Source of the DNA: Selenomonas sp.
Lineage (GTDB): Bacteria; Bacillota; Negativicutes; Selenomonadales; Selenomonadaceae
DNA: 64,000 bases
Assembly: GCA_022482925.1 (NCBI GenBank)
Contig: JAKVOG010000008.1
Location: forward strand, 73,245-137,244
Reading direction: 5' to 3'
Part shown: in pieces, positions 1 to 64,000 of the stretch
Layout of the letters: the number at the start of each line of letters is the position of its first letter
Numbering within the stretch: position 1 is the first letter of the stretch
Program-made: the position numbers and the translations under genes
The notes under the pieces: model-generated
Told to the model about the DNA's origin: nothing
Databases searched by the model: none
What the model saw: the letters and a program-made list of their open reading frames with translations, nothing else

Positions 1-513
1 CTGCAGAATGTGATGTTGGATGCCCGGATCGGTCACACAACAGATTTGCATACGAGCTTTACCCATGTAGGCGGTAAACTATGGCATTCGCAGGATCCGG
101 ACTATAACGTCAGTTATCTGACCGTGGGATTTGATACGAGATTCACACCGCGGCTCAGGCTGGCAACTGCGGTAACACAATCCAATGCAGTTGGCATTAC
201 TAATGTAAATGTGGCCGAACCAGTCCGAAGCACATTGCGGACAGCCTGGATGGCACGGCTGATGTATGGGCCGGGGGCAAACTATGACTGCCCGGGATCG
301 TTTGATTCCTACCTTGTGTATCGCCGGCAGCCGCGATTGGCAACATACAATGACACGGACGACTGGTTCTGCAACACAGAGGGTTGGCGTATCGGCGGTA
401 TCTATTCTTTGGGGCACCGTATGTGGCTTACCGGGTATTACTCACGGGGCCGGGATATCGATACGCATAAGAGTGTGATGAACAGTCGTATCCAGTTAGA
501 ATTTTTCTATTGA
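1..513 (+). CDS. C-terminal part of an outer-membrane beta-barrel (OmpM-like porin); 5' end lies outside the window
   Basis: Frame is open from base 1 (LQNVMLDARIGHTT...). It aligns by eye with the C-terminal part of 533..2173 (LQNIMLDTAVGHGT; TAWMARL; YRRQPRL; WxCNxEG) and ends in an aromatic barrel signature (QLEFFY). Confidence 0.8.
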   Translation: MQNVMLDARIGHTTDLHTSFTHVGGKLWHSQDPDYNVSYLTVGFDTRFTPRLRLATAVTQSNAVGITNVNVAEPVRSTLRTAWMARLMYGPGANYDCPGSFDSYLVYRRQPRLATYNDTDDWFCNTEGWRIGGIYSLGHRMWLTGYYSRGRDIDTHKSVMNSRIQLEFFY

Positions 514-532
514 GCAAAGGGGATAGCTTTCA

Positions 533-2173
533 ATGAAAAAGAAGATAAAGAATGCGGCAGCAGCCGCCGCTATGTTAATTGCGATTGGGAATTGTCAAAC
601 CGGTTTTACATCGGCGTTTAATCCGTTTGCAGATGTACCGGCAGGGAACTGGTCTTATGATGAAGTGGGCAGACTGGTACATGAAGGGTATGTCAGCGGT
701 GTAGATGACAATAGTTATAAACAGCAGGGCGTTTCTTCAAGGCAGCGTATGGCTGAGCTGGTCGCACGGGCAATGTCGAAGCGTACCAGCATGAATGCTG
801 CGGATTGTGCAGCGATGGATCGTCTGGTAAAGGAATATTCGGAACTCAGGCTGTTAGGTGTTGAAGATGCGCAGCTGGGCAATGTGGGGCGGTATGAGGC
901 TACGAAAGCTGCACCGACAGAAACATTGCCGGTTTCAGCTGAGGCTGACAAAGAAGAGCCGATTCCTTACAATATGCAGCCCCATAGCGGCGGTCATTGG
1001 TATGATAATTTTAGTGTAAGTGGAAAAGCCTTTGTAAGATTTGAGCGGGCCGATTCGAAGGGCATTACGTTCTTCAATGCGGCTTCGCATGGCAAGATCG
1101 ACTATCCAAGATATATGCAGGATACGTTCAAGCAGCAGCTGATCGATTTTGACATCTGGACGAAATACAAATTTAATGATACAGGCTGGTTCTTTGCGAC
1201 GGAGAGTGAGTTCAACGTCAATTATAATGACAGTGGGCGGTTCAATCAGATCGATAATAAACATTATTATTATGATCAGTGTCAGGACATCAATAAAACG
1301 ATGTTTGAAGCTGCCTATCTGGAAGGGCCGATTACCAAGGCACGCAATGTCACGCTGCGTACGGGAAGGTATGAACTCTACACGCCGCAGGGGCTGGTCT
1401 TTGACAGCCGCGTGACGGGTACCAGGGTGGCTTATCAGAATAAGGGCGTCGGTGTGACAGTGGATGTTGGCCGTGCTACGGAGAACCCGGATGAAGAGCA
1501 TGCCGGTGATGCGTTGTTCTATATCAACCCGACGGAAAGCTGCGATGCTCCGGGTAATTCCATACGGAAATGGAAATCACCGGAGCTGCAAAATATCATG
1601 CTTGATACAGCGGTAGGGCATGGAACCAACCTTCATACGAGTTTTACCCGGGTTGGTGGTAATATCTGGCATGGTCAGGATATGGACCCTTCCGAATTTG
1701 TCAGCATTGGCATTGACACAAAGTTGAATGACAGATTAAAGCTGTCGGCAGCTGTTGCACACTCCAATACCGGGGCCTTGACGGTATATCATATTGCTTC
1801 ATGGCCGTCGGACGGGACGGAACCAGGATCGGCTGCACACGGCGGACTTAGCTCTGCTCAATGGGCAGCTCAAAATACGGCAATCAGCAGCAGCCTGCAT
1901 ACAGCCTGGATGGCACGCCTGGTCTATGGACCGGGGACGGATGTGAAGAAGAAGGGCTCATTTGATCTGTTCGCACTTTATCGCCGTCAGCCACGGCTGG
2001 TCAGCTATGATGATACGGACGGCTGGTACTGCAATATGGAGGGCTTCCGTTTAGGCGGCAGTTATTCCTTTGGACATAATATCATGTTGAGTGGCTGGTA
2101 TACCTGGGCACGTGATATCGATACCAAGGTGAATCTGAATAGCAGCCGCGTAGAGCTGGCTTTCATGATGTGA
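533..2173 (+). CDS. SLH-domain outer-membrane porin (OmpM/Mep45-like)
   Basis: Signal peptide, SLH motif NPFADVPAGNWSYDEV...LVHEG, helical linker (MAELVARAM...DRLVKEYSEL) and an amphipathic beta-strand C-terminus. This is the typical Negativicutes architecture. Confidence 0.8.
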   Translation: MKKKIKNAAAAAAMLIAIGNCQTGFTSAFNPFADVPAGNWSYDEVGRLVHEGYVSGVDDNSYKQQGVSSRQRMAELVARAMSKRTSMNAADCAAMDRLVKEYSELRLLGVEDAQLGNVGRYEATKAAPTETLPVSAEADKEEPIPYNMQPHSGGHWYDNFSVSGKAFVRFERADSKGITFFNAASHGKIDYPRYMQDTFKQQLIDFDIWTKYKFNDTGWFFATESEFNVNYNDSGRFNQIDNKHYYYDQCQDINKTMFEAAYLEGPITKARNVTLRTGRYELYTPQGLVFDSRVTGTRVAYQNKGVGVTVDVGRATENPDEEHAGDALFYINPTESCDAPGNSIRKWKSPELQNIMLDTAVGHGTNLHTSFTRVGGNIWHGQDMDPSEFVSIGIDTKLNDRLKLSAAVAHSNTGALTVYHIASWPSDGTEPGSAAHGGLSSAQWAAQNTAISSSLHTAWMARLVYGPGTDVKKKGSFDLFALYRRQPRLVSYDDTDGWYCNMEGFRLGGSYSFGHNIMLSGWYTWARDIDTKVNLNSSRVELAFMM

Positions 2174-2428
2174 TCTCGTCCAATACGTTTAGTCGTATTG
2201 TTTATATATTTATTTTGTATTGATGGTTGATGGAACAGGGACCTTTCATCTGTCCAGGCAGTTGTTCCTTGTGATTGTTTTGACAGGTATTCTGACAGAG
2301 AGTGTTTTCGGGCCGCAGCTATTGATAAATATATGGTCCTGTCTTGTGGCAGGTCCGTGGTTTCCCCATTATGTATGAACTTCTTTCACTTCTTCATCGT
2401 GCATTCCCCAAATGCGGTGGAAAGTGAG

Positions 2429-2464
2429 CAAAACCCGGCTGTCCGTAAGGACAGCCGGGTTTTG
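2429..2464. terminator. Bidirectional intrinsic terminator
   Basis: Perfect inverted repeat caaaacccggctgtcc-gtaa-ggacagccgggttttg between convergent genes. Confidence 0.9.
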
Positions 2465-2478
2465 TCTATTTACATAGT

Positions 2479-3762
2479 TTACTGCAGGACAGCTGGCAGC
2501 CAGGTGGCCAGACCAGGAGCAAAGCACAGCAGGACGATTTCCAGCGCCATGATGATGGCAAAGGGAATCGATCCGGCGATGATCTGTTGGATTTTGCTGT
2601 CCGGGCTGATGCCTTTGATCACGAACAGGTTCATGCCGACTGGCGGTGTGATCAGAGCCAGCTCCATATTGATGAGCAGGACGACATTGAACCAGATCAG
2701 GTCGAATCCCAGGTGCTTCACGATAGGGAACAACATGGGCAGGGTAATCAGGATGATGGATACGGTTTCCAGCACGCAGCCCAGAGTCAGCAGTACCAGA
2801 TTAATGCCGATGAAGACGACCCAGCGGTTAACTGCTGTATCTGTCACTAAAGCCATAAGTGCCTGTGGAGCCTGCAGTACCGTCAGGATGAAACCGAACA
2901 GCATGGCACCAATCATGATAGCAAAGATCATAGAGGTCGTTTGGACGGTTTCTGTCAGGATGTCTGGCAGATCACGCAACTGGATTGAGCGATAGATGAA
3001 AAATGTGATGAATAAGCTGTAGACCGTGCCGACGGCAGCGGCTTCTGTCGGCGTGAATAAGCCGGTGTATATGCCACCTACAACGAGGATTGGCAGCAGC
3101 AGCCCCCAGAAACTGGATCGCAGGATCTGGAACCGCTCGGCCCAGGATGAGGCCGACTGACGTTTCATGTGACGGCAACGGAAGACAAGATAGAGGATAA
3201 AGAATAATGTCATGAGTACACCCGGTATGATGCCGGAAAGGAATAGCTTACCAACCGATTCGCCGGTGATGGACCCAAACAGGATCATCGGGATACTGGG
3301 CGGAATCAGGATTCCCAGCGTGCCGCCGGCAGCTACAGCACCAAGGACGGTTGTGCGCTCATAGCCGCGTTTGAGCATTTCCGGGATAGCCATGGCACCA
3401 ATCGTAACAGCAGTGGCGACACTGGATCCGGAGATGGCAGCAAAAATCGCACAGGCGAAAATCGTAGCAATGCCCAGACCGCCTGGCAGATGTCCCAGCC
3501 ATTTGCTGCCAAGCTCGAAAAGATCATTGCCGACCTTGCCTTTCAGCAGGATCTGACTCATGAGGATATAGAGCGGAACGGCTACTAATACGAAATCATC
3601 CAGTGTCTTATAGGCAATGACCGGAATCTGGGTAAAGGCTGCCGGACCGCCGAGAAAGGCCAGCATGCCGAGTATGCCGGCCAGCATGAGCGCGAAAGCG
3701 GCTGGCATGCCGGAGAGCAGCAGACAGATAATGAATAATGTAAAAAGCAATAGCATGATCAA
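2479..3762 (-). CDS. dctM: TRAP transporter large permease
   Basis: Hydrophobic 427 aa; motifs FAAISGSSVATA, GTLGILIPPSIPMI, FTPTEAAA, ITPPVGMNLFV. Confidence 0.95.
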   Translation of the reverse strand: MIMLLLFTLFIICLLLSGMPAAFALMLAGILGMLAFLGGPAAFTQIPVIAYKTLDDFVLVAVPLYILMSQILLKGKVGNDLFELGSKWLGHLPGGLGIATIFACAIFAAISGSSVATAVTIGAMAIPEMLKRGYERTTVLGAVAAGGTLGILIPPSIPMILFGSITGESVGKLFLSGIIPGVLMTLFFILYLVFRCRHMKRQSASSWAERFQILRSSFWGLLLPILVVGGIYTGLFTPTEAAAVGTVYSLFITFFIYRSIQLRDLPDILTETVQTTSMIFAIMIGAMLFGFILTVLQAPQALMALVTDTAVNRWVVFIGINLVLLTLGCVLETVSIILITLPMLFPIVKHLGFDLIWFNVVLLINMELALITPPVGMNLFVIKGISPDSKIQQIIAGSIPFAIIMALEIVLLCFAPGLATWLPAVLQ

Positions 3763-4286
3763 GACTCCTTCTTAGATGCTGTGGGAGAAGCTGGCAATTG
3801 CAGCAGGTCATAGAGGAATCGCCGCAGCAGTTCAATCAGCAGCAAGGCCGATCCCAGGACTAGTGCCAATTGAGGAATAAACAGTGGGAAGCGAAGAATA
3901 GAAGGCGACAGCTTGCCATAGGTATAGGAAGAAATGACCAGATCCATGCTTTCGGTCATGAAAATCAGGAAAAGGAGAATGGACAGGAAGTTTGTGACCA
4001 GATTGACCAGTCGCTGATGGGCTGGGGTAAGCTTACCGGTCAGAAAGTCGACACGGACATGAGCATCATGCCGGAAGGTGATCGCCAGACCCAGAAAACC
4101 GGCCATAATAATGAAATAGGTTGAGACCTCGAGCACCCATTCGGTTGGTGCATGGAAAATACCACGCATGATGATTTCATAGACGATAATGAATGCGGTA
4201 GCCAGAATGAATAATCCGGCTAATACAGCAGCCGCTTCGCTGAGCAGCTTGCTGATACGATCAAGATAAAAGAGAATATGCTTCAT
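3759..4286 (-). CDS. dctQ: TRAP transporter small permease
   Basis: Four TM segments, HVRVD motif; overlaps dctM start by 4 nt. Confidence 0.93.
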   Translation of the reverse strand: MKHILFYLDRISKLLSEAAAVLAGLFILATAFIIVYEIIMRGIFHAPTEWVLEVSTYFIIMAGFLGLAITFRHDAHVRVDFLTGKLTPAHQRLVNLVTNFLSILLFLIFMTESMDLVISSYTYGKLSPSILRFPLFIPQLALVLGSALLLIELLRRFLYDLLQLPASPTASKKES

Positions 4287-4307
4287 GATAGGATAGTCCT
4301 TTCTGTA

Positions 4308-5363
4308 CTATTTATTGGCAGCCAGACATTGATCGACAAGTTGGCGGCCAAGGTCACCGGTCTTGCGGATGAAGTTTTCGCGGACAGACATTGTGGCATC
4401 CCGCCAGCGGGGAATATCTTCATTCGGAATCGTATAGACTTCCATACCGGCAGCCTTGAGTTCCTCCATCGCTTTGAGATCCTCTTCGCGGGTCTGCTGA
4501 CGGATTTCATCGCGGGTTTCTTCGGCAGCTTCTTCAACCAGCTGTTTTTGCTCGTCTGTCAGTTGTTCCCAGGAACTGTTGTTCATGGCCAGAACGAACT
4601 CGCAGAAGGCATGATTGGTCATGGTCAGGTACTTGGCAACCTCATAGATCTTGCGCTCGTACATGGCGGTAGTACCGGATGTCTGTCCATCAATTGTTCC
4701 GCGCTGGATGGCCATATATACTTCGCCGGAACTCATGGTGACCGGAGAGGCGCCAAGTGCCTTGATCGTTTCGGCTGGGATTTGGCCGTAGCCGCGCAGC
4801 TGCAGTCCCTGAAAATCTTCGGGTTCTTTGAGTGGGCGGCTGTTGTTGGCAAATTGTACATATCCATAATCCACCCAGATCAGTGGATGGACGCCTTTTC
4901 GTTCCATTTCCGTGGAGAGCGTACGTCCCAGACTGCCATCCATGGCGCGGGCTACGGAGTCGTAGTTGGTTAACAGGAAAGGGACATCAAGGACATTGAG
5001 GGCCGGGATTACTGTCGTCCACATGGCCGTCGAATTGAGCCCCATATCCAGTCCACCGGACATGATGGCATCATTCATACTCTTGTCTGTGTACAACTGT
5101 CCTGCCGGATATGTCTTGATGACGATGCTGCCGCCAGAACGCTCATTCACGCGCTGGGCAAATCGTTCCATACCCTGGGAGAGATAGTGGTTCGCTGGCA
5201 GATGATAGGCCAGCTTAAGCTCTACCGGCCCGCCTTTTGCCTGCTGATGTTCCCGTGCCAGCTTGCCCAGGCCACAGCCGCTGGCTATGGTCAGACAGCA
5301 GACAAGCATCAGGATGCTGAAAATCTTGAATAAATGATTGCATCGCATAAAAGTACCCTCCAT
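4308..5363 (-). CDS. dctP: TRAP substrate-binding protein, probable lipoprotein; substrate unknown
   Basis: Motifs YPAGQL, EDFQGLQLR, ALGASPVTM..GEVYMAIQRGTIDG; lipobox-like IASGC. Start may be 5348. Confidence 0.93.
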   Translation of the reverse strand: MEGTFMRCNHLFKIFSILMLVCCLTIASGCGLGKLAREHQQAKGGPVELKLAYHLPANHYLSQGMERFAQRVNERSGGSIVIKTYPAGQLYTDKSMNDAIMSGGLDMGLNSTAMWTTVIPALNVLDVPFLLTNYDSVARAMDGSLGRTLSTEMERKGVHPLIWVDYGYVQFANNSRPLKEPEDFQGLQLRGYGQIPAETIKALGASPVTMSSGEVYMAIQRGTIDGQTSGTTAMYERKIYEVAKYLTMTNHAFCEFVLAMNNSSWEQLTDEQKQLVEEAAEETRDEIRQQTREEDLKAMEELKAAGMEVYTIPNEDIPRWRDATMSVRENFIRKTGDLGRQLVDQCLAANK

Positions 5364-5575
5364 AAAAATAAATATACTATAAATTAAATATAAATATCAT
5401 AAAATAGTGTAAACATGTAACTTATAATTGGCATATAGTTTACATCAATCAGAGAGAAAATGCAAATAAGAGAGAAGAACGTCAATGTATGTCTTGCATT
5501 CATATAAGATAGCACGTATGATGTTGATAGGCTGAATGTGCCTGAGTCCATGAAATCTTGAGTGGAGATGAACGT

Positions 5576-6358
5576 ATGACAACAATTTATTATTTATCAG
5601 CGACCGGCAACTCATTATATATGGCACGCCGGATCCAGCGGCGTTTGGAAGAGGCTGGTCAGGAGGTTCAGTTGGTCTCTATAGCGGCGGCTTTGCATGA
5701 GCAGGACCTTCGCCCGGCTGGACAGGTCGGATTCGTGATGCCACTGCATTTCTTTGGGCTGCCGCTGCTGGCAGAAACGTTCTTTACCCGGCTGGATCTC
5801 AGCCAGGTGACATACAGTTTTCTGGTCATGACCTGTGGCTGGCATTATATGAGCGATGCATTTCATGCAGCCCGGCGGTTGTTTGCTGCGAAGGGGCAGC
5901 GCTTGTCAGCGGCGTTCTATGTCGATATGATCTCAGTATATCTTCCATTGGGCGATATACCGCCGGAAGCGAAAAAAAAGCACCGTTTGCAAAAAGCAGC
6001 GGTGCGGATTGAGAAGGTAGCTGACGCGATCGTGCACCAGCAAAGCAGCTACGATGCGGAGTATCTGAACTTCCTGTCCGGCCTGGTCCATGGCTATGTG
6101 CGGAAGCATCGGCAGGGGCTGGACCAGAATTTCCGCGCCGGAGAGGCGTGCAACCAGTGTGGCCTATGTGCGAAGATCTGCCCGGTAGAGAATATCAGCC
6201 TGGGAGAAGCCGGGCCGGTCTGGCAGCATCAGTGCACGCAATGCCTGGCCTGTCTTCATGCCTGCCCACAACAGGCGATTGAGCTGGGGAAAAAGACCGT
6301 AGGCCGTCAGCGCTATCACCATCCGGAAATCCAGATCAGAGAGCTGATAAGGAAGTAA
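5576..6358 (+). CDS. EFR1-family flavodoxin-ferredoxin fusion
   Basis: N-terminal YYLSATGNS flavodoxin loop; two CxxCxxCxxxCP motifs; C-terminal RYHHP. Confidence 0.9.
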   Translation: MTTIYYLSATGNSLYMARRIQRRLEEAGQEVQLVSIAAALHEQDLRPAGQVGFVMPLHFFGLPLLAETFFTRLDLSQVTYSFLVMTCGWHYMSDAFHAARRLFAAKGQRLSAAFYVDMISVYLPLGDIPPEAKKKHRLQKAAVRIEKVADAIVHQQSSYDAEYLNFLSGLVHGYVRKHRQGLDQNFRAGEACNQCGLCAKICPVENISLGEAGPVWQHQCTQCLACLHACPQQAIELGKKTVGRQRYHHPEIQIRELIRK

Positions 6359-6413
6359 CGGAAAACAAAGCAGAAAATGGCTCATGGATTATACGCTGAG
6401 GGGACTGAAAATC

Positions 6414-7308
6414 GTGGAAAATGCCTATGTGCTGCAGTTGCGGAAACCAAAATCACAAGAGTTATTTCCTTTGTTTTTGCGGGGTATCCGAATGTGCGCC
6501 CAATCACAGTTTCGGGCCGGTTGTGCGGCCAAATCATATCATCCATTATATCCTGCATGGCAAAGGCTTCTTTGAGGTAGCGGAAAAGCGCTATGAGTTA
6601 GGCGCAGGGCAGGGATTCCTTATTGAGCCGGAGGCAGTAACTTATTATCAGGCCGATTCAAGGGATCCATGGTCCTATCTTTGGATTGGCTTTGCTGGGG
6701 ACAGGGCTGCTGACTATATGCGGGATCTGGGACTGGGAGACGGGCAGCTTAGTTTTTCCTGTAAGCAGGGGGAAAAGCTGCAGGAGATAGTAGCTGCTAT
6801 GTTGGAGATTAACAAGTCGTCGCTGGCTGGTTCCTATAGGCTGCAAAGTCTGCTGTATCATTTTTTCGCTGTATTGGCAGAGGAAATCGGACAGACACCT
6901 GTGCCAGGCAAGGTGCAGGAAAACCTTTTATGTAGAGCAGGCCGTGCGTTTTATCCGCAACAACTATACCCGTAACATCCGCGTGAAGGATATAGCGGCG
7001 TATGTACGCGTGAACCGCAGCTATTTGTATAAGTTGTTTGAAGAAAATCTGCATGCTTCACCGCAGGCATTCCTTACAAGTTTCGTATTGCCAGGAGTCG
7101 TGAACTGCTCGAGCTTACCGAACTGTCTATTGAAGGTGTGGCACTTTCCTGTGGGTATCAGGACGCACTGGTCTTTTCCAAGGCGTTCAAAAAGCAGCTG
7201 GGCTTACCGCCAAGCGTCTATCGCAGGACAAAACGACAGGAACTGAAAAATCGACTGCTTCAGGATAAAGACAGCGCAAAAAGGATACTGCGCAGTGGAA
7301 AACGTTAG
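6414..7308 (+). CDS. AraC-family regulator (MsmR-like) with about 3 apparent frameshifts
   Basis: Cupin part (CAPNHSFGPVVRPNHIIHYILHGKG...DPWSYLWIGF) and HTH part (IRVKDIAAYVRVNRSYLYKLF; VALSCGYQDALVFSKAFKK) lie in different frames. Breaks near 6465, 6925 and 7082. GTG start follows GAGGGG. Confidence 0.85.
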
Positions 7309-7427
7309 GAAACATTTTGACTGATTTTGCAGACAAAAGTGTCTAACCTGTACGGCAGGCAGCATATATAATGAAAGGGAGGAACAGAAATCAACAAGCT
7401 ATAACTGAAGATGATGGAGGTTGTACA

Positions 7428-9674
7428 ATGAAGTCTGAGACGAAAATCATTTATCATGAAGAACAGAACGTTTTTCATCTGTATAATGAAGAGGTAAGCT
7501 ATATCATGATGGTCCTTCCGGATGGAGAGCTGGGTCAGCTTTATTTCGGGCAGCGAATTCATGATAAAGAAGATTTTTCGTATTTGCTTGAACTTGCACC
7601 ACGTCCCATGTCTTCCTGTGTTTTTCCAGAGGCCAAGACCTTTTCTCTGGAGCAGATCAAGCTGGAACTTCCAACCTATGGCAGTTCGGATTATCGCACG
7701 CCTGCCGTAGATATATTGCAGCCGGATGGCAGCCGTATCCTGGATCTTCAATATGAAGGGTATCGTATCGAGCGTGGGAAACCAAAGCTTGCGGGGCTGC
7801 CTGCGACCTATACAGAGAATCCGGATGAGGCCAAAACACTCATAATCGAGCTGCATGATCAGAAGGCCGGAGTGAAAGCTGAGATTTTCTACACGCTGTT
7901 TGCTGTGGGCGGGCTGCTGGCCAAAAGCGTACGTTATCGCAATGTTGGCCAGGATACCCTGCGTTTGCAACGTGCCATGAGTTTTTGTCTCGATCTGCCG
8001 GATGCAGACTATGACTGGCTGCAGCTTTCCGGAGCCTGGGCCAGAGAACGTCATGTGAAAAGCCGGCCTCTGGAAATGGGTATAATCAGTATCGGCAGCC
8101 GGCGTGGCCACTCTTCTCATGAACATAATCCGTTTGTTGTGCTGAAACGTCCTTCGGCGACAGAGCAGCAGGGGGAAGTCATGGGTCTGAGTCTGGTTTA
8201 CAGTGGAAATTTCCAGATACAGGCAGAGGTGGATGCGCATCATACCACGCGTATTCTGGCAGGAATTCACCCGGAGAATTTTTGCTGGGTGCTGGAGCCG
8301 GGGGACGATTTCCAGACGCCGGAAGCTGTAATGGCTTATTCGACCGGGGGACTCAATGGTATGAGTCAGTTGTTCCATGGCCTCTACCAGAAGCGATTGG
8401 CTCGTGGATACTGGCGTGATCGTGTGCGTCCAATCCTCATTAATAATTGGGAAGCCACGTATTTTGATTTCACGGAACAGAAACTGCTGCAGATTGCCGG
8501 AAAGGCGAAGGAATGCGGTGTAGAGCTTTTTGTGCTCGATGATGGCTGGTTTGGGGCGCGGTGTAGTGACCATGCGGGGCTGGGAGACTGGACTCCGAAC
8601 CAGCAGCGACTGCCGGAGGGGATTCATGGGCTGGCTGAGCGCATCGAGGCGCTTGGCATGAAATTTGGCCTCTGGTTTGAGCCGGAGATGGTCAATATGG
8701 ATTCGGATCTTTATCGTACACATCCGGATTGGATCCTTGCAACACCGGGACGACGCCAGTCACATGGACGTTTTCAGTATGTGCTGGATTTCTCCCGTCA
8801 GGAAGTCGTTGATAATATTTATACACAGATGGCAGCTATTCTGGGCGATGCGAAGGTGTCCTATGTGAAATGGGATATGAACCGCAGCATTACGGAATGC
8901 TACTCTGCTGTATTGCCGCCAGAGCGGCAGGGCGAGGTGTTTCATCGGTATATTCTCGGGGTATATGACCTGTATGAAAGGCTGACCACGAGGTTTCCGG
9001 AAATTCTGTTTGAATCCTGCTCGAGCGGTGGCGGCCGTTTCGATCCGGGAATGCTGTATTATGCACCACAGGCCTGGACCAGCGATGATTCCGATGCCAT
9101 TGAGCGTCTGAAAATCCAGTATGGTACCTCGCTTTGTTATCCGGTCAGCAGCATGGGGAGTCATGTTTCGGTCATTCCAAACCACCAGGTTAATCGGAAT
9201 ACGCCGCTGCACACGCGGGCCAATGTGGCTTATTTTGGAACCTTTGGCTATGAGCTGGATCTGAACAAGCTTTCTGCAGAGGAAATCGCTGAGGTGAAGC
9301 AGCAGATCCGCTTTATGAAGGAGCACCGTGCGCTTTTGCAATTTGGCACATTCTATCGTCTGTGCAGCCCCTTCGAAGGCAATGAAACGGCCTGGATGGT
9401 CGTAAGCCCGGATAAACAGCAGGCTATTGTCGGCTGGTATCGCACATTGAATCAGGTCAATGCTGATTTTACGCGGGTAAAGCTCTGTGGGCTGCAGCCG
9501 GATATCCTGTACAAAAATGACCACGGAGAAAGTGCCTATGGTGATGAGCTTATGAATCTTGGCCTCATCACGACCGATGTGACTGCAGGTGAGATTCCAT
9601 CAGACAAAAAGCCCTGCACAGATTTTGAATCCCGCATTTATGTACTGGAAGCAGTGGACTCTGCGCAGCAGTAA
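7428..9674 (+). CDS. Alpha-galactosidase, GH36
   Basis: Motifs NNWEATYFDF, FVLDDGWFG, FGLWFEPEMV, YVKWDMNR, ESCSSGGGRFD, WTSDDSDA; RBS GGAGG before ATG 7428. Confidence 0.97.
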   Translation: MKSETKIIYHEEQNVFHLYNEEVSYIMMVLPDGELGQLYFGQRIHDKEDFSYLLELAPRPMSSCVFPEAKTFSLEQIKLELPTYGSSDYRTPAVDILQPDGSRILDLQYEGYRIERGKPKLAGLPATYTENPDEAKTLIIELHDQKAGVKAEIFYTLFAVGGLLAKSVRYRNVGQDTLRLQRAMSFCLDLPDADYDWLQLSGAWARERHVKSRPLEMGIISIGSRRGHSSHEHNPFVVLKRPSATEQQGEVMGLSLVYSGNFQIQAEVDAHHTTRILAGIHPENFCWVLEPGDDFQTPEAVMAYSTGGLNGMSQLFHGLYQKRLARGYWRDRVRPILINNWEATYFDFTEQKLLQIAGKAKECGVELFVLDDGWFGARCSDHAGLGDWTPNQQRLPEGIHGLAERIEALGMKFGLWFEPEMVNMDSDLYRTHPDWILATPGRRQSHGRFQYVLDFSRQEVVDNIYTQMAAILGDAKVSYVKWDMNRSITECYSAVLPPERQGEVFHRYILGVYDLYERLTTRFPEILFESCSSGGGRFDPGMLYYAPQAWTSDDSDAIERLKIQYGTSLCYPVSSMGSHVSVIPNHQVNRNTPLHTRANVAYFGTFGYELDLNKLSAEEIAEVKQQIRFMKEHRALLQFGTFYRLCSPFEGNETAWMVVSPDKQQAIVGWYRTLNQVNADFTRVKLCGLQPDILYKNDHGESAYGDELMNLGLITTDVTAGEIPSDKKPCTDFESRIYVLEAVDSAQQ

Positions 9675-9705
9675 GGCGGTGTAACCAATTGGAGGATGAA
9701 AGTTT

Positions 9706-10437
9706 ATGCAGGAAAAAGACAGAACAGCGAAACAGGGGAAAATAAAGGGCTGGTGGCAGCAAATAATGGGACTGCCCTGTATTGGCCGCAGGCTGGCCGG
9801 TATTGTACTGGGGAATCTTCTCATGGGATTTGCGGTTACTCTGCTGCGCATGAGCCATTTCGGTAATGATCCTTTTTCCTGCATGAACCTTGGCTATAGT
9901 ATATTCAGTAATCTCAGCTTTGGCCTTTGTGTGGTTTTATGCAACTGTGTACTTATTCTGTGGGTGATCCTGAAGGATCGCAGCTATATACATATTGGGA
10001 CATTGGTCAACATGTTTCTGCTGGGGGTAATCAGTGATATGTTTTATCTGCTGCTCACGTCATCCTGGGGCAGTCCGGATACCTATGATCTTTCTTTCCG
10101 GTGCATTCTGCTGGCGGCGGGAATCTTGATTTCCTGCTATGGTTGTTCCGCTTATGTTTGTGCCAACCTGGGAATGGGTCCTTATGATGCGATCGGCTGG
10201 ATTGTCGATCGGAGCACGAAGCAGCGTATTACCTTTCGGTACTTCCGCATCGGAATGGATACAATCGCAGCATCTATTGGTTTTATGCTGGGAAGCATTG
10301 TAGGACCGGGAACCATTATCATGGCACTTTTCACAGGGCCGCTGATTTCGTTCTTCAATGAAAAAATCAACATGCGTCTGATCTACGGCCCGAAAGAATC
10401 AAAAAAAGGGCAGTATGCAGTGGATATCTCATCGTAA
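9706..10437 (+). CDS. YczE/YyaS/YitT-like membrane protein
   Basis: Multi-TM; repeated FGNDPF / LGMGPYD and IGTL / VGPGTI motifs. Confidence 0.8.
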   Translation: MQEKDRTAKQGKIKGWWQQIMGLPCIGRRLAGIVLGNLLMGFAVTLLRMSHFGNDPFSCMNLGYSIFSNLSFGLCVVLCNCVLILWVILKDRSYIHIGTLVNMFLLGVISDMFYLLLTSSWGSPDTYDLSFRCILLAAGILISCYGCSAYVCANLGMGPYDAIGWIVDRSTKQRITFRYFRIGMDTIAASIGFMLGSIVGPGTIIMALFTGPLISFFNEKINMRLIYGPKESKKGQYAVDISS

Positions 10438-10450
10438 TCATGGTATGCCA

Positions 10451-10483
10451 AAACGCCTTATCATCGCTGGTGATAAGGCGTTT
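10451..10483. terminator. Bidirectional intrinsic terminator
   Basis: aaacgccttatca-N7-tgataaggcgttt between convergent genes. Confidence 0.85.
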
Positions 10484-10510
10484 CAAGGCTATGAAGGGAA
10501 GCGGACTGGT

Positions 10511-11515
10511 TCAGATTTCTTCGAGAATGATGGCGGACCAGTTTTTCCCCTGGTAGGCATTGTAGCCACGAGTATGGGCATAGCCGGCAATCTTGGTATG
10601 ATTGCTGGCATCTGTTTCCATGGTGTAGCCATAGGTTTCACCTGCAGTTGCTTTTTGGACAGCCGGCATGTGGTTCAGGTTTGTCTTGAGGACATCGTTT
10701 CGGTCTTTCGTTGCGATGACGATGCCTTGCTGGTTTACGATATAGATATGGCCATGCTGACCAATCTTGGCTGAATCGACGATATCATAAATGAAATTCC
10801 AGTTGAACCGGGAGGAAAAGTAGCCTATTGTAGTGCCATTCTCGTCACGTATCGGGCAGGAGTAAGCGATAGTGGGGGTGTTGCCGATGTGTGAGAAATA
10901 CAGATCACTGGCAGAAATGGTCTGTGCGGTGACAACATCCCTGAACCAGCCCCGGTCAGCCATGGACTGTCCTACGGACTGCTGGCTGATGCCGGCAGCG
11001 ACAATGGTTCCGTTGGTATCCAGAACGAAGAGGTCCAGATAGACTTCGTAGATATCGATGAGGTTACGGAGAAATTCAGTTCCCTGCCGGAGCGACTCCG
11101 GATCATCCTGCTGCAGACAGTTGATGACTTTATCGAATTTTGCCCAGGCTTGGGCGTCACAATTGCGCTCAAACAGGTTGCGGTCGATTTTGTCAATGAC
11201 ATCATAGGCCATATCGGCAGTACGGACGCCCATGACTTCGTTGGCCTGATTCACGATGTTTGTAATGATAGTACTGCTGGTTTGAGTTGATTCAAAGCTG
11301 CGTGTAGCCAGTTTTTTGATTTCCTCTGCGACAACGCTGAAGCCTCGGCCACTCTCTCCGGCACGGGCCGCTTCGATGGCAGAGTTCAGTGACAGCAGGT
11401 TGGTCTGCTTGGCGATGTCTTCTATGGAATGAATCACGCTTCCCATATTCTGACTGGCCTTTTTTAGTTCACCTAGCAGGACAGAGGAATCAATCTGTTT
11501 TTGTGTTGCCTTCAT
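10511..11515 (-). CDS. Soluble chemoreceptor-like protein: N-terminal MCP signalling hairpin plus C-terminal Cache-like domain
   Basis: [37 protein letters not shown] lies in residues about 34-70. Then [16 protein letters not shown] and dCache-like motifs ([43 protein letters not shown]). No TM segment. RBS GGAGG precedes ATG 11515. Confidence 0.8.
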
Positions 11516-11564
11516 ACGTATGACCTCCATGTATTTTAGTATCAGCATATCACAAGTCGGAATG

Positions 11565-11652
11565 AAAAAGCCTGGGAAACAAGGGCCGCAGCTGCAGTCC
11601 CTGTTTCCCAGGCTTCTTTGCCTGTCTGTCATATTGTAGATTAATTATAACA
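11565..11652 (-). promoter_or_regulatory. Extended -10 promoter followed by a terminator-like hairpin upstream of the soluble chemoreceptor
   Basis: TGtTATAAT at 11652-11644; long hairpin at 11568-11615 with a U-tract on the minus strand. Confidence 0.55.
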
Positions 11653-11805
11653 TAAGCTGATATTGCAACGCAATGAATTGACAAATCATTTTGAGGAAAA
11701 TAGAGAAGCAGATCAAATCAGTCCGTACGCTTTCGAGAAGCGGTGTCTTTGAACGTTTTCATGCCTGTTTACAACAGATGGTCAGACTGGGGAAAAGCCT
11801 GTCTG

Positions 11806-13359
11806 TCACGGACGCAGCCGATAAAAGGCTGCGCTTTGCTTTGCCAGCAGGAGTTTTCCATCCTTGCTTTGTGGCAGTGCATTGAAGTGATACAGTTCCT
11901 CGGTAAGTGTGAGCTCGCAGGGGAAGCTTTGTGGCTGGTTTGATGGGTTCAGGAGTACAAGGATGGTTTCGTTTTCGCTGCTGCGCAGGTAGGCAAGCGG
12001 ACAGCGTTCCTTTTCGGCATAAAGGAATTTTATGCGTGCGTGGTTCTGCAAGGCCGGATGGGCTTTGCGCAGGGCGATGAGCTGTTTGACTTCATTGAGC
12101 AGGGAGGACTCTTCCTGAAGCTGCTTTTTGACGGTCGGGCGCTCTGACGATCCATCGAGTGGGATGTAGAGCTTTTCGGCAGCTGCTGTACTGAAGCCTG
12201 CATTGACCGAGTCATCCCATTGCATCGGGGAGCGTGAGCCCGTGCGTCCGTAGCCGCCTTCAACAGAGGTGAGACCTTCGACATAGTTCATGCCGAGCTC
12301 GTCGCCATAATAGATGAAAGGTGCACCTGGCATAGATAAAAGGAAGGCAAAGGCAATCCTGAGTGCATCGCCCTGCAGATTATGGGCGAGCCGGTCCATA
12401 TCATGATTGCCGGAAGGGATGCAGATCAGACCGTCGGTACCGGCTTTTTTATAGCTGTCCAGATATTTGGCGACGAAGGCCGAGATATCTCCTTTGCCAC
12501 GAGCGGAAAAGAATGGTTCCGGGCAGCGGAACAGGTCGTTATAATGCGATGGGCCGAAATGCAGCAAAAAGTCCATATGGAAACCGCCCTGCAGGGATTT
12601 ATCCGGTTCACCCCATTCGGAGACCATGGCGGCCGCAGGGAATTCATCATCGAGGAAATGGCGGACGTTCTGCCAGAGCTTGATGGTGCCTTTCCCATCC
12701 GGATCGTTTTTGACCAGAGAGCCTGCCATATCGACACGGAAGCCATCGCAGCCCATCCGGAGCCAGAAACGCATGATATTCTTCAGCTCCTCCAGGGTGG
12801 CTTTCGGTCCTTCGTCCGTCATGGACTGCTGCCATTTCTCTGCCGGATCAGGCTGGTAAAAGCCGTAGTTCAGGGCCGGCTGATGTGAGAAGAAGTTGAC
12901 GGCACAGGAGCCGTCACGCTCGGAGATGCCGCGGATACAGCCCATGCCTGCTGGTTCTTTCCAGACGCTGTCCGTCCAGACGTAGCGGTCGGTAAAGGCA
13001 TTTTTTTCCGCTTTGCAGGATTCGTGGAACCATTTATGCTCACAGGAAGTGTGGCCCGGTACGAGATCGAGCAGCACATGCAGTCCGTTCTTATGGGCCC
13101 GTTCAAACAGCTGCTTCATATCTTCATTGGTACCATAGCGTGGTGCAACCGTATAATAATCGGAAATATCATAGCCGGCATCCTTGAAGGGGGAAGTAAA
13201 GCAGGGATTCAGCCAGATGGCGTTGCAGCCAAGGCTGCAGATATAGTCTAATTTTTGGATAATACCCTGCAGATCGCCAATGCCATCTGCATTGGAATCG
13301 CAAAAGCTTTGCGGGTAAATTTCATAAAAGATTGCCTGATCTAACCAGTTGTTCATCAT
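11806..13359 (-). CDS. GH13 alpha-amylase-family glycosidase
   Basis: FYEIYPQSFCDSNADGIGDL, DLVPGH, DGFRVDMA (nucleophile), VSEW, GNHD, IYYGDELGM. Confidence 0.95.
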   Translation of the reverse strand: MMNNWLDQAIFYEIYPQSFCDSNADGIGDLQGIIQKLDYICSLGCNAIWLNPCFTSPFKDAGYDISDYYTVAPRYGTNEDMKQLFERAHKNGLHVLLDLVPGHTSCEHKWFHESCKAEKNAFTDRYVWTDSVWKEPAGMGCIRGISERDGSCAVNFFSHQPALNYGFYQPDPAEKWQQSMTDEGPKATLEELKNIMRFWLRMGCDGFRVDMAGSLVKNDPDGKGTIKLWQNVRHFLDDEFPAAAMVSEWGEPDKSLQGGFHMDFLLHFGPSHYNDLFRCPEPFFSARGKGDISAFVAKYLDSYKKAGTDGLICIPSGNHDMDRLAHNLQGDALRIAFAFLLSMPGAPFIYYGDELGMNYVEGLTSVEGGYGRTGSRSPMQWDDSVNAGFSTAAAEKLYIPLDGSSERPTVKKQLQEESSLLNEVKQLIALRKAHPALQNHARIKFLYAEKERCPLAYLRSSENETILVLLNPSNQPQSFPCELTLTEELYHFNALPQSKDGKLLLAKQSAAFYRLRP

Positions 13360-13544
13360 TAACATCCTTTCTATGTGTGTACAATATCTACGATAGCATA
13401 GAAAGCAATAGAACAAAAGAAGATCTCGACGGCTTGAACGATTGATACAATTTCACCAATGTAAATATTTGTAGTTGTTGAGTTCCGGACTTGTTGTGTG
13501 CTATAGTAGACCTATTTTGAAGTCAGATATGTATATACAATAGA

Positions 13545-13667
13545 TCAAGGCCTGATTGGTGCTGTCATGAGCAGCCAGTCCGGTGCATTGCGGCGAAGGA
13601 TGCCGTCGTAGTTTTCATCGGGCAGCATTTCATCCAGGGTCAGCAGATATTTCGGATAGTTGTCACG
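13545..13667 (-). pseudogene. C-terminal remnant of an AAA-family (COG1373/DUF4143-type) ATPase gene
   Basis: Translates to RDNYPKYLLTLDEMLPDENYDGILRRNAPDWLL...stop, resembling that family's C-terminus. No upstream body or start. Confidence 0.65.
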
Positions 13668-13705
13668 GCGTTTGTGCTGTTTATGCTATAGAAGGACAGG
13701 ATCCT

Positions 13706-15421
13706 TTAGAACTGAAATTTACGCAGGGATCCCTGCAGGTCCTGAGCCAATTGGGCGAGGGAGTTGCTGGCCGAGGCGATCTCGCCGGCCGAGGCAGACT
13801 GCTCTTCGGTGGCGGCGGATACGCTCTGCATCTCGTCAGCTACCTGGCCACCACTGGCTTCAATCTGGGCCACTTCCGTTTCAATGCGATGGGCATCATC
13901 AGCAACGGTTTTTATCCCGGCTGCCATGGTAGCGACTTCTTTCGATACTTCATCGACGAATACCCGGATCTGATCGAAGGTCTCGCGCAGGCTATCGACT
14001 GAGGCGGCACCTTCGACAACGGCATTGGTACCATGCTGCATGGAGGTGACGGCGTCATCGGTATCAGTCTGGATGCCGGTGATTAGATCGGCAATCTTCT
14101 GTGCGGCTTCCTGTGACTGTTCGGCCAGTTTGCGGACTTCTTCGGCCACGCCGCGTCCGTGCTCACCAGCCCGGGCTGCCTCGATGGCGGCGTTCAGGGC
14201 CAGCAGGTTGGTCTGGCTCGCGATACCGGAAATCGTCTCGACGATCAGGCCAATTTCCTGAGAACGCTGCCCGAGTTTATCAACAATCTTAGCCGATTCC
14301 CCAACGGTGCTTTCTACGCTGCGGATCTGGGCTACCGATGACTGGATGGCTTTGCTGCCGCTTACGGCCTGGTCAAAAGCTGCCGTAGCATGGGCGGAGA
14401 CCCGATCTGCTTCATCGCGGATGTGATTGACTGCGTCAGCGACCTTGCGGACGGATTCGGTGCTGGTCTGGACACTCTGCTGCTGTCCGGCGACAAGTCC
14501 GGCAGCCGTAGTAACAGACTGGGCAACCTGCTCGGAAGCCTGGGCCGACTGGGTGGAACTGGCGGTAAGCTCTTCTGAGGCCGCGGCGATATGTTCGGTG
14601 GATTCATGCGTATGCTTCATGAGTTGATTGAGATTTGACCGCATTTCGACCAATACATCAGCCATTTCACCGAATTCATCCTTGCGGAAGATCGTACGGG
14701 GGACATCGCAGAAATCGCCATCACGCAGCTTGACGCAAGTCCCAATCATGAAACGCAGCGGCTTGGTGATCTCCTTTGAGATCCAGATGGCGGCAGCAGC
14801 AAGGATAATGAAAGACAGGATTACCTTGATGATCATCGCACGCGAAGCCTCAGCACTGTCAATGTCATTCTGGGTATTCATCTCATCGGCATTCTGCGCT
14901 CCCCGGTCTTTCAATGTACCAATATCATCACGCAATGTAGTAGCACTGGTCTTACCGGTGCTGTTATACAGTGTCAGTGCATCACTGCCCTGACCAGCCT
15001 GCTTCAATTCGATGATCTTCGCCATGTTGCGGACGAAGTCACTGCCTTCCTGATCGATCTTGGTGACCAGGTCTCTGAGAGTAGAGTCAGGAATGTCTTT
15101 TACGGCAAGTTTATAGTCATTCCAGTCTTTTTCATAGGCCTTTTGAAAGTCCTTGTACTGCTGCTGCAGGTCTTTCAGGCGTTCAGGGGTTTCGGCACTC
15201 AAGGCCAGCGAGGCATATAACTGCAGGGAACGCATATCGTACAGAGTATCTCCGAGCATCTGGATGCCATGCAGGTTCTGGCTGTACATGACCGTCATGT
15301 CATCCTGGGCTTTGATGATTGTGCTATAGCCTCCGTGCCCCAGTGTGATCATGGCCAGTACAGCAACAATCACCAGGATCAGCAGCTTGTAGGCTACTTT
15401 GAGATTGTTCATGAAATTCAT
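13706..15421 (-). CDS. Transmembrane methyl-accepting chemotaxis protein (4HB-type sensor, HAMP, signalling domain)
   Basis: TM1 near N-terminus, TM2 near residue 200, HAMP (ITKPL...KDEFGEMA), [25 protein letters not shown]. Confidence 0.95.
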
Positions 15422-15541
15422 TTCATTACCTCTTTGAAATAGAAAATTCTGACAATTTTACACGAATCAGATAATCAGGCCAACAATTATATGATGGTTT
15501 TATTCGTTTTGGAGAGGATAAATTCCTGCTGGTAAACGAAA

Positions 15542-15581
15542 AAAATACAGATAGGAACGGTGATGTTCCTATCTGTATTTT
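15542..15581. terminator. Intrinsic terminator
   Basis: aaaatacagataggaac-N6-gttcctatctgtatttt. Confidence 0.85.
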
Positions 15582-15602
15582 GGGTATCCACTATAAGGTG
15601 GA

Positions 15603-16993
15603 TTATGGTTTTTCCGTAAATGACTGAGTGATTTCTTTTATCAGTGGCTCAGTTTCACGGGCGGATATCTGTCGGATCTTGTCCTGCAGAATCGTATCGG
15701 CGATACGAGCCTCCAAGTCCGTCTTGAAGCGGGCGGCAACTGCCGGATCCATGTGTTGCAGATCAGTCCGGGTCAGTGCTGTCTCATATTGGCGGGCACA
15801 TTCTTCTTTATAGGCTGTGCTGCCTTCATAGGCGTCGATTGGCTGCAGAATGCAGGCTTCGACTTTCTGATAGGCCTGGTCGATATATTGATTGAACAGG
15901 GCCGTATCATTGACCAGTTTGAGCAGATTTTCATTGGATTGGTTGGTTCGTATGCCAATCATGATCTGTTTGGCCAGATCATTCAGTTGTCGTTCGGTTG
16001 CTGAGACCGGCCTTGGTCCGGTTTCGTCATCCAGGGCACTGATGATGGCCTGACGGATACGGCGTGAGGCATCTGCCTGCTCTGTGGCTGTCGTATCGGT
16101 CACGGCCGGGGCCTGGGTTGCGGTATCCGGGGAATAGTCTGTTGCACTGATGGGATAACCTGACTGGAAATCAGCTGTCTGGAAGGCTGGATCCAGCGTG
16201 TGGTCCTGACTGAGCTTATCTGATCCAACCAGGAAATAGTCATAGGTGAGCTGCGGACTGCTGCCGACTGGATCGTCCCAGGTCGTATCGAGATAGTACC
16301 ATTTATCAGCAAGTTTCACGATGTTCCAGGCATGACTTTCGCCGGCATAGCCGCTGACAAAACGACAGGGAATCCCCGCATCGGTCAGCAGCTTGTAGGT
16401 GAGCAGGGCATAGCCCTGACAGACGGTGCTCTGTTCTTCGAGCCCCTGATAGGCGGTAGCGCGCGTCAGACTGTTATCATACGTGATGTGATTTACGACA
16501 TAGTCATGAATGTTGCGAATGGTTTCGTAGTTGGTTGCACCCTTTCAATGAGGGCAGGAGACTGGTGGCATCCTGGTTCACGACATCCAGCCAGGCTTTG
16601 GGCTCCCGATAGGTTATGGTGAATACGAATTCGGTCGTATCACTGATAGCCGGGAGCGCCAACTGAAAGGCGGCTATATTATGCTGCAGATAGTCGTAAT
16701 CATCACTGTTGCCCGGCTGGTGCAAGGACATAAGCGCGCTGCATCAGGGCTTCCAGGTCGCCATCGTAGACATCGGCATAATTTCCCTGATAAAGGATCG
16801 AGAAATTTTCCTGACGCGCGAGCAGCTGTTGATAAAGGGCCTGGGTGAAAGGCTTCTGGTGTGGAAACTTCCAGCGGCAGCCTGCGGAAGCGATGGCTGG
16901 TGTCAGCGGGCAAATTGAGGTGACAGCCGGAATTCCGCTGGTACTGACTGCCAGTGTCAGCAGGGAGAGCCGGACCACAGAAGCGAGCCTCAT
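15603..16993 (-). CDS. Secreted transglutaminase-like (Cys-His-Asp) protein with several apparent frameshifts
   Basis: Signal peptide at 16993. VCQGYALLTYKLL (about 16415-16380), HAWNIVKL and YYLDTTWDD are spread across frames. Confidence 0.8.
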
Positions 16994-17032
16994 GAATGAC
17001 CATTCCTTTCCCTTTTGTGCAGTTGATGCAAC

Positions 17033-18058
<1,026 letters not shown>

Positions 18059-18087
18059 AATATTAGCTCCTTTTCGGCGCCGGAACT

Positions 18088-18345
18088 AAAAAATCCCCGG
18101 CAGTAATCAACTGCCAGGGACGAAATTGCTTCGCGGTGCCACCCTGTTTCATGAATGAATCATGCGCTTATGGAGTACTAGCATACCCCCAGGTCACTTA
18201 CGCGTGACAGACGTCGCAGCCTACTAAGCAATGAAGCCTTTCAGTGCGCCCTCAGCGACCCATTTGCCAGCTAGTCTTTCATCCGGTTCCCAGCCTCCCG
18301 GACTCTCTGCAGAAGCATGACTGACGTTATCCTCGCCTCAACGGT
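18088..18345 (-). promoter_or_regulatory. T-box riboswitch with Trp (UGG) specifier
   Basis: T-box AGGGTGGCACCGCG at 18145-18132; terminator at 18120-18088; stem I with AGAGAG and GCTG motifs; TGG at 18262-18260. Confidence 0.93.
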
Positions 18346-18441
18346 TTACTACGCAACCCCAAGAATTGAGCCCTACGGGCGAAAACGATTGGTATGGTGG
18401 CGTGTATGCATGACTGCCACAGGCAGCCTGCACTCGATGTA

Positions 18442-18471
18442 AATATACCATTGCTAAGGAAAGATTGTCAA
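18442..18471 (-). promoter_or_regulatory. Sigma-70/A promoter for trpS
   Basis: TTGACA-18 nt-TATATT with a TG extension. Confidence 0.65.
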
Positions 18472-18577
18472 GGTCAGGGAAATATTGTCAAGAAATGAAA
18501 AAAAGTGCAACTTATGTCCGTTTGTGGTAGAATGGGTAAAACGAAGTTTACAACTTTACAGAATCGAGGAGAATAAA

Positions 18578-19894
18578 ATGTATCGTTTGACTGCTAAACT
18601 GATCATTTACCGCAAAATCGATAAAGACAGTATCCTGTTCCATCTGGCCGGGATCTGCCAGGAATTTGAGTCCGGAAACTATGACAAGGCCGTCCTGTCC
18701 GGAAAGGTCCTGACCGAGGTCAATCGGCTGCTGGATGTTGCGACACACTATGGTTTTGACGGGAATCTCTGGCATAATTATCTGGCATTCCTGCTGGCGA
18801 CGACGGAGACTCCGTTCACCCTGGTCTGTGAGAAGCATGGGGCCAGCGAGGGCAGTGTGCGGAAGTTTGCCCGCAGTGACCTGGAGGTTTTCCGGGAGCT
18901 CCTGTCCTATGATTTCAAGCCGCTCGAGCAGGCGCTGGGGCTTGAGTGCTTCAGTATCATCGAGGACTATCAGGCGGTAGAGAAGAAAGAGCAGATCTAT
19001 AATAAGAGTGTCAGTGAGAAAGTCCAGGAACTCAGCACGGCCATTGAGCAGGCTAAAGATGGCGACGATATGTACCGTATTGTCACGGATTTTTATCAGC
19101 GGTATGGCGTAGGCATGTTTGGTCTGAACAAGGCATTCCGTGTGTCGCCGAATATCGAGGTAACGGGGCAGCTGCTGGAGTCGATCACGACGACTGGCGA
19201 TATGCGGCTGGATGATCTCATCGGCTATGAGAACCAGAAAAAACGCCTCAAGGATAATACGGAAGCTTTCGTGGCCGGACGTAAGGCCAATAATGTATTG
19301 CTCTATGGTGATGCCGGCACCGGCAAGTCGACCAGTATCAAGGCCATCCTGAATCAGTATTATGATCAGGGTTTGCGGATGATCGAGGTCTACAAGCATG
19401 AGTTCAAATATCTGCAGCGCATCATTGCCCAGATCAAGAATCGTAATTATAAGTTCGTTATCTATATGGATGACCTGTCTTTCGAGGAGTTTGAGATTGA
19501 GTACAAATACCTTAAGGCAGTCATCGAGGGTGGTCTTGAGGTCAAGCCGGATAATGTGCTGATTTATGCAACCAGTAACCGCCGCCATCTGATCCGTGAG
19601 ACCTGGAACGACCGGCCGGACAATGTCGAGGCCGATATGCATCAGAATGATACGGTGCAGGAGAAATTGTCGCTGTCGGCCCGCTTTGGTCTGTCGATTG
19701 GCTATTTCCGCCCCAGTCATCAGGAGTATATCGATATCGTCAAGGAACTGGCCCATCGTCAGCCGGCTATCAAGCTGACCGACGAAGAACTCCAGGCCGG
19801 AGCTGTGCAGTGGGAGATGAGTCATGCCGGGATTTCCGGACGTACGGCTCAGCAGTATATCAATTCGCTGCTTAGTGAGAGCAAACGTTCCTGA
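18578..19894 (+). CDS. DUF815-family AAA+ ATPase
   Basis: [62 protein letters not shown]. Confidence 0.92.
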
Positions 19895-20115
19895 CAGATT
19901 GTGCTGTCACGCACATCTTTGGACAAATCGGATTGAGACAGCACACTGGAATCAGTCATAATTTCATGATTATATAGCAGAAATTTATCCATAGTTTATG
20001 AACCTCATGTATAATGAGAAACATGGACGGCAGGAATGGTGCCGTTATGCTGTAAATCATATCTGAATGGATACGTGGGGATTGTTCAGATGGAGATAAG
20101 AAGGACTGATTAGAG

Positions 20116-21045
20116 ATGAAGATTTTAGTTACCGGTGGTGCTGGCTTTATCGGCTCGCATCTGGTCCGTCAGCTGTTGGCTGATCATCATGAAGTCGTAA
20201 TACTGGACAATCTTTCGACGGGGGCTTTGGAACATCTGCCATCTCAGGGGTATATGCTCTGGCAGATGGATATCCGGGATGAGCAGGTCATTGCGCAGAT
20301 TGCAGCAGCCCATTTTGATGCCATTGTGCATCTGGCGGCGCAGACAATGGTTGATGTATCCATCCGGGATCCACGCCTTGATGCATCGGAGAATATTACA
20401 GGTCTGCTGAATGTGCTGGAAGCCGCACGTCAGGGGCAGGTGAAGCGGCTGATCTTTGCATCGACAGCCGCGGCTTATGGGGATGTATTGGAACAGGACC
20501 TGCCGGTAAAAGAGGATCATAAGCTTCAGCCAATGTCGTTTTATGGTCTGACCAAGGTTACCGCCGAGCATTATCTGGAACTGTATCAGCAGCTTTATGG
20601 GCTGGATTATGTTGTTTTGCGGTTTGCCAATGTCTATGGCGAGCGCCAGGGTGATACCGGTGAAGGCGGCGTTATTTCAATCTTCGCCAAGCGTATTGCC
20701 GCTGCTGAGGGCATCACGATTTTCGGTGACGGTCAGCAGACCCGTGACTTTGTTTATGCGGGCGATATTGCTGAGGGTATTTGTAAGGCATTGGCAACGG
20801 ATCAGGTAAATACGGTCTATAATATATCCACGCAGACCGAGACGAGCCTTAATGCGCTGGTGGATCTGTTTGGTCAGGCGGCTGGTACGCGGATCCGCCC
20901 GTTGTATGGACCGGTGCGGGCCGGTGATATCGATCGTTCGATGCTCTGTAATGAGAAAGCGGTCAGTCAGCTGGGCTGGCAGCCACAGATGCCTCTGTTG
21001 GAAGGCCTGCGGCGTACCTATCAATATTTTAAGAAACATCAATAA
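20116..21045 (+). CDS. NAD-dependent NDP-sugar epimerase/dehydratase (GalE-like)
   Basis: GGAGFIG, HLAAQ, YGLTK, LRFANVYG, QTRDFVY. Confidence 0.92.
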   Translation: MKILVTGGAGFIGSHLVRQLLADHHEVVILDNLSTGALEHLPSQGYMLWQMDIRDEQVIAQIAAAHFDAIVHLAAQTMVDVSIRDPRLDASENITGLLNVLEAARQGQVKRLIFASTAAAYGDVLEQDLPVKEDHKLQPMSFYGLTKVTAEHYLELYQQLYGLDYVVLRFANVYGERQGDTGEGGVISIFAKRIAAAEGITIFGDGQQTRDFVYAGDIAEGICKALATDQVNTVYNISTQTETSLNALVDLFGQAAGTRIRPLYGPVRAGDIDRSMLCNEKAVSQLGWQPQMPLLEGLRRTYQYFKKHQ

Positions 21046-21071
21046 ATCAGGCAGTTTGTTGGCTGTCCGAT

Positions 21072-21103
21072 AAAAGCCTGTGATGAGATCGTCACAGGCT
21101 TTT
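21072..21103 (+). terminator. Intrinsic terminator
   Basis: aaaagcctgtgat-gag-atcgtcacaggctttt. Confidence 0.8.
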
Positions 21104-21209
21104 GTTATGTGCAGTATTGTGCCATCTGTTTTGTTTTGACATTTATAAACAGTGAATTTATAGAAAATAAGGAAAAGTAAAAATCCATCCCGATAATCGC
21201 AGAAAATAC

Positions 21210-21259
21210 TAGACAAATAGGAACGAATGGACTACAATAATAAAAGTAAAACGGTTTCG
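21210..21259 (+). promoter_or_regulatory. Promoter and LacI-type operator of the kdg cluster
   Basis: TAGACA-17 nt-TACAAT at 21210-21238; GTAAAACGGTTTCG at 21246-21259. Confidence 0.65.
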
Positions 21260-21303
21260 TAAATGATACGAAACGGAATAAGTGTAAATCAGGGAGTGGA
21301 TGA

Positions 21304-22317
21304 TTGATGGCGGGAATAAAGCGGAAAAAAGTGACAATCGTGGATGTGGCAGCAAAAGCTGGCGTGTCAAAGACGACGATTTCCCGCTACCTGAATGGTA
21401 AGTTCGAGTATATGTCGGAGGAATCCCGGCAGCGGATAGCAGATGTTATTGAGGAACTGGGATATCGTCCGAATTCCCTGGCCCGCAGCCTGAAGTCCAA
21501 GCAGAGTTTTGTTCTGGGCGTCATCGTTTCGGATATCACCAGTCCGTTTTCACCAATCCTGCTCAAGGGAATCAGCGACTGCTGTGACCGTTTCGGCTAC
21601 CGTATCCTTATTGCGAATTCAGATGATGAACCGCGTAAGGAGCGGGACTACATCATGAGTATGATTGATCAGAGTGTGGATGGTATCATCCTGAATACGA
21701 CTGGCGGCAATGATGAGTTCCTGCGGGAAACGGCAGATACCGGGATGAAGTTCGTTCTGGCTGACCGTACCATTGATATGGATCTTTTTGATACGATCCA
21801 CAGCGCTGACCGGGATGCAATCGAGCAGATGATGCGTTACCTGAAGGGAGCAGGCTATGAGTCAGTCGGCTACTTCACGCAGCCGCTTACGAATAGTACG
21901 CGTATCAGCCGTTGTCAGGTGTTCCGGGAGATTTATTCCGATTACTTCAATGGTACAGCACAGGTGTATTTCCTGGAAAAGAGGCAGCGTGATGCGAATG
22001 TCATGCAGGAATACATGCGCCTCAACATCGATTGCAAACATGCGATATTCTCGGGCAATGGTGTCTCGACCATGCGTATTGTCCAGACGATGCGTGACCT
22101 GAACATCGAGTTTCCAAAGGAGACCGGTTTGTGTGGTTTTGATGACTGGGAGTGGATGAATCTTGTTGGCGGCGGCCTGACGACTATCGATCTGCCGACC
22201 TATGAGGTTGGCAAGGAATGTGTCAAACGCATGATGCATCTGCTGCATTATGCGCGCACAGGTGCTCCGCGTACGCTGGAACTGCCCTGCACATTGCAGA
22301 TTCGTCAGTCCACCTGA
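21304..22317 (+). CDS. kdgR: LacI-family regulator, KdgR-like
   Basis: VTIVDVAAKAGVSKTTISRYLNG, YRPNSLARSL; heads the kdg/kdu cluster. Confidence 0.85.
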   Translation: MMAGIKRKKVTIVDVAAKAGVSKTTISRYLNGKFEYMSEESRQRIADVIEELGYRPNSLARSLKSKQSFVLGVIVSDITSPFSPILLKGISDCCDRFGYRILIANSDDEPRKERDYIMSMIDQSVDGIILNTTGGNDEFLRETADTGMKFVLADRTIDMDLFDTIHSADRDAIEQMMRYLKGAGYESVGYFTQPLTNSTRISRCQVFREIYSDYFNGTAQVYFLEKRQRDANVMQEYMRLNIDCKHAIFSGNGVSTMRIVQTMRDLNIEFPKETGLCGFDDWEWMNLVGGGLTTIDLPTYEVGKECVKRMMHLLHYARTGAPRTLELPCTLQIRQST

Positions 22318-22377
22318 GGACTGACCGATGTTTTGTTTATGAAGGCGGGTAAACCGCCTCTCTATATTACACGGTTT

Positions 22378-22391
22378 GTAAACCGGTTAAC
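22378..22391. promoter_or_regulatory. LacI-type operator, GTAAACCGGTTTAC family
   Basis: GTAAACCGGTTAAC directly upstream of kdgK. Confidence 0.6.
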
Positions 22392-22417
22392 GTTGGAAAC
22401 TATGGGAGGTAGAGCAA

Positions 22418-23360
22418 GTGGTTGAGGTATTGACATTTGGAGAACCGATGGGCCTGATGGTCGCGGATGAGGTAAAGCCGCTGAAGGATGTAGAGCACTT
22501 CACTCGCTATGTCTGTGGGGCGGAGGTCAATTTCTCAGTCGGACTTTCACGGCTGGGGCATTCGGTCGCATATGTATCAAAGGTCGGGCAGGATCCGTTT
22601 GGTGAACACATCTGCGATTTCCTGGCTGCGAATAAAATAGAGAATGGCTATGTGAAGGTGGATAAGGAATATCTGACCGGAATGCAGCTCAAGGCTAAGG
22701 TCCTTGATGGTGATCCGCTGGTTGTCAATTTCCGCAAAAACTCTGCGTTCTCCCATTTTCAGCCGGAAGAATTGTCCGGTATTGACTGGTCGGGCGTCAA
22801 GCATGTTCATGTAACCGGTATTTCAGCGGCCTTGTCCGAGAGCTGCCGTGCTGCCGGCAGCCAGACTCATGGATACAGCCAAAGCGAAGGTATTCGCGTA
22901 TCGTTCGATCCGAACCTTCGTCCCGGCACTCTGGCCGGACAAACAGGAGATGGTCGTGTCATCAATGCATTGGCAGCCAAGGCAGACATTGTATTGCCGG
23001 GAATCAGTGAAGGTGAGACGCTGATGGGATCCCGCGATCCGGAAGCGATTGCCGACTTCTATCTGGGGCAGGGCTCCAAAGCCGTCGTCGTCAAGGTCGG
23101 TGCGAAGGGATCCTTTCGTCAAGACCAGCGAAGGCGAGACGTTTGAGTCGCCGGGATTCAAGGTAGAGCATGTAGTTGATACGGTTGGTGCTGGCGATGG
23201 TTTTGCTGTCGGCACGATCAGTGCATTGCTCGAGGGCAAGAGCCTCAAAGAAGCGGCTCATCGTGGAGCGGCAATCGGTGCACTGGCTATCATGGTCGCT
23301 GGCGATAATGAAGGCCTGCCAACCCGCGACAAGCTTGAATCATTCATGGACAACAATTAA
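22418..23360 (+). CDS. kdgK: 2-keto-3-deoxygluconate kinase (PfkB family), frameshifted
   Basis: GAEVN...LSRLG, VSFDPNLRP, VVDTVGAGDGF; break near 23115 plus compensated shifts near 22860-22950. Confidence 0.88.
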
Positions 23361-23390
23361 TTCTTTTATACTACAGGAGGCAGATTTAAG

Positions 23391-24234
23391 ATGGATGTAC
23401 GTTATTCGGTCAACCCGGTTGATTTCAAGCGTTATAATACGGAAGAAGTCCGCAAGGAATTTATGATCGAGAAACTTTTTGAGGCAGATAAGGTTACAGT
23501 AGTCTATTCTCATGTTGACCGTATGGTCACCTTCGGCTGCATGCCAGTAAAAGAGACGGTTGCGCTTGATAAGGGCATCGATGTCTGGCACAGCTTTGGT
23601 ACTAAATTTATCCTGGAGCGCCGCGAGATCGGTATCTTCAATGTCGGTGGTTCGGGTGCGATTACGGCTGATGGGAAAGAGTATAAGCTGGGCTATAAGG
23701 ACTGCCTGTATATCACGATGGGGACTAAGGATGTTGCATTCAAGAGCGATGATGCTGCAAAGCCGGCAAAATTCTACATGGTTTCGGCACCAGCTCATAA
23801 GCCGTGCAAAACCACGCTGCTGACGCTGGCTGATGCGCGCAAGGTTCCCTGCGGTTCCATGGAGCAGGCCAATGACCGTGTCATCAATCAGTTCATCCAT
23901 CCGGATGTTCTGGAGACCTGTCAGCTGTCTATGGGCATGACAGCCCTGAAGCCGGGCAGTGTCTGGAATACGATGCCGGCGCATACGCATGAGCGTCGTA
24001 TGGAGATCTATTTCTATTTCGAGGTACCGGAAGAAGATGTTGTATTCCATATGATGGGGACAGGGAGATGAGACCCGTCATATCGTCATGAAGAGTGAGC
24101 AGGCAGTCATCAGCCCGTCCTGGAGCATTCATGCCGGCTGCGGTACGTCGAACTATACCTTTATCTGGGCTATGGGCGGCGAAAACAAGACTTTCGATGA
24201 TATGGATGATATCCGGAAAGTCGATCTGAAATAA
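23391..24234 (+). CDS. kduI: 5-keto-4-deoxyuronate isomerase, frameshift near 24065
   Basis: [35 protein letters not shown]; the C-terminus (SPSWSIHAG...FIWAMGGEN) is in another frame. Confidence 0.95.
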
Positions 24235-24302
24235 ACGTGTCCTGGTGAGGACAGGCTTGCTGGCTACAGCAGGCAGCTTTTTTGAAGGGAGCATCTATCG
24301 TT

Positions 24303-25088
24303 ATGGATATGAGCAAACAATTTTCCCTTGAGGGCAAAGTCGCTCTCATCACTGGTGCCGCTTACGGCATCGGCTATGCAATCGCCAAGGCGTATGCCGC
24401 GGCTGGCGCTAAGATCGCATTCAACTGCCGTGGGCAGGAGCATATGGATAAGGCTTTGGCTGCCTATAAGAAAGATGGCATTGAGGCTCATGGCTATATC
24501 TGTGATGTCACGAAAGAAGACGAAGTCCAGCAGATGGTTGCCGATATCGAAAAAGAGCTGGGGACTGTTGATATCCTGGTCAACAATGCCGGTATCATCA
24601 AACGGATTCCGATGCTGGAGATGAAGGCGGAAGAGTTCCGGCAGGTCGTTGACATCGATCTGAATGCACCGTTCATTGTGTCGAAAGCGGTCATCCCGGG
24701 CATGCAGAAAAAAGGGCATGGCAAGATCATCAACATCTGTTCGATGATGAGCGAGCTTGGCCGTGAAACCGTTTCAGCTTATGCCGCGGCCAAGGGCGGA
24801 CTCAAGATGCTCACGCGCAACATTGCTTCCGAGTATGGTGCCGACAATATTCAGTGCAACGGTATTGGACCGGGCTATATCGCAACGCCGCAGACCGCGC
24901 CGCTGCGTACGGAAGGCCATCCGTTCAATTCGTTTATCCTGTCCAAGACGCCGGCTAACCGTTGGGGCACGCCGGAAGATCTCATGGGACCAGCAGTATT
25001 CCTGGCTTCGGATGCATCGGATTTCGTCAATGGGCATATCCTCTATGTCGATGGCGGCATCCTGGCTTATATCGGCAAACAGCCCTGA
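24303..25088 (+). CDS. kduD: SDR 2-keto-3-deoxygluconate / gluconate 5-dehydrogenase
   Basis: TGAAYGIG, LVNNAG, YAAAK, GIGPGYI, YVDGGILAY; follows kduI. Confidence 0.88.
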   Translation: MDMSKQFSLEGKVALITGAAYGIGYAIAKAYAAAGAKIAFNCRGQEHMDKALAAYKKDGIEAHGYICDVTKEDEVQQMVADIEKELGTVDILVNNAGIIKRIPMLEMKAEEFRQVVDIDLNAPFIVSKAVIPGMQKKGHGKIINICSMMSELGRETVSAYAAAKGGLKMLTRNIASEYGADNIQCNGIGPGYIATPQTAPLRTEGHPFNSFILSKTPANRWGTPEDLMGPAVFLASDASDFVNGHILYVDGGILAYIGKQP

Positions 25089-25132
25089 ATGATTGTTAAC
25101 GGTAGAGTATGATTTTACGAGGTGTGATATAA

Positions 25133-25777
25133 ATGGATAAGAATCAGGTAGCATTGAAACTTTCCCAGCAGGGAATCATCGCAGTTGTCCGTGGCAAGAC
25201 CTGTGAAGACGGCATTAAGATCGCAGATGCCTGCATCAAGGGCGGAGTAAAAGCCATTGAGCTGGCTTTTACGACACCAAATGCACCGGTAGCCATCAAG
25301 ACGCTGGTCGAGAAATATCAGGCAGACCCGGATGTCATCATTGGTGCTGGCACGGTACTGGATACGACTTCCTGCCGTGTAGCAATCCTGCAGGGCGCGC
25401 AGTTCATCGTAGCACCGTGCTTCAATGAAGAGGTTGTACGTATGTGCAATCTGTATCGTATCGTTTCCTGCCCGGGCGTCATGACGCCGACCGAGGCTGT
25501 GGCGGCCCTGACGGCCGGAGCGGATATCATCAAGGTATTCCCGGGCGATATCGTTGGCTCCAAGATGATCAAGGACATCCATGGCCCGCTGCCACAGGCT
25601 GCGCTCATGCCGTCCGGTGGTGTCAGTGTAGACAACACGGCTGAGTGGCTTCATGCCGGTGCTGTTGCCGTCTCGGCTGGTGGCAGTCTGACTGGTGCAG
25701 CCAAGACGGGGGATTATGCTGGTGTAACGGCCAAGGCGAAAGAATTCGTCAAGGCAGTTGCCGCTGCCCGCGCCTGA
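25133..25777 (+). CDS. eda: KDPG/KHG aldolase
   Basis: IIAVVR, IELAFT, IGAGTVLD, PGVMTPTE, IKVFP, MPSGGV. Confidence 0.95.
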   Translation: MDKNQVALKLSQQGIIAVVRGKTCEDGIKIADACIKGGVKAIELAFTTPNAPVAIKTLVEKYQADPDVIIGAGTVLDTTSCRVAILQGAQFIVAPCFNEEVVRMCNLYRIVSCPGVMTPTEAVAALTAGADIIKVFPGDIVGSKMIKDIHGPLPQAALMPSGGVSVDNTAEWLHAGAVAVSAGGSLTGAAKTGDYAGVTAKAKEFVKAVAAARA

Positions 25778-25779
25778 TC

Positions 25780-25947
25780 ATGCTGCAGCTGGATAAGATC
25801 GAACAGGCCATAAAGGCCGTTGAAGCATGCTGCGGGCATTGTGAGATATGTTCCCCCACATGTCCCATCGCCATATCCCGCCGTGCGCTTACTGGGCTTA
25901 GAGATGATCTACTCGAAGCCCACAACATTTCCCCTGAACCAAAATAA
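25780..25947 (+). CDS. Small Cys-rich protein, 55 aa, CCxxCxxCxxxC
   Basis: ATG 2 nt after the eda stop; ends just before the terminator. Sequence MLQLDKIEQAIKAVEACCGHCEICSPTCPIAISRR... Confidence 0.55.
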   Translation: MLQLDKIEQAIKAVEACCGHCEICSPTCPIAISRRALTGLRDDLLEAHNISPEPK

Positions 25948-25961
25948 GACCTCTGAGTAAG

Positions 25962-26007
25962 CAAATTCCCCTGGACCGGCCGGTATCGGTTGGTCCAGGG
26001 GAATTTG
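25962..26007. terminator. Bidirectional intrinsic terminator
   Basis: caaattcccctggacc...ggtccaggggaatttg between the kdg and hyd operons. Confidence 0.9.
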
Positions 26008-26023
26008 TTTTATTGCGTTATAC

Positions 26024-27787
26024 TTAACGGAATTCGTATGGTTTGTCTACTTTATGATAATGAGTATGCAGGAGCTCATGGGCTTTTTCGCTGAGCGGTT
26101 CGCCCAGGAAGTCCTTGTAGAGCGTCTGAATCTCCGGATTTTCATGGGATTTGCGCAGCGGCAGGTTGCGGTCAATCTCATAGAGTGAAGCCATGCGTTT
26201 CTTGCGGATGGCATTGGTGGTGCCGATTGGCTGGCCACCGCCGCCGATGCAGCCGCCCGGGCAGGCCATGATCTCGATGAAATCGTAAGGGCTGGTGCCC
26301 TTCTTGACCTGTTCCATGATGAGACGGGCATTCTTGAGCGTATGGGCTACGGCGATATGGATATCCTTGCCTTTCAGCGTCACCGTGCATTCCTTGATGC
26401 CTTCGAATCCACGGACATCTGTAAAGTCGAGTTTGGCCAGCGTCTCACCCGTAACAACTTCATAGACGGTACGCAGGGCGGCTTCCATGACACCGCCGGT
26501 TGCGCCGAAGATAGCGCCAGCACCGGTGCCGGTACCCAGTGGACTGTCGAATTCAGATTCCGGCAGGTTCTGCAGCGAGAGACCGACATATTTGATGAGC
26601 TTGATGAGCTCGCGGGTCGTGAGGACGATATCGACATCGGCCATGCCGTCACGGCCCATTTCCGGACGAGCGGCTTCGAATTTCTTGGCCGTGCAGGGCA
26701 TGACTGCCACGGTGACGATATCATGGACATCGACGCCGGCTTTTTCCGGGTAGTAGGTCTTGGCCACCGCACCGAACATGCTCATCGGCGATTTGGCAGA
26801 TGACAGATGGTCGCGGCAGTCCGGGAAATGTTTCTCCATATAGTTGACCCAGCCCGGGCTGCAGGAGGTCATCATCGGCATGGTGCCGCCATTCTTGAGC
26901 CGGTCGAGGAACTCGTAGCCTTCCTCCATGATCGTGAGGTCGGCGCTGAAGACCGTGTCGAATACCTTATCAAAGCCCAGTAATTTGAGCGCGGTGACCA
27001 TCTGGCCGGTTACGATAGCGCCCGGCTCGAGGCCGAATGCATCGCCGAGGGCGACGCGGACAGCCGGGGCAACCTGTACGATGACATGCTTTTTCGGATT
27101 CTGCAGGGCATCAAGCACTTTCTGCGTATCGTCCTTCTCGACGATGGCACCGGTCGGGCAGACGAGGCTGCACTGGCCGCAGAGGATGCAGTCCGTGGCT
27201 TCCATCGGTTTGTTAAAGGCCGTGGTGACGGTGATGTCGTTGCTGCGTCCCGCATAGGTGAGGGCGGCGATGCCCTGCACATCCTTGCAGGCCTGGATAC
27301 AGCGGCCGCAGCGGATGCATTTTGATGGATCGCGGACGATCGACGGATTCGTGACGATACGCGGTTCCTCTTTGACCACGCTTGGCAGCGGGGATTCGAG
27401 AATGTTGAAGCGGCTGCAGAGACGCTGCAGGTCGCAGTTCTGGTTGCGCGGGCAGCTCAGGCAGTCTTTGTGATGGTTGGCCAGCATGAGCTGGAGGATA
27501 GATACCTGCGTATCGCGGACGATCTGCGTATCGGTATGGACATCCATGCCTTCCCAGACCTCGGTCGAGCAGGCAGCCAGCAGGCGGCGCTTGCCCGTGA
27601 CTTCTACTGAGCAGAGACGGCAATGAGCCTTGATGCGCTGGTCCTCATGATAGCAGAGATGCGGGATATCGATGCCCAGCGTCTGGGCGGCCTGCATGAT
27701 CTTGGTTCCCTTCGGGACCTGTACCGCGATATTGTTGATGGTCAGGTTGACCATCGGGACTTCTTTGGTTTCGTGTTCAGCTGCCAT
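26024..27787 (-). CDS. hydA: [FeFe]-hydrogenase group A catalytic subunit
   Basis: N-terminal 2Fe-2S, His-ligated 4Fe-4S and 2x4Fe-4S; H-cluster motifs TSCSPGW, MPCTAKKFE, EIMACPGGCIGGGGQP. Confidence 0.97.
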   Translation of the reverse strand: MAAEHETKEVPMVNLTINNIAVQVPKGTKIMQAAQTLGIDIPHLCYHEDQRIKAHCRLCSVEVTGKRRLLAACSTEVWEGMDVHTDTQIVRDTQVSILQLMLANHHKDCLSCPRNQNCDLQRLCSRFNILESPLPSVVKEEPRIVTNPSIVRDPSKCIRCGRCIQACKDVQGIAALTYAGRSNDITVTTAFNKPMEATDCILCGQCSLVCPTGAIVEKDDTQKVLDALQNPKKHVIVQVAPAVRVALGDAFGLEPGAIVTGQMVTALKLLGFDKVFDTVFSADLTIMEEGYEFLDRLKNGGTMPMMTSCSPGWVNYMEKHFPDCRDHLSSAKSPMSMFGAVAKTYYPEKAGVDVHDIVTVAVMPCTAKKFEAARPEMGRDGMADVDIVLTTRELIKLIKYVGLSLQNLPESEFDSPLGTGTGAGAIFGATGGVMEAALRTVYEVVTGETLAKLDFTDVRGFEGIKECTVTLKGKDIHIAVAHTLKNARLIMEQVKKGTSPYDFIEIMACPGGCIGGGGQPIGTTNAIRKKRMASLYEIDRNLPLRKSHENPEIQTLYKDFLGEPLSEKAHELLHTHYHKVDKPYEFR

Positions 27788-29037
27788 TATTCAGCACCTC
27801 CGACTTCAAAAACTTCCGGGAACGTCAGCATGGCTGACTGCAGCGTATTCTGGGCGGTTTCACCGAGGCCGCACAGGGAGGACATGCTCATGACCTTCGC
27901 GATGGTGGCCATGATGCGGATATCCTCTGCGGTTGCCTTATGCTCGGCAATCTTGTCCAGGATGATCTTGATGTGGAGATTGCCCTCACGGCATGGCGTG
28001 CACTGGCCGCAGCTCTCATCGGAGAAGAACTCCTGATTCATGCGCAGGAAGTCGATGACGCTCGTGCGCTGGTCGATGACGAGCAGTGCACCGGAGCCGA
28101 CCATGACGCCGGCTGCGCGCAGGTCATCATAGGTGTAAGGCGTATCGAGGATGGAGGCATCGGCAATCTTGCCGGAGGCACCTCCAAACTGGATGAGCTG
28201 GATCTCGCGGTCATGCTGGATGCCGCCGGCCAGGTTGTAGATGATGTCCCGGACGGTCGTGCCGAACGGAATCTCGAAGACACCTGGATTATTGACATTG
28301 CCGGCTACGGAGATCATCTTGGTGCCGATGGATTCGCCGACACCGCTGTTGGCGTAGATCTGTTCATCATCCATGAGCAGATGCGGGACGATGGAGAGGC
28401 TTTCGACGTTGTTCAGGCAGGTCGGGCGGGCAAAGAGCCCACTGACCTTGATGAAAGGCGGTTTCATGCGTGGACGTCCGGCCTTACCTTCGATAGAACG
28501 GATGAGAGCGGTGCCTTCGCCGCAGACATAGGCACCACCACCGGAGTAGAGATGCAGGTCGAAGTTGAAGCCCTTGCCAAGTATGTTCTCACCCAGGAAA
28601 CCGTAGTTCCTGGCCTGGCGAATCGCGTTCAGCAGCAGTGGCCGGTAGCAGGCATATTCGGCCCGCATATAAATGTAGCCATCGGTAGCACCGACGACAT
28701 AGCCGGCTATGATCAGGGCCTCGATCAGGTTAAACGGATCGTTCTTGATGAGCTCACGATCCTTAAAGGTCGTCGTCTCGCCTTCATCGGCATTGCAGAC
28801 GACGACTTTGCGTTCACCGACCACCGAGCGGGCCTGAGACCATTTACGGCCCAGCGGGTATTCCGCGCCACCACGGCCACGGACCTTGACGGACGCGATG
28901 AGATCGCAGATCTTCTCCGGATCCATGCTGACCGCTTTGCGCAGGGCCTGGAAGCCACCGACATTCATATAGGAACCGATTGATGACGTGTCATATTGTC
29001 CAAAATTCCTGGTCAGGAATTTGATGCATTTGCTCAT
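27787..29037 (-). CDS. hydB: NuoF-like diaphorase subunit, short form (416 aa)
   Basis: RGRGGAEYP, CNADEGE, GAYVCGEGTALI, ESCGQCTPCREG, SLCGLG; no extra ferredoxin domains. Confidence 0.92.
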   Translation of the reverse strand: MSKCIKFLTRNFGQYDTSSIGSYMNVGGFQALRKAVSMDPEKICDLIASVKVRGRGGAEYPLGRKWSQARSVVGERKVVVCNADEGETTTFKDRELIKNDPFNLIEALIIAGYVVGATDGYIYMRAEYACYRPLLLNAIRQARNYGFLGENILGKGFNFDLHLYSGGGAYVCGEGTALIRSIEGKAGRPRMKPPFIKVSGLFARPTCLNNVESLSIVPHLLMDDEQIYANSGVGESIGTKMISVAGNVNNPGVFEIPFGTTVRDIIYNLAGGIQHDREIQLIQFGGASGKIADASILDTPYTYDDLRAAGVMVGSGALLVIDQRTSVIDFLRMNQEFFSDESCGQCTPCREGNLHIKIILDKIAEHKATAEDIRIMATIAKVMSMSSLCGLGETAQNTLQSAMLTFPEVFEVGGAE

Positions 29038-29054
29038 ATCATTTCCTCCTCAGC

Positions 29055-29561
29055 TCAGGTCAGGGACCGCAGGAGGGCTACAATCTTTTCCTGCGAGTCC
29101 AGATGGTCGTAGATATGGCCGTTGATGCGTACGGATGGAGCGCGGTCGCATGCTCCATAGCAGGTAGTGGTCTCCAGCGTGAAGCGGCCATCATAGGTCG
29201 TCTCACCGATCTTGATATCCAGCAGGTTCTCAAGCGTCTCGAGCAGGCGTTTCGTGTCGATGACATTGACGCGGCAGGCCGGGGAACTGCAGACCTGGAT
29301 CGGATATTTGGCCCGGGGCTTCGAGGAAAGCTCACTGTAGAAATTCAGACAGTCGAAGACATTCGTGACTGGCATCGAAAGGCGGTCGGCCAGATAGTAG
29401 GCAACCGGTTCCGGTACATAGTGACGCTCATTGAGTTCCTGTACCTCCAGGAGAATGCCAACAATCTGCGTGGGATCGTTGTCATGGGACTCCAGGACGA
29501 GATCGATCTTTGCCTGGAGCTCATCAGGCAGCGGATACACTTTCGTTTGTGCGGTCAGCAT
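29055..29561 (-). CDS. hydC: NuoE-like 2Fe-2S subunit
   Basis: CSSPAC...CYGAC motif. Confidence 0.92.
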   Translation of the reverse strand: MLTAQTKVYPLPDELQAKIDLVLESHDNDPTQIVGILLEVQELNERHYVPEPVAYYLADRLSMPVTNVFDCLNFYSELSSKPRAKYPIQVCSSPACRVNVIDTKRLLETLENLLDIKIGETTYDGRFTLETTTCYGACDRAPSVRINGHIYDHLDSQEKIVALLRSLT

Positions 29562-29898
29562 AGCAAAGCCTCCTAATAAAATACGATATACGGAATAGTT
29601 ATATTATATAATAAATTTTTATGGATTCCCATACCTTTCCCGAAAAAACTAAGAAAAATCAAGAAAAAACTTTAAAAATTAGTAACCGGTACACACTATG
29701 GGAAATAAAGAACTTACTGGTGCTAACACGATAAGAAACAATTATATAGCGGGAAAATATTAGACTTGACAAAAACAAAAAGCAGCGAAAATATATTTTA
29801 ATAACAGTATACATATTTACAGTAATGTGCTATAATGTAGGTGTCATTAAGGGAGCTTGTAAATAGACTTCATAAGGAATTTATGGGGGGTTGTTTAT

Positions 29899-30138
29899 AT
29901 GGCTATCAAGAACATTGAAATGGACCGTCGTGACAGTGCGAGTTATCGCAAAATTTTGAAACGAGGAGGTTTCCTTTCTGCAAGTTACTTGTCTGTCAAT
30001 GGCTTTGACGTGACCCAGCTCAGGAAGCTGGCTCTTGCAGGCAAGCTTGACGCAGTTCGCTGCGCCATTGGTAAATCAATCCGCTGGTACTACCGGGAAC
30101 GGCAGGCGGAAAATGCTCACCTTCGTGGCCAGGCATGA
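29899..30138 (+). CDS. Small basic protein with an excisionase/MerR-like winged-HTH pattern
   Basis: Extended -10 TGcTATAAT, GGGGGG RBS and a terminator near 30183-30213; QLRKLALAGKLDAVRCAIGKSIRWYY. Confidence 0.65.
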   Translation: MAIKNIEMDRRDSASYRKILKRGGFLSASYLSVNGFDVTQLRKLALAGKLDAVRCAIGKSIRWYYRERQAENAHLRGQA

Positions 30139-30271
30139 TGGACAATGCATCGTGTTTGTAATCTTATCTATTGTAGATTCAGGAATCGGCATCTGCCGGT
30201 TCTATTTTTTTTTCTTTTATCCAGGAAATGATGATAAAATAATGAAGATAGAAAGAAGAGGAGGAGTTCAG

Positions 30272-31417
30272 TTGGGGCTTTTTGGAACCATCTTGGTTAC
30301 CTTTACATTGCTGGTGTTGGTGTTGTCACTTTGGTGCAGCCGTTATCTGGTTGCTGGCAGGCGCTGGCAAATGGTGGTGGCAGTGCTGATCCTGTTCAAT
30401 GGAGGGACGGCCTGGTTCATTATGAGTAATGATCGCTGGGTACATCAAGCCTCGGCCGGGACGGGACTGGCGGTCAGCTGGGATATCATTGTTTTCATGG
30501 GGCAGCTGATTACCTGTGTACTGGTCTTGCTGGCTGTACTTACCCGTTGGGGTTGGCAGCGGATGATGCAGGTGCCGGTGGATGGATCGAGGCGGCGGCT
30601 GTTGAAGAAGGCTGCGCTCTATCCGGCAGCGGCGGCGGGACTCAGTCTGTATGGCGGTCTGTATGAGCGGAATCATGTCGTAGAGCGTTCGTATACGATT
30701 CCCATGACAGCGACAAAGGCCTTGACTGGGTATCGGATAGCCCAGATCAGTGATATCCATTTGGGGCCATTCTTCCGAATCGAGGCGCTGCGGGCCTTGC
30801 TGGAACAGGCGGTGAATGGCGGGGCGGATCTGCTGGCGGTTACGGGGGACCTGTTTGATGACGTAAGCCAGAATCCGGCAGCAGCCCGGCTGCTGGAGGA
30901 ATATGTCGACCGATTCCCTGACGGGATATGGTTTTGTCTGGGCAATCATGAATATTATCGTGGCTTGCCGGAGATCCAGCGGCTGCTGGCACAGACCCGT
31001 GTGCATGCATTGTACAACACAGCGGCACAAGTGCCGGGGCATAATCTATGGCTTGCCGGGGTGGAGTATTCGTTTGCCAAGGGCGAAGGGCCATTCCGGC
31101 AGCAGCGTCATGACTATCTGGCTCAGGCGATGTCTGCTGTGCCGGATGGTGCACCGGTAGTATTGCTGGCGCATCATCCGGAGTTTATCGATGAGGCAGC
31201 TGAGCGGCATATTCCTCTGACGCTGACCGGACATACGCATGGCAGCCAGTTCGGGATATTCGGGCTGCCGTTGTTTCCTGTGTTTAAGTATACGCGTGGC
31301 ATGGTGCAGATCGGATCTTCTTATGGCTATGTCCACAGCGGCAATGGCAGCTGGTTCCCTTTCCGGATCGGCTGTCCGCCGGAACTGGCGTATTTCAATA
31401 TACAGGCAGAACAGTGA
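30272..31417 (+). CDS. Membrane-anchored calcineurin-like metallophosphoesterase (YkuE/YaeI-like)
   Basis: DIH, GDLFD, GNHE, LAHHP, GHTHG; N-terminal TMs; TTG start follows GAGGAGG. Confidence 0.92.
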   Translation: MGLFGTILVTFTLLVLVLSLWCSRYLVAGRRWQMVVAVLILFNGGTAWFIMSNDRWVHQASAGTGLAVSWDIIVFMGQLITCVLVLLAVLTRWGWQRMMQVPVDGSRRRLLKKAALYPAAAAGLSLYGGLYERNHVVERSYTIPMTATKALTGYRIAQISDIHLGPFFRIEALRALLEQAVNGGADLLAVTGDLFDDVSQNPAAARLLEEYVDRFPDGIWFCLGNHEYYRGLPEIQRLLAQTRVHALYNTAAQVPGHNLWLAGVEYSFAKGEGPFRQQRHDYLAQAMSAVPDGAPVVLLAHHPEFIDEAAERHIPLTLTGHTHGSQFGIFGLPLFPVFKYTRGMVQIGSSYGYVHSGNGSWFPFRIGCPPELAYFNIQAEQ

Positions 31418-31437
31418 ACTGACGAGGGGATGATGAG

Positions 31438-32886
31438 ATGAAAGCGGAATTGGAAGAGGTGCGGTTGCTGTTGGCTCAGGGACGTACACGGCAGGCCCGT
31501 CGTGCGTTGGATGAGCTTCGGGCCGCGGGAAAAGTGACAAAGTCTGAGCAGTGGCGGATCCATGAACTTTATGGGGCGATATTCCACGATCTGGCCGATG
31601 CGGAGGGGGCGGCTGCAGCCTATAGCAATGCGGCGCAGGCGGATCAGTACCTGCGCAGTCAGCGGGAGCATTATTCAAATTATCTGTTTGCCTTGCATTA
31701 TCTGCCGGGGATAACGGCAGATGAGCTCAGGCAGCAGATGATGAGCTATCGGGGGCTGTATCGTGGCGAGGAGCCATTGGCTCCTCGCGGCCCTGTTTCG
31801 CATGAGCGGCTTCGGATCGGGTTCCTGGCATCGGATTTTTTGGATTCTTCATCGGCCAGGTTCTATGAACCGCTGCTGACCGGACTTGACGCGAGTGCCT
31901 ATACGGTTTACTTGTATGCGCTGAGTGACCGGGAGGACGAATTCACCCGGCTGCTGCAGTCAGCGGGGCTTACCTGGCGCTCTCTGCAGGGGATGTCGAT
32001 CCGGCAGGGGGCAGAAACGATCCGCTGGGATGAGATTGATATCCTGGTGGACCTGGCCGGTCATGCAGATGGCGGGATGACGCTGATGCTGATGGGGCTT
32101 CAGCCTGCACCAGTGCAGATTTGCGGCATCGGCTGGTTCGATACCACAGGGCTGCCGGCCGTGGATGCATTCCTGACGGATGCAGTCATGGATCCGGAGG
32201 CTGAGGAAGGCGGCTTTTGTGAGCAGCTCTTGCGTCTGCCGACGGGATTCTGTTTTGAACCGACGGCTGCCATGCGCGAACAGCAGCGGCTGAGAGCAAA
32301 GCGGGAAACTCTTACATTTGGCAGCTTTCTGAACTTCATGAAGATCAATCAGCCGGTCATGGAATGCTGGCGGCAGATCCTGCTGAGCATGCCGGACAGC
32401 AGGCTGATCGTGCAGGATACGACCCGCCTGCCAGAGCGCTGTCAGGAAATGCAGGCACGGTTTGAGCGTGCAGGTCTGCCGATGGAGCGGATTGAGGTAC
32501 GGCCTGGCAATGATCATTATCTGGCGGATTATCAGCAGATTGATATCATGCTGGACAGCTTTCCGTATCCCGGCGGTGCAGCTGCTGCCACGGCGCTTTA
32601 TATGGGCGTGCCGGTAGTGGCGCTTAATGGTGATCATCATAGTGCCAGGCTGAGCGCCAGTCTGTTGACGGCAGCGGGACATCCGGAGTGGATTGCGTCG
32701 TCAATGGAGGCGTATGTTCAGACAGCCCTGCAGCTGGCGTCTGATCGGAGCAGCTTGCAGCGCATACAGCAGCATTTGCGGCAGGAGCTTGAGCAGTCGC
32801 TGCTCATGGACCGGCAGCAGTACTGTGCATCATTCCAGCAGACATGCCGCAGACTTTGGCAGGATAAAGGGGATTATACGTTATGA
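31438..32886 (+). CDS. SPINDLY/OGT-like GT41 glycosyltransferase with a short TPR region
   Basis: YSNYLFALHY, LRIGFLASDF, DILVDLAGH, PAPVQ, TTGL, FGSFLNFMKI, DIMLDSFPY, ALYMGVPVV. Confidence 0.88.
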   Translation: MKAELEEVRLLLAQGRTRQARRALDELRAAGKVTKSEQWRIHELYGAIFHDLADAEGAAAAYSNAAQADQYLRSQREHYSNYLFALHYLPGITADELRQQMMSYRGLYRGEEPLAPRGPVSHERLRIGFLASDFLDSSSARFYEPLLTGLDASAYTVYLYALSDREDEFTRLLQSAGLTWRSLQGMSIRQGAETIRWDEIDILVDLAGHADGGMTLMLMGLQPAPVQICGIGWFDTTGLPAVDAFLTDAVMDPEAEEGGFCEQLLRLPTGFCFEPTAAMREQQRLRAKRETLTFGSFLNFMKINQPVMECWRQILLSMPDSRLIVQDTTRLPERCQEMQARFERAGLPMERIEVRPGNDHYLADYQQIDIMLDSFPYPGGAAAATALYMGVPVVALNGDHHSARLSASLLTAAGHPEWIASSMEAYVQTALQLASDRSSLQRIQQHLRQELEQSLLMDRQQYCASFQQTCRRLWQDKGDYTL

Positions 32887-33689
32887 TACAGGATTTATCA
32901 CATTTCCTGCCGGAAGGTCCGGCAGACGACCGCTGGCTGCTGATCGACAGCTCAAAATATCTGAAACAGCTGCGGCAGCGGCTGCCTAAGGCCAGGATTA
33001 CAGCGGTTACCCGGTTTGAAGAAGTTCCCGATCTGCGCGAATTCCGGGGGCTGGAGATTGGATGGCATGTACTGGACTATCGGCTGACCGAGCTGCCGTT
33101 TCCTGATGCTGCTTTTGATCATATTCTGGCAGAAAACTGCCTGGATGAGGCGTATGAGCCTTACGAAACGATGCTGGCAATCAGCCGGAAACTCACGCCG
33201 GTTGGCAGGCTTTATACGCAATTCACGAACATTCGCTATGGGGGTGTGTTGACGGCATTGCAGCAGGGGCAGTTCCCCGTCAGGCAGCAGCATCTTTATG
33301 CCAAGACCGAGATCGTCCGGCTGCTCAATGATGCGCTGTTCAAGGAGATCCATTTCATGCCGGGGGAGCAGGACGATGATGATTGCAATGAGATAGCCTG
33401 GCAGCAGGCAGGCTTTGATGATTTCAGCCGGGATCTGGCGACCAGGGTATGGCTGGTCAGGGCAGAGCGCAGTACGGCAGCAGTGGCAAATCTCAAGGGC
33501 CTCTATGATGAGAAGATACGGCAGCAGCTGGCAAGGCTTCTGCATCGGATCGAGTATGACATCGATTGCAAAAAAAATCTCGCTGAGCTTAGGAAGCTCT
33601 GCGAGATTAATGGAATATTTCCGGAATATCTGGATGATTTCATCCAGGAAGCCTGCATTCATCAGGAGAAAGTTCGTCGGTTGCTGTGA
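32883..33689 (+). CDS. Class I SAM-methyltransferase-like protein with degenerate motif I
   Basis: LPFPDAAFDHIL, L..LTPVGRL...NIRY; overlaps the GT41 stop by 4 nt. Confidence 0.65.
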   Translation: MIQDLSHFLPEGPADDRWLLIDSSKYLKQLRQRLPKARITAVTRFEEVPDLREFRGLEIGWHVLDYRLTELPFPDAAFDHILAENCLDEAYEPYETMLAISRKLTPVGRLYTQFTNIRYGGVLTALQQGQFPVRQQHLYAKTEIVRLLNDALFKEIHFMPGEQDDDDCNEIAWQQAGFDDFSRDLATRVWLVRAERSTAAVANLKGLYDEKIRQQLARLLHRIEYDIDCKKNLAELRKLCEINGIFPEYLDDFIQEACIHQEKVRRLL

Positions 33690-33692
33690 ACA

Positions 33693-34484
33693 TCAGTGGG
33701 TACTGCCCAGCAGAATGAGACGGCAGCCCAGGGCAAACATAGCGAGTGACAAGAGTCCAAGGATAACCTTGGACTTTGTTTTTTTCGACAATCTGGCTCC
33801 AATCTGAGCTCCGATTGCTGCGCCGATGGAGATGCAGATGGCCGGCAGCCAGACGATGTGATCCAGCATAAAATGTGAGATCACACCGAAGGCCGATGAG
33901 CAGGCCAGTACGAAATGGGAGGTAGCCGTGGCGACATGGACCGGGAAGCCCAGCAGGTAGATCATGAGTGGCACGTGGACGATACCGCCGCCGATGCCAA
34001 AGATGCTGGAGAGGAAGCCGACGATGAAACTGGAGACGATACCAATCCACTGGTTGTAGTGGAAATCTGCCGGCAGATCCAACAGGTCTACTGGCGGTTT
34101 ATGTGTGGAGTTCCAGTACATGATGCAGGCCATGATGAGCAGAAACAGACCGAAATACAGATCCAGCATCGGGCCACTGAAGGCATCAACGATATAGGAA
34201 CCGAAGAAGGCGCCTGGCAGGGTAGCCAGGGCAAAGGGGATGGCAGCCTTGAAGTAAACCCGGCGCTGACGGATATAGGCCAGTGTGCCCGAGAGGGCAT
34301 TGGCAAAAACTACGACCAGTGAGGTGCCGGTAATCTGGGCAGCTGAGTGGAAATAGGGCCAGATACCGCCATCGGACAGGCAAAGGATGAAGATCGGCAC
34401 GCAGATGAGTCCGCCGCCGATGCCTACGAGCGTGCCGAAGATACCGACACCCAGGCCCAGCAGCAGGAATACGATGAATTCCAT
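33693..34484 (-). CDS. TauE/SafE (TSUP) family membrane protein
   Basis: Duplicated GIGGG..xVP motif; ATATSHF; GAQIGA. Confidence 0.92.
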   Translation of the reverse strand: MEFIVFLLLGLGVGIFGTLVGIGGGLICVPIFILCLSDGGIWPYFHSAAQITGTSLVVVFANALSGTLAYIRQRRVYFKAAIPFALATLPGAFFGSYIVDAFSGPMLDLYFGLFLLIMACIMYWNSTHKPPVDLLDLPADFHYNQWIGIVSSFIVGFLSSIFGIGGGIVHVPLMIYLLGFPVHVATATSHFVLACSSAFGVISHFMLDHIVWLPAICISIGAAIGAQIGARLSKKTKSKVILGLLSLAMFALGCRLILLGSTH

Positions 34485-34883
34485 AAAGAAGATCCTTTCA
34501 TAATTGGGATATTGAAAACAGGAAAAAACAGAAAATTTTGCGCAACAGGCAGGAATTATATGAAGTCGTTACGAAATAACATTATAGCATAACGTCAAAG
34601 GCTATGGGAGAATAACTTCCAGCTATAATTATCATTATATTTGTGAATATCTCAAAAATGTGATAATTATAGACAATTTAGAATGTTTATGCTAACATAA
34701 ATATCGAGTAATCATCAAGTAAGCGGTTAACTCGAAAACAAGCAAAGGAGGACAGGCGCATATCTGGTATTATCCGCTATTATTCTGGAATGGGGTGAAG
34801 TTCTATGGTTACATTTTTGATTGCATTATTTGCACTGATTGGTGGCTATTGTATTTATGGTAAAATCGTGGACAATATTTTTG

Positions 34884-36103
34884 GGTAAATTGCAAGTGCA
34901 AATTGAACACTAATTTAATCAAGAAATATTATCAATAGTATAAACTTCATCGAGAAAACGGTCGAATAGCTCCGTTGGCGTATGGTAGCCAAGAATGCGA
35001 CGCGGACGCTGGTTCAGCATATCGGCCATATTCAAGACATCTTCATCGCTGAATGGCTCTATCGATTTACCCTTGGGAATGAAATCCCTCAGCAGACCAT
35101 TATGACGCTCGTTTTGAGGGCGCTCCCATGAGCTGTAAGGATGCGCGAAATAGATGGCGGTGCCTAGGCTCTCAAACTTGGATAATGTCTCGAATTCCGG
35201 GCCGTTGTCAGCGGTCATCGTCTTGAATACCTGACTAAAACGCTCTTTGCCGTATAGATCCTGCAGCTTATTCATCGCATCCTCAACACCGGCACTGGTA
35301 CGTCCGGAGATACGAATAGCTATGTAGTTGCGCGTTACCTTTTCCACAGCAGTAAAGGCAACTGCCTCACGGCCTTCCCGTTGTCCAACGACCGTATCGA
35401 TTTCCCAATGACCGATCTCGGTTCCTTCGCTGACGATAGCCGGGCGATCTTCAATACTACGGCCTTTCATGCGCTTGTTCTTGCGATTCCATTTTCGGTG
35501 TTGCTTACGCCCCAGCGCTTGTGGAACATCAAAAAGAGAAAGCGGCAGCTTGCCAGCCCAGAGCATATTGTAGAGCGTTTTGGTGCAGGGAATCTGCTCC
35601 GGCTGAAACAAGTTTTGCAGCCTGGCATGGCCGACACAGGTATCCAATGACCATCGGTTCTTGCGGACATGTTCCACCATCCATTGAATGAAGGGCTCGC
35701 AGTTATCGCTGTCAAGTTTACAAGGACGTCTAGCATTCCTGCGATGTTCCTTGTACGCCTGCTGGCCGCGCTTAGCCGTATACTTTGGCATTCGGCCACG
35801 GCCGCCTTTACGCTCTGGTGTTCCACGCCGCAGTTCGTAATGAACGGTAGTGTGAGCACAACCAACCGCGGCAGCAATGCCACGAAGCGAATAGCCCTGT
35901 TCATGGAGTGCCTGAATCATGCCACGCTCATCCAGCGTAAGGTGGTGACCCTGTTTACGACTTCCCTCGATTGTGTTAAAATTGGATTGATCCATAGTGA
36001 TTACTCCTTTGTTTGTGTTGTTTAGCAAAACCATTTTAACACAGGAAGTCACTATGGATTTTTATTTTTTGATTAACTGTTCAACTTCATTATACAACCG
36101 ACC
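34884..36103 (-). mobile_element. IS30-family insertion sequence with a 13-bp target duplication
   Basis: Imperfect 26-bp IRs (ggtaaattgcaagtgcaaattgaaca / ggtcggttgtataatgaagttgaaca); gacaatatttttg repeated at 34871-34883 and 36104-36116. Confidence 0.93.
34919..35995 (-). CDS. IS30-family DDE transposase
   Basis: HTH (HLTLDER...SLRGIAAAVG), HWEIDTV, TADNGPEF, YFAHPYSSWERPQNE; RBS AAGGAG precedes ATG 35995. Confidence 0.96.
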   Translation of the reverse strand: MDQSNFNTIEGSRKQGHHLTLDERGMIQALHEQGYSLRGIAAAVGCAHTTVHYELRRGTPERKGGRGRMPKYTAKRGQQAYKEHRRNARRPCKLDSDNCEPFIQWMVEHVRKNRWSLDTCVGHARLQNLFQPEQIPCTKTLYNMLWAGKLPLSLFDVPQALGRKQHRKWNRKNKRMKGRSIEDRPAIVSEGTEIGHWEIDTVVGQREGREAVAFTAVEKVTRNYIAIRISGRTSAGVEDAMNKLQDLYGKERFSQVFKTMTADNGPEFETLSKFESLGTAIYFAHPYSSWERPQNERHNGLLRDFIPKGKSIEPFSDEDVLNMADMLNQRPRRILGYHTPTELFDRFLDEVYTIDNIS

Positions 36104-37464
36104 GACAATATTTTTGGTCCGACGGATAAACCAACACCAGCTATGGTTCATAATGATGGTGTCGATTATATCCCGCTTCCGACCTGGAAAGTATTCATGA
36201 TCCAGCTGCTGAACATCGCCGGTCTTGGTCCGATCTTCGGTGCCTTGGGCGGTGCGATCTGGGGACCAAGCGTCTATCTGTGGATCGTCCTTGGTACGAT
36301 TTTTGCCGGTGGTGTCCACGACTATCTTTCGGGCATGATCTCCTTGCGTGAGGATGGCAAGAGTATCTCCGAGGTAGTCGGCAACCACATGGGCAGCACG
36401 ATGCTGACGATCATGCGTGTGTTCTCAGTCGTATTGCTGGTCCTCGTCGGTACTGTATTCATGACTGGTCCGGCCGGCCTGCTGCATACGCTGACGGGCA
36501 TCAATGGGACAATCCTGCTGCTCTGCGTACTGACCTATTATTTCCTGGCAACGCTGCTGCCAATCGATACGCTGATTGCCCGCTTCTATCCGCTGTTCGG
36601 TGCCTGCCTGATCATCATGGCTCTGGGCATCATGGGCGGTATGCTCTTCGGCGTTGGCGGACATACGATGCCGGAGATGCAGCTCGCGAACCTGCATCCG
36701 CTTGGATCTGAGAAGATGCCAATCTGGCCGCTGATGTTCATCACGGTTGCCTGCGGTGCAATCTCCGGGTTCCACTCCACGCAGTCGCCAATCATGGCGC
36801 GCTGCCTGAAGGATGAGCGCCTTGGTCGTCCGGTATTCTATGGTGCTATGGTCTCTGAAGGTATCATCGCCCTGATCTGGGCTGCTGCCGGTATCACGTT
36901 CTATGACAGTACGGGCGGTCTGGCTGCTGCTATGAAGGCAGGTGGGGCTGGTACGGTCGTCTATGATATCTGTGTCGGCTTCATGGGCGGCGGCGTTGGT
37001 GCGGTGCTCGCTATGCTGGGCGTCATTGCCTGCCCAATCACATCTGGCGATACGGCTTTCCGCTCGGCTCGTCTGACATTGGCTGACTGGTTCGGTGTCG
37101 ATCAGGTCAAGAGCAGCAAGCGTCTTATGTTCGCTGTTCCACTGCTGGCTATCGGCGGACTTCTGTCTCAGATGGACTTCAACATCATCTGGCGTTATTT
37201 CTCCTGGACGAACCAGACGCTGGCCATGATCGTTCTCTGGACGGGCGCAGTCTATCTGTTCCGCACGAAGAAGGGCACGAACAGCTGGCTGATTCCGGCC
37301 GTTCCGGCGACATTCATGTCGGCTGTGACCTGCACGTACATCCTGCAGGCTCCGGAAGGCTTCCAGCTCGGGATGAGTATCTCCTATCCGGCCGGTATCA
37401 TCTTCGCGGTGATCTGCGCCGCCCTTTATCTGAGGACCACGCTGTTGCGTAAAAATTGATTGAT

Positions 37465-37516
37465 AACGAAATAAAAGATCGCTGGCGCGGCTGCGTCAGC
37501 GATCTTTTATTTCGTT
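37465..37516. terminator. Bidirectional intrinsic terminator
   Basis: aacgaaataaaagatcgctggcgc...gcgtcagcgatcttttatttcgtt. Confidence 0.9.
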
Positions 37517-37534
37517 TTATTTGTTGTGACTGTG

Positions 37535-38524
37535 TTATTCTTTGAAACTCTCCCGATATTGGATGATAGCAGGGAAGACGGTCTGGCTTGGTGCGGCCTG
37601 CGGGCCGTTGTCGAGTATCTTCGTCAGGACATCGACAGCAGCCGGGCAGAGAATATCGAGGCGGTTGTCGATGCTGGTCAGGGATGGTGTTGCACATTCT
37701 GCCAGTACCGAATTATTGCAGCCGATGACTGGTATTTCAATGCCGGCGGCTGAAAGTGCTTTCTGGGCACCAATGGCGATGATGTCCTCAGAGCCGATGA
37801 TGGCTGAGAACGGCAGCTGCTGCTTGAGCAGGCGCTGAACCATCTGCTGAGCCGAAATCAGGTCCTTGGACACCTGGCAGAGGAACTTATCCTGCTTTTG
37901 CAGGCCGGCGGCTTCCAATCCCTCGCGATAGCCCCGGATTTTCTGCTGCCCACTGTAGGTCAGATTGTCGTAGAGATAAAGGATATTCCGGCAGCCATTA
38001 TCGGCCAGCCGGCGTACAGCCAGCTCGATACCGCTGGCTTCATCACACAGGACACTATAGACATTGGGCAGTTCCAGCAGGCTGTTGATGGCAATGATCG
38101 GCACTTCATGAGCCGCTTCAGCTACGTGGCTGTTATCGCCGTCTTCCCGGAAGGGGGAACCAATCAGGATGATGGCATCGACGTGTTTTTTCAGCAGGAA
38201 CTGGATGTATTTCTTCTTTTCGTTGAGATCGTTACCGGTGCAGACGAGCATCATATCAAGACCCCGCTGCTTGAGTTCGTGCTCGACGAGCGATACAGCC
38301 TTGGCATAGAATGCGTCGGATACATCGGTGCAGAGCAGGCCGATCATCTTCATGGAATCGAGACCCAGGCCACGGGCAAAGGGGTTGGGAGAGTAGTTTT
38401 CTTCCTGGATAACCGCTAGTACCTTTTGGCGGGTCTTTTCACTGACCTTTTCACTGTTATTGAGTACGCGTGATACTGTAGCGATGGAAACGCCACAGGC
38501 CTTAGCAATATCATAAATGGTCAC
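37535..38524 (-). CDS. LacI-family regulator of hexuronate uptake genes
   Basis: TIYDIAKACGVSIATVSRVLN, YSPNPFARGL; divergent from TRAP-uxa. Confidence 0.93.
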   Translation of the reverse strand: MTIYDIAKACGVSIATVSRVLNNSEKVSEKTRQKVLAVIQEENYSPNPFARGLGLDSMKMIGLLCTDVSDAFYAKAVSLVEHELKQRGLDMMLVCTGNDLNEKKKYIQFLLKKHVDAIILIGSPFREDGDNSHVAEAAHEVPIIAINSLLELPNVYSVLCDEASGIELAVRRLADNGCRNILYLYDNLTYSGQQKIRGYREGLEAAGLQKQDKFLCQVSKDLISAQQMVQRLLKQQLPFSAIIGSEDIIAIGAQKALSAAGIEIPVIGCNNSVLAECATPSLTSIDNRLDILCPAAVDVLTKILDNGPQAAPSQTVFPAIIQYRESFKE

Positions 38525-38803
38525 ATTTGCGCCTCCTGTCCGCTTATGAATGCATTTTACTTACACATATTGTAATGCAGATCGCAAAAGAAATGCAATA
38601 GCTTACATAAATTTATTTTGGTTTTCCTGTAATGTCTGGTATAAAAGAAAGAGGCAATATTGGAGATAAATTCACAAAAGAATAGAAAACAAGATAAAAT
38701 AACGAAATGGAATAGTGAACAACAAACGAAAAACAATAGTAAACGAAACAAAACAACTAGACTTTTAGGAATTGTTTTCAAACAATAAATTTTTAGAATT
38801 TTA

Positions 38804-38878
38804 TTGACATAGTAAAATGGAATCATTATAATAATGTTTGTAAGGGATTACATCCCGAATAAAGTGTAAGTGTTTACA
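38804..38878 (+). promoter_or_regulatory. Consensus sigma-70/A promoter with two LacI-type operators
   Basis: TTGACA-17 nt-TATAAT at 38804-38832; TGTAAGGGATTACA at 38839-38852; TGTAAGTGTTTACA at 38865-38878. Confidence 0.85.
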
Positions 38879-38914
38879 AAGTGCGGGGATGAGAATCGTG
38901 AATGTTGAGGAGGA

Positions 38915-39940
38915 ATGAACATGTCCTGGAAGAAGAAAGTTTTAGCTGCGTTATCGGTACTGACCGTCAGCACGATGGTGCTGGCTGGCTGCGGAGGCAG
39001 TTCCAGCAGTTCGTCGGGGGGAAGTGGCGATAAGATCGTTCTGCGTTATGCAGAGAATCAGGTAAAAGATTATCCGACGACCCAGGCTGCACAGAAATTT
39101 GCTGACCTCGTCAAGGAGAAGACCAATGGCCGTATCACCGTAGAGGTTTACGATAGCGGACAGCTTGGGGATGAGAAGTCCGTAATCGAGCAGATCCAGT
39201 TCGGTGGAATCGACATGAGCCGTGTCAGCCTGACGCCGCTCTCGGAGTTCTCCCGTAATCTCATGGCACTGCAGCTGCCGTACCTGTATCGCGATGCGGA
39301 TCATATGTGGAAAGTGCTTGATGGTGACATCGGTAAAGACCTCCTGAAGAGCACCGAGGATTCTGGTATTGTAGGCTTGTCCTGGTATGATGCCGGTGCC
39401 CGTAATTTCTACGATACGCAGCATGAGATCAAGGGCCTGGCTGATATGAAGGGCCTCAAGATCCGCGTACAGGAATCTTCCATGATGATGGATATGGTCA
39501 AGGCTTTGGGTGCTAACCCGACGCCGATGGCTTATGGCGAAGTTTACTCCGCATTGCAGACGAACGTCATCGATGGTGCTGAGAACAACTGGCCGTCCTA
39601 TGAGTCCACGAGTCATTATGAAGTTGCGAAGTACTATGTAGTAGATGAGCATAGCCGTATCCCGGAGATGCAGATCATCTCCAAGCAGACGATGGACAAG
39701 CTTTCACCGGAAGATCAGAAGATCATCCGCGAATGTGCTGCTGAGTCTGCCAAGTATGAGCGTCAGCTCTGGGCAGAGCGTGAGAAGGCTTCCGAAGAGA
39801 AAGTCAAAGCTGGTGGCGCAATCATCACCCGCCTTTCCGATGAAGCACGGGCTGAGTTCGTTAAGGCCGTGCAGCCGCTGTATGAACAGTATGGTGCAGA
39901 GTACAAGGACCTTATCCAGAAAATCCGTGACGTAAAATAA
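38915..39940 (+). CDS. dctP: TRAP substrate-binding lipoprotein, probably hexuronate
   Basis: Lipobox LAGC; GQLGDE, GLKIRVQ, GEVYSALQT.VIDGAENN; upstream of uxaCBA. Confidence 0.93.
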   Translation: MNMSWKKKVLAALSVLTVSTMVLAGCGGSSSSSSGGSGDKIVLRYAENQVKDYPTTQAAQKFADLVKEKTNGRITVEVYDSGQLGDEKSVIEQIQFGGIDMSRVSLTPLSEFSRNLMALQLPYLYRDADHMWKVLDGDIGKDLLKSTEDSGIVGLSWYDAGARNFYDTQHEIKGLADMKGLKIRVQESSMMMDMVKALGANPTPMAYGEVYSALQTNVIDGAENNWPSYESTSHYEVAKYYVVDEHSRIPEMQIISKQTMDKLSPEDQKIIRECAAESAKYERQLWAEREKASEEKVKAGGAIITRLSDEARAEFVKAVQPLYEQYGAEYKDLIQKIRDVK

Positions 39941-40011
39941 GAAAAATAAGAAGGGAGGCCTGCCCCGCATAGCGGGACAGGCCTTTCTCCTACTCAAAGG
40001 AGGGAACGATC

Positions 40012-40563
40012 ATGGGCGAAGAGAAGAAAAAGTTGAATCCGATTCTTTCAGCAATGACATATGCATTTGATTTTACCTATTCAATTCTGCTTACCTACTC
40101 GAAGTTCGTACTGCTTATCATCGTATTTATCGTATCGGCTGAGGTTATCAGCCGTAAGTTCCTGGGCGGAAGCATTCGCTGGTCGGAGGAAGTGGCACTG
40201 TTCTTCATGGTCTGGATGGCCTTCATCTCGATGGCAATCGGCGTCCAGAAGAACCTGCATATTGCTCTGGGATTTTTCTTCAGCCTGCTGCCGCCAATGG
40301 CTGCCAAGATCGTGAATAAGCTGGATCTGGCTGTCATCATGGGCTTTGGCTGCTTCATGGTCTACTATGGGGCCAAGCTTGTGCAGAGTACGATGACCTC
40401 GACACTGCCTGCCACGCATTGGCCAGCCGGGCTGATGTATCTCATGATCCCGGTCGGTGGTATCTATATCGTGTATTTTGCCGGGTTGGATTTCTTTGGT
40501 CTCAAGGAATATCAGCATACGAAGTTCTATCAGGACGACGAAAAGAATGGAGGCGAAGCCTGA
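40012..40563 (+). CDS. dctQ: TRAP small permease
   Basis: WSEEV, HIAL motif, four TM segments. Confidence 0.92.
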   Translation: MGEEKKKLNPILSAMTYAFDFTYSILLTYSKFVLLIIVFIVSAEVISRKFLGGSIRWSEEVALFFMVWMAFISMAIGVQKNLHIALGFFFSLLPPMAAKIVNKLDLAVIMGFGCFMVYYGAKLVQSTMTSTLPATHWPAGLMYLMIPVGGIYIVYFAGLDFFGLKEYQHTKFYQDDEKNGGEA

Positions 40564-41864
40564 TGTTTGATGCAAACACCGCCATCGCTTTATTATTTGG
40601 TACTTTCTTTCTATTTATTATCTGCCGGCTCCCAATCACCTTTGCACTGGCTGGTTCGACAGCCCTCACGATGCTTTATGTGAACGTGCCGCTCATGTCG
40701 CTGGTTCAGCAGATGAGTAAGTCCATCAACAGCTTTTCGCTGATGGCCATTCCGTTCTTCATCCTGGCTGGTGAGATCATGTGCGTCGGTGGTATCGCTG
40801 ACCGTCTGCTGGCCTTCGCCAATGTGCTGGTCGGCCGGTTCCGTGGCGGACTGTCGCATGTAAATGTTGTTGCCAGTATGTTCTTTGGCGGCATTTCCGG
40901 TTCGGCTGTTGCCGATGTTTCTTCGCTGGGTTCGGTCGAGATCCCGATGATGGTCAAGGCTGGCTATACGCCGGAGTTCTCCACGGCCATCACGGTTACG
41001 GGTGCCTGCCAGGGCGTCCTCATTCCGCCAAGCCATAATATGATCATCTATTCGCTGGCTGCCGGCGGTGTATCAGTCGGTGCCCTCTTCCTGGGAGGTT
41101 TTATCCCGGGCGTACTGCTTGGTGTCTGCCTGCTGGTCGTATCGGTCTATATGTCCGTGAAACATAAATATCCGAAAGGAAAGGCCGTTACCTTCAAGGA
41201 AGGTCTGATGATCACCAAAGATGCACTGCTCGCATTGGGCACGGCACTCATCATCTTCTTCGGCACGGCACTTGGTTTCTTTACGGCTACCGAGTCGGCA
41301 GCCATCGCCTGCATCTATGCCTTCATCGTTTCCTTCTTTTTCTATCGGGAACTCAAAATACACATGATCCCGAAAGTGCTCATGAACACGGTCAAGACGA
41401 TTGCCATGGTATTCAGCCTGATCGCTGCTGCTGGTGCATTCGGCTGGATGATGGCTTTCCTCAAGGTACCGACCATCATCACACATGGCGTTCTGAGCAT
41501 CAGTGACAACCCAATCATCATTCTGCTGGCAATGAACGTGCTGCTGCTCTTCCTGGGCGCAGTCATGGATATGGCTCCGCTGATCGTTATCATGACGCCG
41601 ATCCTGCTGCCGGTTGCTACCGCCTGTGGCATGAGCGCAGTCCAGTTCGGTGTCATGCTCATCTATAACCTGGCAATCGGCCTTTGCACGCCGCCGGTTG
41701 GTTCCGCCTTGTTCGTCGGCTGCGGCATCTCGAAGCTGTCCCTGGAAAAAGTGGGAAAGACCATGTTGCCAATGTATGTTGCCATGCTGGTCGGCCTGAT
41801 GCTGGTTACATTCCTGCCCCAGTTGTCGACGGCACTGCCAATGGCTATGGGTGTGATGAAGTAA
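40563..41864 (+). CDS. dctM: TRAP large permease
   Basis: MAIPFFILAGE, FGGISGSAVAD, IPPSHNMI, FTATESA, CTPPVGSALF. Confidence 0.95.
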   Translation: MFDANTAIALLFGTFFLFIICRLPITFALAGSTALTMLYVNVPLMSLVQQMSKSINSFSLMAIPFFILAGEIMCVGGIADRLLAFANVLVGRFRGGLSHVNVVASMFFGGISGSAVADVSSLGSVEIPMMVKAGYTPEFSTAITVTGACQGVLIPPSHNMIIYSLAAGGVSVGALFLGGFIPGVLLGVCLLVVSVYMSVKHKYPKGKAVTFKEGLMITKDALLALGTALIIFFGTALGFFTATESAAIACIYAFIVSFFFYRELKIHMIPKVLMNTVKTIAMVFSLIAAAGAFGWMMAFLKVPTIITHGVLSISDNPIIILLAMNVLLLFLGAVMDMAPLIVIMTPILLPVATACGMSAVQFGVMLIYNLAIGLCTPPVGSALFVGCGISKLSLEKVGKTMLPMYVAMLVGLMLVTFLPQLSTALPMAMGVMK

Positions 41865-41884
41865 GCGGAAATACGCGAAAAACG

Positions 41885-41930
41885 TTGACAATAAAAGAGA
41901 AAAGATTTACAATAAGTGTAAGAGCTTACA
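41885..41930 (+). promoter_or_regulatory. Internal uxaC promoter with operator
   Basis: TTGACA-17 nt-TACAAT at 41885-41913; TGTAAGAGCTTACA at 41917-41930. Confidence 0.8.
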
Positions 41931-41972
41931 GAGAATGTAACATAGCGATGAATCGTGTTAAAGGAGGTTACA

Positions 41973-43385
41973 ATGATGAAACAGTTTATGGATGAGGATT
42001 TCCTGCTGCAGACGGAAACAGCGAAGAAACTCTATCATGAGCATGCGGCGAAGATGCCGATCATTGACTATCATTGCCATATCAGCCCGCGGGAGATTGC
42101 CGAGGATCACCGTTTCCGGGATATCACCGAGGTCTGGCTTGGCGGCGACCATTATAAATGGCGCATGATCCGCACCAATGGCGTAGAGGAAAAGTATATC
42201 ACGGGTGAGAAGTCCACGGCGCGTGAGAAATTCCAGAAATTCGCGGAAGCACTGCCACGGGCTATCGGCAATCCGCTGTATCACTGGACGCACCTTGAAC
42301 TCAAACGCTATTTCGGCTGTGACAAGCAGCTCAATGGCGATACGGCGGAGGAGATCTGGAATCTCTGCAACGAGAAGCTGAAGCAGCCGGACATGAGCGT
42401 CCAGGGGCTGATCCGTCAGTCCAATGTCAAGGTGATCTGCACGACCGATGATCCGGCTGATGACCTGAAATGGCATAAGCAGATCAAAGAAGAAGGCAAA
42501 TGCTCGGCTAAGGTCCTGCCGGCCATGCGTCCGGACAAGGCCATGCGCATCGAGAAACCGGATTGGGACAACTACATGCAGTATGAGCTCGGAACGGCTG
42601 CCGGCGTAGAGATCAGCACGATGCAGGACATTCGCGATGCGCTGTCCAAACGCATCGAGTTCTTCGCTTCGATGGGCTGCAAGGCATCCGATCATGCGCT
42701 GGAATATGTATTCTACAATCCGGCCGAGGAATATGAGCTTGACGATATCGTCGGCAAGGTCATCAACGGCAAAGGCGTACCATCTAAAGACGAGATCGAG
42801 AAATACAAGACGGCGCTGCTGTTGTTCCTGGGCAAAGAATATGCCCGCCGCGGCTGGGCCATGCAGATCCATTACTCGGCGCTGCGCGACAACAACTCGG
42901 TCATGTTCGACCGCCTCGGACCGGATACGGGCTTTGACTGCATTGCCACGTACAACTGCGGCGAAGGCCTCGTAAATCTCCTGAATGCCCTTAATAAGGA
43001 TGGGAATCTGCCGAAACTGGTCATCTACTCGCTGAATCCTGCCGATAATGCCATGATCGGTACGATCCTCGGTTCCTTCCAGGGACCGGAAGTGCCAGGC
43101 AAGATCCAGCAGGGTGCAGCCTGGTGGTTCAATGATACCAAACTCGGGATGGAAGCACAGCTGGCCAATGTCGGCAACCTGTCCGTCCTCGGCAACGCAC
43201 TGGGCATGCTGACGGATTCCCGTTCCTTCCTGTCCTATACGCGTCATGAGTATTATCGCCGCATCCTTTGCAACTTCATCGGCAATCTGGTGGAGAATGG
43301 CGAATACCCGGCCGACATGAAATTCCTCGGGCAGATCGTTGAAGACATCAGCTACAATAATGCCGATCGTTACTTTGGATTCTAA
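41973..43385 (+). CDS. uxaC: Uronate isomerase
   Basis: PIIDYHCH, GDHYKWR, GNPLYHWTHLEL, GAAWWFND, GMLTDSRSFLSY.RHEY.RR. Confidence 0.98.
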   Translation: MMKQFMDEDFLLQTETAKKLYHEHAAKMPIIDYHCHISPREIAEDHRFRDITEVWLGGDHYKWRMIRTNGVEEKYITGEKSTAREKFQKFAEALPRAIGNPLYHWTHLELKRYFGCDKQLNGDTAEEIWNLCNEKLKQPDMSVQGLIRQSNVKVICTTDDPADDLKWHKQIKEEGKCSAKVLPAMRPDKAMRIEKPDWDNYMQYELGTAAGVEISTMQDIRDALSKRIEFFASMGCKASDHALEYVFYNPAEEYELDDIVGKVINGKGVPSKDEIEKYKTALLLFLGKEYARRGWAMQIHYSALRDNNSVMFDRLGPDTGFDCIATYNCGEGLVNLLNALNKDGNLPKLVIYSLNPADNAMIGTILGSFQGPEVPGKIQQGAAWWFNDTKLGMEAQLANVGNLSVLGNALGMLTDSRSFLSYTRHEYYRRILCNFIGNLVENGEYPADMKFLGQIVEDISYNNADRYFGF

Positions 43386-43452
43386 GCTGTAAAATGCCAG
43401 TGTGTTGATGCATTGGCAGCCCTCCCTTTTCCGGGAGGGTCAGCTGCCTTAT

Positions 43453-43466
43453 GTAAAACGGTTTAC
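43453..43466. promoter_or_regulatory. LacI-type operator of the GTAAACCGGTTTAC family upstream of uxaB
   Basis: GTAAAACGGTTTAC, matching the sites in the kdg cluster. Confidence 0.6.
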
Positions 43467-43515
43467 TAATGAAAATTTTCACCATATATCAGTAATAGAA
43501 AAGGAGCGTTATTCC

Positions 43516-44979
43516 ATGAAAAAGGTCAATGAATTGAAACAAAGAGTGTCCCGTCCGATTAAAGTAATGCAGTTTGGCGAGGGCAACTTCCTGCGCGCAT
43601 TCGTCGATTATGGGATCGATGTAGCCAATGAGGAACTTGGTTTCAATAGTAATGTTGCCATCATCGTGCCGATCTCCGGCAAACCGGCACGTTTCGCCAA
43701 TCAGGACAACATCTACACGGTCTGCCTGCGCGGCCAGAAAGATGGCAAGGCCTTCAAGGAAGACCGTATCGTGACCTGCGTGGAAAAAGTGCTCGGCGCT
43801 TATGAGGACTATGAGGAATTCATGGGCCTGGCTCATCTGGACTCGCTTCAGTTCGTCGTATCCAACACGACCGAAGCCGGTATCGTCTATGAGGATGGCG
43901 ACAAGCTTTCCGACTGCCCGCCGAAGACCTATCCGGCCAAGCTCACGAAGTTCCTCTATGAGCGTTACAACCATTACCATGGTGCTGCCGACAAGGCGCT
44001 CACGATGCTGCCGGTTGAGCTTATCGATCACAATGGGGAAAACCTCAAGAAATGCGTCATGCAGTATGTCGATCTCTGGAAACTCGAGGATGAGTTCCGC
44101 ACCTGGCTTGACAAGGACTGCATCTTTGCCAGCACGCTGGTTGACCGCATTGTAACCGGTTATCCACGTGCCGAGGCAGCTAAGATGTGTGAAGAACTCG
44201 GCTATGATGATGAACTGCTCGACCAGGCAGAGCCATTCGGCCTCTGGGTCATCGGCGATGCCCGCGTAGCGGATAAGTTCCATGTATCGACGAACAAATG
44301 GCATGTTGAGTTCACCGATAAGATCGAGATGTTCAAGGAGCGCAAAGTCCGCATCCTCAATGGTGCGCATACGTCGATGGTGCTGGGCGCTTACCTGGCT
44401 GGCTTCGACTATGTCGGCCAGTGCATGGCTGATCCGGCTGTACGTGCACAGCTTGACCAGAGCGTCTATGGCGAGATCGTACCGACGGTCCATATGCCGA
44501 AGGAGAAAGCGGAAGAATTCGCGACGGCAGTATTCGAGCGTTTCGAGAACCCGTTCGTCAAGCATGCCCTGCTCTCCATTTCGCTGAACTCCATCTCCAA
44601 ATGGCGTGCCCGCGTACTGCCAAGCTTCAAAGACAGCATTGCTAATAACGGCGGCAAGCTGCCGAAATGGCTCACCTACTCCTATGCAGCTTTGCTGGCA
44701 TTCTATCATACGACGGAGAAGGGCGAGAAATGCCTGATCGGCTCTCGCGGAACGAATACCTATGAGATCCATGATGATGCCGATAAACTGGACAAGATTG
44801 CCGGCTGGGCAGCACTGCCGGACGACAAATATATCCATAATATCATGACGCAGACGGAATGGTGGGGCGAAGACCTCACGCAGATTGCCGGCTTCGAGAA
44901 AGCCGTAGCTGGTCACTTCAGCCGCATTGCTGAAGTCGGTGCCAAAGCGCACATTGCTGAGCTGGGCAAACAGGAGTAA
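43516..44979 (+). CDS. uxaB: Tagaturonate reductase (altronate oxidoreductase)
   Basis: QFGEGNFLRAF, SNTTEAGI, LVDRIVTGYP, RKVRILNGAHT, RFENPF. Confidence 0.96.
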   Translation: MKKVNELKQRVSRPIKVMQFGEGNFLRAFVDYGIDVANEELGFNSNVAIIVPISGKPARFANQDNIYTVCLRGQKDGKAFKEDRIVTCVEKVLGAYEDYEEFMGLAHLDSLQFVVSNTTEAGIVYEDGDKLSDCPPKTYPAKLTKFLYERYNHYHGAADKALTMLPVELIDHNGENLKKCVMQYVDLWKLEDEFRTWLDKDCIFASTLVDRIVTGYPRAEAAKMCEELGYDDELLDQAEPFGLWVIGDARVADKFHVSTNKWHVEFTDKIEMFKERKVRILNGAHTSMVLGAYLAGFDYVGQCMADPAVRAQLDQSVYGEIVPTVHMPKEKAEEFATAVFERFENPFVKHALLSISLNSISKWRARVLPSFKDSIANNGGKLPKWLTYSYAALLAFYHTTEKGEKCLIGSRGTNTYEIHDDADKLDKIAGWAALPDDKYIHNIMTQTEWWGEDLTQIAGFEKAVAGHFSRIAEVGAKAHIAELGKQE

Positions 44980-44984
44980 GAGCC

Positions 44985-46479
44985 ATGGCAAAGATTTTCA
45001 GGATACATGAAGCAGATAACGTAGCGGTGGCCGTTGAGGCCATCGCCAAGGGCGAGACCGTTACACTGGCTGGTGAGAACTATACGGCAGCCAGCGATAT
45101 CCCCGCCGGTCACAAGATGGCCATCCAGCCGATCAAGGCCGGGGAAAAGGTCGTCAAGTACGGTTTCCCGATCGGCACGGCCAAAGCAGACGTACCGGCA
45201 GGCACCTGGATGCACAGCCATAACGTCAAGAGCCGGCTGGGCAGCCTGCTGTCCTATAACTATGAGCCGGAACTGGCCGGTGACACGGCGGTGAAGAATG
45301 ACCATGCCTATACGTTCATGGGCTATGGCCGTCCGGATGGCCGGGCAGGCATCCGCAACGAAGTCTGGATCGTTCCGACGGTCGGCTGCGTCAATGCGAT
45401 TGCCCGTACCATCGAGGATGAGTCCCAGCAGTTTAAGACTCCGCACATCGATGGCATCTATGCCTACAACCATCCGCATGGCTGCTCTCAGCTCGGCGAC
45501 GATCAGCTGCATACGCAGAAGATCCTGGCCGGACTCGTTCACAGCCCGAATGCGGGCGCGGTACTCGTGCTGTCCCTGGGCTGTGAGAACAACCAGGTCG
45601 CACTCATGAAAGAAGCCATCGGCGACTATGATGAAGACCGGGTCAAGTTCCTGGTCTGTCAGGAAGTCGAGGACGAAGCCGCAGCCGGCGTGAGCATCAT
45701 GAAAGAGCTCTGTCAGTATGCCGATCGTTTCCATCGCACCGAGCAGCCAGCCAGCAAACTGGTCCTGGGACTCAAATGCGGCGGCTCGGACGGATTCTCA
45801 GGCATCACGGCCAACCCGCTCGTCGGCATGATCTCCAACAAGATCGTAGCCACCGGCGGCACGACCATCCTGACCGAGGTCCCGGAGATGTTCGGCGCAG
45901 AGACTCTGCTCATGAACCGTTGCAAGGACAAGGCGACGTTCGACAAGACCGTCAAGCTCATCAACGATTTCAAATCGTACTTCATGCGCTATGGTGAGAA
46001 GGTCGACGAGAACCCATCGCCGGGCAACAAGGCGGGCGGCATCACGACGCTGGAAGACAAGTCGCTGGGCTGTGTCCAGAAAGGCGGCAAAGCCGCCGTA
46101 CAGGATGTGCTCTCGTATGGTGACCGGGCCGAGGAAAAAGGCCTGCTGCTGCTGCAGGGCCCGGGCAACGATCTCGTTGCAGCCAATGCACTGGCCGCGG
46201 CCGGTGCCCATATCGTGCTCTTCACGACCGGACGCGGTACCCCCCTTTGCCAGTCCGGTGCCAACCGTCAAGATCGCCAGCAACTCAAAGCTGGCGGCCT
46301 TCAAGAACAACTGGATCGACTTCAACGCCGGCCAGCTGCTCGAAGGACGGAGCATGGACGATGTCAGTGAGGAATTCATGCAGTATATCCTCGACGTCGC
46401 CTCCGGCCGCAAACAGGCCAAATCCGAACAACTGGATAAACATGAGCTGGCTATCTTCAAAGATGGCGTAACGCTCTGA
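44985..46479 (+). CDS. uxaA: Altronate dehydratase, frameshift near 46245 (C-run)
   Basis: SAF domain (DNVAVA, GHKMA, KYG.PIG), HPHGCSQLG, LKCGGSDG, ENPSPGNKAGG, FTTGRGTP; C-terminus FKDGVTL in another frame. Confidence 0.96.
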
Positions 46480-46486
46480 ATTTTTC

Positions 46487-46517
46487 AGTCCCTTCCTCAC
46501 AGAAGGGGCTTTTTTTA
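46487..46517 (+). terminator. Intrinsic terminator after uxaA
   Basis: agtcccttc-ctcaca-gaaggggct followed by a T-run. Confidence 0.8.
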
Positions 46518-46642
46518 TGGGCGAACCTATGGCGGTAGTAAGCTGCAGCCTCAATATTTTTCGGTCAGGCAGGAAAAATGTTATGTGGCAGAGAATGTTG
46601 TAGATACAGATAAAAAGAATCCGAATGAAGGAGTGAGCAGAT

Positions 46643-47056
46643 ATGGCAGGAAAAATCAAGAACTGTCCAATGTGCGGTAAATTGTTTGCCGATAATGGTG
46701 CACGTGTTTGTCCGGAATGTTATGACAAGATCCAGAAGAAAGAAGCAGAGATCATCAATTATGTCCGTGATAATCCGAAAAGCAAGGTCACAGAAATCGT
46801 TGAAGCTACCGGTGCATCCGAGAAGATGATCAAGAAAATGATCCGTGAGGGCCGGTTTATTCAGGTCGGGGTCAAGATGAGTTATCCTTGTGAAAAATGC
46901 GGTGCTCCGATCATTACCGGTCGTATCTGTCATAAATGCATGGAAGAGATGAGAGGGACATTGCAGAAGCAGACGTCAGCAATCACTGCTGCCAGGCAGG
47001 CGGCCAAAGCGGCTCGCGGGCATGGGATGTATTCAAAAAATCCGTCAGATCGTTAG
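46643..47056 (+). CDS. Flagellar operon zinc-ribbon protein (YvyF-like)
   Basis: CPMCGKLF...CPEC; IREGR; CEKCG...GRIC..C; upstream of flgM. Confidence 0.88.
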   Translation: MAGKIKNCPMCGKLFADNGARVCPECYDKIQKKEAEIINYVRDNPKSKVTEIVEATGASEKMIKKMIREGRFIQVGVKMSYPCEKCGAPIITGRICHKCMEEMRGTLQKQTSAITAARQAAKAARGHGMYSKNPSDR

Positions 47057-47123
47057 AAAGACGTAAAAGGCAGTAAAATGCTGAAAAACGGAGAAAAAAA
47101 AGGATATAGGAAGATAATGACCA

Positions 47124-47162
47124 AAAAGCAGGAGTTAAGGCTCCTGCCTTTTTTTTCGATAG
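47124..47162 (+). promoter_or_regulatory. Intrinsic terminator overlapping a probable sigma-28 promoter for flgM
   Basis: Stem gcaggag/ctcctgc with T-run; TAAG (47136)-15 nt-TTCGATAG (47155). Confidence 0.55.
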
Positions 47163-47241
47163 AATAACTAGAAGACATTAGAAGGATCTGCTAAAGGTCC
47201 TATAGACGTCCAATCCAATAAATGACAGGTGGTGAAATCGA

Positions 47242-47520
47242 ATGCTAATCAACAACAACATCCAGGCAGTAACCGGGGCTTATAATGTCAGCACTTCAAC
47301 GTCCGCACGGCACACCAGTAAAACGGAGGCCGCAAAGGATGCAGATGAGGTTCAGCTCTCAACGGGAGTACAGAGTTTCAGTGGACTGCTTCAGCAACTG
47401 CGTGGGACGGATGCGACGCGTTCTGAGAAGGTATCAGCACTCAGTCAGCAGATGGCAGATGGCAGCTATAGCGTAAAAGCAGAGAACATTGCCAGCAGTC
47501 TGCTTGACACGCGCTTTTGA
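47242..47520 (+). CDS. flgM: Anti-sigma-28 factor
   Basis: DEVQLS, RSEKVSAL...GSYSV.AENIA. Confidence 0.92.
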   Translation: MLINNNIQAVTGAYNVSTSTSARHTSKTEAAKDADEVQLSTGVQSFSGLLQQLRGTDATRSEKVSALSQQMADGSYSVKAENIASSLLDTRF

Positions 47521-47551
47521 GGAATCCGCTTAGTGGGGACGGAGGAAGGAT

Positions 47552-48036
47552 ATGTGGCAGGAACTTGCAGCAACATTGAATGAACTGAATAAGATCTATC
47601 AGCAGATGCTGGAGCTAGGCAAGCGCAAACGAACGGTTCTTGTCACACTTGACATGAAAGCGCTGGAAGCCATCATCAAAGAGGAAGAGCCATTGGTCCG
47701 CCGAATCAATGCGCTGGAACAGGATCGTCAGAAGGCACTGATCCATCTGGCTGTAGAGAACCGGAACATCACGAAAGACACGCAGATGGCGGAAGTGCTG
47801 AATCTGGCACCAAGCGAACTGCAGCCGGTCCTGCGGCCAGTTGTATCAGTCTTTGACGGTGAATACCGGAGCGGTCAGTGAACTGCGGATGGCAAAAATA
47901 TCCTGATCCGGGCCGCCATGAATGCTGCTGCTTATCATTTGAACCGCATTGGCGGGGCGAAAGGTAGAGCCTGCCTATGGCAAGGGTGGCGACGAAAGTG
48001 ATTTCACACCGTAAGAATTTCGAATTTGATGCATAG
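47552..48036 (+). CDS. flgN: FlgN export chaperone, frameshifted
   Basis: Helical, YQQMLELGKRK...LEQDR; C-terminus ...RKNFEFDA stop reached after shifts near 47835-48000. Confidence 0.8.
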
Positions 48037-48078
48037 GATTTGGACCTATATAATTTTTATGACGAGGGTGGGATAACG

Positions 48079-48548
48079 ATGGATGATGCAATCCGGCTGC
48101 TCCGGGCGGAGCTGCTGCTGACACAGGAATGCCTGGACAGGCTGCAGCGCATAAAGAGAATTCTGCAGGAAAATACGGACGGAGCAGAAGTGGAGTCGAC
48201 GGTTCAGACCATCCAGCCTATATTATCAGAACTGAGCCTGCTGGATACACGCAAACGTGAATTCTCCAGCGGGTGGGGAAGACGCGTATGACCGCATATG
48301 CGGCAGATCAGCCGGATTCTGTGGAAAGGAATACGGTACTGCATCTGCTGCAGAAGGTCCAGCAGGCGGAACGGACAATGCGTAAGGATTTGGATGATGC
48401 CAGGGAACTGTTGAAGCGCAGTAAGCAGTTCGTGGATTTCCATATCAATGTGATCACACAGACCGCTGCAAATGATACTTATGTACCACCAGGGACGGCT
48501 GAACTGGAGAACCGACGCGGAGTCAGGATGTTCGATGCGAATGTCTGA
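48079..48548 (+). CDS. Second FlgN-like protein, frameshift near 48265
   Basis: Helical; LLKRSKQFVDFHINVI...TY...MFDANV resembles a FlgN C-terminus. Confidence 0.65.
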
Positions 48549-48595
48549 TGGACGCAGCAATGATGCAATAATGCAACGAAGGAAAAGGTGATAAT

Positions 48596-50260
48596 ATGCG
48601 TTCAACATTTTCGGGCCTGAACACGATGGTCCGCGGCATATCCGGAAACCAGCTCTCGCTGGATACGGTAGGTCATAACATAACGAATGCCTCGACTACA
48701 GGTTATTCCCGTCAGAGCGTGAACCTGGCGGCGACCAGGGCTCAGGCAACATCTTCGCTTTATGGGGATGTCCTGGTGGGGTCTGGTGTTGACTCAACAT
48801 CCATCCAGCGTGCCCGCAATACCTATGCGGACAAACAGTTCTGGAGCGAGACGGCTACGCAGAACTACTACAAAACAAAACAAACCAATTATGACAAGGT
48901 GGAAGCAGTATTTGATGATTCTGATAATACTGGCATCCAGAATACGTTGAAAGAATTCTACAGTTCATGGTCTTCTCTTTCGACCAGTGCAAGTACATCG
49001 AGCAATCGTGTCTCGGTTATTTCCAAGGCACAGTCATTCATTGATTCGGTGAAGACGGCATCCAAGCAGCTGCAGAATCAGATTACTTCGAACTACGATG
49101 AACTGTCATCCGGCATCACGAAAATCAATAACATCACGAGCCAGATTACCCAGCTGAACCAGAACATCATGACGACAGAGGCCAATGGCGCCTCGGCCAA
49201 TGACCTCCGGGATCAGCGTGATAATCTTGTCGATGATCTGTCGAAGTATACGAACCTCAATGTTTACGAAGACAGCAACGGCATGTACAGCGTGGTATCA
49301 AATGGTGTTTCGTTGGTTAATGGTGTCAACAAACTGACCTTGCAGCTGTCTGATCCGATTGCCAACAGCACGTATGGAGTGAATGATTATAATATCCAGA
49401 TCAAGGAAGCCAACACGACGTTCATGCCGACCAATGGCATTCTGAAATCCCTTCAGGATACTATCGCAGAAGATAAGACCTACATCGATGGCCTGGCAAA
49501 TATCTCGGCAACCATGATGACGACGTTCAACACGCAGCATCAGCAGGGAGCCGGCATCGACAGCGCGGCATCATCCGGGCTGAATTTCTTTGGCAGCAAT
49601 GAGATGACCTATACCTGGGATGCGTCGAATAATGCAGTGGTTGCTACAGCAACTACCAGATCACAGACATCTTCGACTACGGATGGTGTGACAACCTACA
49701 CTCTGACTAAAACACAGGATTCCACTAAGACCACATCGCTGAAGGGAATCAATATCATCAATGCGATGACAGTGGCCAGTGAACTGACTGCTGCTGATGG
49801 TCAGAATCTGATTGCAGCCCGTGCATTGACAACAACGAATGTGGATACTTCCACAGCAGGTAAGACGATCACTACGTTTACCAGTAGTTCCCTGAATGGT
49901 ACAGCCGATGGTACGAATGCCGTCAATATCAGTGCATTGTTCAATATGGATCAGTCGAATACGGTAGATACGAAAACGACCAGAGCCATTGGTGAGATAT
50001 CCATCAATAACTACTATAATTCGATGACGTCACATCTGGGCAGTGACTCTGAAACTATGGATGATAAGGCCAGCTCACAGGATGATCTGATTACGCAGAT
50101 CACGAATTGGCGTTCCTCCACGTCTGGCGTCGACTGGAATGAGGAACTCACGAATATGATCAAGTTTCAGCAGGGCTACAGTGCCTGCTCGCGCTGCCTG
50201 ACGACAATGGATGAGATGCTGGATAAGCTGGTCAACAGTACGGGTACTGTCGGCAGATAA
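48596..50260 (+). CDS. flgK: Hook-associated protein 1
   Basis: GHNITNASTTGYSRQ, NDLRDQRD, SGVDWNEELTNMIKFQ. Confidence 0.97.
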   Translation: MRSTFSGLNTMVRGISGNQLSLDTVGHNITNASTTGYSRQSVNLAATRAQATSSLYGDVLVGSGVDSTSIQRARNTYADKQFWSETATQNYYKTKQTNYDKVEAVFDDSDNTGIQNTLKEFYSSWSSLSTSASTSSNRVSVISKAQSFIDSVKTASKQLQNQITSNYDELSSGITKINNITSQITQLNQNIMTTEANGASANDLRDQRDNLVDDLSKYTNLNVYEDSNGMYSVVSNGVSLVNGVNKLTLQLSDPIANSTYGVNDYNIQIKEANTTFMPTNGILKSLQDTIAEDKTYIDGLANISATMMTTFNTQHQQGAGIDSAASSGLNFFGSNEMTYTWDASNNAVVATATTRSQTSSTTDGVTTYTLTKTQDSTKTTSLKGINIINAMTVASELTAADGQNLIAARALTTTNVDTSTAGKTITTFTSSSLNGTADGTNAVNISALFNMDQSNTVDTKTTRAIGEISINNYYNSMTSHLGSDSETMDDKASSQDDLITQITNWRSSTSGVDWNEELTNMIKFQQGYSACSRCLTTMDEMLDKLVNSTGTVGR

Positions 50261-50276
50261 TGAGGAGTGAACAATA

Positions 50277-51644
50277 ATGTCAATACGTGTCAGCAGCAAT
50301 CAGATGGTTGCAAACTACCAGCAGCAGCTGAATGGTGCCAACAGCCGTCAGACGAAGCTGATGGAGCAGGGCGATGGCAGCAAACTGCATCGGCCATCGG
50401 ATGATTCGGTAGCCTATGCGAAATATCTGCGCTATGATATTTCCAGCAATGAGAATACACAGTATCAGAATAACGTCAGTACCGCAGTATCCTGGATGAA
50501 GACCTCGGATGCAGCATTAGTCAATATGACTTCAATCCAGACGACCTTTAAGGAAAAGACGGTTGCTGCGGCTAACTCGACCAATAATACGAGTGATATG
50601 CAGGCAACCGGTAAAGAGATGCTGGCAGAGATCCAGGAAATGGTTTCTTTGGGCAATACGCAGCAGGGAGATCGCTATGTGTTCTCCGGTCAGTCGGATC
50701 TGACGCAGCCGTTCACGATGTCGACGGAGACTGTTGATCGTGGACTGGCAAAGACATTGGATGATACGCAGGCGGCATTCTTCAATACAACGGACAATAA
50801 AGGCAGCATGACACAGATGCTTACGATGACCGGCAGCGATGGCAATACGTACTATCTCAATACGACAAATGGCAAGCTTTATTCGAAAGACTTTGTCGAC
50901 AGTGGCTATAAAGATAAGATAGCTGGCGGACAGACAACGGTTCAGGATGGTGACGAAGTCGGTACGATTTCAGGCTTTGGTACGACCTATAAAGTGTCGG
51001 ACTACTTCCAGAATACAGGGAAAATCAAGACAGGAACGGATGTCACGACTGCAGCCTCGGCAGCTTTAAAGGGCGTGTCCGTGACAACGAAGGATACATC
51101 GGGAACTGCAACAACAAGTACGGTTGATTTTTCCTTTAAGACAATATCGCAGAATATTGTTACCTATAACGGCGATGAGAAACATATCTCGATGGTCAAG
51201 CAGAATGGAGCCGTTGACCCGGCTTCGGATACGGTCAATGTGACCGGTTCGGAGATTTTTGGCAGCGATATCTTTGATAATTCAAGCTCAGGCAACAGCG
51301 TTTCCGGGTCGGCGATGCTCAACAATATGCTGACCGTCTATACGAAAACAAATGCTGCCGATAATACCTGGCTGACTACAGACGGGCAGACGCTGTCAGA
51401 TACGGCCCATTCTACGACGGTCAATATCGAGGGGAAACTGGGCGCACGACAGGCACTGTACACATCGGTATCGACGATGCTGGATAACCAGAGCGAGATC
51501 ATTACCTCGGATATCACGGATGTGAGTTCGACGGATGTCGCAGCCCTGGCAGTAAAGCTCATGCAGGAGCAGACCATCTACAATATGAGCCTGTCGCTCG
51601 GAGCGCGGATCCTGCCGAAGTCCCTGTCAGATTATCTGTCCTGA
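50277..51644 (+). CDS. flgL: Hook-associated protein 3
   Basis: KLHRPSDD, GDRYVFSG, ILPKSLSDYL. Confidence 0.95.
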   Translation: MSIRVSSNQMVANYQQQLNGANSRQTKLMEQGDGSKLHRPSDDSVAYAKYLRYDISSNENTQYQNNVSTAVSWMKTSDAALVNMTSIQTTFKEKTVAAANSTNNTSDMQATGKEMLAEIQEMVSLGNTQQGDRYVFSGQSDLTQPFTMSTETVDRGLAKTLDDTQAAFFNTTDNKGSMTQMLTMTGSDGNTYYLNTTNGKLYSKDFVDSGYKDKIAGGQTTVQDGDEVGTISGFGTTYKVSDYFQNTGKIKTGTDVTTAASAALKGVSVTTKDTSGTATTSTVDFSFKTISQNIVTYNGDEKHISMVKQNGAVDPASDTVNVTGSEIFGSDIFDNSSSGNSVSGSAMLNNMLTVYTKTNAADNTWLTTDGQTLSDTAHSTTVNIEGKLGARQALYTSVSTMLDNQSEIITSDITDVSSTDVAALAVKLMQEQTIYNMSLSLGARILPKSLSDYLS

Positions 51645-51732
51645 TGGATAGCGCAATCTTTTAAAAAATAGTATAATAGGGTAAAGTTAACGGATTAGCA
51701 GGATTTTTTCCTAGGGAAAGGGTGAAGAATCT

Positions 51733-52311
51733 ATGCTGCGACTGAATATGCGGACTACCCAGCCTATGATAGGCATGCATACGCAGCTTGGTAAGCTGGA
51801 AGCGCACATGACACCGGCAAAACTGCATACAGAGAATAGACAGGCCCGGTCGAATGCCCATTGGACCCAGCCGTCATTGGATATTGATACCTACCCTAGC
51901 CGTCATTCCTATGGATATACGAATCACGAAGATTTTGCGAGAGAACATGGTCAGCAAGGTCTCAGTGATGTTCAATCAGCAGATTCAGAAGCGACGCAGC
52001 AGGCGTGGGCCAATATCGATAATGGCGGGGTGCCCGGACGGCGTCCTGCAATCGAGCATTATGCTAATAAGCTCGATCAGGAGATCAGCAAGCAGCGTTA
52101 CATCGTGGCGGAGGCTATTCCTGATCCTCAGATCACATTTACGCCAATAAAGGCGGAAGGGGAAGCGACTCCTGGTGATGTTACGGAGCAGATCGATACC
52201 GAGGCCTTTGCCCAGACGAATTTTACGCCGGGGCAGGTCGAAATCTATATGCAGCAGAAACCAGACGTCAAGCGTTGGGTTACCGAAGGAAAATACGATA
52301 TCTATGCATGA
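51733..52311 (+). CDS. DUF6470/YviE-like flagellar-cluster protein
   Basis: Position between flgL and fliW; PSLDID and GQVEIYMQQKP motifs. Confidence 0.75.
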   Translation: MLRLNMRTTQPMIGMHTQLGKLEAHMTPAKLHTENRQARSNAHWTQPSLDIDTYPSRHSYGYTNHEDFAREHGQQGLSDVQSADSEATQQAWANIDNGGVPGRRPAIEHYANKLDQEISKQRYIVAEAIPDPQITFTPIKAEGEATPGDVTEQIDTEAFAQTNFTPGQVEIYMQQKPDVKRWVTEGKYDIYA

Positions 52312-52346
52312 ACCCGTGAGTTCATGCAGAGTTGGAGGCATGACAA

Positions 52347-52793
52347 ATGAAAAAGGTCAACACGTTACGGTTTGGCGAGATTGAAGTAGACGAAGACAAG
52401 ATTGTTCATTTTGCAGATGGTATACCAGCCTTTGAGGACGAGCATGAGTTCCTGATCATTCCTTATGATGAGGAGAGTCCCTATGTGTTCCTGCAGTCTT
52501 TATCGACACCGGAGCTGGCCTTCCTCATGACGGTGCCGTTCGTATTCTTCCCGGCGTATGAGTTTGAGCTGGATGATGCGAATCAGACCAAGCTCGGACT
52601 GACCCGGCAGGAAGACATGGTTGTCTACACACTGCTGACGATTCCGGCTGGCCAGGTTGAAGCTATGACAGCCAACCTTATGGCACCAATCGTATTGAAC
52701 CAGGCCAACATGCAGGCTCGTCAGATTGTGCTGGATAAAAGCCGCTATACCACGAAGCATAGATTGTTTCCAGTGAAGAAGGAGGACAAATAA
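52347..52793 (+). CDS. fliW: Flagellar assembly factor, CsrA antagonist
   Basis: TLRFGEI, GIPAFE, LQSL, TANLMAPIV. Confidence 0.96.
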   Translation: MKKVNTLRFGEIEVDEDKIVHFADGIPAFEDEHEFLIIPYDEESPYVFLQSLSTPELAFLMTVPFVFFPAYEFELDDANQTKLGLTRQEDMVVYTLLTIPAGQVEAMTANLMAPIVLNQANMQARQIVLDKSRYTTKHRLFPVKKEDK

Positions 52794-53020
52794 TGCTCGT
52801 ACTTACCCGTAAACCACGTCAGCAGATCATGATTGGTGACAATATCGTCATCAATGTCGTCGAGGTGCAGGGCGACAATGTCCGCATCGCCATCGATGCG
52901 CCAAAGGAAATCAAGATCTATCGCGGTGAGATCTATCGCGCCATTCAGGAAGAAAACCAAAAAGCAGCGGCTCCGGCTCCAACGGATCTGGATCTGAGTC
53001 AGGCCCTGCCTAAAGAATAA
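52793..53020 (+). CDS. csrA: Carbon storage regulator
   Basis: MLVLTRK...IMIGDNI...VRIAIDAPKEIKIYRGE. Confidence 0.97.
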   Translation: MLVLTRKPRQQIMIGDNIVINVVEVQGDNVRIAIDAPKEIKIYRGEIYRAIQEENQKAAAPAPTDLDLSQALPKE

Positions 53021-53050
53021 AGTCATTTATTTATCTATGGAGGGATTACA

Positions 53051-53503
53051 ATGATAGGGAAAGTCCAGGATATGGTGACAGCAGCCATTGTAGTTGGTGC
53101 GGCCGATAAGGTCAGCAGCGACAACTCAGCCGTCAGCACGCAGAATGCCAATTCACAGCAGGGGATTGCCAGTGATCTGTCGCATGTCTCAGCTTCACAG
53201 CAGGTACAGCAGACGGATCAGGCAAATACAGATTCAAAAGATAAGCAGAACAAGAAGGATAAGGACAATCAGCTGATGGATGAGAAGTCCGTCAATCTGA
53301 TGACCAAAGAGCTTAACGAGCTTATGAGCAAGATCAATTGCGATTTAGAGTTCAGCTACCATAAGGAAGTCAACCTGATGTCCGTCAAGATGATTGACAA
53401 GAATACGCAGGAAGTACTGAAGGAAATGCCACCGGAATCGATGATCAAGCATATGATGGCAGCGAAGGATTGGCTGGGAGCGTTCCTGGACAAGAATGCC
53501 TGA
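53051..53503 (+). CDS. flaG: FlaG protein
   Basis: LEFSYH...VKMID..T.EVLKEMPPE...FLDK.A. Confidence 0.92.
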   Translation: MIGKVQDMVTAAIVVGAADKVSSDNSAVSTQNANSQQGIASDLSHVSASQQVQQTDQANTDSKDKQNKKDKDNQLMDEKSVNLMTKELNELMSKINCDLEFSYHKEVNLMSVKMIDKNTQEVLKEMPPESMIKHMMAAKDWLGAFLDKNA

Positions 53504-53516
53504 GGAGGTGTGAAAA

Positions 53517-55277
53517 ATGAGCACACATGGAATCTATGGTTTATCCGGTTCGGGCATCGATGTGGAGTCGATGGTCAAGGTCGGGATGATGACCAAGCAG
53601 AGCCAATATGATAAGTTGTATAAAAAAGAAGTCAAGAATGAGTGGATTAAGGATGCTTATTCCAGCGTCTATTCAGACCTGCAGACATTCAACAGCTCAA
53701 CGATGTCGAGCTATAAGATGTCGTCGAAAACGAACCCGATGCTGGCGGCCAGCACGACTTCGACGGTGGCATCGGCTACCGCCAATGCAGATGCGGCCAG
53801 CATGTCGCATAGCGTAACGGTTACGCAGCTTGCCAGCAATGCCTATATGCAGTCGACGGAGGCGGTTACCAGAGCAGCCAGTACGACGGATAAGACGAGC
53901 ACCAGTATTTATCTGACGGATGTCCTCTATAATGCCACGGATCTGGCGACGCAGAAGGCCGCCTATACGAAGATGTCAGATGAGGAGAAGTCGCAGGTGG
54001 CGTTGAGCTTCACCATCAGTGATGGTGATTCTGACAACACCGGGACGAATAAGAAGAACATCAATTTTACTTATGCGGATTTGTTTGGCAGCAACCAGAC
54101 ACTCAATGATCTGGCATCGAAGATCAAGAACTCGGGTGTCAATATCGCCGCGCAGTATGATTCGACGAATAATTCGTTCAGTCTCTACAATAAAGATGGA
54201 GGCGCCTCCAATCAGATCAATCTGTCGGTTACCAGCTATGATGCGGCGACGACAACCAATGGAGTTACCTATTCCGCTTCGGCCGATGAGGCGGCGCGGA
54301 CATTGCTCAATAACCTGCATCTTGGCGCTGTCCATACGGTGACAGCAGCTGAGGCCGCAGCGGATTCGAGTCTCACCGCCGGTACTACGACGTTAGGCCA
54401 GGCGGCGACCTTCAGCGCCGGAGATACCACGGCGGTTTCGGTGTCAGGGACAGATGCAAAGGTCACGATCGATGGCAAGTCGTATACGTCAGACAGCAAT
54501 AAGCTCTCGGTCGCCAATGTCACCTATACGCTGGCGTCCACCGGAACGACCAATGTGACGGTCTCGCAGGATACGGATACCCTCATCAGCAATGTCAAGC
54601 AGTTCGTGACGGACTACAACAAGATGCTCGATGAACTCAATACGAAGTATAATGAGACGCAGTATTCGACCTATGATGTGCTCACGAAGTCGCAGGAAAG
54701 CTCAATGACGGCTGATCAGATCACGAAGTGGAACGAGAAAGCCAAATCCGGCCTGCTCTATCATGACAAGAATATCGGCAATATCATCAGCTCGATGCGT
54801 GAGGCCATCTATACACCAGTGGAGTCCGTAGACAGCGACTACAATACGATGATGTCGATCGGAATCACCTCGTCAACGGATCAGGGACATCTGACGCTGG
54901 ACGAAGACAAACTCAAGAAGGCACTGGCGGCGGACCCGGATAGCGTGTATCAGCTGTTTGCCTCCTCGGGTGAGGTGACGGACAGTGCTGGCAAGACTAC
55001 GACGAACTATGATAAGGAAGGCGTAGTCAACCGCATCTATGATAAGGTCAATACGGGTATGTCTGTGATGAAGGATTATGCGGGGACCTCTACCTCAACT
55101 TCGGATGACAGCACGCTGGGCGAGCTGATCCGTGACCTCAAGACGAAGATGAGTGACTTCAAGACACAGATGGATGCCTATGAGGACAAGCTGTTCGATA
55201 AATATGACGCCATGGAGACCGCAATCCAGAAGCTCAGTGCTTCGATGAACTATGTCACCGGCAGCACCAGCAGCTGA
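53517..55277 (+). CDS. fliD: Filament cap protein
   Basis: GLSGSGIDVESMV, VTQLA, FVTDYN, LDEDKLKKAL, KYDAMETAI. Confidence 0.96.
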   Translation: MSTHGIYGLSGSGIDVESMVKVGMMTKQSQYDKLYKKEVKNEWIKDAYSSVYSDLQTFNSSTMSSYKMSSKTNPMLAASTTSTVASATANADAASMSHSVTVTQLASNAYMQSTEAVTRAASTTDKTSTSIYLTDVLYNATDLATQKAAYTKMSDEEKSQVALSFTISDGDSDNTGTNKKNINFTYADLFGSNQTLNDLASKIKNSGVNIAAQYDSTNNSFSLYNKDGGASNQINLSVTSYDAATTTNGVTYSASADEAARTLLNNLHLGAVHTVTAAEAAADSSLTAGTTTLGQAATFSAGDTTAVSVSGTDAKVTIDGKSYTSDSNKLSVANVTYTLASTGTTNVTVSQDTDTLISNVKQFVTDYNKMLDELNTKYNETQYSTYDVLTKSQESSMTADQITKWNEKAKSGLLYHDKNIGNIISSMREAIYTPVESVDSDYNTMMSIGITSSTDQGHLTLDEDKLKKALAADPDSVYQLFASSGEVTDSAGKTTTNYDKEGVVNRIYDKVNTGMSVMKDYAGTSTSTSDDSTLGELIRDLKTKMSDFKTQMDAYEDKLFDKYDAMETAIQKLSASMNYVTGSTSS

Positions 55278-55313
55278 TTCACAGGATATTAGCAACAAAC
55301 AGGGGGCAATCAA

Positions 55314-55724
55314 ATGGTAAACGCAGCGGAAGCCTATAAGCGGCAGCAGATCATGACCGCGACGCCGGAGGCATTGACGCTTATGCTCTATAATGGCTGC
55401 CTGAAATTCATGAATGAGGGCATGGAAGCCATAGAGAAGAAGGACTTCGAACAGGCAAATACGTCAATCCAGAAGGCGGAGAACATCATATCGGAGTTCC
55501 GGATCACGCTCGATATGCAGTATGATATCGCCAAGCAGCTGTTGCCGCTCTACAACTACACCTACGACCGGCTGGTCGAGGGCAATCTGAAGAGTGATGC
55601 CACGATGATCCGGGAAGCCAAAGACATCATTACCGAGCTGCGCGATGCCTGGGCACAGGCCATGAAGAAAGCCCGCCAGGATAAGGGGACGCAGAAAGCT
55701 CAGGGCAGCAGCTATGTCGGCTGA
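55314..55724 (+). CDS. fliS: Flagellin export chaperone
   Basis: IMTATPEALTLMLYNG, ELRDAW. Confidence 0.96.
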   Translation: MVNAAEAYKRQQIMTATPEALTLMLYNGCLKFMNEGMEAIEKKDFEQANTSIQKAENIISEFRITLDMQYDIAKQLLPLYNYTYDRLVEGNLKSDATMIREAKDIITELRDAWAQAMKKARQDKGTQKAQGSSYVG

Positions 55725-56067
55725 AGCAGCTGCCATGGAGCAGGCAAAGGCGAACTGGCAGCTCTATCTGACGCTGAGTCAGGAGCTGCTCAAGTTCATT
55801 GACCAGAATGATATCGATGAATTCCTGGAGCTTGAGCGGCAGCGCAGCATCGTGGTCGGGCGCATGAAGGCCTTGCCGGAGACGGAGATCTTCCGTCAGA
55901 CGGATGAGTGCCGGGCGCTCGTGGCGAAGATCAGGCCGCTTGACATGCAGATCCTATACAAGGCGAAGTCGTGGCTGAATAAGTCCAGGCAGCAGAATGC
56001 CACGGTCCGGTCCTATGATCTGCAGTCGTTTAATCCCTTGGGCAACCTGGTGAACCGCAAGTATTAA
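55714..56067 (+). CDS. FliT-like protein
   Basis: Helical 117 aa directly after fliS; call rests mainly on position. Confidence 0.6.
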   Translation: MSAEAAAMEQAKANWQLYLTLSQELLKFIDQNDIDEFLELERQRSIVVGRMKALPETEIFRQTDECRALVAKIRPLDMQILYKAKSWLNKSRQQNATVRSYDLQSFNPLGNLVNRKY

Positions 56068-56102
56068 AGCCGAAAAAAATCAAAAAAAAAGTAAAAAAAC
56101 AC

Positions 56103-56130
56103 TTAAGGAAATCGGAATAGCATCCGATAT
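56103..56130 (+). promoter_or_regulatory. Sigma-28 (SigD/FliA) promoter of flagellin
   Basis: TTAA-16 nt-TCCGATAT. Confidence 0.88.
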
Positions 56131-56159
56131 ATATAGTGTAAGGCAAGATAATAGGTAAG

Positions 56160-56291
56160 CAGCAACGGATGGTCTCGGTCAGCTAGCAGCCCGTGCACCA
56201 GCCGGAACGGCTTGCTATTATATAATGAATGGCGGTCATGGATGGCCGCTCCCCAATAATAATAACTGTTTAATCAGGGAGGAATTTTATC
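56160..56291 (+). promoter_or_regulatory. Flagellin leader with putative CsrA sites
   Basis: ACGGA near 56165; hairpin gcggtca-TGGA-tggccgc near 56232-56249; CAGGGAGGA overlapping the SD. Confidence 0.7.
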
Positions 56292-58673
56292 ATGGCAATG
56301 GTAGTAAAAAACAACATGTCGGCAATCAATACGCTGAACACTCTGAACAAGAACTCGTCCGCTCTTTCCAAGAGCCTGCAGAAAGTATCTTCGGGCATGA
56401 AGATCAACTCCGCAGCTGACGATGCATCCGGCTATGCCATCTCCGAGCGTATGCGTGTGCAGATCCGTTCTCTGGATCAGGCCAACAGCAACACCCAGAA
56501 CGGCAGCAGCATGATGAAGGTCGCTGAGGGCGCAGTCTCCAGCACCGTCGATATCCTGAAGACGCTTAAAGAGAAAGTCATCAATGCATCCAACGATACG
56601 AATACGGATTCGGATCGTCAGACGATCCAGAAGGAACTCGACCAGTCCATCGACCAGATCGATGACAATGCCAATGTTACCTTCAATGGCAAATACCTTG
56701 TGGATGGCTCCAAGAACACGGCAGGCAAGGCAACTTACACGGCTTTGACGAACCAGAGCCTGGCAACGGATACGAATGCCGATACGAAGCTGACGGCACT
56801 CAAATCGCGCAGCGGCGACGGATTGGAACTTGCCTCCACGGATAAGCTCACGGTATCCTATGTGCAGGCTGGCAAGACCTATTCAACGACCTTTGAGGTC
56901 GGCGACAAAACGATGCAGGATATCTTCACGGCCGCTGAGGGTGTCGATACGGGCAGCAGTGTATTCGCAACTTCTTCCAATGACAGCGTCAAGGCAGCTG
57001 GCGGCACGGCTAATGCATCGAATGTGAGCGCTGAGTCGAAGGCAATCGAGTTGCTGAAATCGCAGCTCGCAAATGGAACAGGTGCCGATGCTACGGCTGT
57101 AGCAAAAAGTGCAGCAGGCTCTACTACGGGAGTGGCAGGAGGCAATATCAAAGGCTCTGCTACTCCAGCGGCGGATCTGACATTCAAGTCATATACAGAT
57201 GCAAACGGCGATGCTTATGGTGCTGGCACACTGTATACAGCAGTTATCGATGCGGATAAGACGTTAGGAAAAGCGGAAACGGCAATCGGCTCTTATACCA
57301 GTTCTACGAATACGGGTACTGGTACGGCTGGTACGCTCGGCACGGCTCTGACGAAAGCTGGCATTGCCTGGGATGGTACAGCGGCAACGCTGGAGGCATC
57401 CGATATGGCAGCCAAGCTGGAGACTGCATATGCCGACCCGACCAATGATGGCCTGAAAGAAGCAGTGGCAGCTTATCGCAGCGATGTATCTGACCTGGCG
57501 ACGGCCAAGACTGCAATGACGGATTCCGTTAAAGCCTATGAGACTGCCACCAAACAGCTGACAGCTCTTACGACGAATAAGACAGCAACGGATCAGCAGG
57601 CAACAGCAGATACCTATGCAGGCGCACTGAAGGCGACCATGAATGCCGGTTTGGATACGGCAACTCAGATTGCTTATAGTGATGTTGTGGTTAATGATGA
57701 TGGAACGCTTGGAACTGGCACGACTCATGCCGCAGCTGCTGCGACGGATACGCTTAGGACCGCAGCCAAGGAGGCTTATGCGAAGGCGTTGGATACGGTT
57801 GCCTCGAAGGTCGCATCGGGGGCCATGGCTGCTGGCAAGGCGAAGACAGCACTGCTCAACATCAATGCTGCGTTCATGGGTGGCGCGACTGGTGGAACCC
57901 AGATTAATTCGGCTACCTCTGGTGACAACTATGCAGCCGCGTTAGACACGCTGAAGACGGATAAAGCTGCTGTGACAACTGTAGCCGCAGACCTTAAGAG
58001 TGCGCAGGATAATGTCGTATCCAAATTCAGCGGTCCGGCAGTCCTGACTGGCTCGAATGTCGGCGTGAATGGCGCCGGTGAAGTTGTATCTACTGCCAAC
58101 GGCAACAATGCGATTACGCTTACGGCTAATGCCTCGGGCGTTGGCGGCCAGATCTCTGGCTTCAACATCAGCGTTTCTGATTCGAATGGCAATGTGAAGA
58201 AGTCGGCCAATGCATCGCTGGATGCTTTTGACGAGACAGTCCGTGCCCAGAATGAGTCCGCTGATAATGCCATTGCTTTGCAGGTCGGCTCCAAAGCGAA
58301 CCAGTCCATCAAAGTTGGTCTTACGGATATGCGTTCCGAGGCTCTCGGCCTGAAAGGTGCCGATGGCACGAAACTCAACATCTCGACGCAGACCAAGGCC
58401 AATGCGGCTGTCAATGTCCTTGACAATGCACTGCAGAAGGCACTGGATCAGCAGACCACGATCGGTTCCGTTGAGAGCCGTCTGGAATACACGTCCAGCA
58501 ACTTGACGACGGCCAGCTCGAATGTCCAGTCCTCCGAGTCCACGATTCGCGATGCGGATATGGCCAAGGAAATGACCGAGTACACGAAGAACAACGTACT
58601 CCTGCAGGCTGCACAGTCCATGCTGTCCCAGGCAAACCAGAACAGCTCCAGCGTTCTGAGCCTGCTGAAGTAA
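56292..58673 (+). CDS. fliC: Flagellin, large (793 aa)
   Basis: SSGMKINSAADDASGYAISE; LQVG; ESTIRDADMAKEM; NVLLQAAQSMLSQAN. Confidence 0.98.
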   Translation: MAMVVKNNMSAINTLNTLNKNSSALSKSLQKVSSGMKINSAADDASGYAISERMRVQIRSLDQANSNTQNGSSMMKVAEGAVSSTVDILKTLKEKVINASNDTNTDSDRQTIQKELDQSIDQIDDNANVTFNGKYLVDGSKNTAGKATYTALTNQSLATDTNADTKLTALKSRSGDGLELASTDKLTVSYVQAGKTYSTTFEVGDKTMQDIFTAAEGVDTGSSVFATSSNDSVKAAGGTANASNVSAESKAIELLKSQLANGTGADATAVAKSAAGSTTGVAGGNIKGSATPAADLTFKSYTDANGDAYGAGTLYTAVIDADKTLGKAETAIGSYTSSTNTGTGTAGTLGTALTKAGIAWDGTAATLEASDMAAKLETAYADPTNDGLKEAVAAYRSDVSDLATAKTAMTDSVKAYETATKQLTALTTNKTATDQQATADTYAGALKATMNAGLDTATQIAYSDVVVNDDGTLGTGTTHAAAAATDTLRTAAKEAYAKALDTVASKVASGAMAAGKAKTALLNINAAFMGGATGGTQINSATSGDNYAAALDTLKTDKAAVTTVAADLKSAQDNVVSKFSGPAVLTGSNVGVNGAGEVVSTANGNNAITLTANASGVGGQISGFNISVSDSNGNVKKSANASLDAFDETVRAQNESADNAIALQVGSKANQSIKVGLTDMRSEALGLKGADGTKLNISTQTKANAAVNVLDNALQKALDQQTTIGSVESRLEYTSSNLTTASSNVQSSESTIRDADMAKEMTEYTKNNVLLQAAQSMLSQANQNSSSVLSLLK

Positions 58674-58695
58674 GCAAAGTTCATAAGATCTACAG

Positions 58696-58724
58696 AAAGC
58701 CTCCCTTCGGGGAGGCTTTTTTTT
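58696..58724 (+). terminator. Flagellin terminator
   Basis: aaagcctccc-ttcg-gggaggc followed by T8. Confidence 0.93.
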
Positions 58725-58751
58725 GCATCAGCATGTAGCGGATGTTATAAT
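58723..58751 (+). promoter_or_regulatory. Sigma-70/A promoter of darTG
   Basis: TTGCAT-17 nt-TATAAT with a TG extension; -35 overlaps the terminator T-run. Confidence 0.7.
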
Positions 58752-59369
58752 GAGGGAAACAGTGAAATACATTGTGAGCCCAAACGTTAGGTTGAAATAT
58801 ATGAAGGGGATAGCTATGGATAATGCAGAAATCTATCATATGACCTATATAGGAAATTTGTACAATATCTTGTCAAAAGGTGTTATCTTGTCCAAGAATA
58901 TGATGCGGAATCGTAGTGTCCGATATCAAAGTATTGCGCACGAGGATATACAGGATAAGCGTGATCAGGTGGCTGTACCGTTGCCTCCAGAAGGGAATTT
59001 GCATGATTACGTGCCTTTTTATTTTACGCCTAGAACTCCGATGATGTATGCATTGCATAGGAGGAATGTTCCTTCTTATGAAGGTACTGATGAGGACATT
59101 GTGTACTTAAAGACATCTGTGCAGCATGTGATTTTATTAGGGGAACAATATGTCTTTACAGATGGGCATGCTATTATGGATTACGTGCGTTTTTTTAATT
59201 CTCCAGCAGATTTGAATGAGTTATACTGGAATATTATAAATGCAAAATATTGGAATGATTTTACTGATGGGCGGTGCAGACGACAAGCTGAATTTTTGGT
59301 GTTTCAGAGTCTTAGCCTATGTGCAATTGAAGAGATCGGAGTCAAGACGGAACGTATGAAAATAAAAGT

Positions 59370-60885
59370 GGCTCTTCACTAGCATATGTGGGTGAAACTA
59401 CCATTAAAAATCATCTTAACACCTTATGCCATATAGGCTGCTGGGCGATTTGGTAATGGGATGTTTATATCAGAGCAAACCAACAGTATCATATCGAGCA
59501 TATTATGGATATTCCGGAAGCCGAATGAGCGCCGGATTATCAGCTTGATTTTGTTATTGTTTGCTTCAATTCTGGCATTGCTGACCTGCTGGCGAATGGT
59601 GTTTAAGATGTGATTGCGGTGTCGCATGATTTTTCGCTGTAGTTCCACGAATTTCGGGATTCGACAGTGACGTGCCCATTTCACCCATTTGGTCAGTGCG
59701 GCATCCGCTTCATCGACGTCTGTCATATGAAAGATGAGTCGCAGTGCCTCCTTGATCTTGTATGCTCTATACAGTTGGTTATCTGACAGCTGTATCAGTT
59801 CCAGCTTGGCCTTCTGGGTTTCCGTCAGGTTTTCCGGAGCCTTTCCCAGTGCATAAGCAGCCCCCTTGATGGACGTTGCTTTCTGCTTGGCTGCGGCAGC
59901 TTCTACAGCGTGCGCATCATCCTTTTGCGGTCGACCGGTCTTCTCTGGTTTCGGCAAAGCCTTAACTACGGCCTGAGCTTCACGCCAGCTTTGTCTGCGC
60001 ACTGCATCCAGTGCATCCATGGCCCATTCCACAACATGGAATGCGTCGACGCAGCGCTCGCAGTTGGGCAGATACTTTTCCACGCACTCAGTGATCCACC
60101 GGGCACCATCAGCACTGACCACTTGAATGGATTCCCGCTGTTCCTGGCTCAGAAGTTCCATGAAGCGTGTAAGGACGGTCTTGCCCTTTCCCTCATGGGC
60201 CCAAACCACGGTATTGTTCTCGTGATTTACAACCACGGTAATGTACTTGTGCCCTTTACGGTAACTGGTCTCATCTATGCCGATAACTCTGAGTCCATCC
60301 AACCGTCCGCGCAGGTCCGGCTCGATATCTTTATGGACGCGGGATATGATTCTGCCGACAGTGTCCCAGGCGACACGCATATAGGCAGCTACAGCGCTCT
60401 TGTTGAGCTGTGTAGCCAGCCAGGCAGTGCTGTACTCGAACTCCTTGGTAAAGCCGGAGCCATGGAAAGCCCAGGGGACACTGGCAACGACCACACCATG
60501 TCGAGGACAGCAAATACGCTGACTGGTAGATTCTATTTCAACGATGATTCCGCCACAATCTAAGGCACGCCATTTGCGTGCAGCGCCATGATGGTCGTAG
60601 CCAGGACATTTCTGGTCGCAATGAGGGCAGCGATTTTGTAAGCGTTTATGCGGACGGGCTTTGATAAGGAGGCGCTGAACACCACGCTTGTCAGTCCAGG
60701 AATTGACATCTTTGATAACGATGTCCTTGACATTTAAGAGATTTTTGCATAAGGTAGAAGTAGAGACCATCTGTATCCTCCGTGATTAGTTGAGTAGGAA
60801 CTTCTATTTTACCACGGATACAGGTGGTTTTTATTTTTTTCAGTAATATTGCAGGCTATCTACCCACACATGGTAGTGAAGCCTC
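59370..60885 (-). mobile_element. ISL3-family insertion sequence with an 8-bp target duplication
   Basis: IRs ggctcttcactagcatatgtgggt / gaggcttcactaccatgtgtgggt; ataaaagt at 59362-59369 and 60886-60893. Confidence 0.95.
59424..60770 (-). CDS. ISL3-family transposase
   Basis: CPHC zinc finger, IGIDE, VSADG, VDAFHV, SNARIEANNNKIK. Confidence 0.96.
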   Translation of the reverse strand: MVSTSTLCKNLLNVKDIVIKDVNSWTDKRGVQRLLIKARPHKRLQNRCPHCDQKCPGYDHHGAARKWRALDCGGIIVEIESTSQRICCPRHGVVVASVPWAFHGSGFTKEFEYSTAWLATQLNKSAVAAYMRVAWDTVGRIISRVHKDIEPDLRGRLDGLRVIGIDETSYRKGHKYITVVVNHENNTVVWAHEGKGKTVLTRFMELLSQEQRESIQVVSADGARWITECVEKYLPNCERCVDAFHVVEWAMDALDAVRRQSWREAQAVVKALPKPEKTGRPQKDDAHAVEAAAAKQKATSIKGAAYALGKAPENLTETQKAKLELIQLSDNQLYRAYKIKEALRLIFHMTDVDEADAALTKWVKWARHCRIPKFVELQRKIMRHRNHILNTIRQQVSNARIEANNNKIKLIIRRSFGFRNIHNMLDMILLVCSDINIPLPNRPAAYMA

Positions 60886-60978
60886 ATAAAAGTTAACGAA
60901 TGTATTGCTCATACTGTATTTAATATCAGCGTATCGATTCATCCAGAGTGGTATTTTTGAGGGGGGGAGAAGTAGAAA

Positions 60979-61947
60979 ATGATTCATTTTGTATCGGGAA
61001 ATTTGCTGGCTGATGAAGCAGAAGCCTTAGTCAATCCAGTAAATTGTGTCGGAATCATGGGTAAGGGGCTGGCATTACAGTTTAAAAAGAAATTCCCCGA
61101 AAATTTCCAGGTTTATCATAAGGCTTGTAAATCAGGTGCAGTAACGTTGGGGAAGATGTTTATTTACGAAAATGGTGATATGTTTAATCCTAGATATATT
61201 GTTAATTTTCCTACGAAAAACGATTGGCGAAACAAGTCTAAATTAGCTGATATCAAAGCGGGCTTAGCTGATTTGGCTGAGCAAATCGTATCCTTGCAGA
61301 TTCATTCGGTGGCGATTCCTTCTTTGGGATGTGGCAATGGAGGATTGGAATGGCAGAAGGTCAGACCATTGGTCTATGAGTATCTTGATAAGCTGGAAAA
61401 TGTTGCTGTAACAGTTTATGAACCTGTTCAAAAGCGGCCGTGTATTAATTTAGCCAGAGCGATGCTGCTTAAATTGATGCAGGCATATGTTAAGCAGGGG
61501 TATCCTATGACCATTCATGAAGTGCAAAAGCTTGCTTATTTGTTGCAAGAATCAGGACTTCAATTGAATTTGAATTTCACTTATGGAATAAATGGGATAT
61601 GGGATAAATCGCTGCTTTTGGTACTGGAACAGTTAAAACAAGGCGGATATATTTGTATTGATTCATTAGATGATGTAAATGCACAGATTGAATTAAATCA
61701 TCATTGGAGACAGGATGCTTCAAAAGAATTATTGCCAAAGGGAACAATCGACAAGCCATTGCGAAAGGCGGAACAAATGATAACCGGCTATGAAACTCCC
61801 TATGGTTTGTCCTTGCTAACTAAGCTCATATGGCGTGAAGTATCTGGGTATAGGGAAGATATAGCTGAGATTTCATCAGCGTCAGGAGAGAGTTATCCAA
61901 TGTATCGTGCATTGCTTCATTTGAACAAGGTAAGGCAATCTGTATAA
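60979..61947 (+). CDS. darG: DarG macrodomain antitoxin
   Basis: ALVNPVNCVGIMGKGLALQFK, NFPTK, SLGCGNGGL.W, plus C-terminal EVQKLAYLLQ and GYETPYGLSLL. Confidence 0.93.
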   Translation: MIHFVSGNLLADEAEALVNPVNCVGIMGKGLALQFKKKFPENFQVYHKACKSGAVTLGKMFIYENGDMFNPRYIVNFPTKNDWRNKSKLADIKAGLADLAEQIVSLQIHSVAIPSLGCGNGGLEWQKVRPLVYEYLDKLENVAVTVYEPVQKRPCINLARAMLLKLMQAYVKQGYPMTIHEVQKLAYLLQESGLQLNLNFTYGINGIWDKSLLLVLEQLKQGGYICIDSLDDVNAQIELNHHWRQDASKELLPKGTIDKPLRKAEQMITGYETPYGLSLLTKLIWREVSGYREDIAEISSASGESYPMYRALLHLNKVRQSV

Positions 61948-61991
61948 ATGGTTCAAGTATCGGGCAGGATTATATAGCATCCTGAGCAAAG

Positions 61992-62020
61992 AAGTCCTCT
62001 CCTTCGAGGGAGGACTTTTT
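61992..62020 (+). terminator. Intrinsic terminator after darG
   Basis: aagtcctctcc-ttcg-agggaggactt followed by a T-run. Confidence 0.85.
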
Positions 62021-62124
62021 CTATTGCAAAGGGCTTATCGTGGATGAGTTCGTCTTTCATGTTTGCAGGATTTTAGAGGAAAATACAGAACTTTATAGGT
62101 AAGAGAGTATAAGGGGGAAAATCC

Positions 62125-64000
62125 ATGAAACTGACGGCCTGCTATATCACGAAGAATGAAGAAAAGACGCTCGCGCGCTCCCTGGACAGCATACGGGAAC
62201 AGGTGGATGAGATCCTCGTAGTCGATACGGGGTCGACGGATGAGACAATCAAGGTTGCACGTAAGTATGGTGCGCAGGTATCCTTGTTTGAGTGGCAGGA
62301 TGATTTTGCGGCAGCACGCAATGCTGCACTGGAACAGGCCAGTGGGGACTGGATTGTCTTTCTGGATGCGGATGAGTATTTTACGGCAGATACAGCGGGG
62401 CATTTGCGCCGGTTTATCGAGCAGCAGGACAGAGCCAGTCAGATGGGGTGCCTCATTAAGATCGTTCATATCGACGCAGATGCAGCAGGTGCAAGGCTTG
62501 GAGCGGTCTATGGGCTGCGGGCTTTTCGTCGTGTGCCAGAACTGCGTTACGTGGGACGCATCCATGAGGAACTGCGGCTGGCGGGCGGCGGGATCCGTTC
62601 TTTGTCGGTGGCTCCAGCCCGGGAACTGCGGCTGGAGCATACGGGGTATTCTTCCTCGCAAAGCCATTCAAAGGCCGAGCGCAATCTGCGGCTCCTGCTC
62701 GCAGAGCTGGCTGTTACGGAGCAGGAGGAGCGTCTGTATGGCTATTTGTCAGATGCGTATCTGGGCCTGGAGCAGGAGGAGAAGGCCGCTTATTATGCCC
62801 GGCTGGCTGTTGCATCCGGGCGTCGGCAGACGACAGAGGCGAGCCGTCCGTATCGGATTCTGCTGCAGCTTTTGGCTGCCAGTGCGCCAGGCGGGGCGGA
62901 GCATCGACAAATCGCGGCACAGGCGGTGCTGGATTTTCCGGAGCTGCCCGAGTTCCATGCAGAGTATGCGCAGTGTCTGGCCCTGCGGGAGGCATATCAG
63001 GCAGCGGTAGCCGAGATACAGCGCGCGCTGCAGGCTTTTAGAGACTATACGGGACTGGAGCCGATGTTCTTTACCGCGGATATGGTCCGGCAGGCGCAGA
63101 GGCAGCTGGCCGAATGGCAGAGCAAAGTGGAGGTTCCGAGAAATCCTCAGACAGCAGATCAGCTCTTGCAGCAGCTGACAGCTGCCCGTGAGGCAAAGGA
63201 TATGGAGCAGGCGCTGCAGGCTGCGGATATCCTTTTTTGGCAGTATCCGGATTACGTGCCTGCAATGGAATCGGTTACCAGCCTGTATATCGATGTGGGG
63301 GATTTCGCGCTGGCAGCGTGTTCCCTGCAATCGATGTGCCGTGTTTTGCCCGTGTCGCCTTATCGGCTCTATCTGCAGGCGAGGGTAGAGCATCAGCAGA
63401 TGAAACATGAGGCGGCGATTGCCCATGCGGAGCAGGCCCTGCAATATCCGGATATCCATCCCTGGGAGGCTGCACGGCTGCAAAATATCCTGGGCAGGCT
63501 GTACCGTGAAATCGGAGAGACAGAACAGGCGGCGGCCGCTTATTTGGCAGCATCTGCCTGCCCGGACTATGCGGGCCGGCTGGATGACTACAGCAATTAT
63601 CTGTTCTGCCTGCATTATCGTGAGCAGGAACCGTTGGAATTATTGACCGCCAGTCGGCGGTATAATGATTTTTTTTCGTTTGTTGTTCCTTGTCAGCATT
63701 CGCAGCGGCAGCGGCACGAAAAGCTGCGCATCGGATATATCTCGCCGGATATCCGCAAGCATGTGGTACTGTTTTTCAGTCAGGTGATGTTTCAGGAATA
63801 TGATCCGGTACAGTTTGAAGTCTATTGCTATATGAATGGAGCGGAGGATGAGCAGAGCCGGGAAATTGCCGCTGCAGTTGCTGGCTGGCGCAATATCCAG
63901 AATCTGTCCTCAGCCGAGGCGGCCAGGCAGATCTATGAGGATGAGATTGATATACTCGTAGATCTGGCCGGGCATACCGCGAACAACTGCCTGCCGGTGC
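62125..64000 (+). CDS. GT2-TPR-GT41 (SPINDLY-like) fusion glycosyltransferase; runs off the window and is absent from the ORF track
   Basis: Manual translation: MKLTACYITKNEE...VVDTGSTD...DDFAAARN...FLDADE...IHE...HTGY, then TPR-like helices, then YSNYLFCLHY...LRIGYISPDIRKHVV...DILVDLAGHT. Confidence 0.9.
   Translation, partial: MKLTACYITKNEEKTLARSLDSIREQVDEILVVDTGSTDETIKVARKYGAQVSLFEWQDDFAAARNAALEQASGDWIVFLDADEYFTADTAGHLRRFIEQQDRASQMGCLIKIVHIDADAAGARLGAVYGLRAFRRVPELRYVGRIHEELRLAGGGIRSLSVAPARELRLEHTGYSSSQSHSKAERNLRLLLAELAVTEQEERLYGYLSDAYLGLEQEEKAAYYARLAVASGRRQTTEASRPYRILLQLLAASAPGGAEHRQIAAQAVLDFPELPEFHAEYAQCLALREAYQAAVAEIQRALQAFRDYTGLEPMFFTADMVRQAQRQLAEWQSKVEVPRNPQTADQLLQQLTAAREAKDMEQALQAADILFWQYPDYVPAMESVTSLYIDVGDFALAACSLQSMCRVLPVSPYRLYLQARVEHQQMKHEAAIAHAEQALQYPDIHPWEAARLQNILGRLYREIGETEQAAAAYLAASACPDYAGRLDDYSNYLFCLHYREQEPLELLTASRRYNDFFSFVVPCQHSQRQRHEKLRIGYISPDIRKHVVLFFSQVMFQEYDPVQFEVYCYMNGAEDEQSREIAAAVAGWRNIQNLSSAEAARQIYEDEIDILVDLAGHTANNCLPV

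Follow-up and report, generated by a model that had tools for sequence, protein, structure and literature searches.

Locus and gene limits

The window, by which we mean the whole 64,000-nucleotide stretch of Selenomonas sp. DNA that was analysed, contains on its minus strand at 10511..11515 a gene of 334 codons plus stop, identified from the open reading frame list and its translation, which encodes a small chemoreceptor-like protein (the mini-receptor). Its neighbours encode a GH36 alpha-galactosidase, a 243-residue membrane protein, a GH13 glycosidase and a canonical methyl-accepting chemotaxis protein (MCP). The gene for the clearly hydrophobic membrane protein (9706-10437, plus strand), for which Pfam gives nothing at E <= 1e-5, adjoins that of the mini-receptor convergently. 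The canonical MCP, a 571-residue receptor with 4HB_MCP_1 and MCPsignal domains, is likewise encoded on the minus strand (13706-15421), two genes upstream.

The longest minus-strand frame around the gene in the open reading frame list is 10511..11632 (373 residues), and public gene calls at this locus use the upstream ATG to give the 373-residue product (41 member sequences). A Shine-Dalgarno sequence, GGAGG (11524-11528, minus strand), is located 8 nt ahead of the ATG at 11515, and homologues, which are 333-345 residues in length, start at the equivalent methionine. We therefore place the gene at 10511..11515, with a product of 334 residues; these limits agree with those proposed in an earlier reading of the DNA that was made without database searches (termed here the sequence-only reading). 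The 39-residue N-terminal extension of the 373-residue form is rich in Cys and Phe and overlaps the leader hairpin described below, and its hydropathy of 1.25 is insufficient for a transmembrane segment.

The leader (11561..11660, minus strand) comprises a -10-like element, TGTTATAAT (11644-11652, minus strand), and a long, GC-rich stem-loop (about 11565-11615, minus strand) that carries a T-run approximately 45 nt ahead of the start codon, followed by the Shine-Dalgarno sequence and the ATG. This promoter-hairpin-gene layout recurs at L013, L014 and L016, three further loci from Selenomonadaceae, where the stem sequences differ and GCAAaGaaGC is common at the 5' foot. The hairpin, whose loop of more than 8 nt let it escape a mechanical terminator scan, is probably a transcription attenuator, judging from its sequence. 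A permissive Rfam search of 11400-11900 returned only spurious miRNA-type matches on the hairpin and no family; a riboswitch in the leader was considered and rejected, as neither c-di-GMP-I nor any other riboswitch was matched in this interval.

Domain organisation

A Pfam search places two domains above their cut-offs in the mini-receptor. The MCPsignal domain (PF00015) matches residues 7-97 (E 8.4e-29; 101 bits against a cut-off of 34.6) and spans only profile positions 17-108 of 172. It is followed by dCache_1 (PF02743) at residues 144-329 (10529-11086, minus strand; E 2.2e-20; 73.7 bits against a cut-off of 45). Both domains and their inverted order, with the Cache domain C-terminal to the signalling part, had been anticipated by the sequence-only reading. 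The usual context of extracytoplasmic dCache_1 domains, between two transmembrane helices, is not found here, and in NCBIfam the matches, to equivalogs of full-length receptors, are all partial and fall far short of the cut-offs. The protein can accordingly be divided into a minimal MCP signalling hairpin (residues 7-97; 11225..11497, minus strand), defined by Pfam MCPsignal and consisting of an N-arm, a U-turn and a C-arm, and a double-Cache sensor with its stalk helix (residues 98-334; 10514..11224, minus strand), assigned from Pfam, AlphaFold2, Foldseek and VIA-align.

The tip region of canonical receptors binds the kinase and the coupling protein and makes the trimer contacts. A counterpart of the conserved MCP tip, EAARAGE-GRGF, is present at residues 48-59 of the mini-receptor (11339..11374, minus strand), about 47 residues from the N-terminus rather than the 30 or so estimated in the sequence-only reading, a minor slip. 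This motif is identical or nearly identical to that of the canonical MCPs of the same genome and is invariant across 27 homologues. Residues 10-95 align without gaps with six canonical MCPs of the same genome at 46-48% identity, and at the U-turn the core sequence hardly differs from that of these six receptors. Each arm is approximately 7 heptads in length (the two arms together forming residues 6-104); the signalling-domain length classes of Alexander and Zhulin (2007) reportedly range from 24H to 64H, and, judged by length only, none of these described classes fits.

The MCP part therefore has the length of about 90 residues that was originally claimed for it, and the further claim that it is too short for methylation helices is borne out, as it consists of the tip hairpin only. 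A pattern search showed that the methylation consensus is absent from the first 135 residues in 27 of 27 members of the family; the same pattern, run as a positive control on the canonical MCP at 13706..15421, matches two sites flanking the tip. Structure comparison likewise indicates that the hairpin arms are too short to reach positions equivalent to methylation sites. The highest Kyte-Doolittle mean over 19 residues is 1.34 (residues 158-176, in the beta strands of the sensor); no 19-residue segment reaches 1.6, and the five highest-scoring segments include none at the N-terminus. As this peak is low and non-N-terminal, the protein lacks both a transmembrane segment and a signal-peptide-like h-region, again as first read, and it possesses the features that define class IV receptors, namely an MCP signalling domain without a transmembrane region.

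A family signature at residues 108-125 (11141..11194, minus strand) is carried on the helix that extends the C-arm into the Cache stalk. The sequence-only reading had singled out a distinctive linker in this region, and residues 105-125 are indeed almost invariant in the 27 homologues.

Distribution and conservation

Homologues fall into more than 100 clusters at 58-91% identity, which match the mini-receptor in length and in their two Pfam domains, and relatives with 47-89% identity over the full length are represented in 442 species genomes of Bacillota (one genome per species). The nearest relative (89%) is found in a Selenomonas MAG, and others occur in Selenomonadaceae, Pelosinus, Sporomusa and Pectinatus. 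Representatives at 57-65% identity are found in Desulfosporosinus, Desulforamulus, Heliobacterium, Lachnospiraceae and Gracilibacter, and, at 47-53%, in the Bacilli (Aneurinibacillus, Halalkalibacter, Anaerobacillus and Rummeliibacillus). Some genomes encode two copies (Heliobacterium, Heliorestis) and the genome of the window encodes one. Members of the close subfamily (E <= 1e-30) were detected in 10 of 401 genomes sampled from the phylum. Databases routinely annotate these proteins as ‘methyl-accepting chemotaxis protein’. The absence of homologues with this domain order had been named in the sequence-only reading as the mark of a chimera or misassembly; since homologues of identical domain order are abundant, both are ruled out, and the conservation data also refute a split or broken gene.

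Mean column identity among 27 sequences is 72% over the whole length of the protein. A broader alignment of 50 sequences takes in distant relatives at 25-32% identity, which are 330-380 residues long and keep the domain order, their Cache match beginning between residues 93 and 141. Invariant in this alignment are F59, R112, E116, W124, Y159, G169, W190, G231, W239, G317 and W326, and the tip positions conserved in at least 90% of the 50 sequences are N44, E48, G53, G56, G58 and A63. Two cysteines, C119 and C220, never vary within the close subfamily, but the distant relatives do not retain both; loss of the pair makes a family-wide metal or disulfide site unlikely.

A variation on this arrangement is seen in tandem relatives of 680-734 residues (P0122, P0124, P0126 and P0155), found with the sensor half, in which each chain contains two units of a short MCPsignal followed by dCache_1. 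This organisation suggests that the tandem relatives are covalent single-chain dimers, and it fits with a dimeric working unit. P0122 has a degenerate tip motif in each of its units, more markedly in the first than in the second, which suggests that the halves have specialised. The tip motif is visibly degenerate in a few distant members as well as in tandem forms; a canonical tip is thus no precondition for retention of the hairpin.

Predicted fold and dimerisation

Among solved structures there is no full-length relative of the mini-receptor. An AlphaFold2 model built from the 50-sequence alignment has a mean pLDDT of 89.9 and a pTM of 0.79. Residues 6-104 of this model superpose on residues 342-441 of Tsr in the Escherichia coli core signalling unit (Z 11.9, rmsd 1.6 Å over 99 residues, 35% identity), and also on Thermotoga maritima Tm14 and TM1143. 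Tsr 342-441 is the stretch between the glycine-hinge positions, and, since the hairpin of the mini-receptor is equivalent to this stretch, the protein retains the tip subdomain only.

The C-terminal part folds as a Cache sensor in the model, a point that the sequence-only reading had put forward for checking. Residues 90-334 match Vibrio cholerae DctB over 223 residues (VIA-align; Z 21.4, rmsd 3.1 Å) and the other dCache sensors PscC (Z 20.2), KinD (18.6) and PctA (18.5); Foldseek matches, the best at E 8.5e-14, include DctB, PctA, Tlp3 and KinD. One unbroken helix runs from the C-arm into the Cache stalk (DSSP of the model, H10-124), and the chain terminates right behind the last strand with no C-terminal helix. 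Because the chain ends at this strand, the N-terminal stalk helix is the sole covalent path between sensor and tip.

Prediction of a homodimer gave a score of 0.82, compared with 0.00 for the best of three controls. In a benchmark this score was reached by 20 of 30 solved one-chain pairs and 1 of 23 solved single chains, counts that apply only approximately here because an author-built alignment was used. Contacts agree between the dimer runs to at least 60%, with a partner pLDDT of at least 84. Interface residues extend from 10 to 126 with a spacing of 3-4 and include the symmetric pairs 87:87, 94:94, 98:98, 105:105, 109:109, 112:112 and 116:116. This pattern indicates a parallel dimer in which the hairpins form a four-helix bundle, as expected of an MCP tip hairpin, and the stalks form a coiled coil. 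The distinctive linker of the sequence-only reading is, in the predicted dimer, the axial junction between hairpin bundle and stalk coiled coil; C119 is predicted to contact residues 155-157 of the partner chain. The dimer score may be partly owed to the model's memory of, or likeness to, solved MCP four-helix bundles.

Ligand pocket

The amino-acid motif of dCache_1AA sensors comprises Y121, R126, W128, Y144 and D173 in PctA numbering, and the PctA substitutions D173A and D173N abolish binding (PMC8915833). In the HMMER alignment these five positions correspond to Q183, R188, W190, Y206 and R236 of the mini-receptor, and the PctA landmarks W128, Y129 and Y144 are retained as W190, F191 and Y206. 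R188 is variable in the family (R, K, E or A) and W190 is invariant. R236, at the position of the aspartate that serves the amino group in PctA (D173), is invariant in the close subfamily. An amino-acid sensor was thus considered and rejected: the motif is incomplete, with Q183 in place of Y121, and its amino-group Asp is replaced by an invariant Arg. The pocket thus gains a second positive charge, which, with DctB, PscC and KinD among the best fold matches, tentatively suggests by analogy that the ligand may be anionic.

Genome context

The host genome (2.94 Mb, 89% complete) contains approximately 24 MCPsignal matches, three CheW-domain matches, one CheA, one CheR and six flagellin matches. 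As there is one CheA, any chemotactic output of the mini-receptor must pass via it. Two of the six flagellin matches fall in the window itself, as Flagellin_N at 50289-50693 and 56304-56714 (plus strand), in open frames of 457 and 799 residues, so that it also contains genes for the flagellar filament. CheW or CheA was found in 20 of 20 carrier genomes, made up of the window's own genome, nine from the phylum sample and ten from named genera; this is consistent with a role in chemotaxis yet non-discriminating, since CheW occurs in 318 of the 401 sampled genomes of the phylum (79%).

Receptor genes are usually scattered, and unconserved neighbours are typical of them. No che genes adjoin the gene in the window or in look-ups of further loci, and a survey of open reading frames within 4 kb at 80 related loci and the window, with three look-ups, revealed no conserved neighbourhood beyond close kin. 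The neighbour clusters are generic (ABC ATPase, MFS, LysR, hybrid kinases, EamA and other MCPs), another MCP gene being nearby in 6 of these 81 loci, and the remaining conservation is synteny within Desulfosporosinus. In Desulfitobacterium (L007/L008, 3984-7513) the gene lies between amtB-PII and a second PII gene; elsewhere PII-like genes are near in two loci and AmtB in one (L070 and L072, Heliobacterium; L074, Ammoniphilus). A link to nitrogen status is a weak lead that we did not adopt, as it concerns few loci and is absent from the window.

Mode of action and alternatives

The reading that we favour, and consider somewhat better than evenly likely, is that the mini-receptor is a cytoplasmic receptor without methylation-based adaptation, in which the coiled coil of the stalk couples the Cache sensor directly to the kinase-control tip. 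The sequence-only reading had proposed a cytoplasmic metabolite sensor or array modulator, and it stood up to those of its refuting conditions that computation can address. Two chains would pair in parallel, the hairpins forming a four-helix bundle and the stalks an axial coiled coil. The canonical tip would dock on CheW and the single CheA, either alone or in trimers with full-length receptors, and a cytoplasmic small molecule, probably anionic, would bind the distal Cache module. Ligand binding would then shift the stalk helices relative to each other, and this movement would be passed through the C-arm to alter kinase activity. As methylation helices are absent, any adaptation must come from elsewhere, and might be provided by other receptors of the array, by routes of the CheV, CheC or CheD type, or by turnover of the ligand. 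Motile bacteria could in this manner probably direct their movement according to a metabolite inside the cell. The fuller version, in which a cytoplasmic double-Cache drives the tip via its N-terminal stalk, plugs into arrays of full-length receptors and reports a conserved internal, probably anionic metabolite, is plausible, and we would put its chances a little under even. A difficulty for this reading is that the Cache dimer is bulky and sits approximately 70 Å above the tip, where the full-length receptors next to it in a lattice might get in its way.

It is also conceivable, if unlikely, that the protein is a modulator or decoy of the array, its tip competing for CheW/CheA sites or capping free CheA-CheW, so that kinase bias is set by the abundance of the protein or by a metabolite and there is no gradient response of its own. 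A canonical tip without an adaptation region would suit such a role, as would the presence of one copy per genome against some 24 MCP matches, and regulation of the expression level itself is suggested by the terminator-like leader hairpin, which is conserved. Conservation of the whole Cache domain, including W190, F191 and Y206, at 47-65% identity across classes of Bacillota is nevertheless more than one would expect of a mere decoy. This alternative overlaps strongly with the directly coupled cytoplasmic receptor, from which it differs in output logic alone.

We regard it as rather improbable that the mini-receptor is a regulator outside chemotaxis, whose hairpin serves as a scaffold for dimerisation or engages a different partner; a precedent is E. 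coli Tls, which sequesters FlhDC and does not signal to CheA (PMC12623472). Decay of the tip in distant and tandem forms, while R112, E116 and W124 of the stalk remain invariant, would be compatible with this, and so would the lack of adjoining che genes. The latter is commonplace for MCP genes, however, and a subfamily tip that is invariant and near-identical to those of the organism's own receptors would be difficult to account for if the partners were different; the occurrence of CheW or CheA in every carrier examined points in the same direction, within the limit set by the background frequency given above. That the gene is an artefact (the remnant of a broken transmembrane MCP, a chimera created by misassembly or an exported protein whose signal sequence was overlooked) is highly improbable: the database call of 373 residues does bear an odd Cys/Phe-rich N-terminal extension, but this extension overlaps the leader hairpin and is too weakly hydrophobic to span a membrane, the internal ATG is preceded by a Shine-Dalgarno sequence, length and domain order are constant throughout the clusters and species genomes described above, and the upstream gene encodes a GH13 glycosidase with no MCP N-terminus.

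Prevailing models of chemoreceptors are built on long receptors, in which the ligand signal has to pass the membrane, then a HAMP domain and then an adaptation region on its way to the kinase-control tip. If the fuller version of the favoured reading is correct, the mini-receptor represents the smallest natural chemoreceptor design, without membrane, HAMP or methylation module, and its Cache domain signals ‘backwards’ through helix alpha-1, which is undescribed for Cache domains. As a compact soluble system, in which a sensor fold that is well understood is attached to the bare tip, it bears on how much receptor is needed for control of CheA, and it could reveal how Cache domains signal via the stalk helix and how internal metabolic state enters chemotaxis without methylation-based adaptation. 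The occurrence of the family in hundreds of species is relevant, too, to the notion that Cache domains sense outside the cell.

Comparison with known systems

The mini-receptor is composed of known parts in an undescribed arrangement, and belongs to a large family that has so far carried an automatic ‘MCP’ label. A full-text literature search found no description of an architecture combining a short tip with a C-terminal dCache, passing mention being possible, and the same search found no characterised example, in line with the statement to that effect in the sequence-only reading. The Cache superfamily is principally extracellular, with 78% of Cache domains predicted to be so (PMC4822843), and in a survey of C-terminal sensors CZB is by far the most populated family.

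As a caution, E. coli Tls is MCP-like and illustrates that the role of such a protein need not be control of CheA (PMC12623472). It is Trg-like and acts on FlhDC through its N-terminal region (PMC12623472); it has no Cache domain and shares no architecture with the mini-receptor. The double signalling-domain cytoplasmic receptor DosM of Vibrio cholerae resembles the tandem relatives in having two hairpins, whereas the window protein has one; the tandem relatives place a Cache domain after each hairpin and, by analogy, look like a covalent dimer and not an array-spanning scaffold.

Helicobacter pylori TlpD and other class IV receptors are similar in being membrane-free, in having the sensor after the MCP domain and in their presumed cytoplasmic cue. 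TlpD combines a full-length signalling domain with a zinc-binding CZB domain; in the mini-receptor there are only approximately 7 heptads per arm and the sensor is dCache_1. The transmembrane dCache_1 chemoreceptors (Pseudomonas aeruginosa PctA, PctB and PctC, Campylobacter jejuni Tlp3, and those of the Bacillus subtilis McpB and McpC type) and the kinases DctB and KinD share its sensor fold (Z 17-21), consisting of a stalk helix with distal and proximal PAS-like modules, and the tip motif of the canonical dCache_1 chemoreceptors is the same as that found here. In comparison with these receptors the order of the domains is reversed, TM1, TM2, HAMP and the methylation helices are lacking and the sensor is cytoplasmic, and the signal would leave the sensor by the N-terminal stalk helix, in contrast to the C-terminal helix and TM2 of the canonical proteins.

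Further counterparts are the soluble receptor Tm14 of T. maritima and its tip fragments co-crystallised with CheA and CheW (PDB 3G67, 3UR1 and 4JPB). Family profile positions 16-90 match residues 8-82 of a tip fragment of 85-90 residues almost end to end (E 5e-19). Tip fragments of about this size were reportedly sufficient for binding of CheA-P5 and CheW in crystals. The Tm14 fragments are engineered truncations of a full-bundle receptor, whereas the mini-receptor is natural and capped by a sensor.
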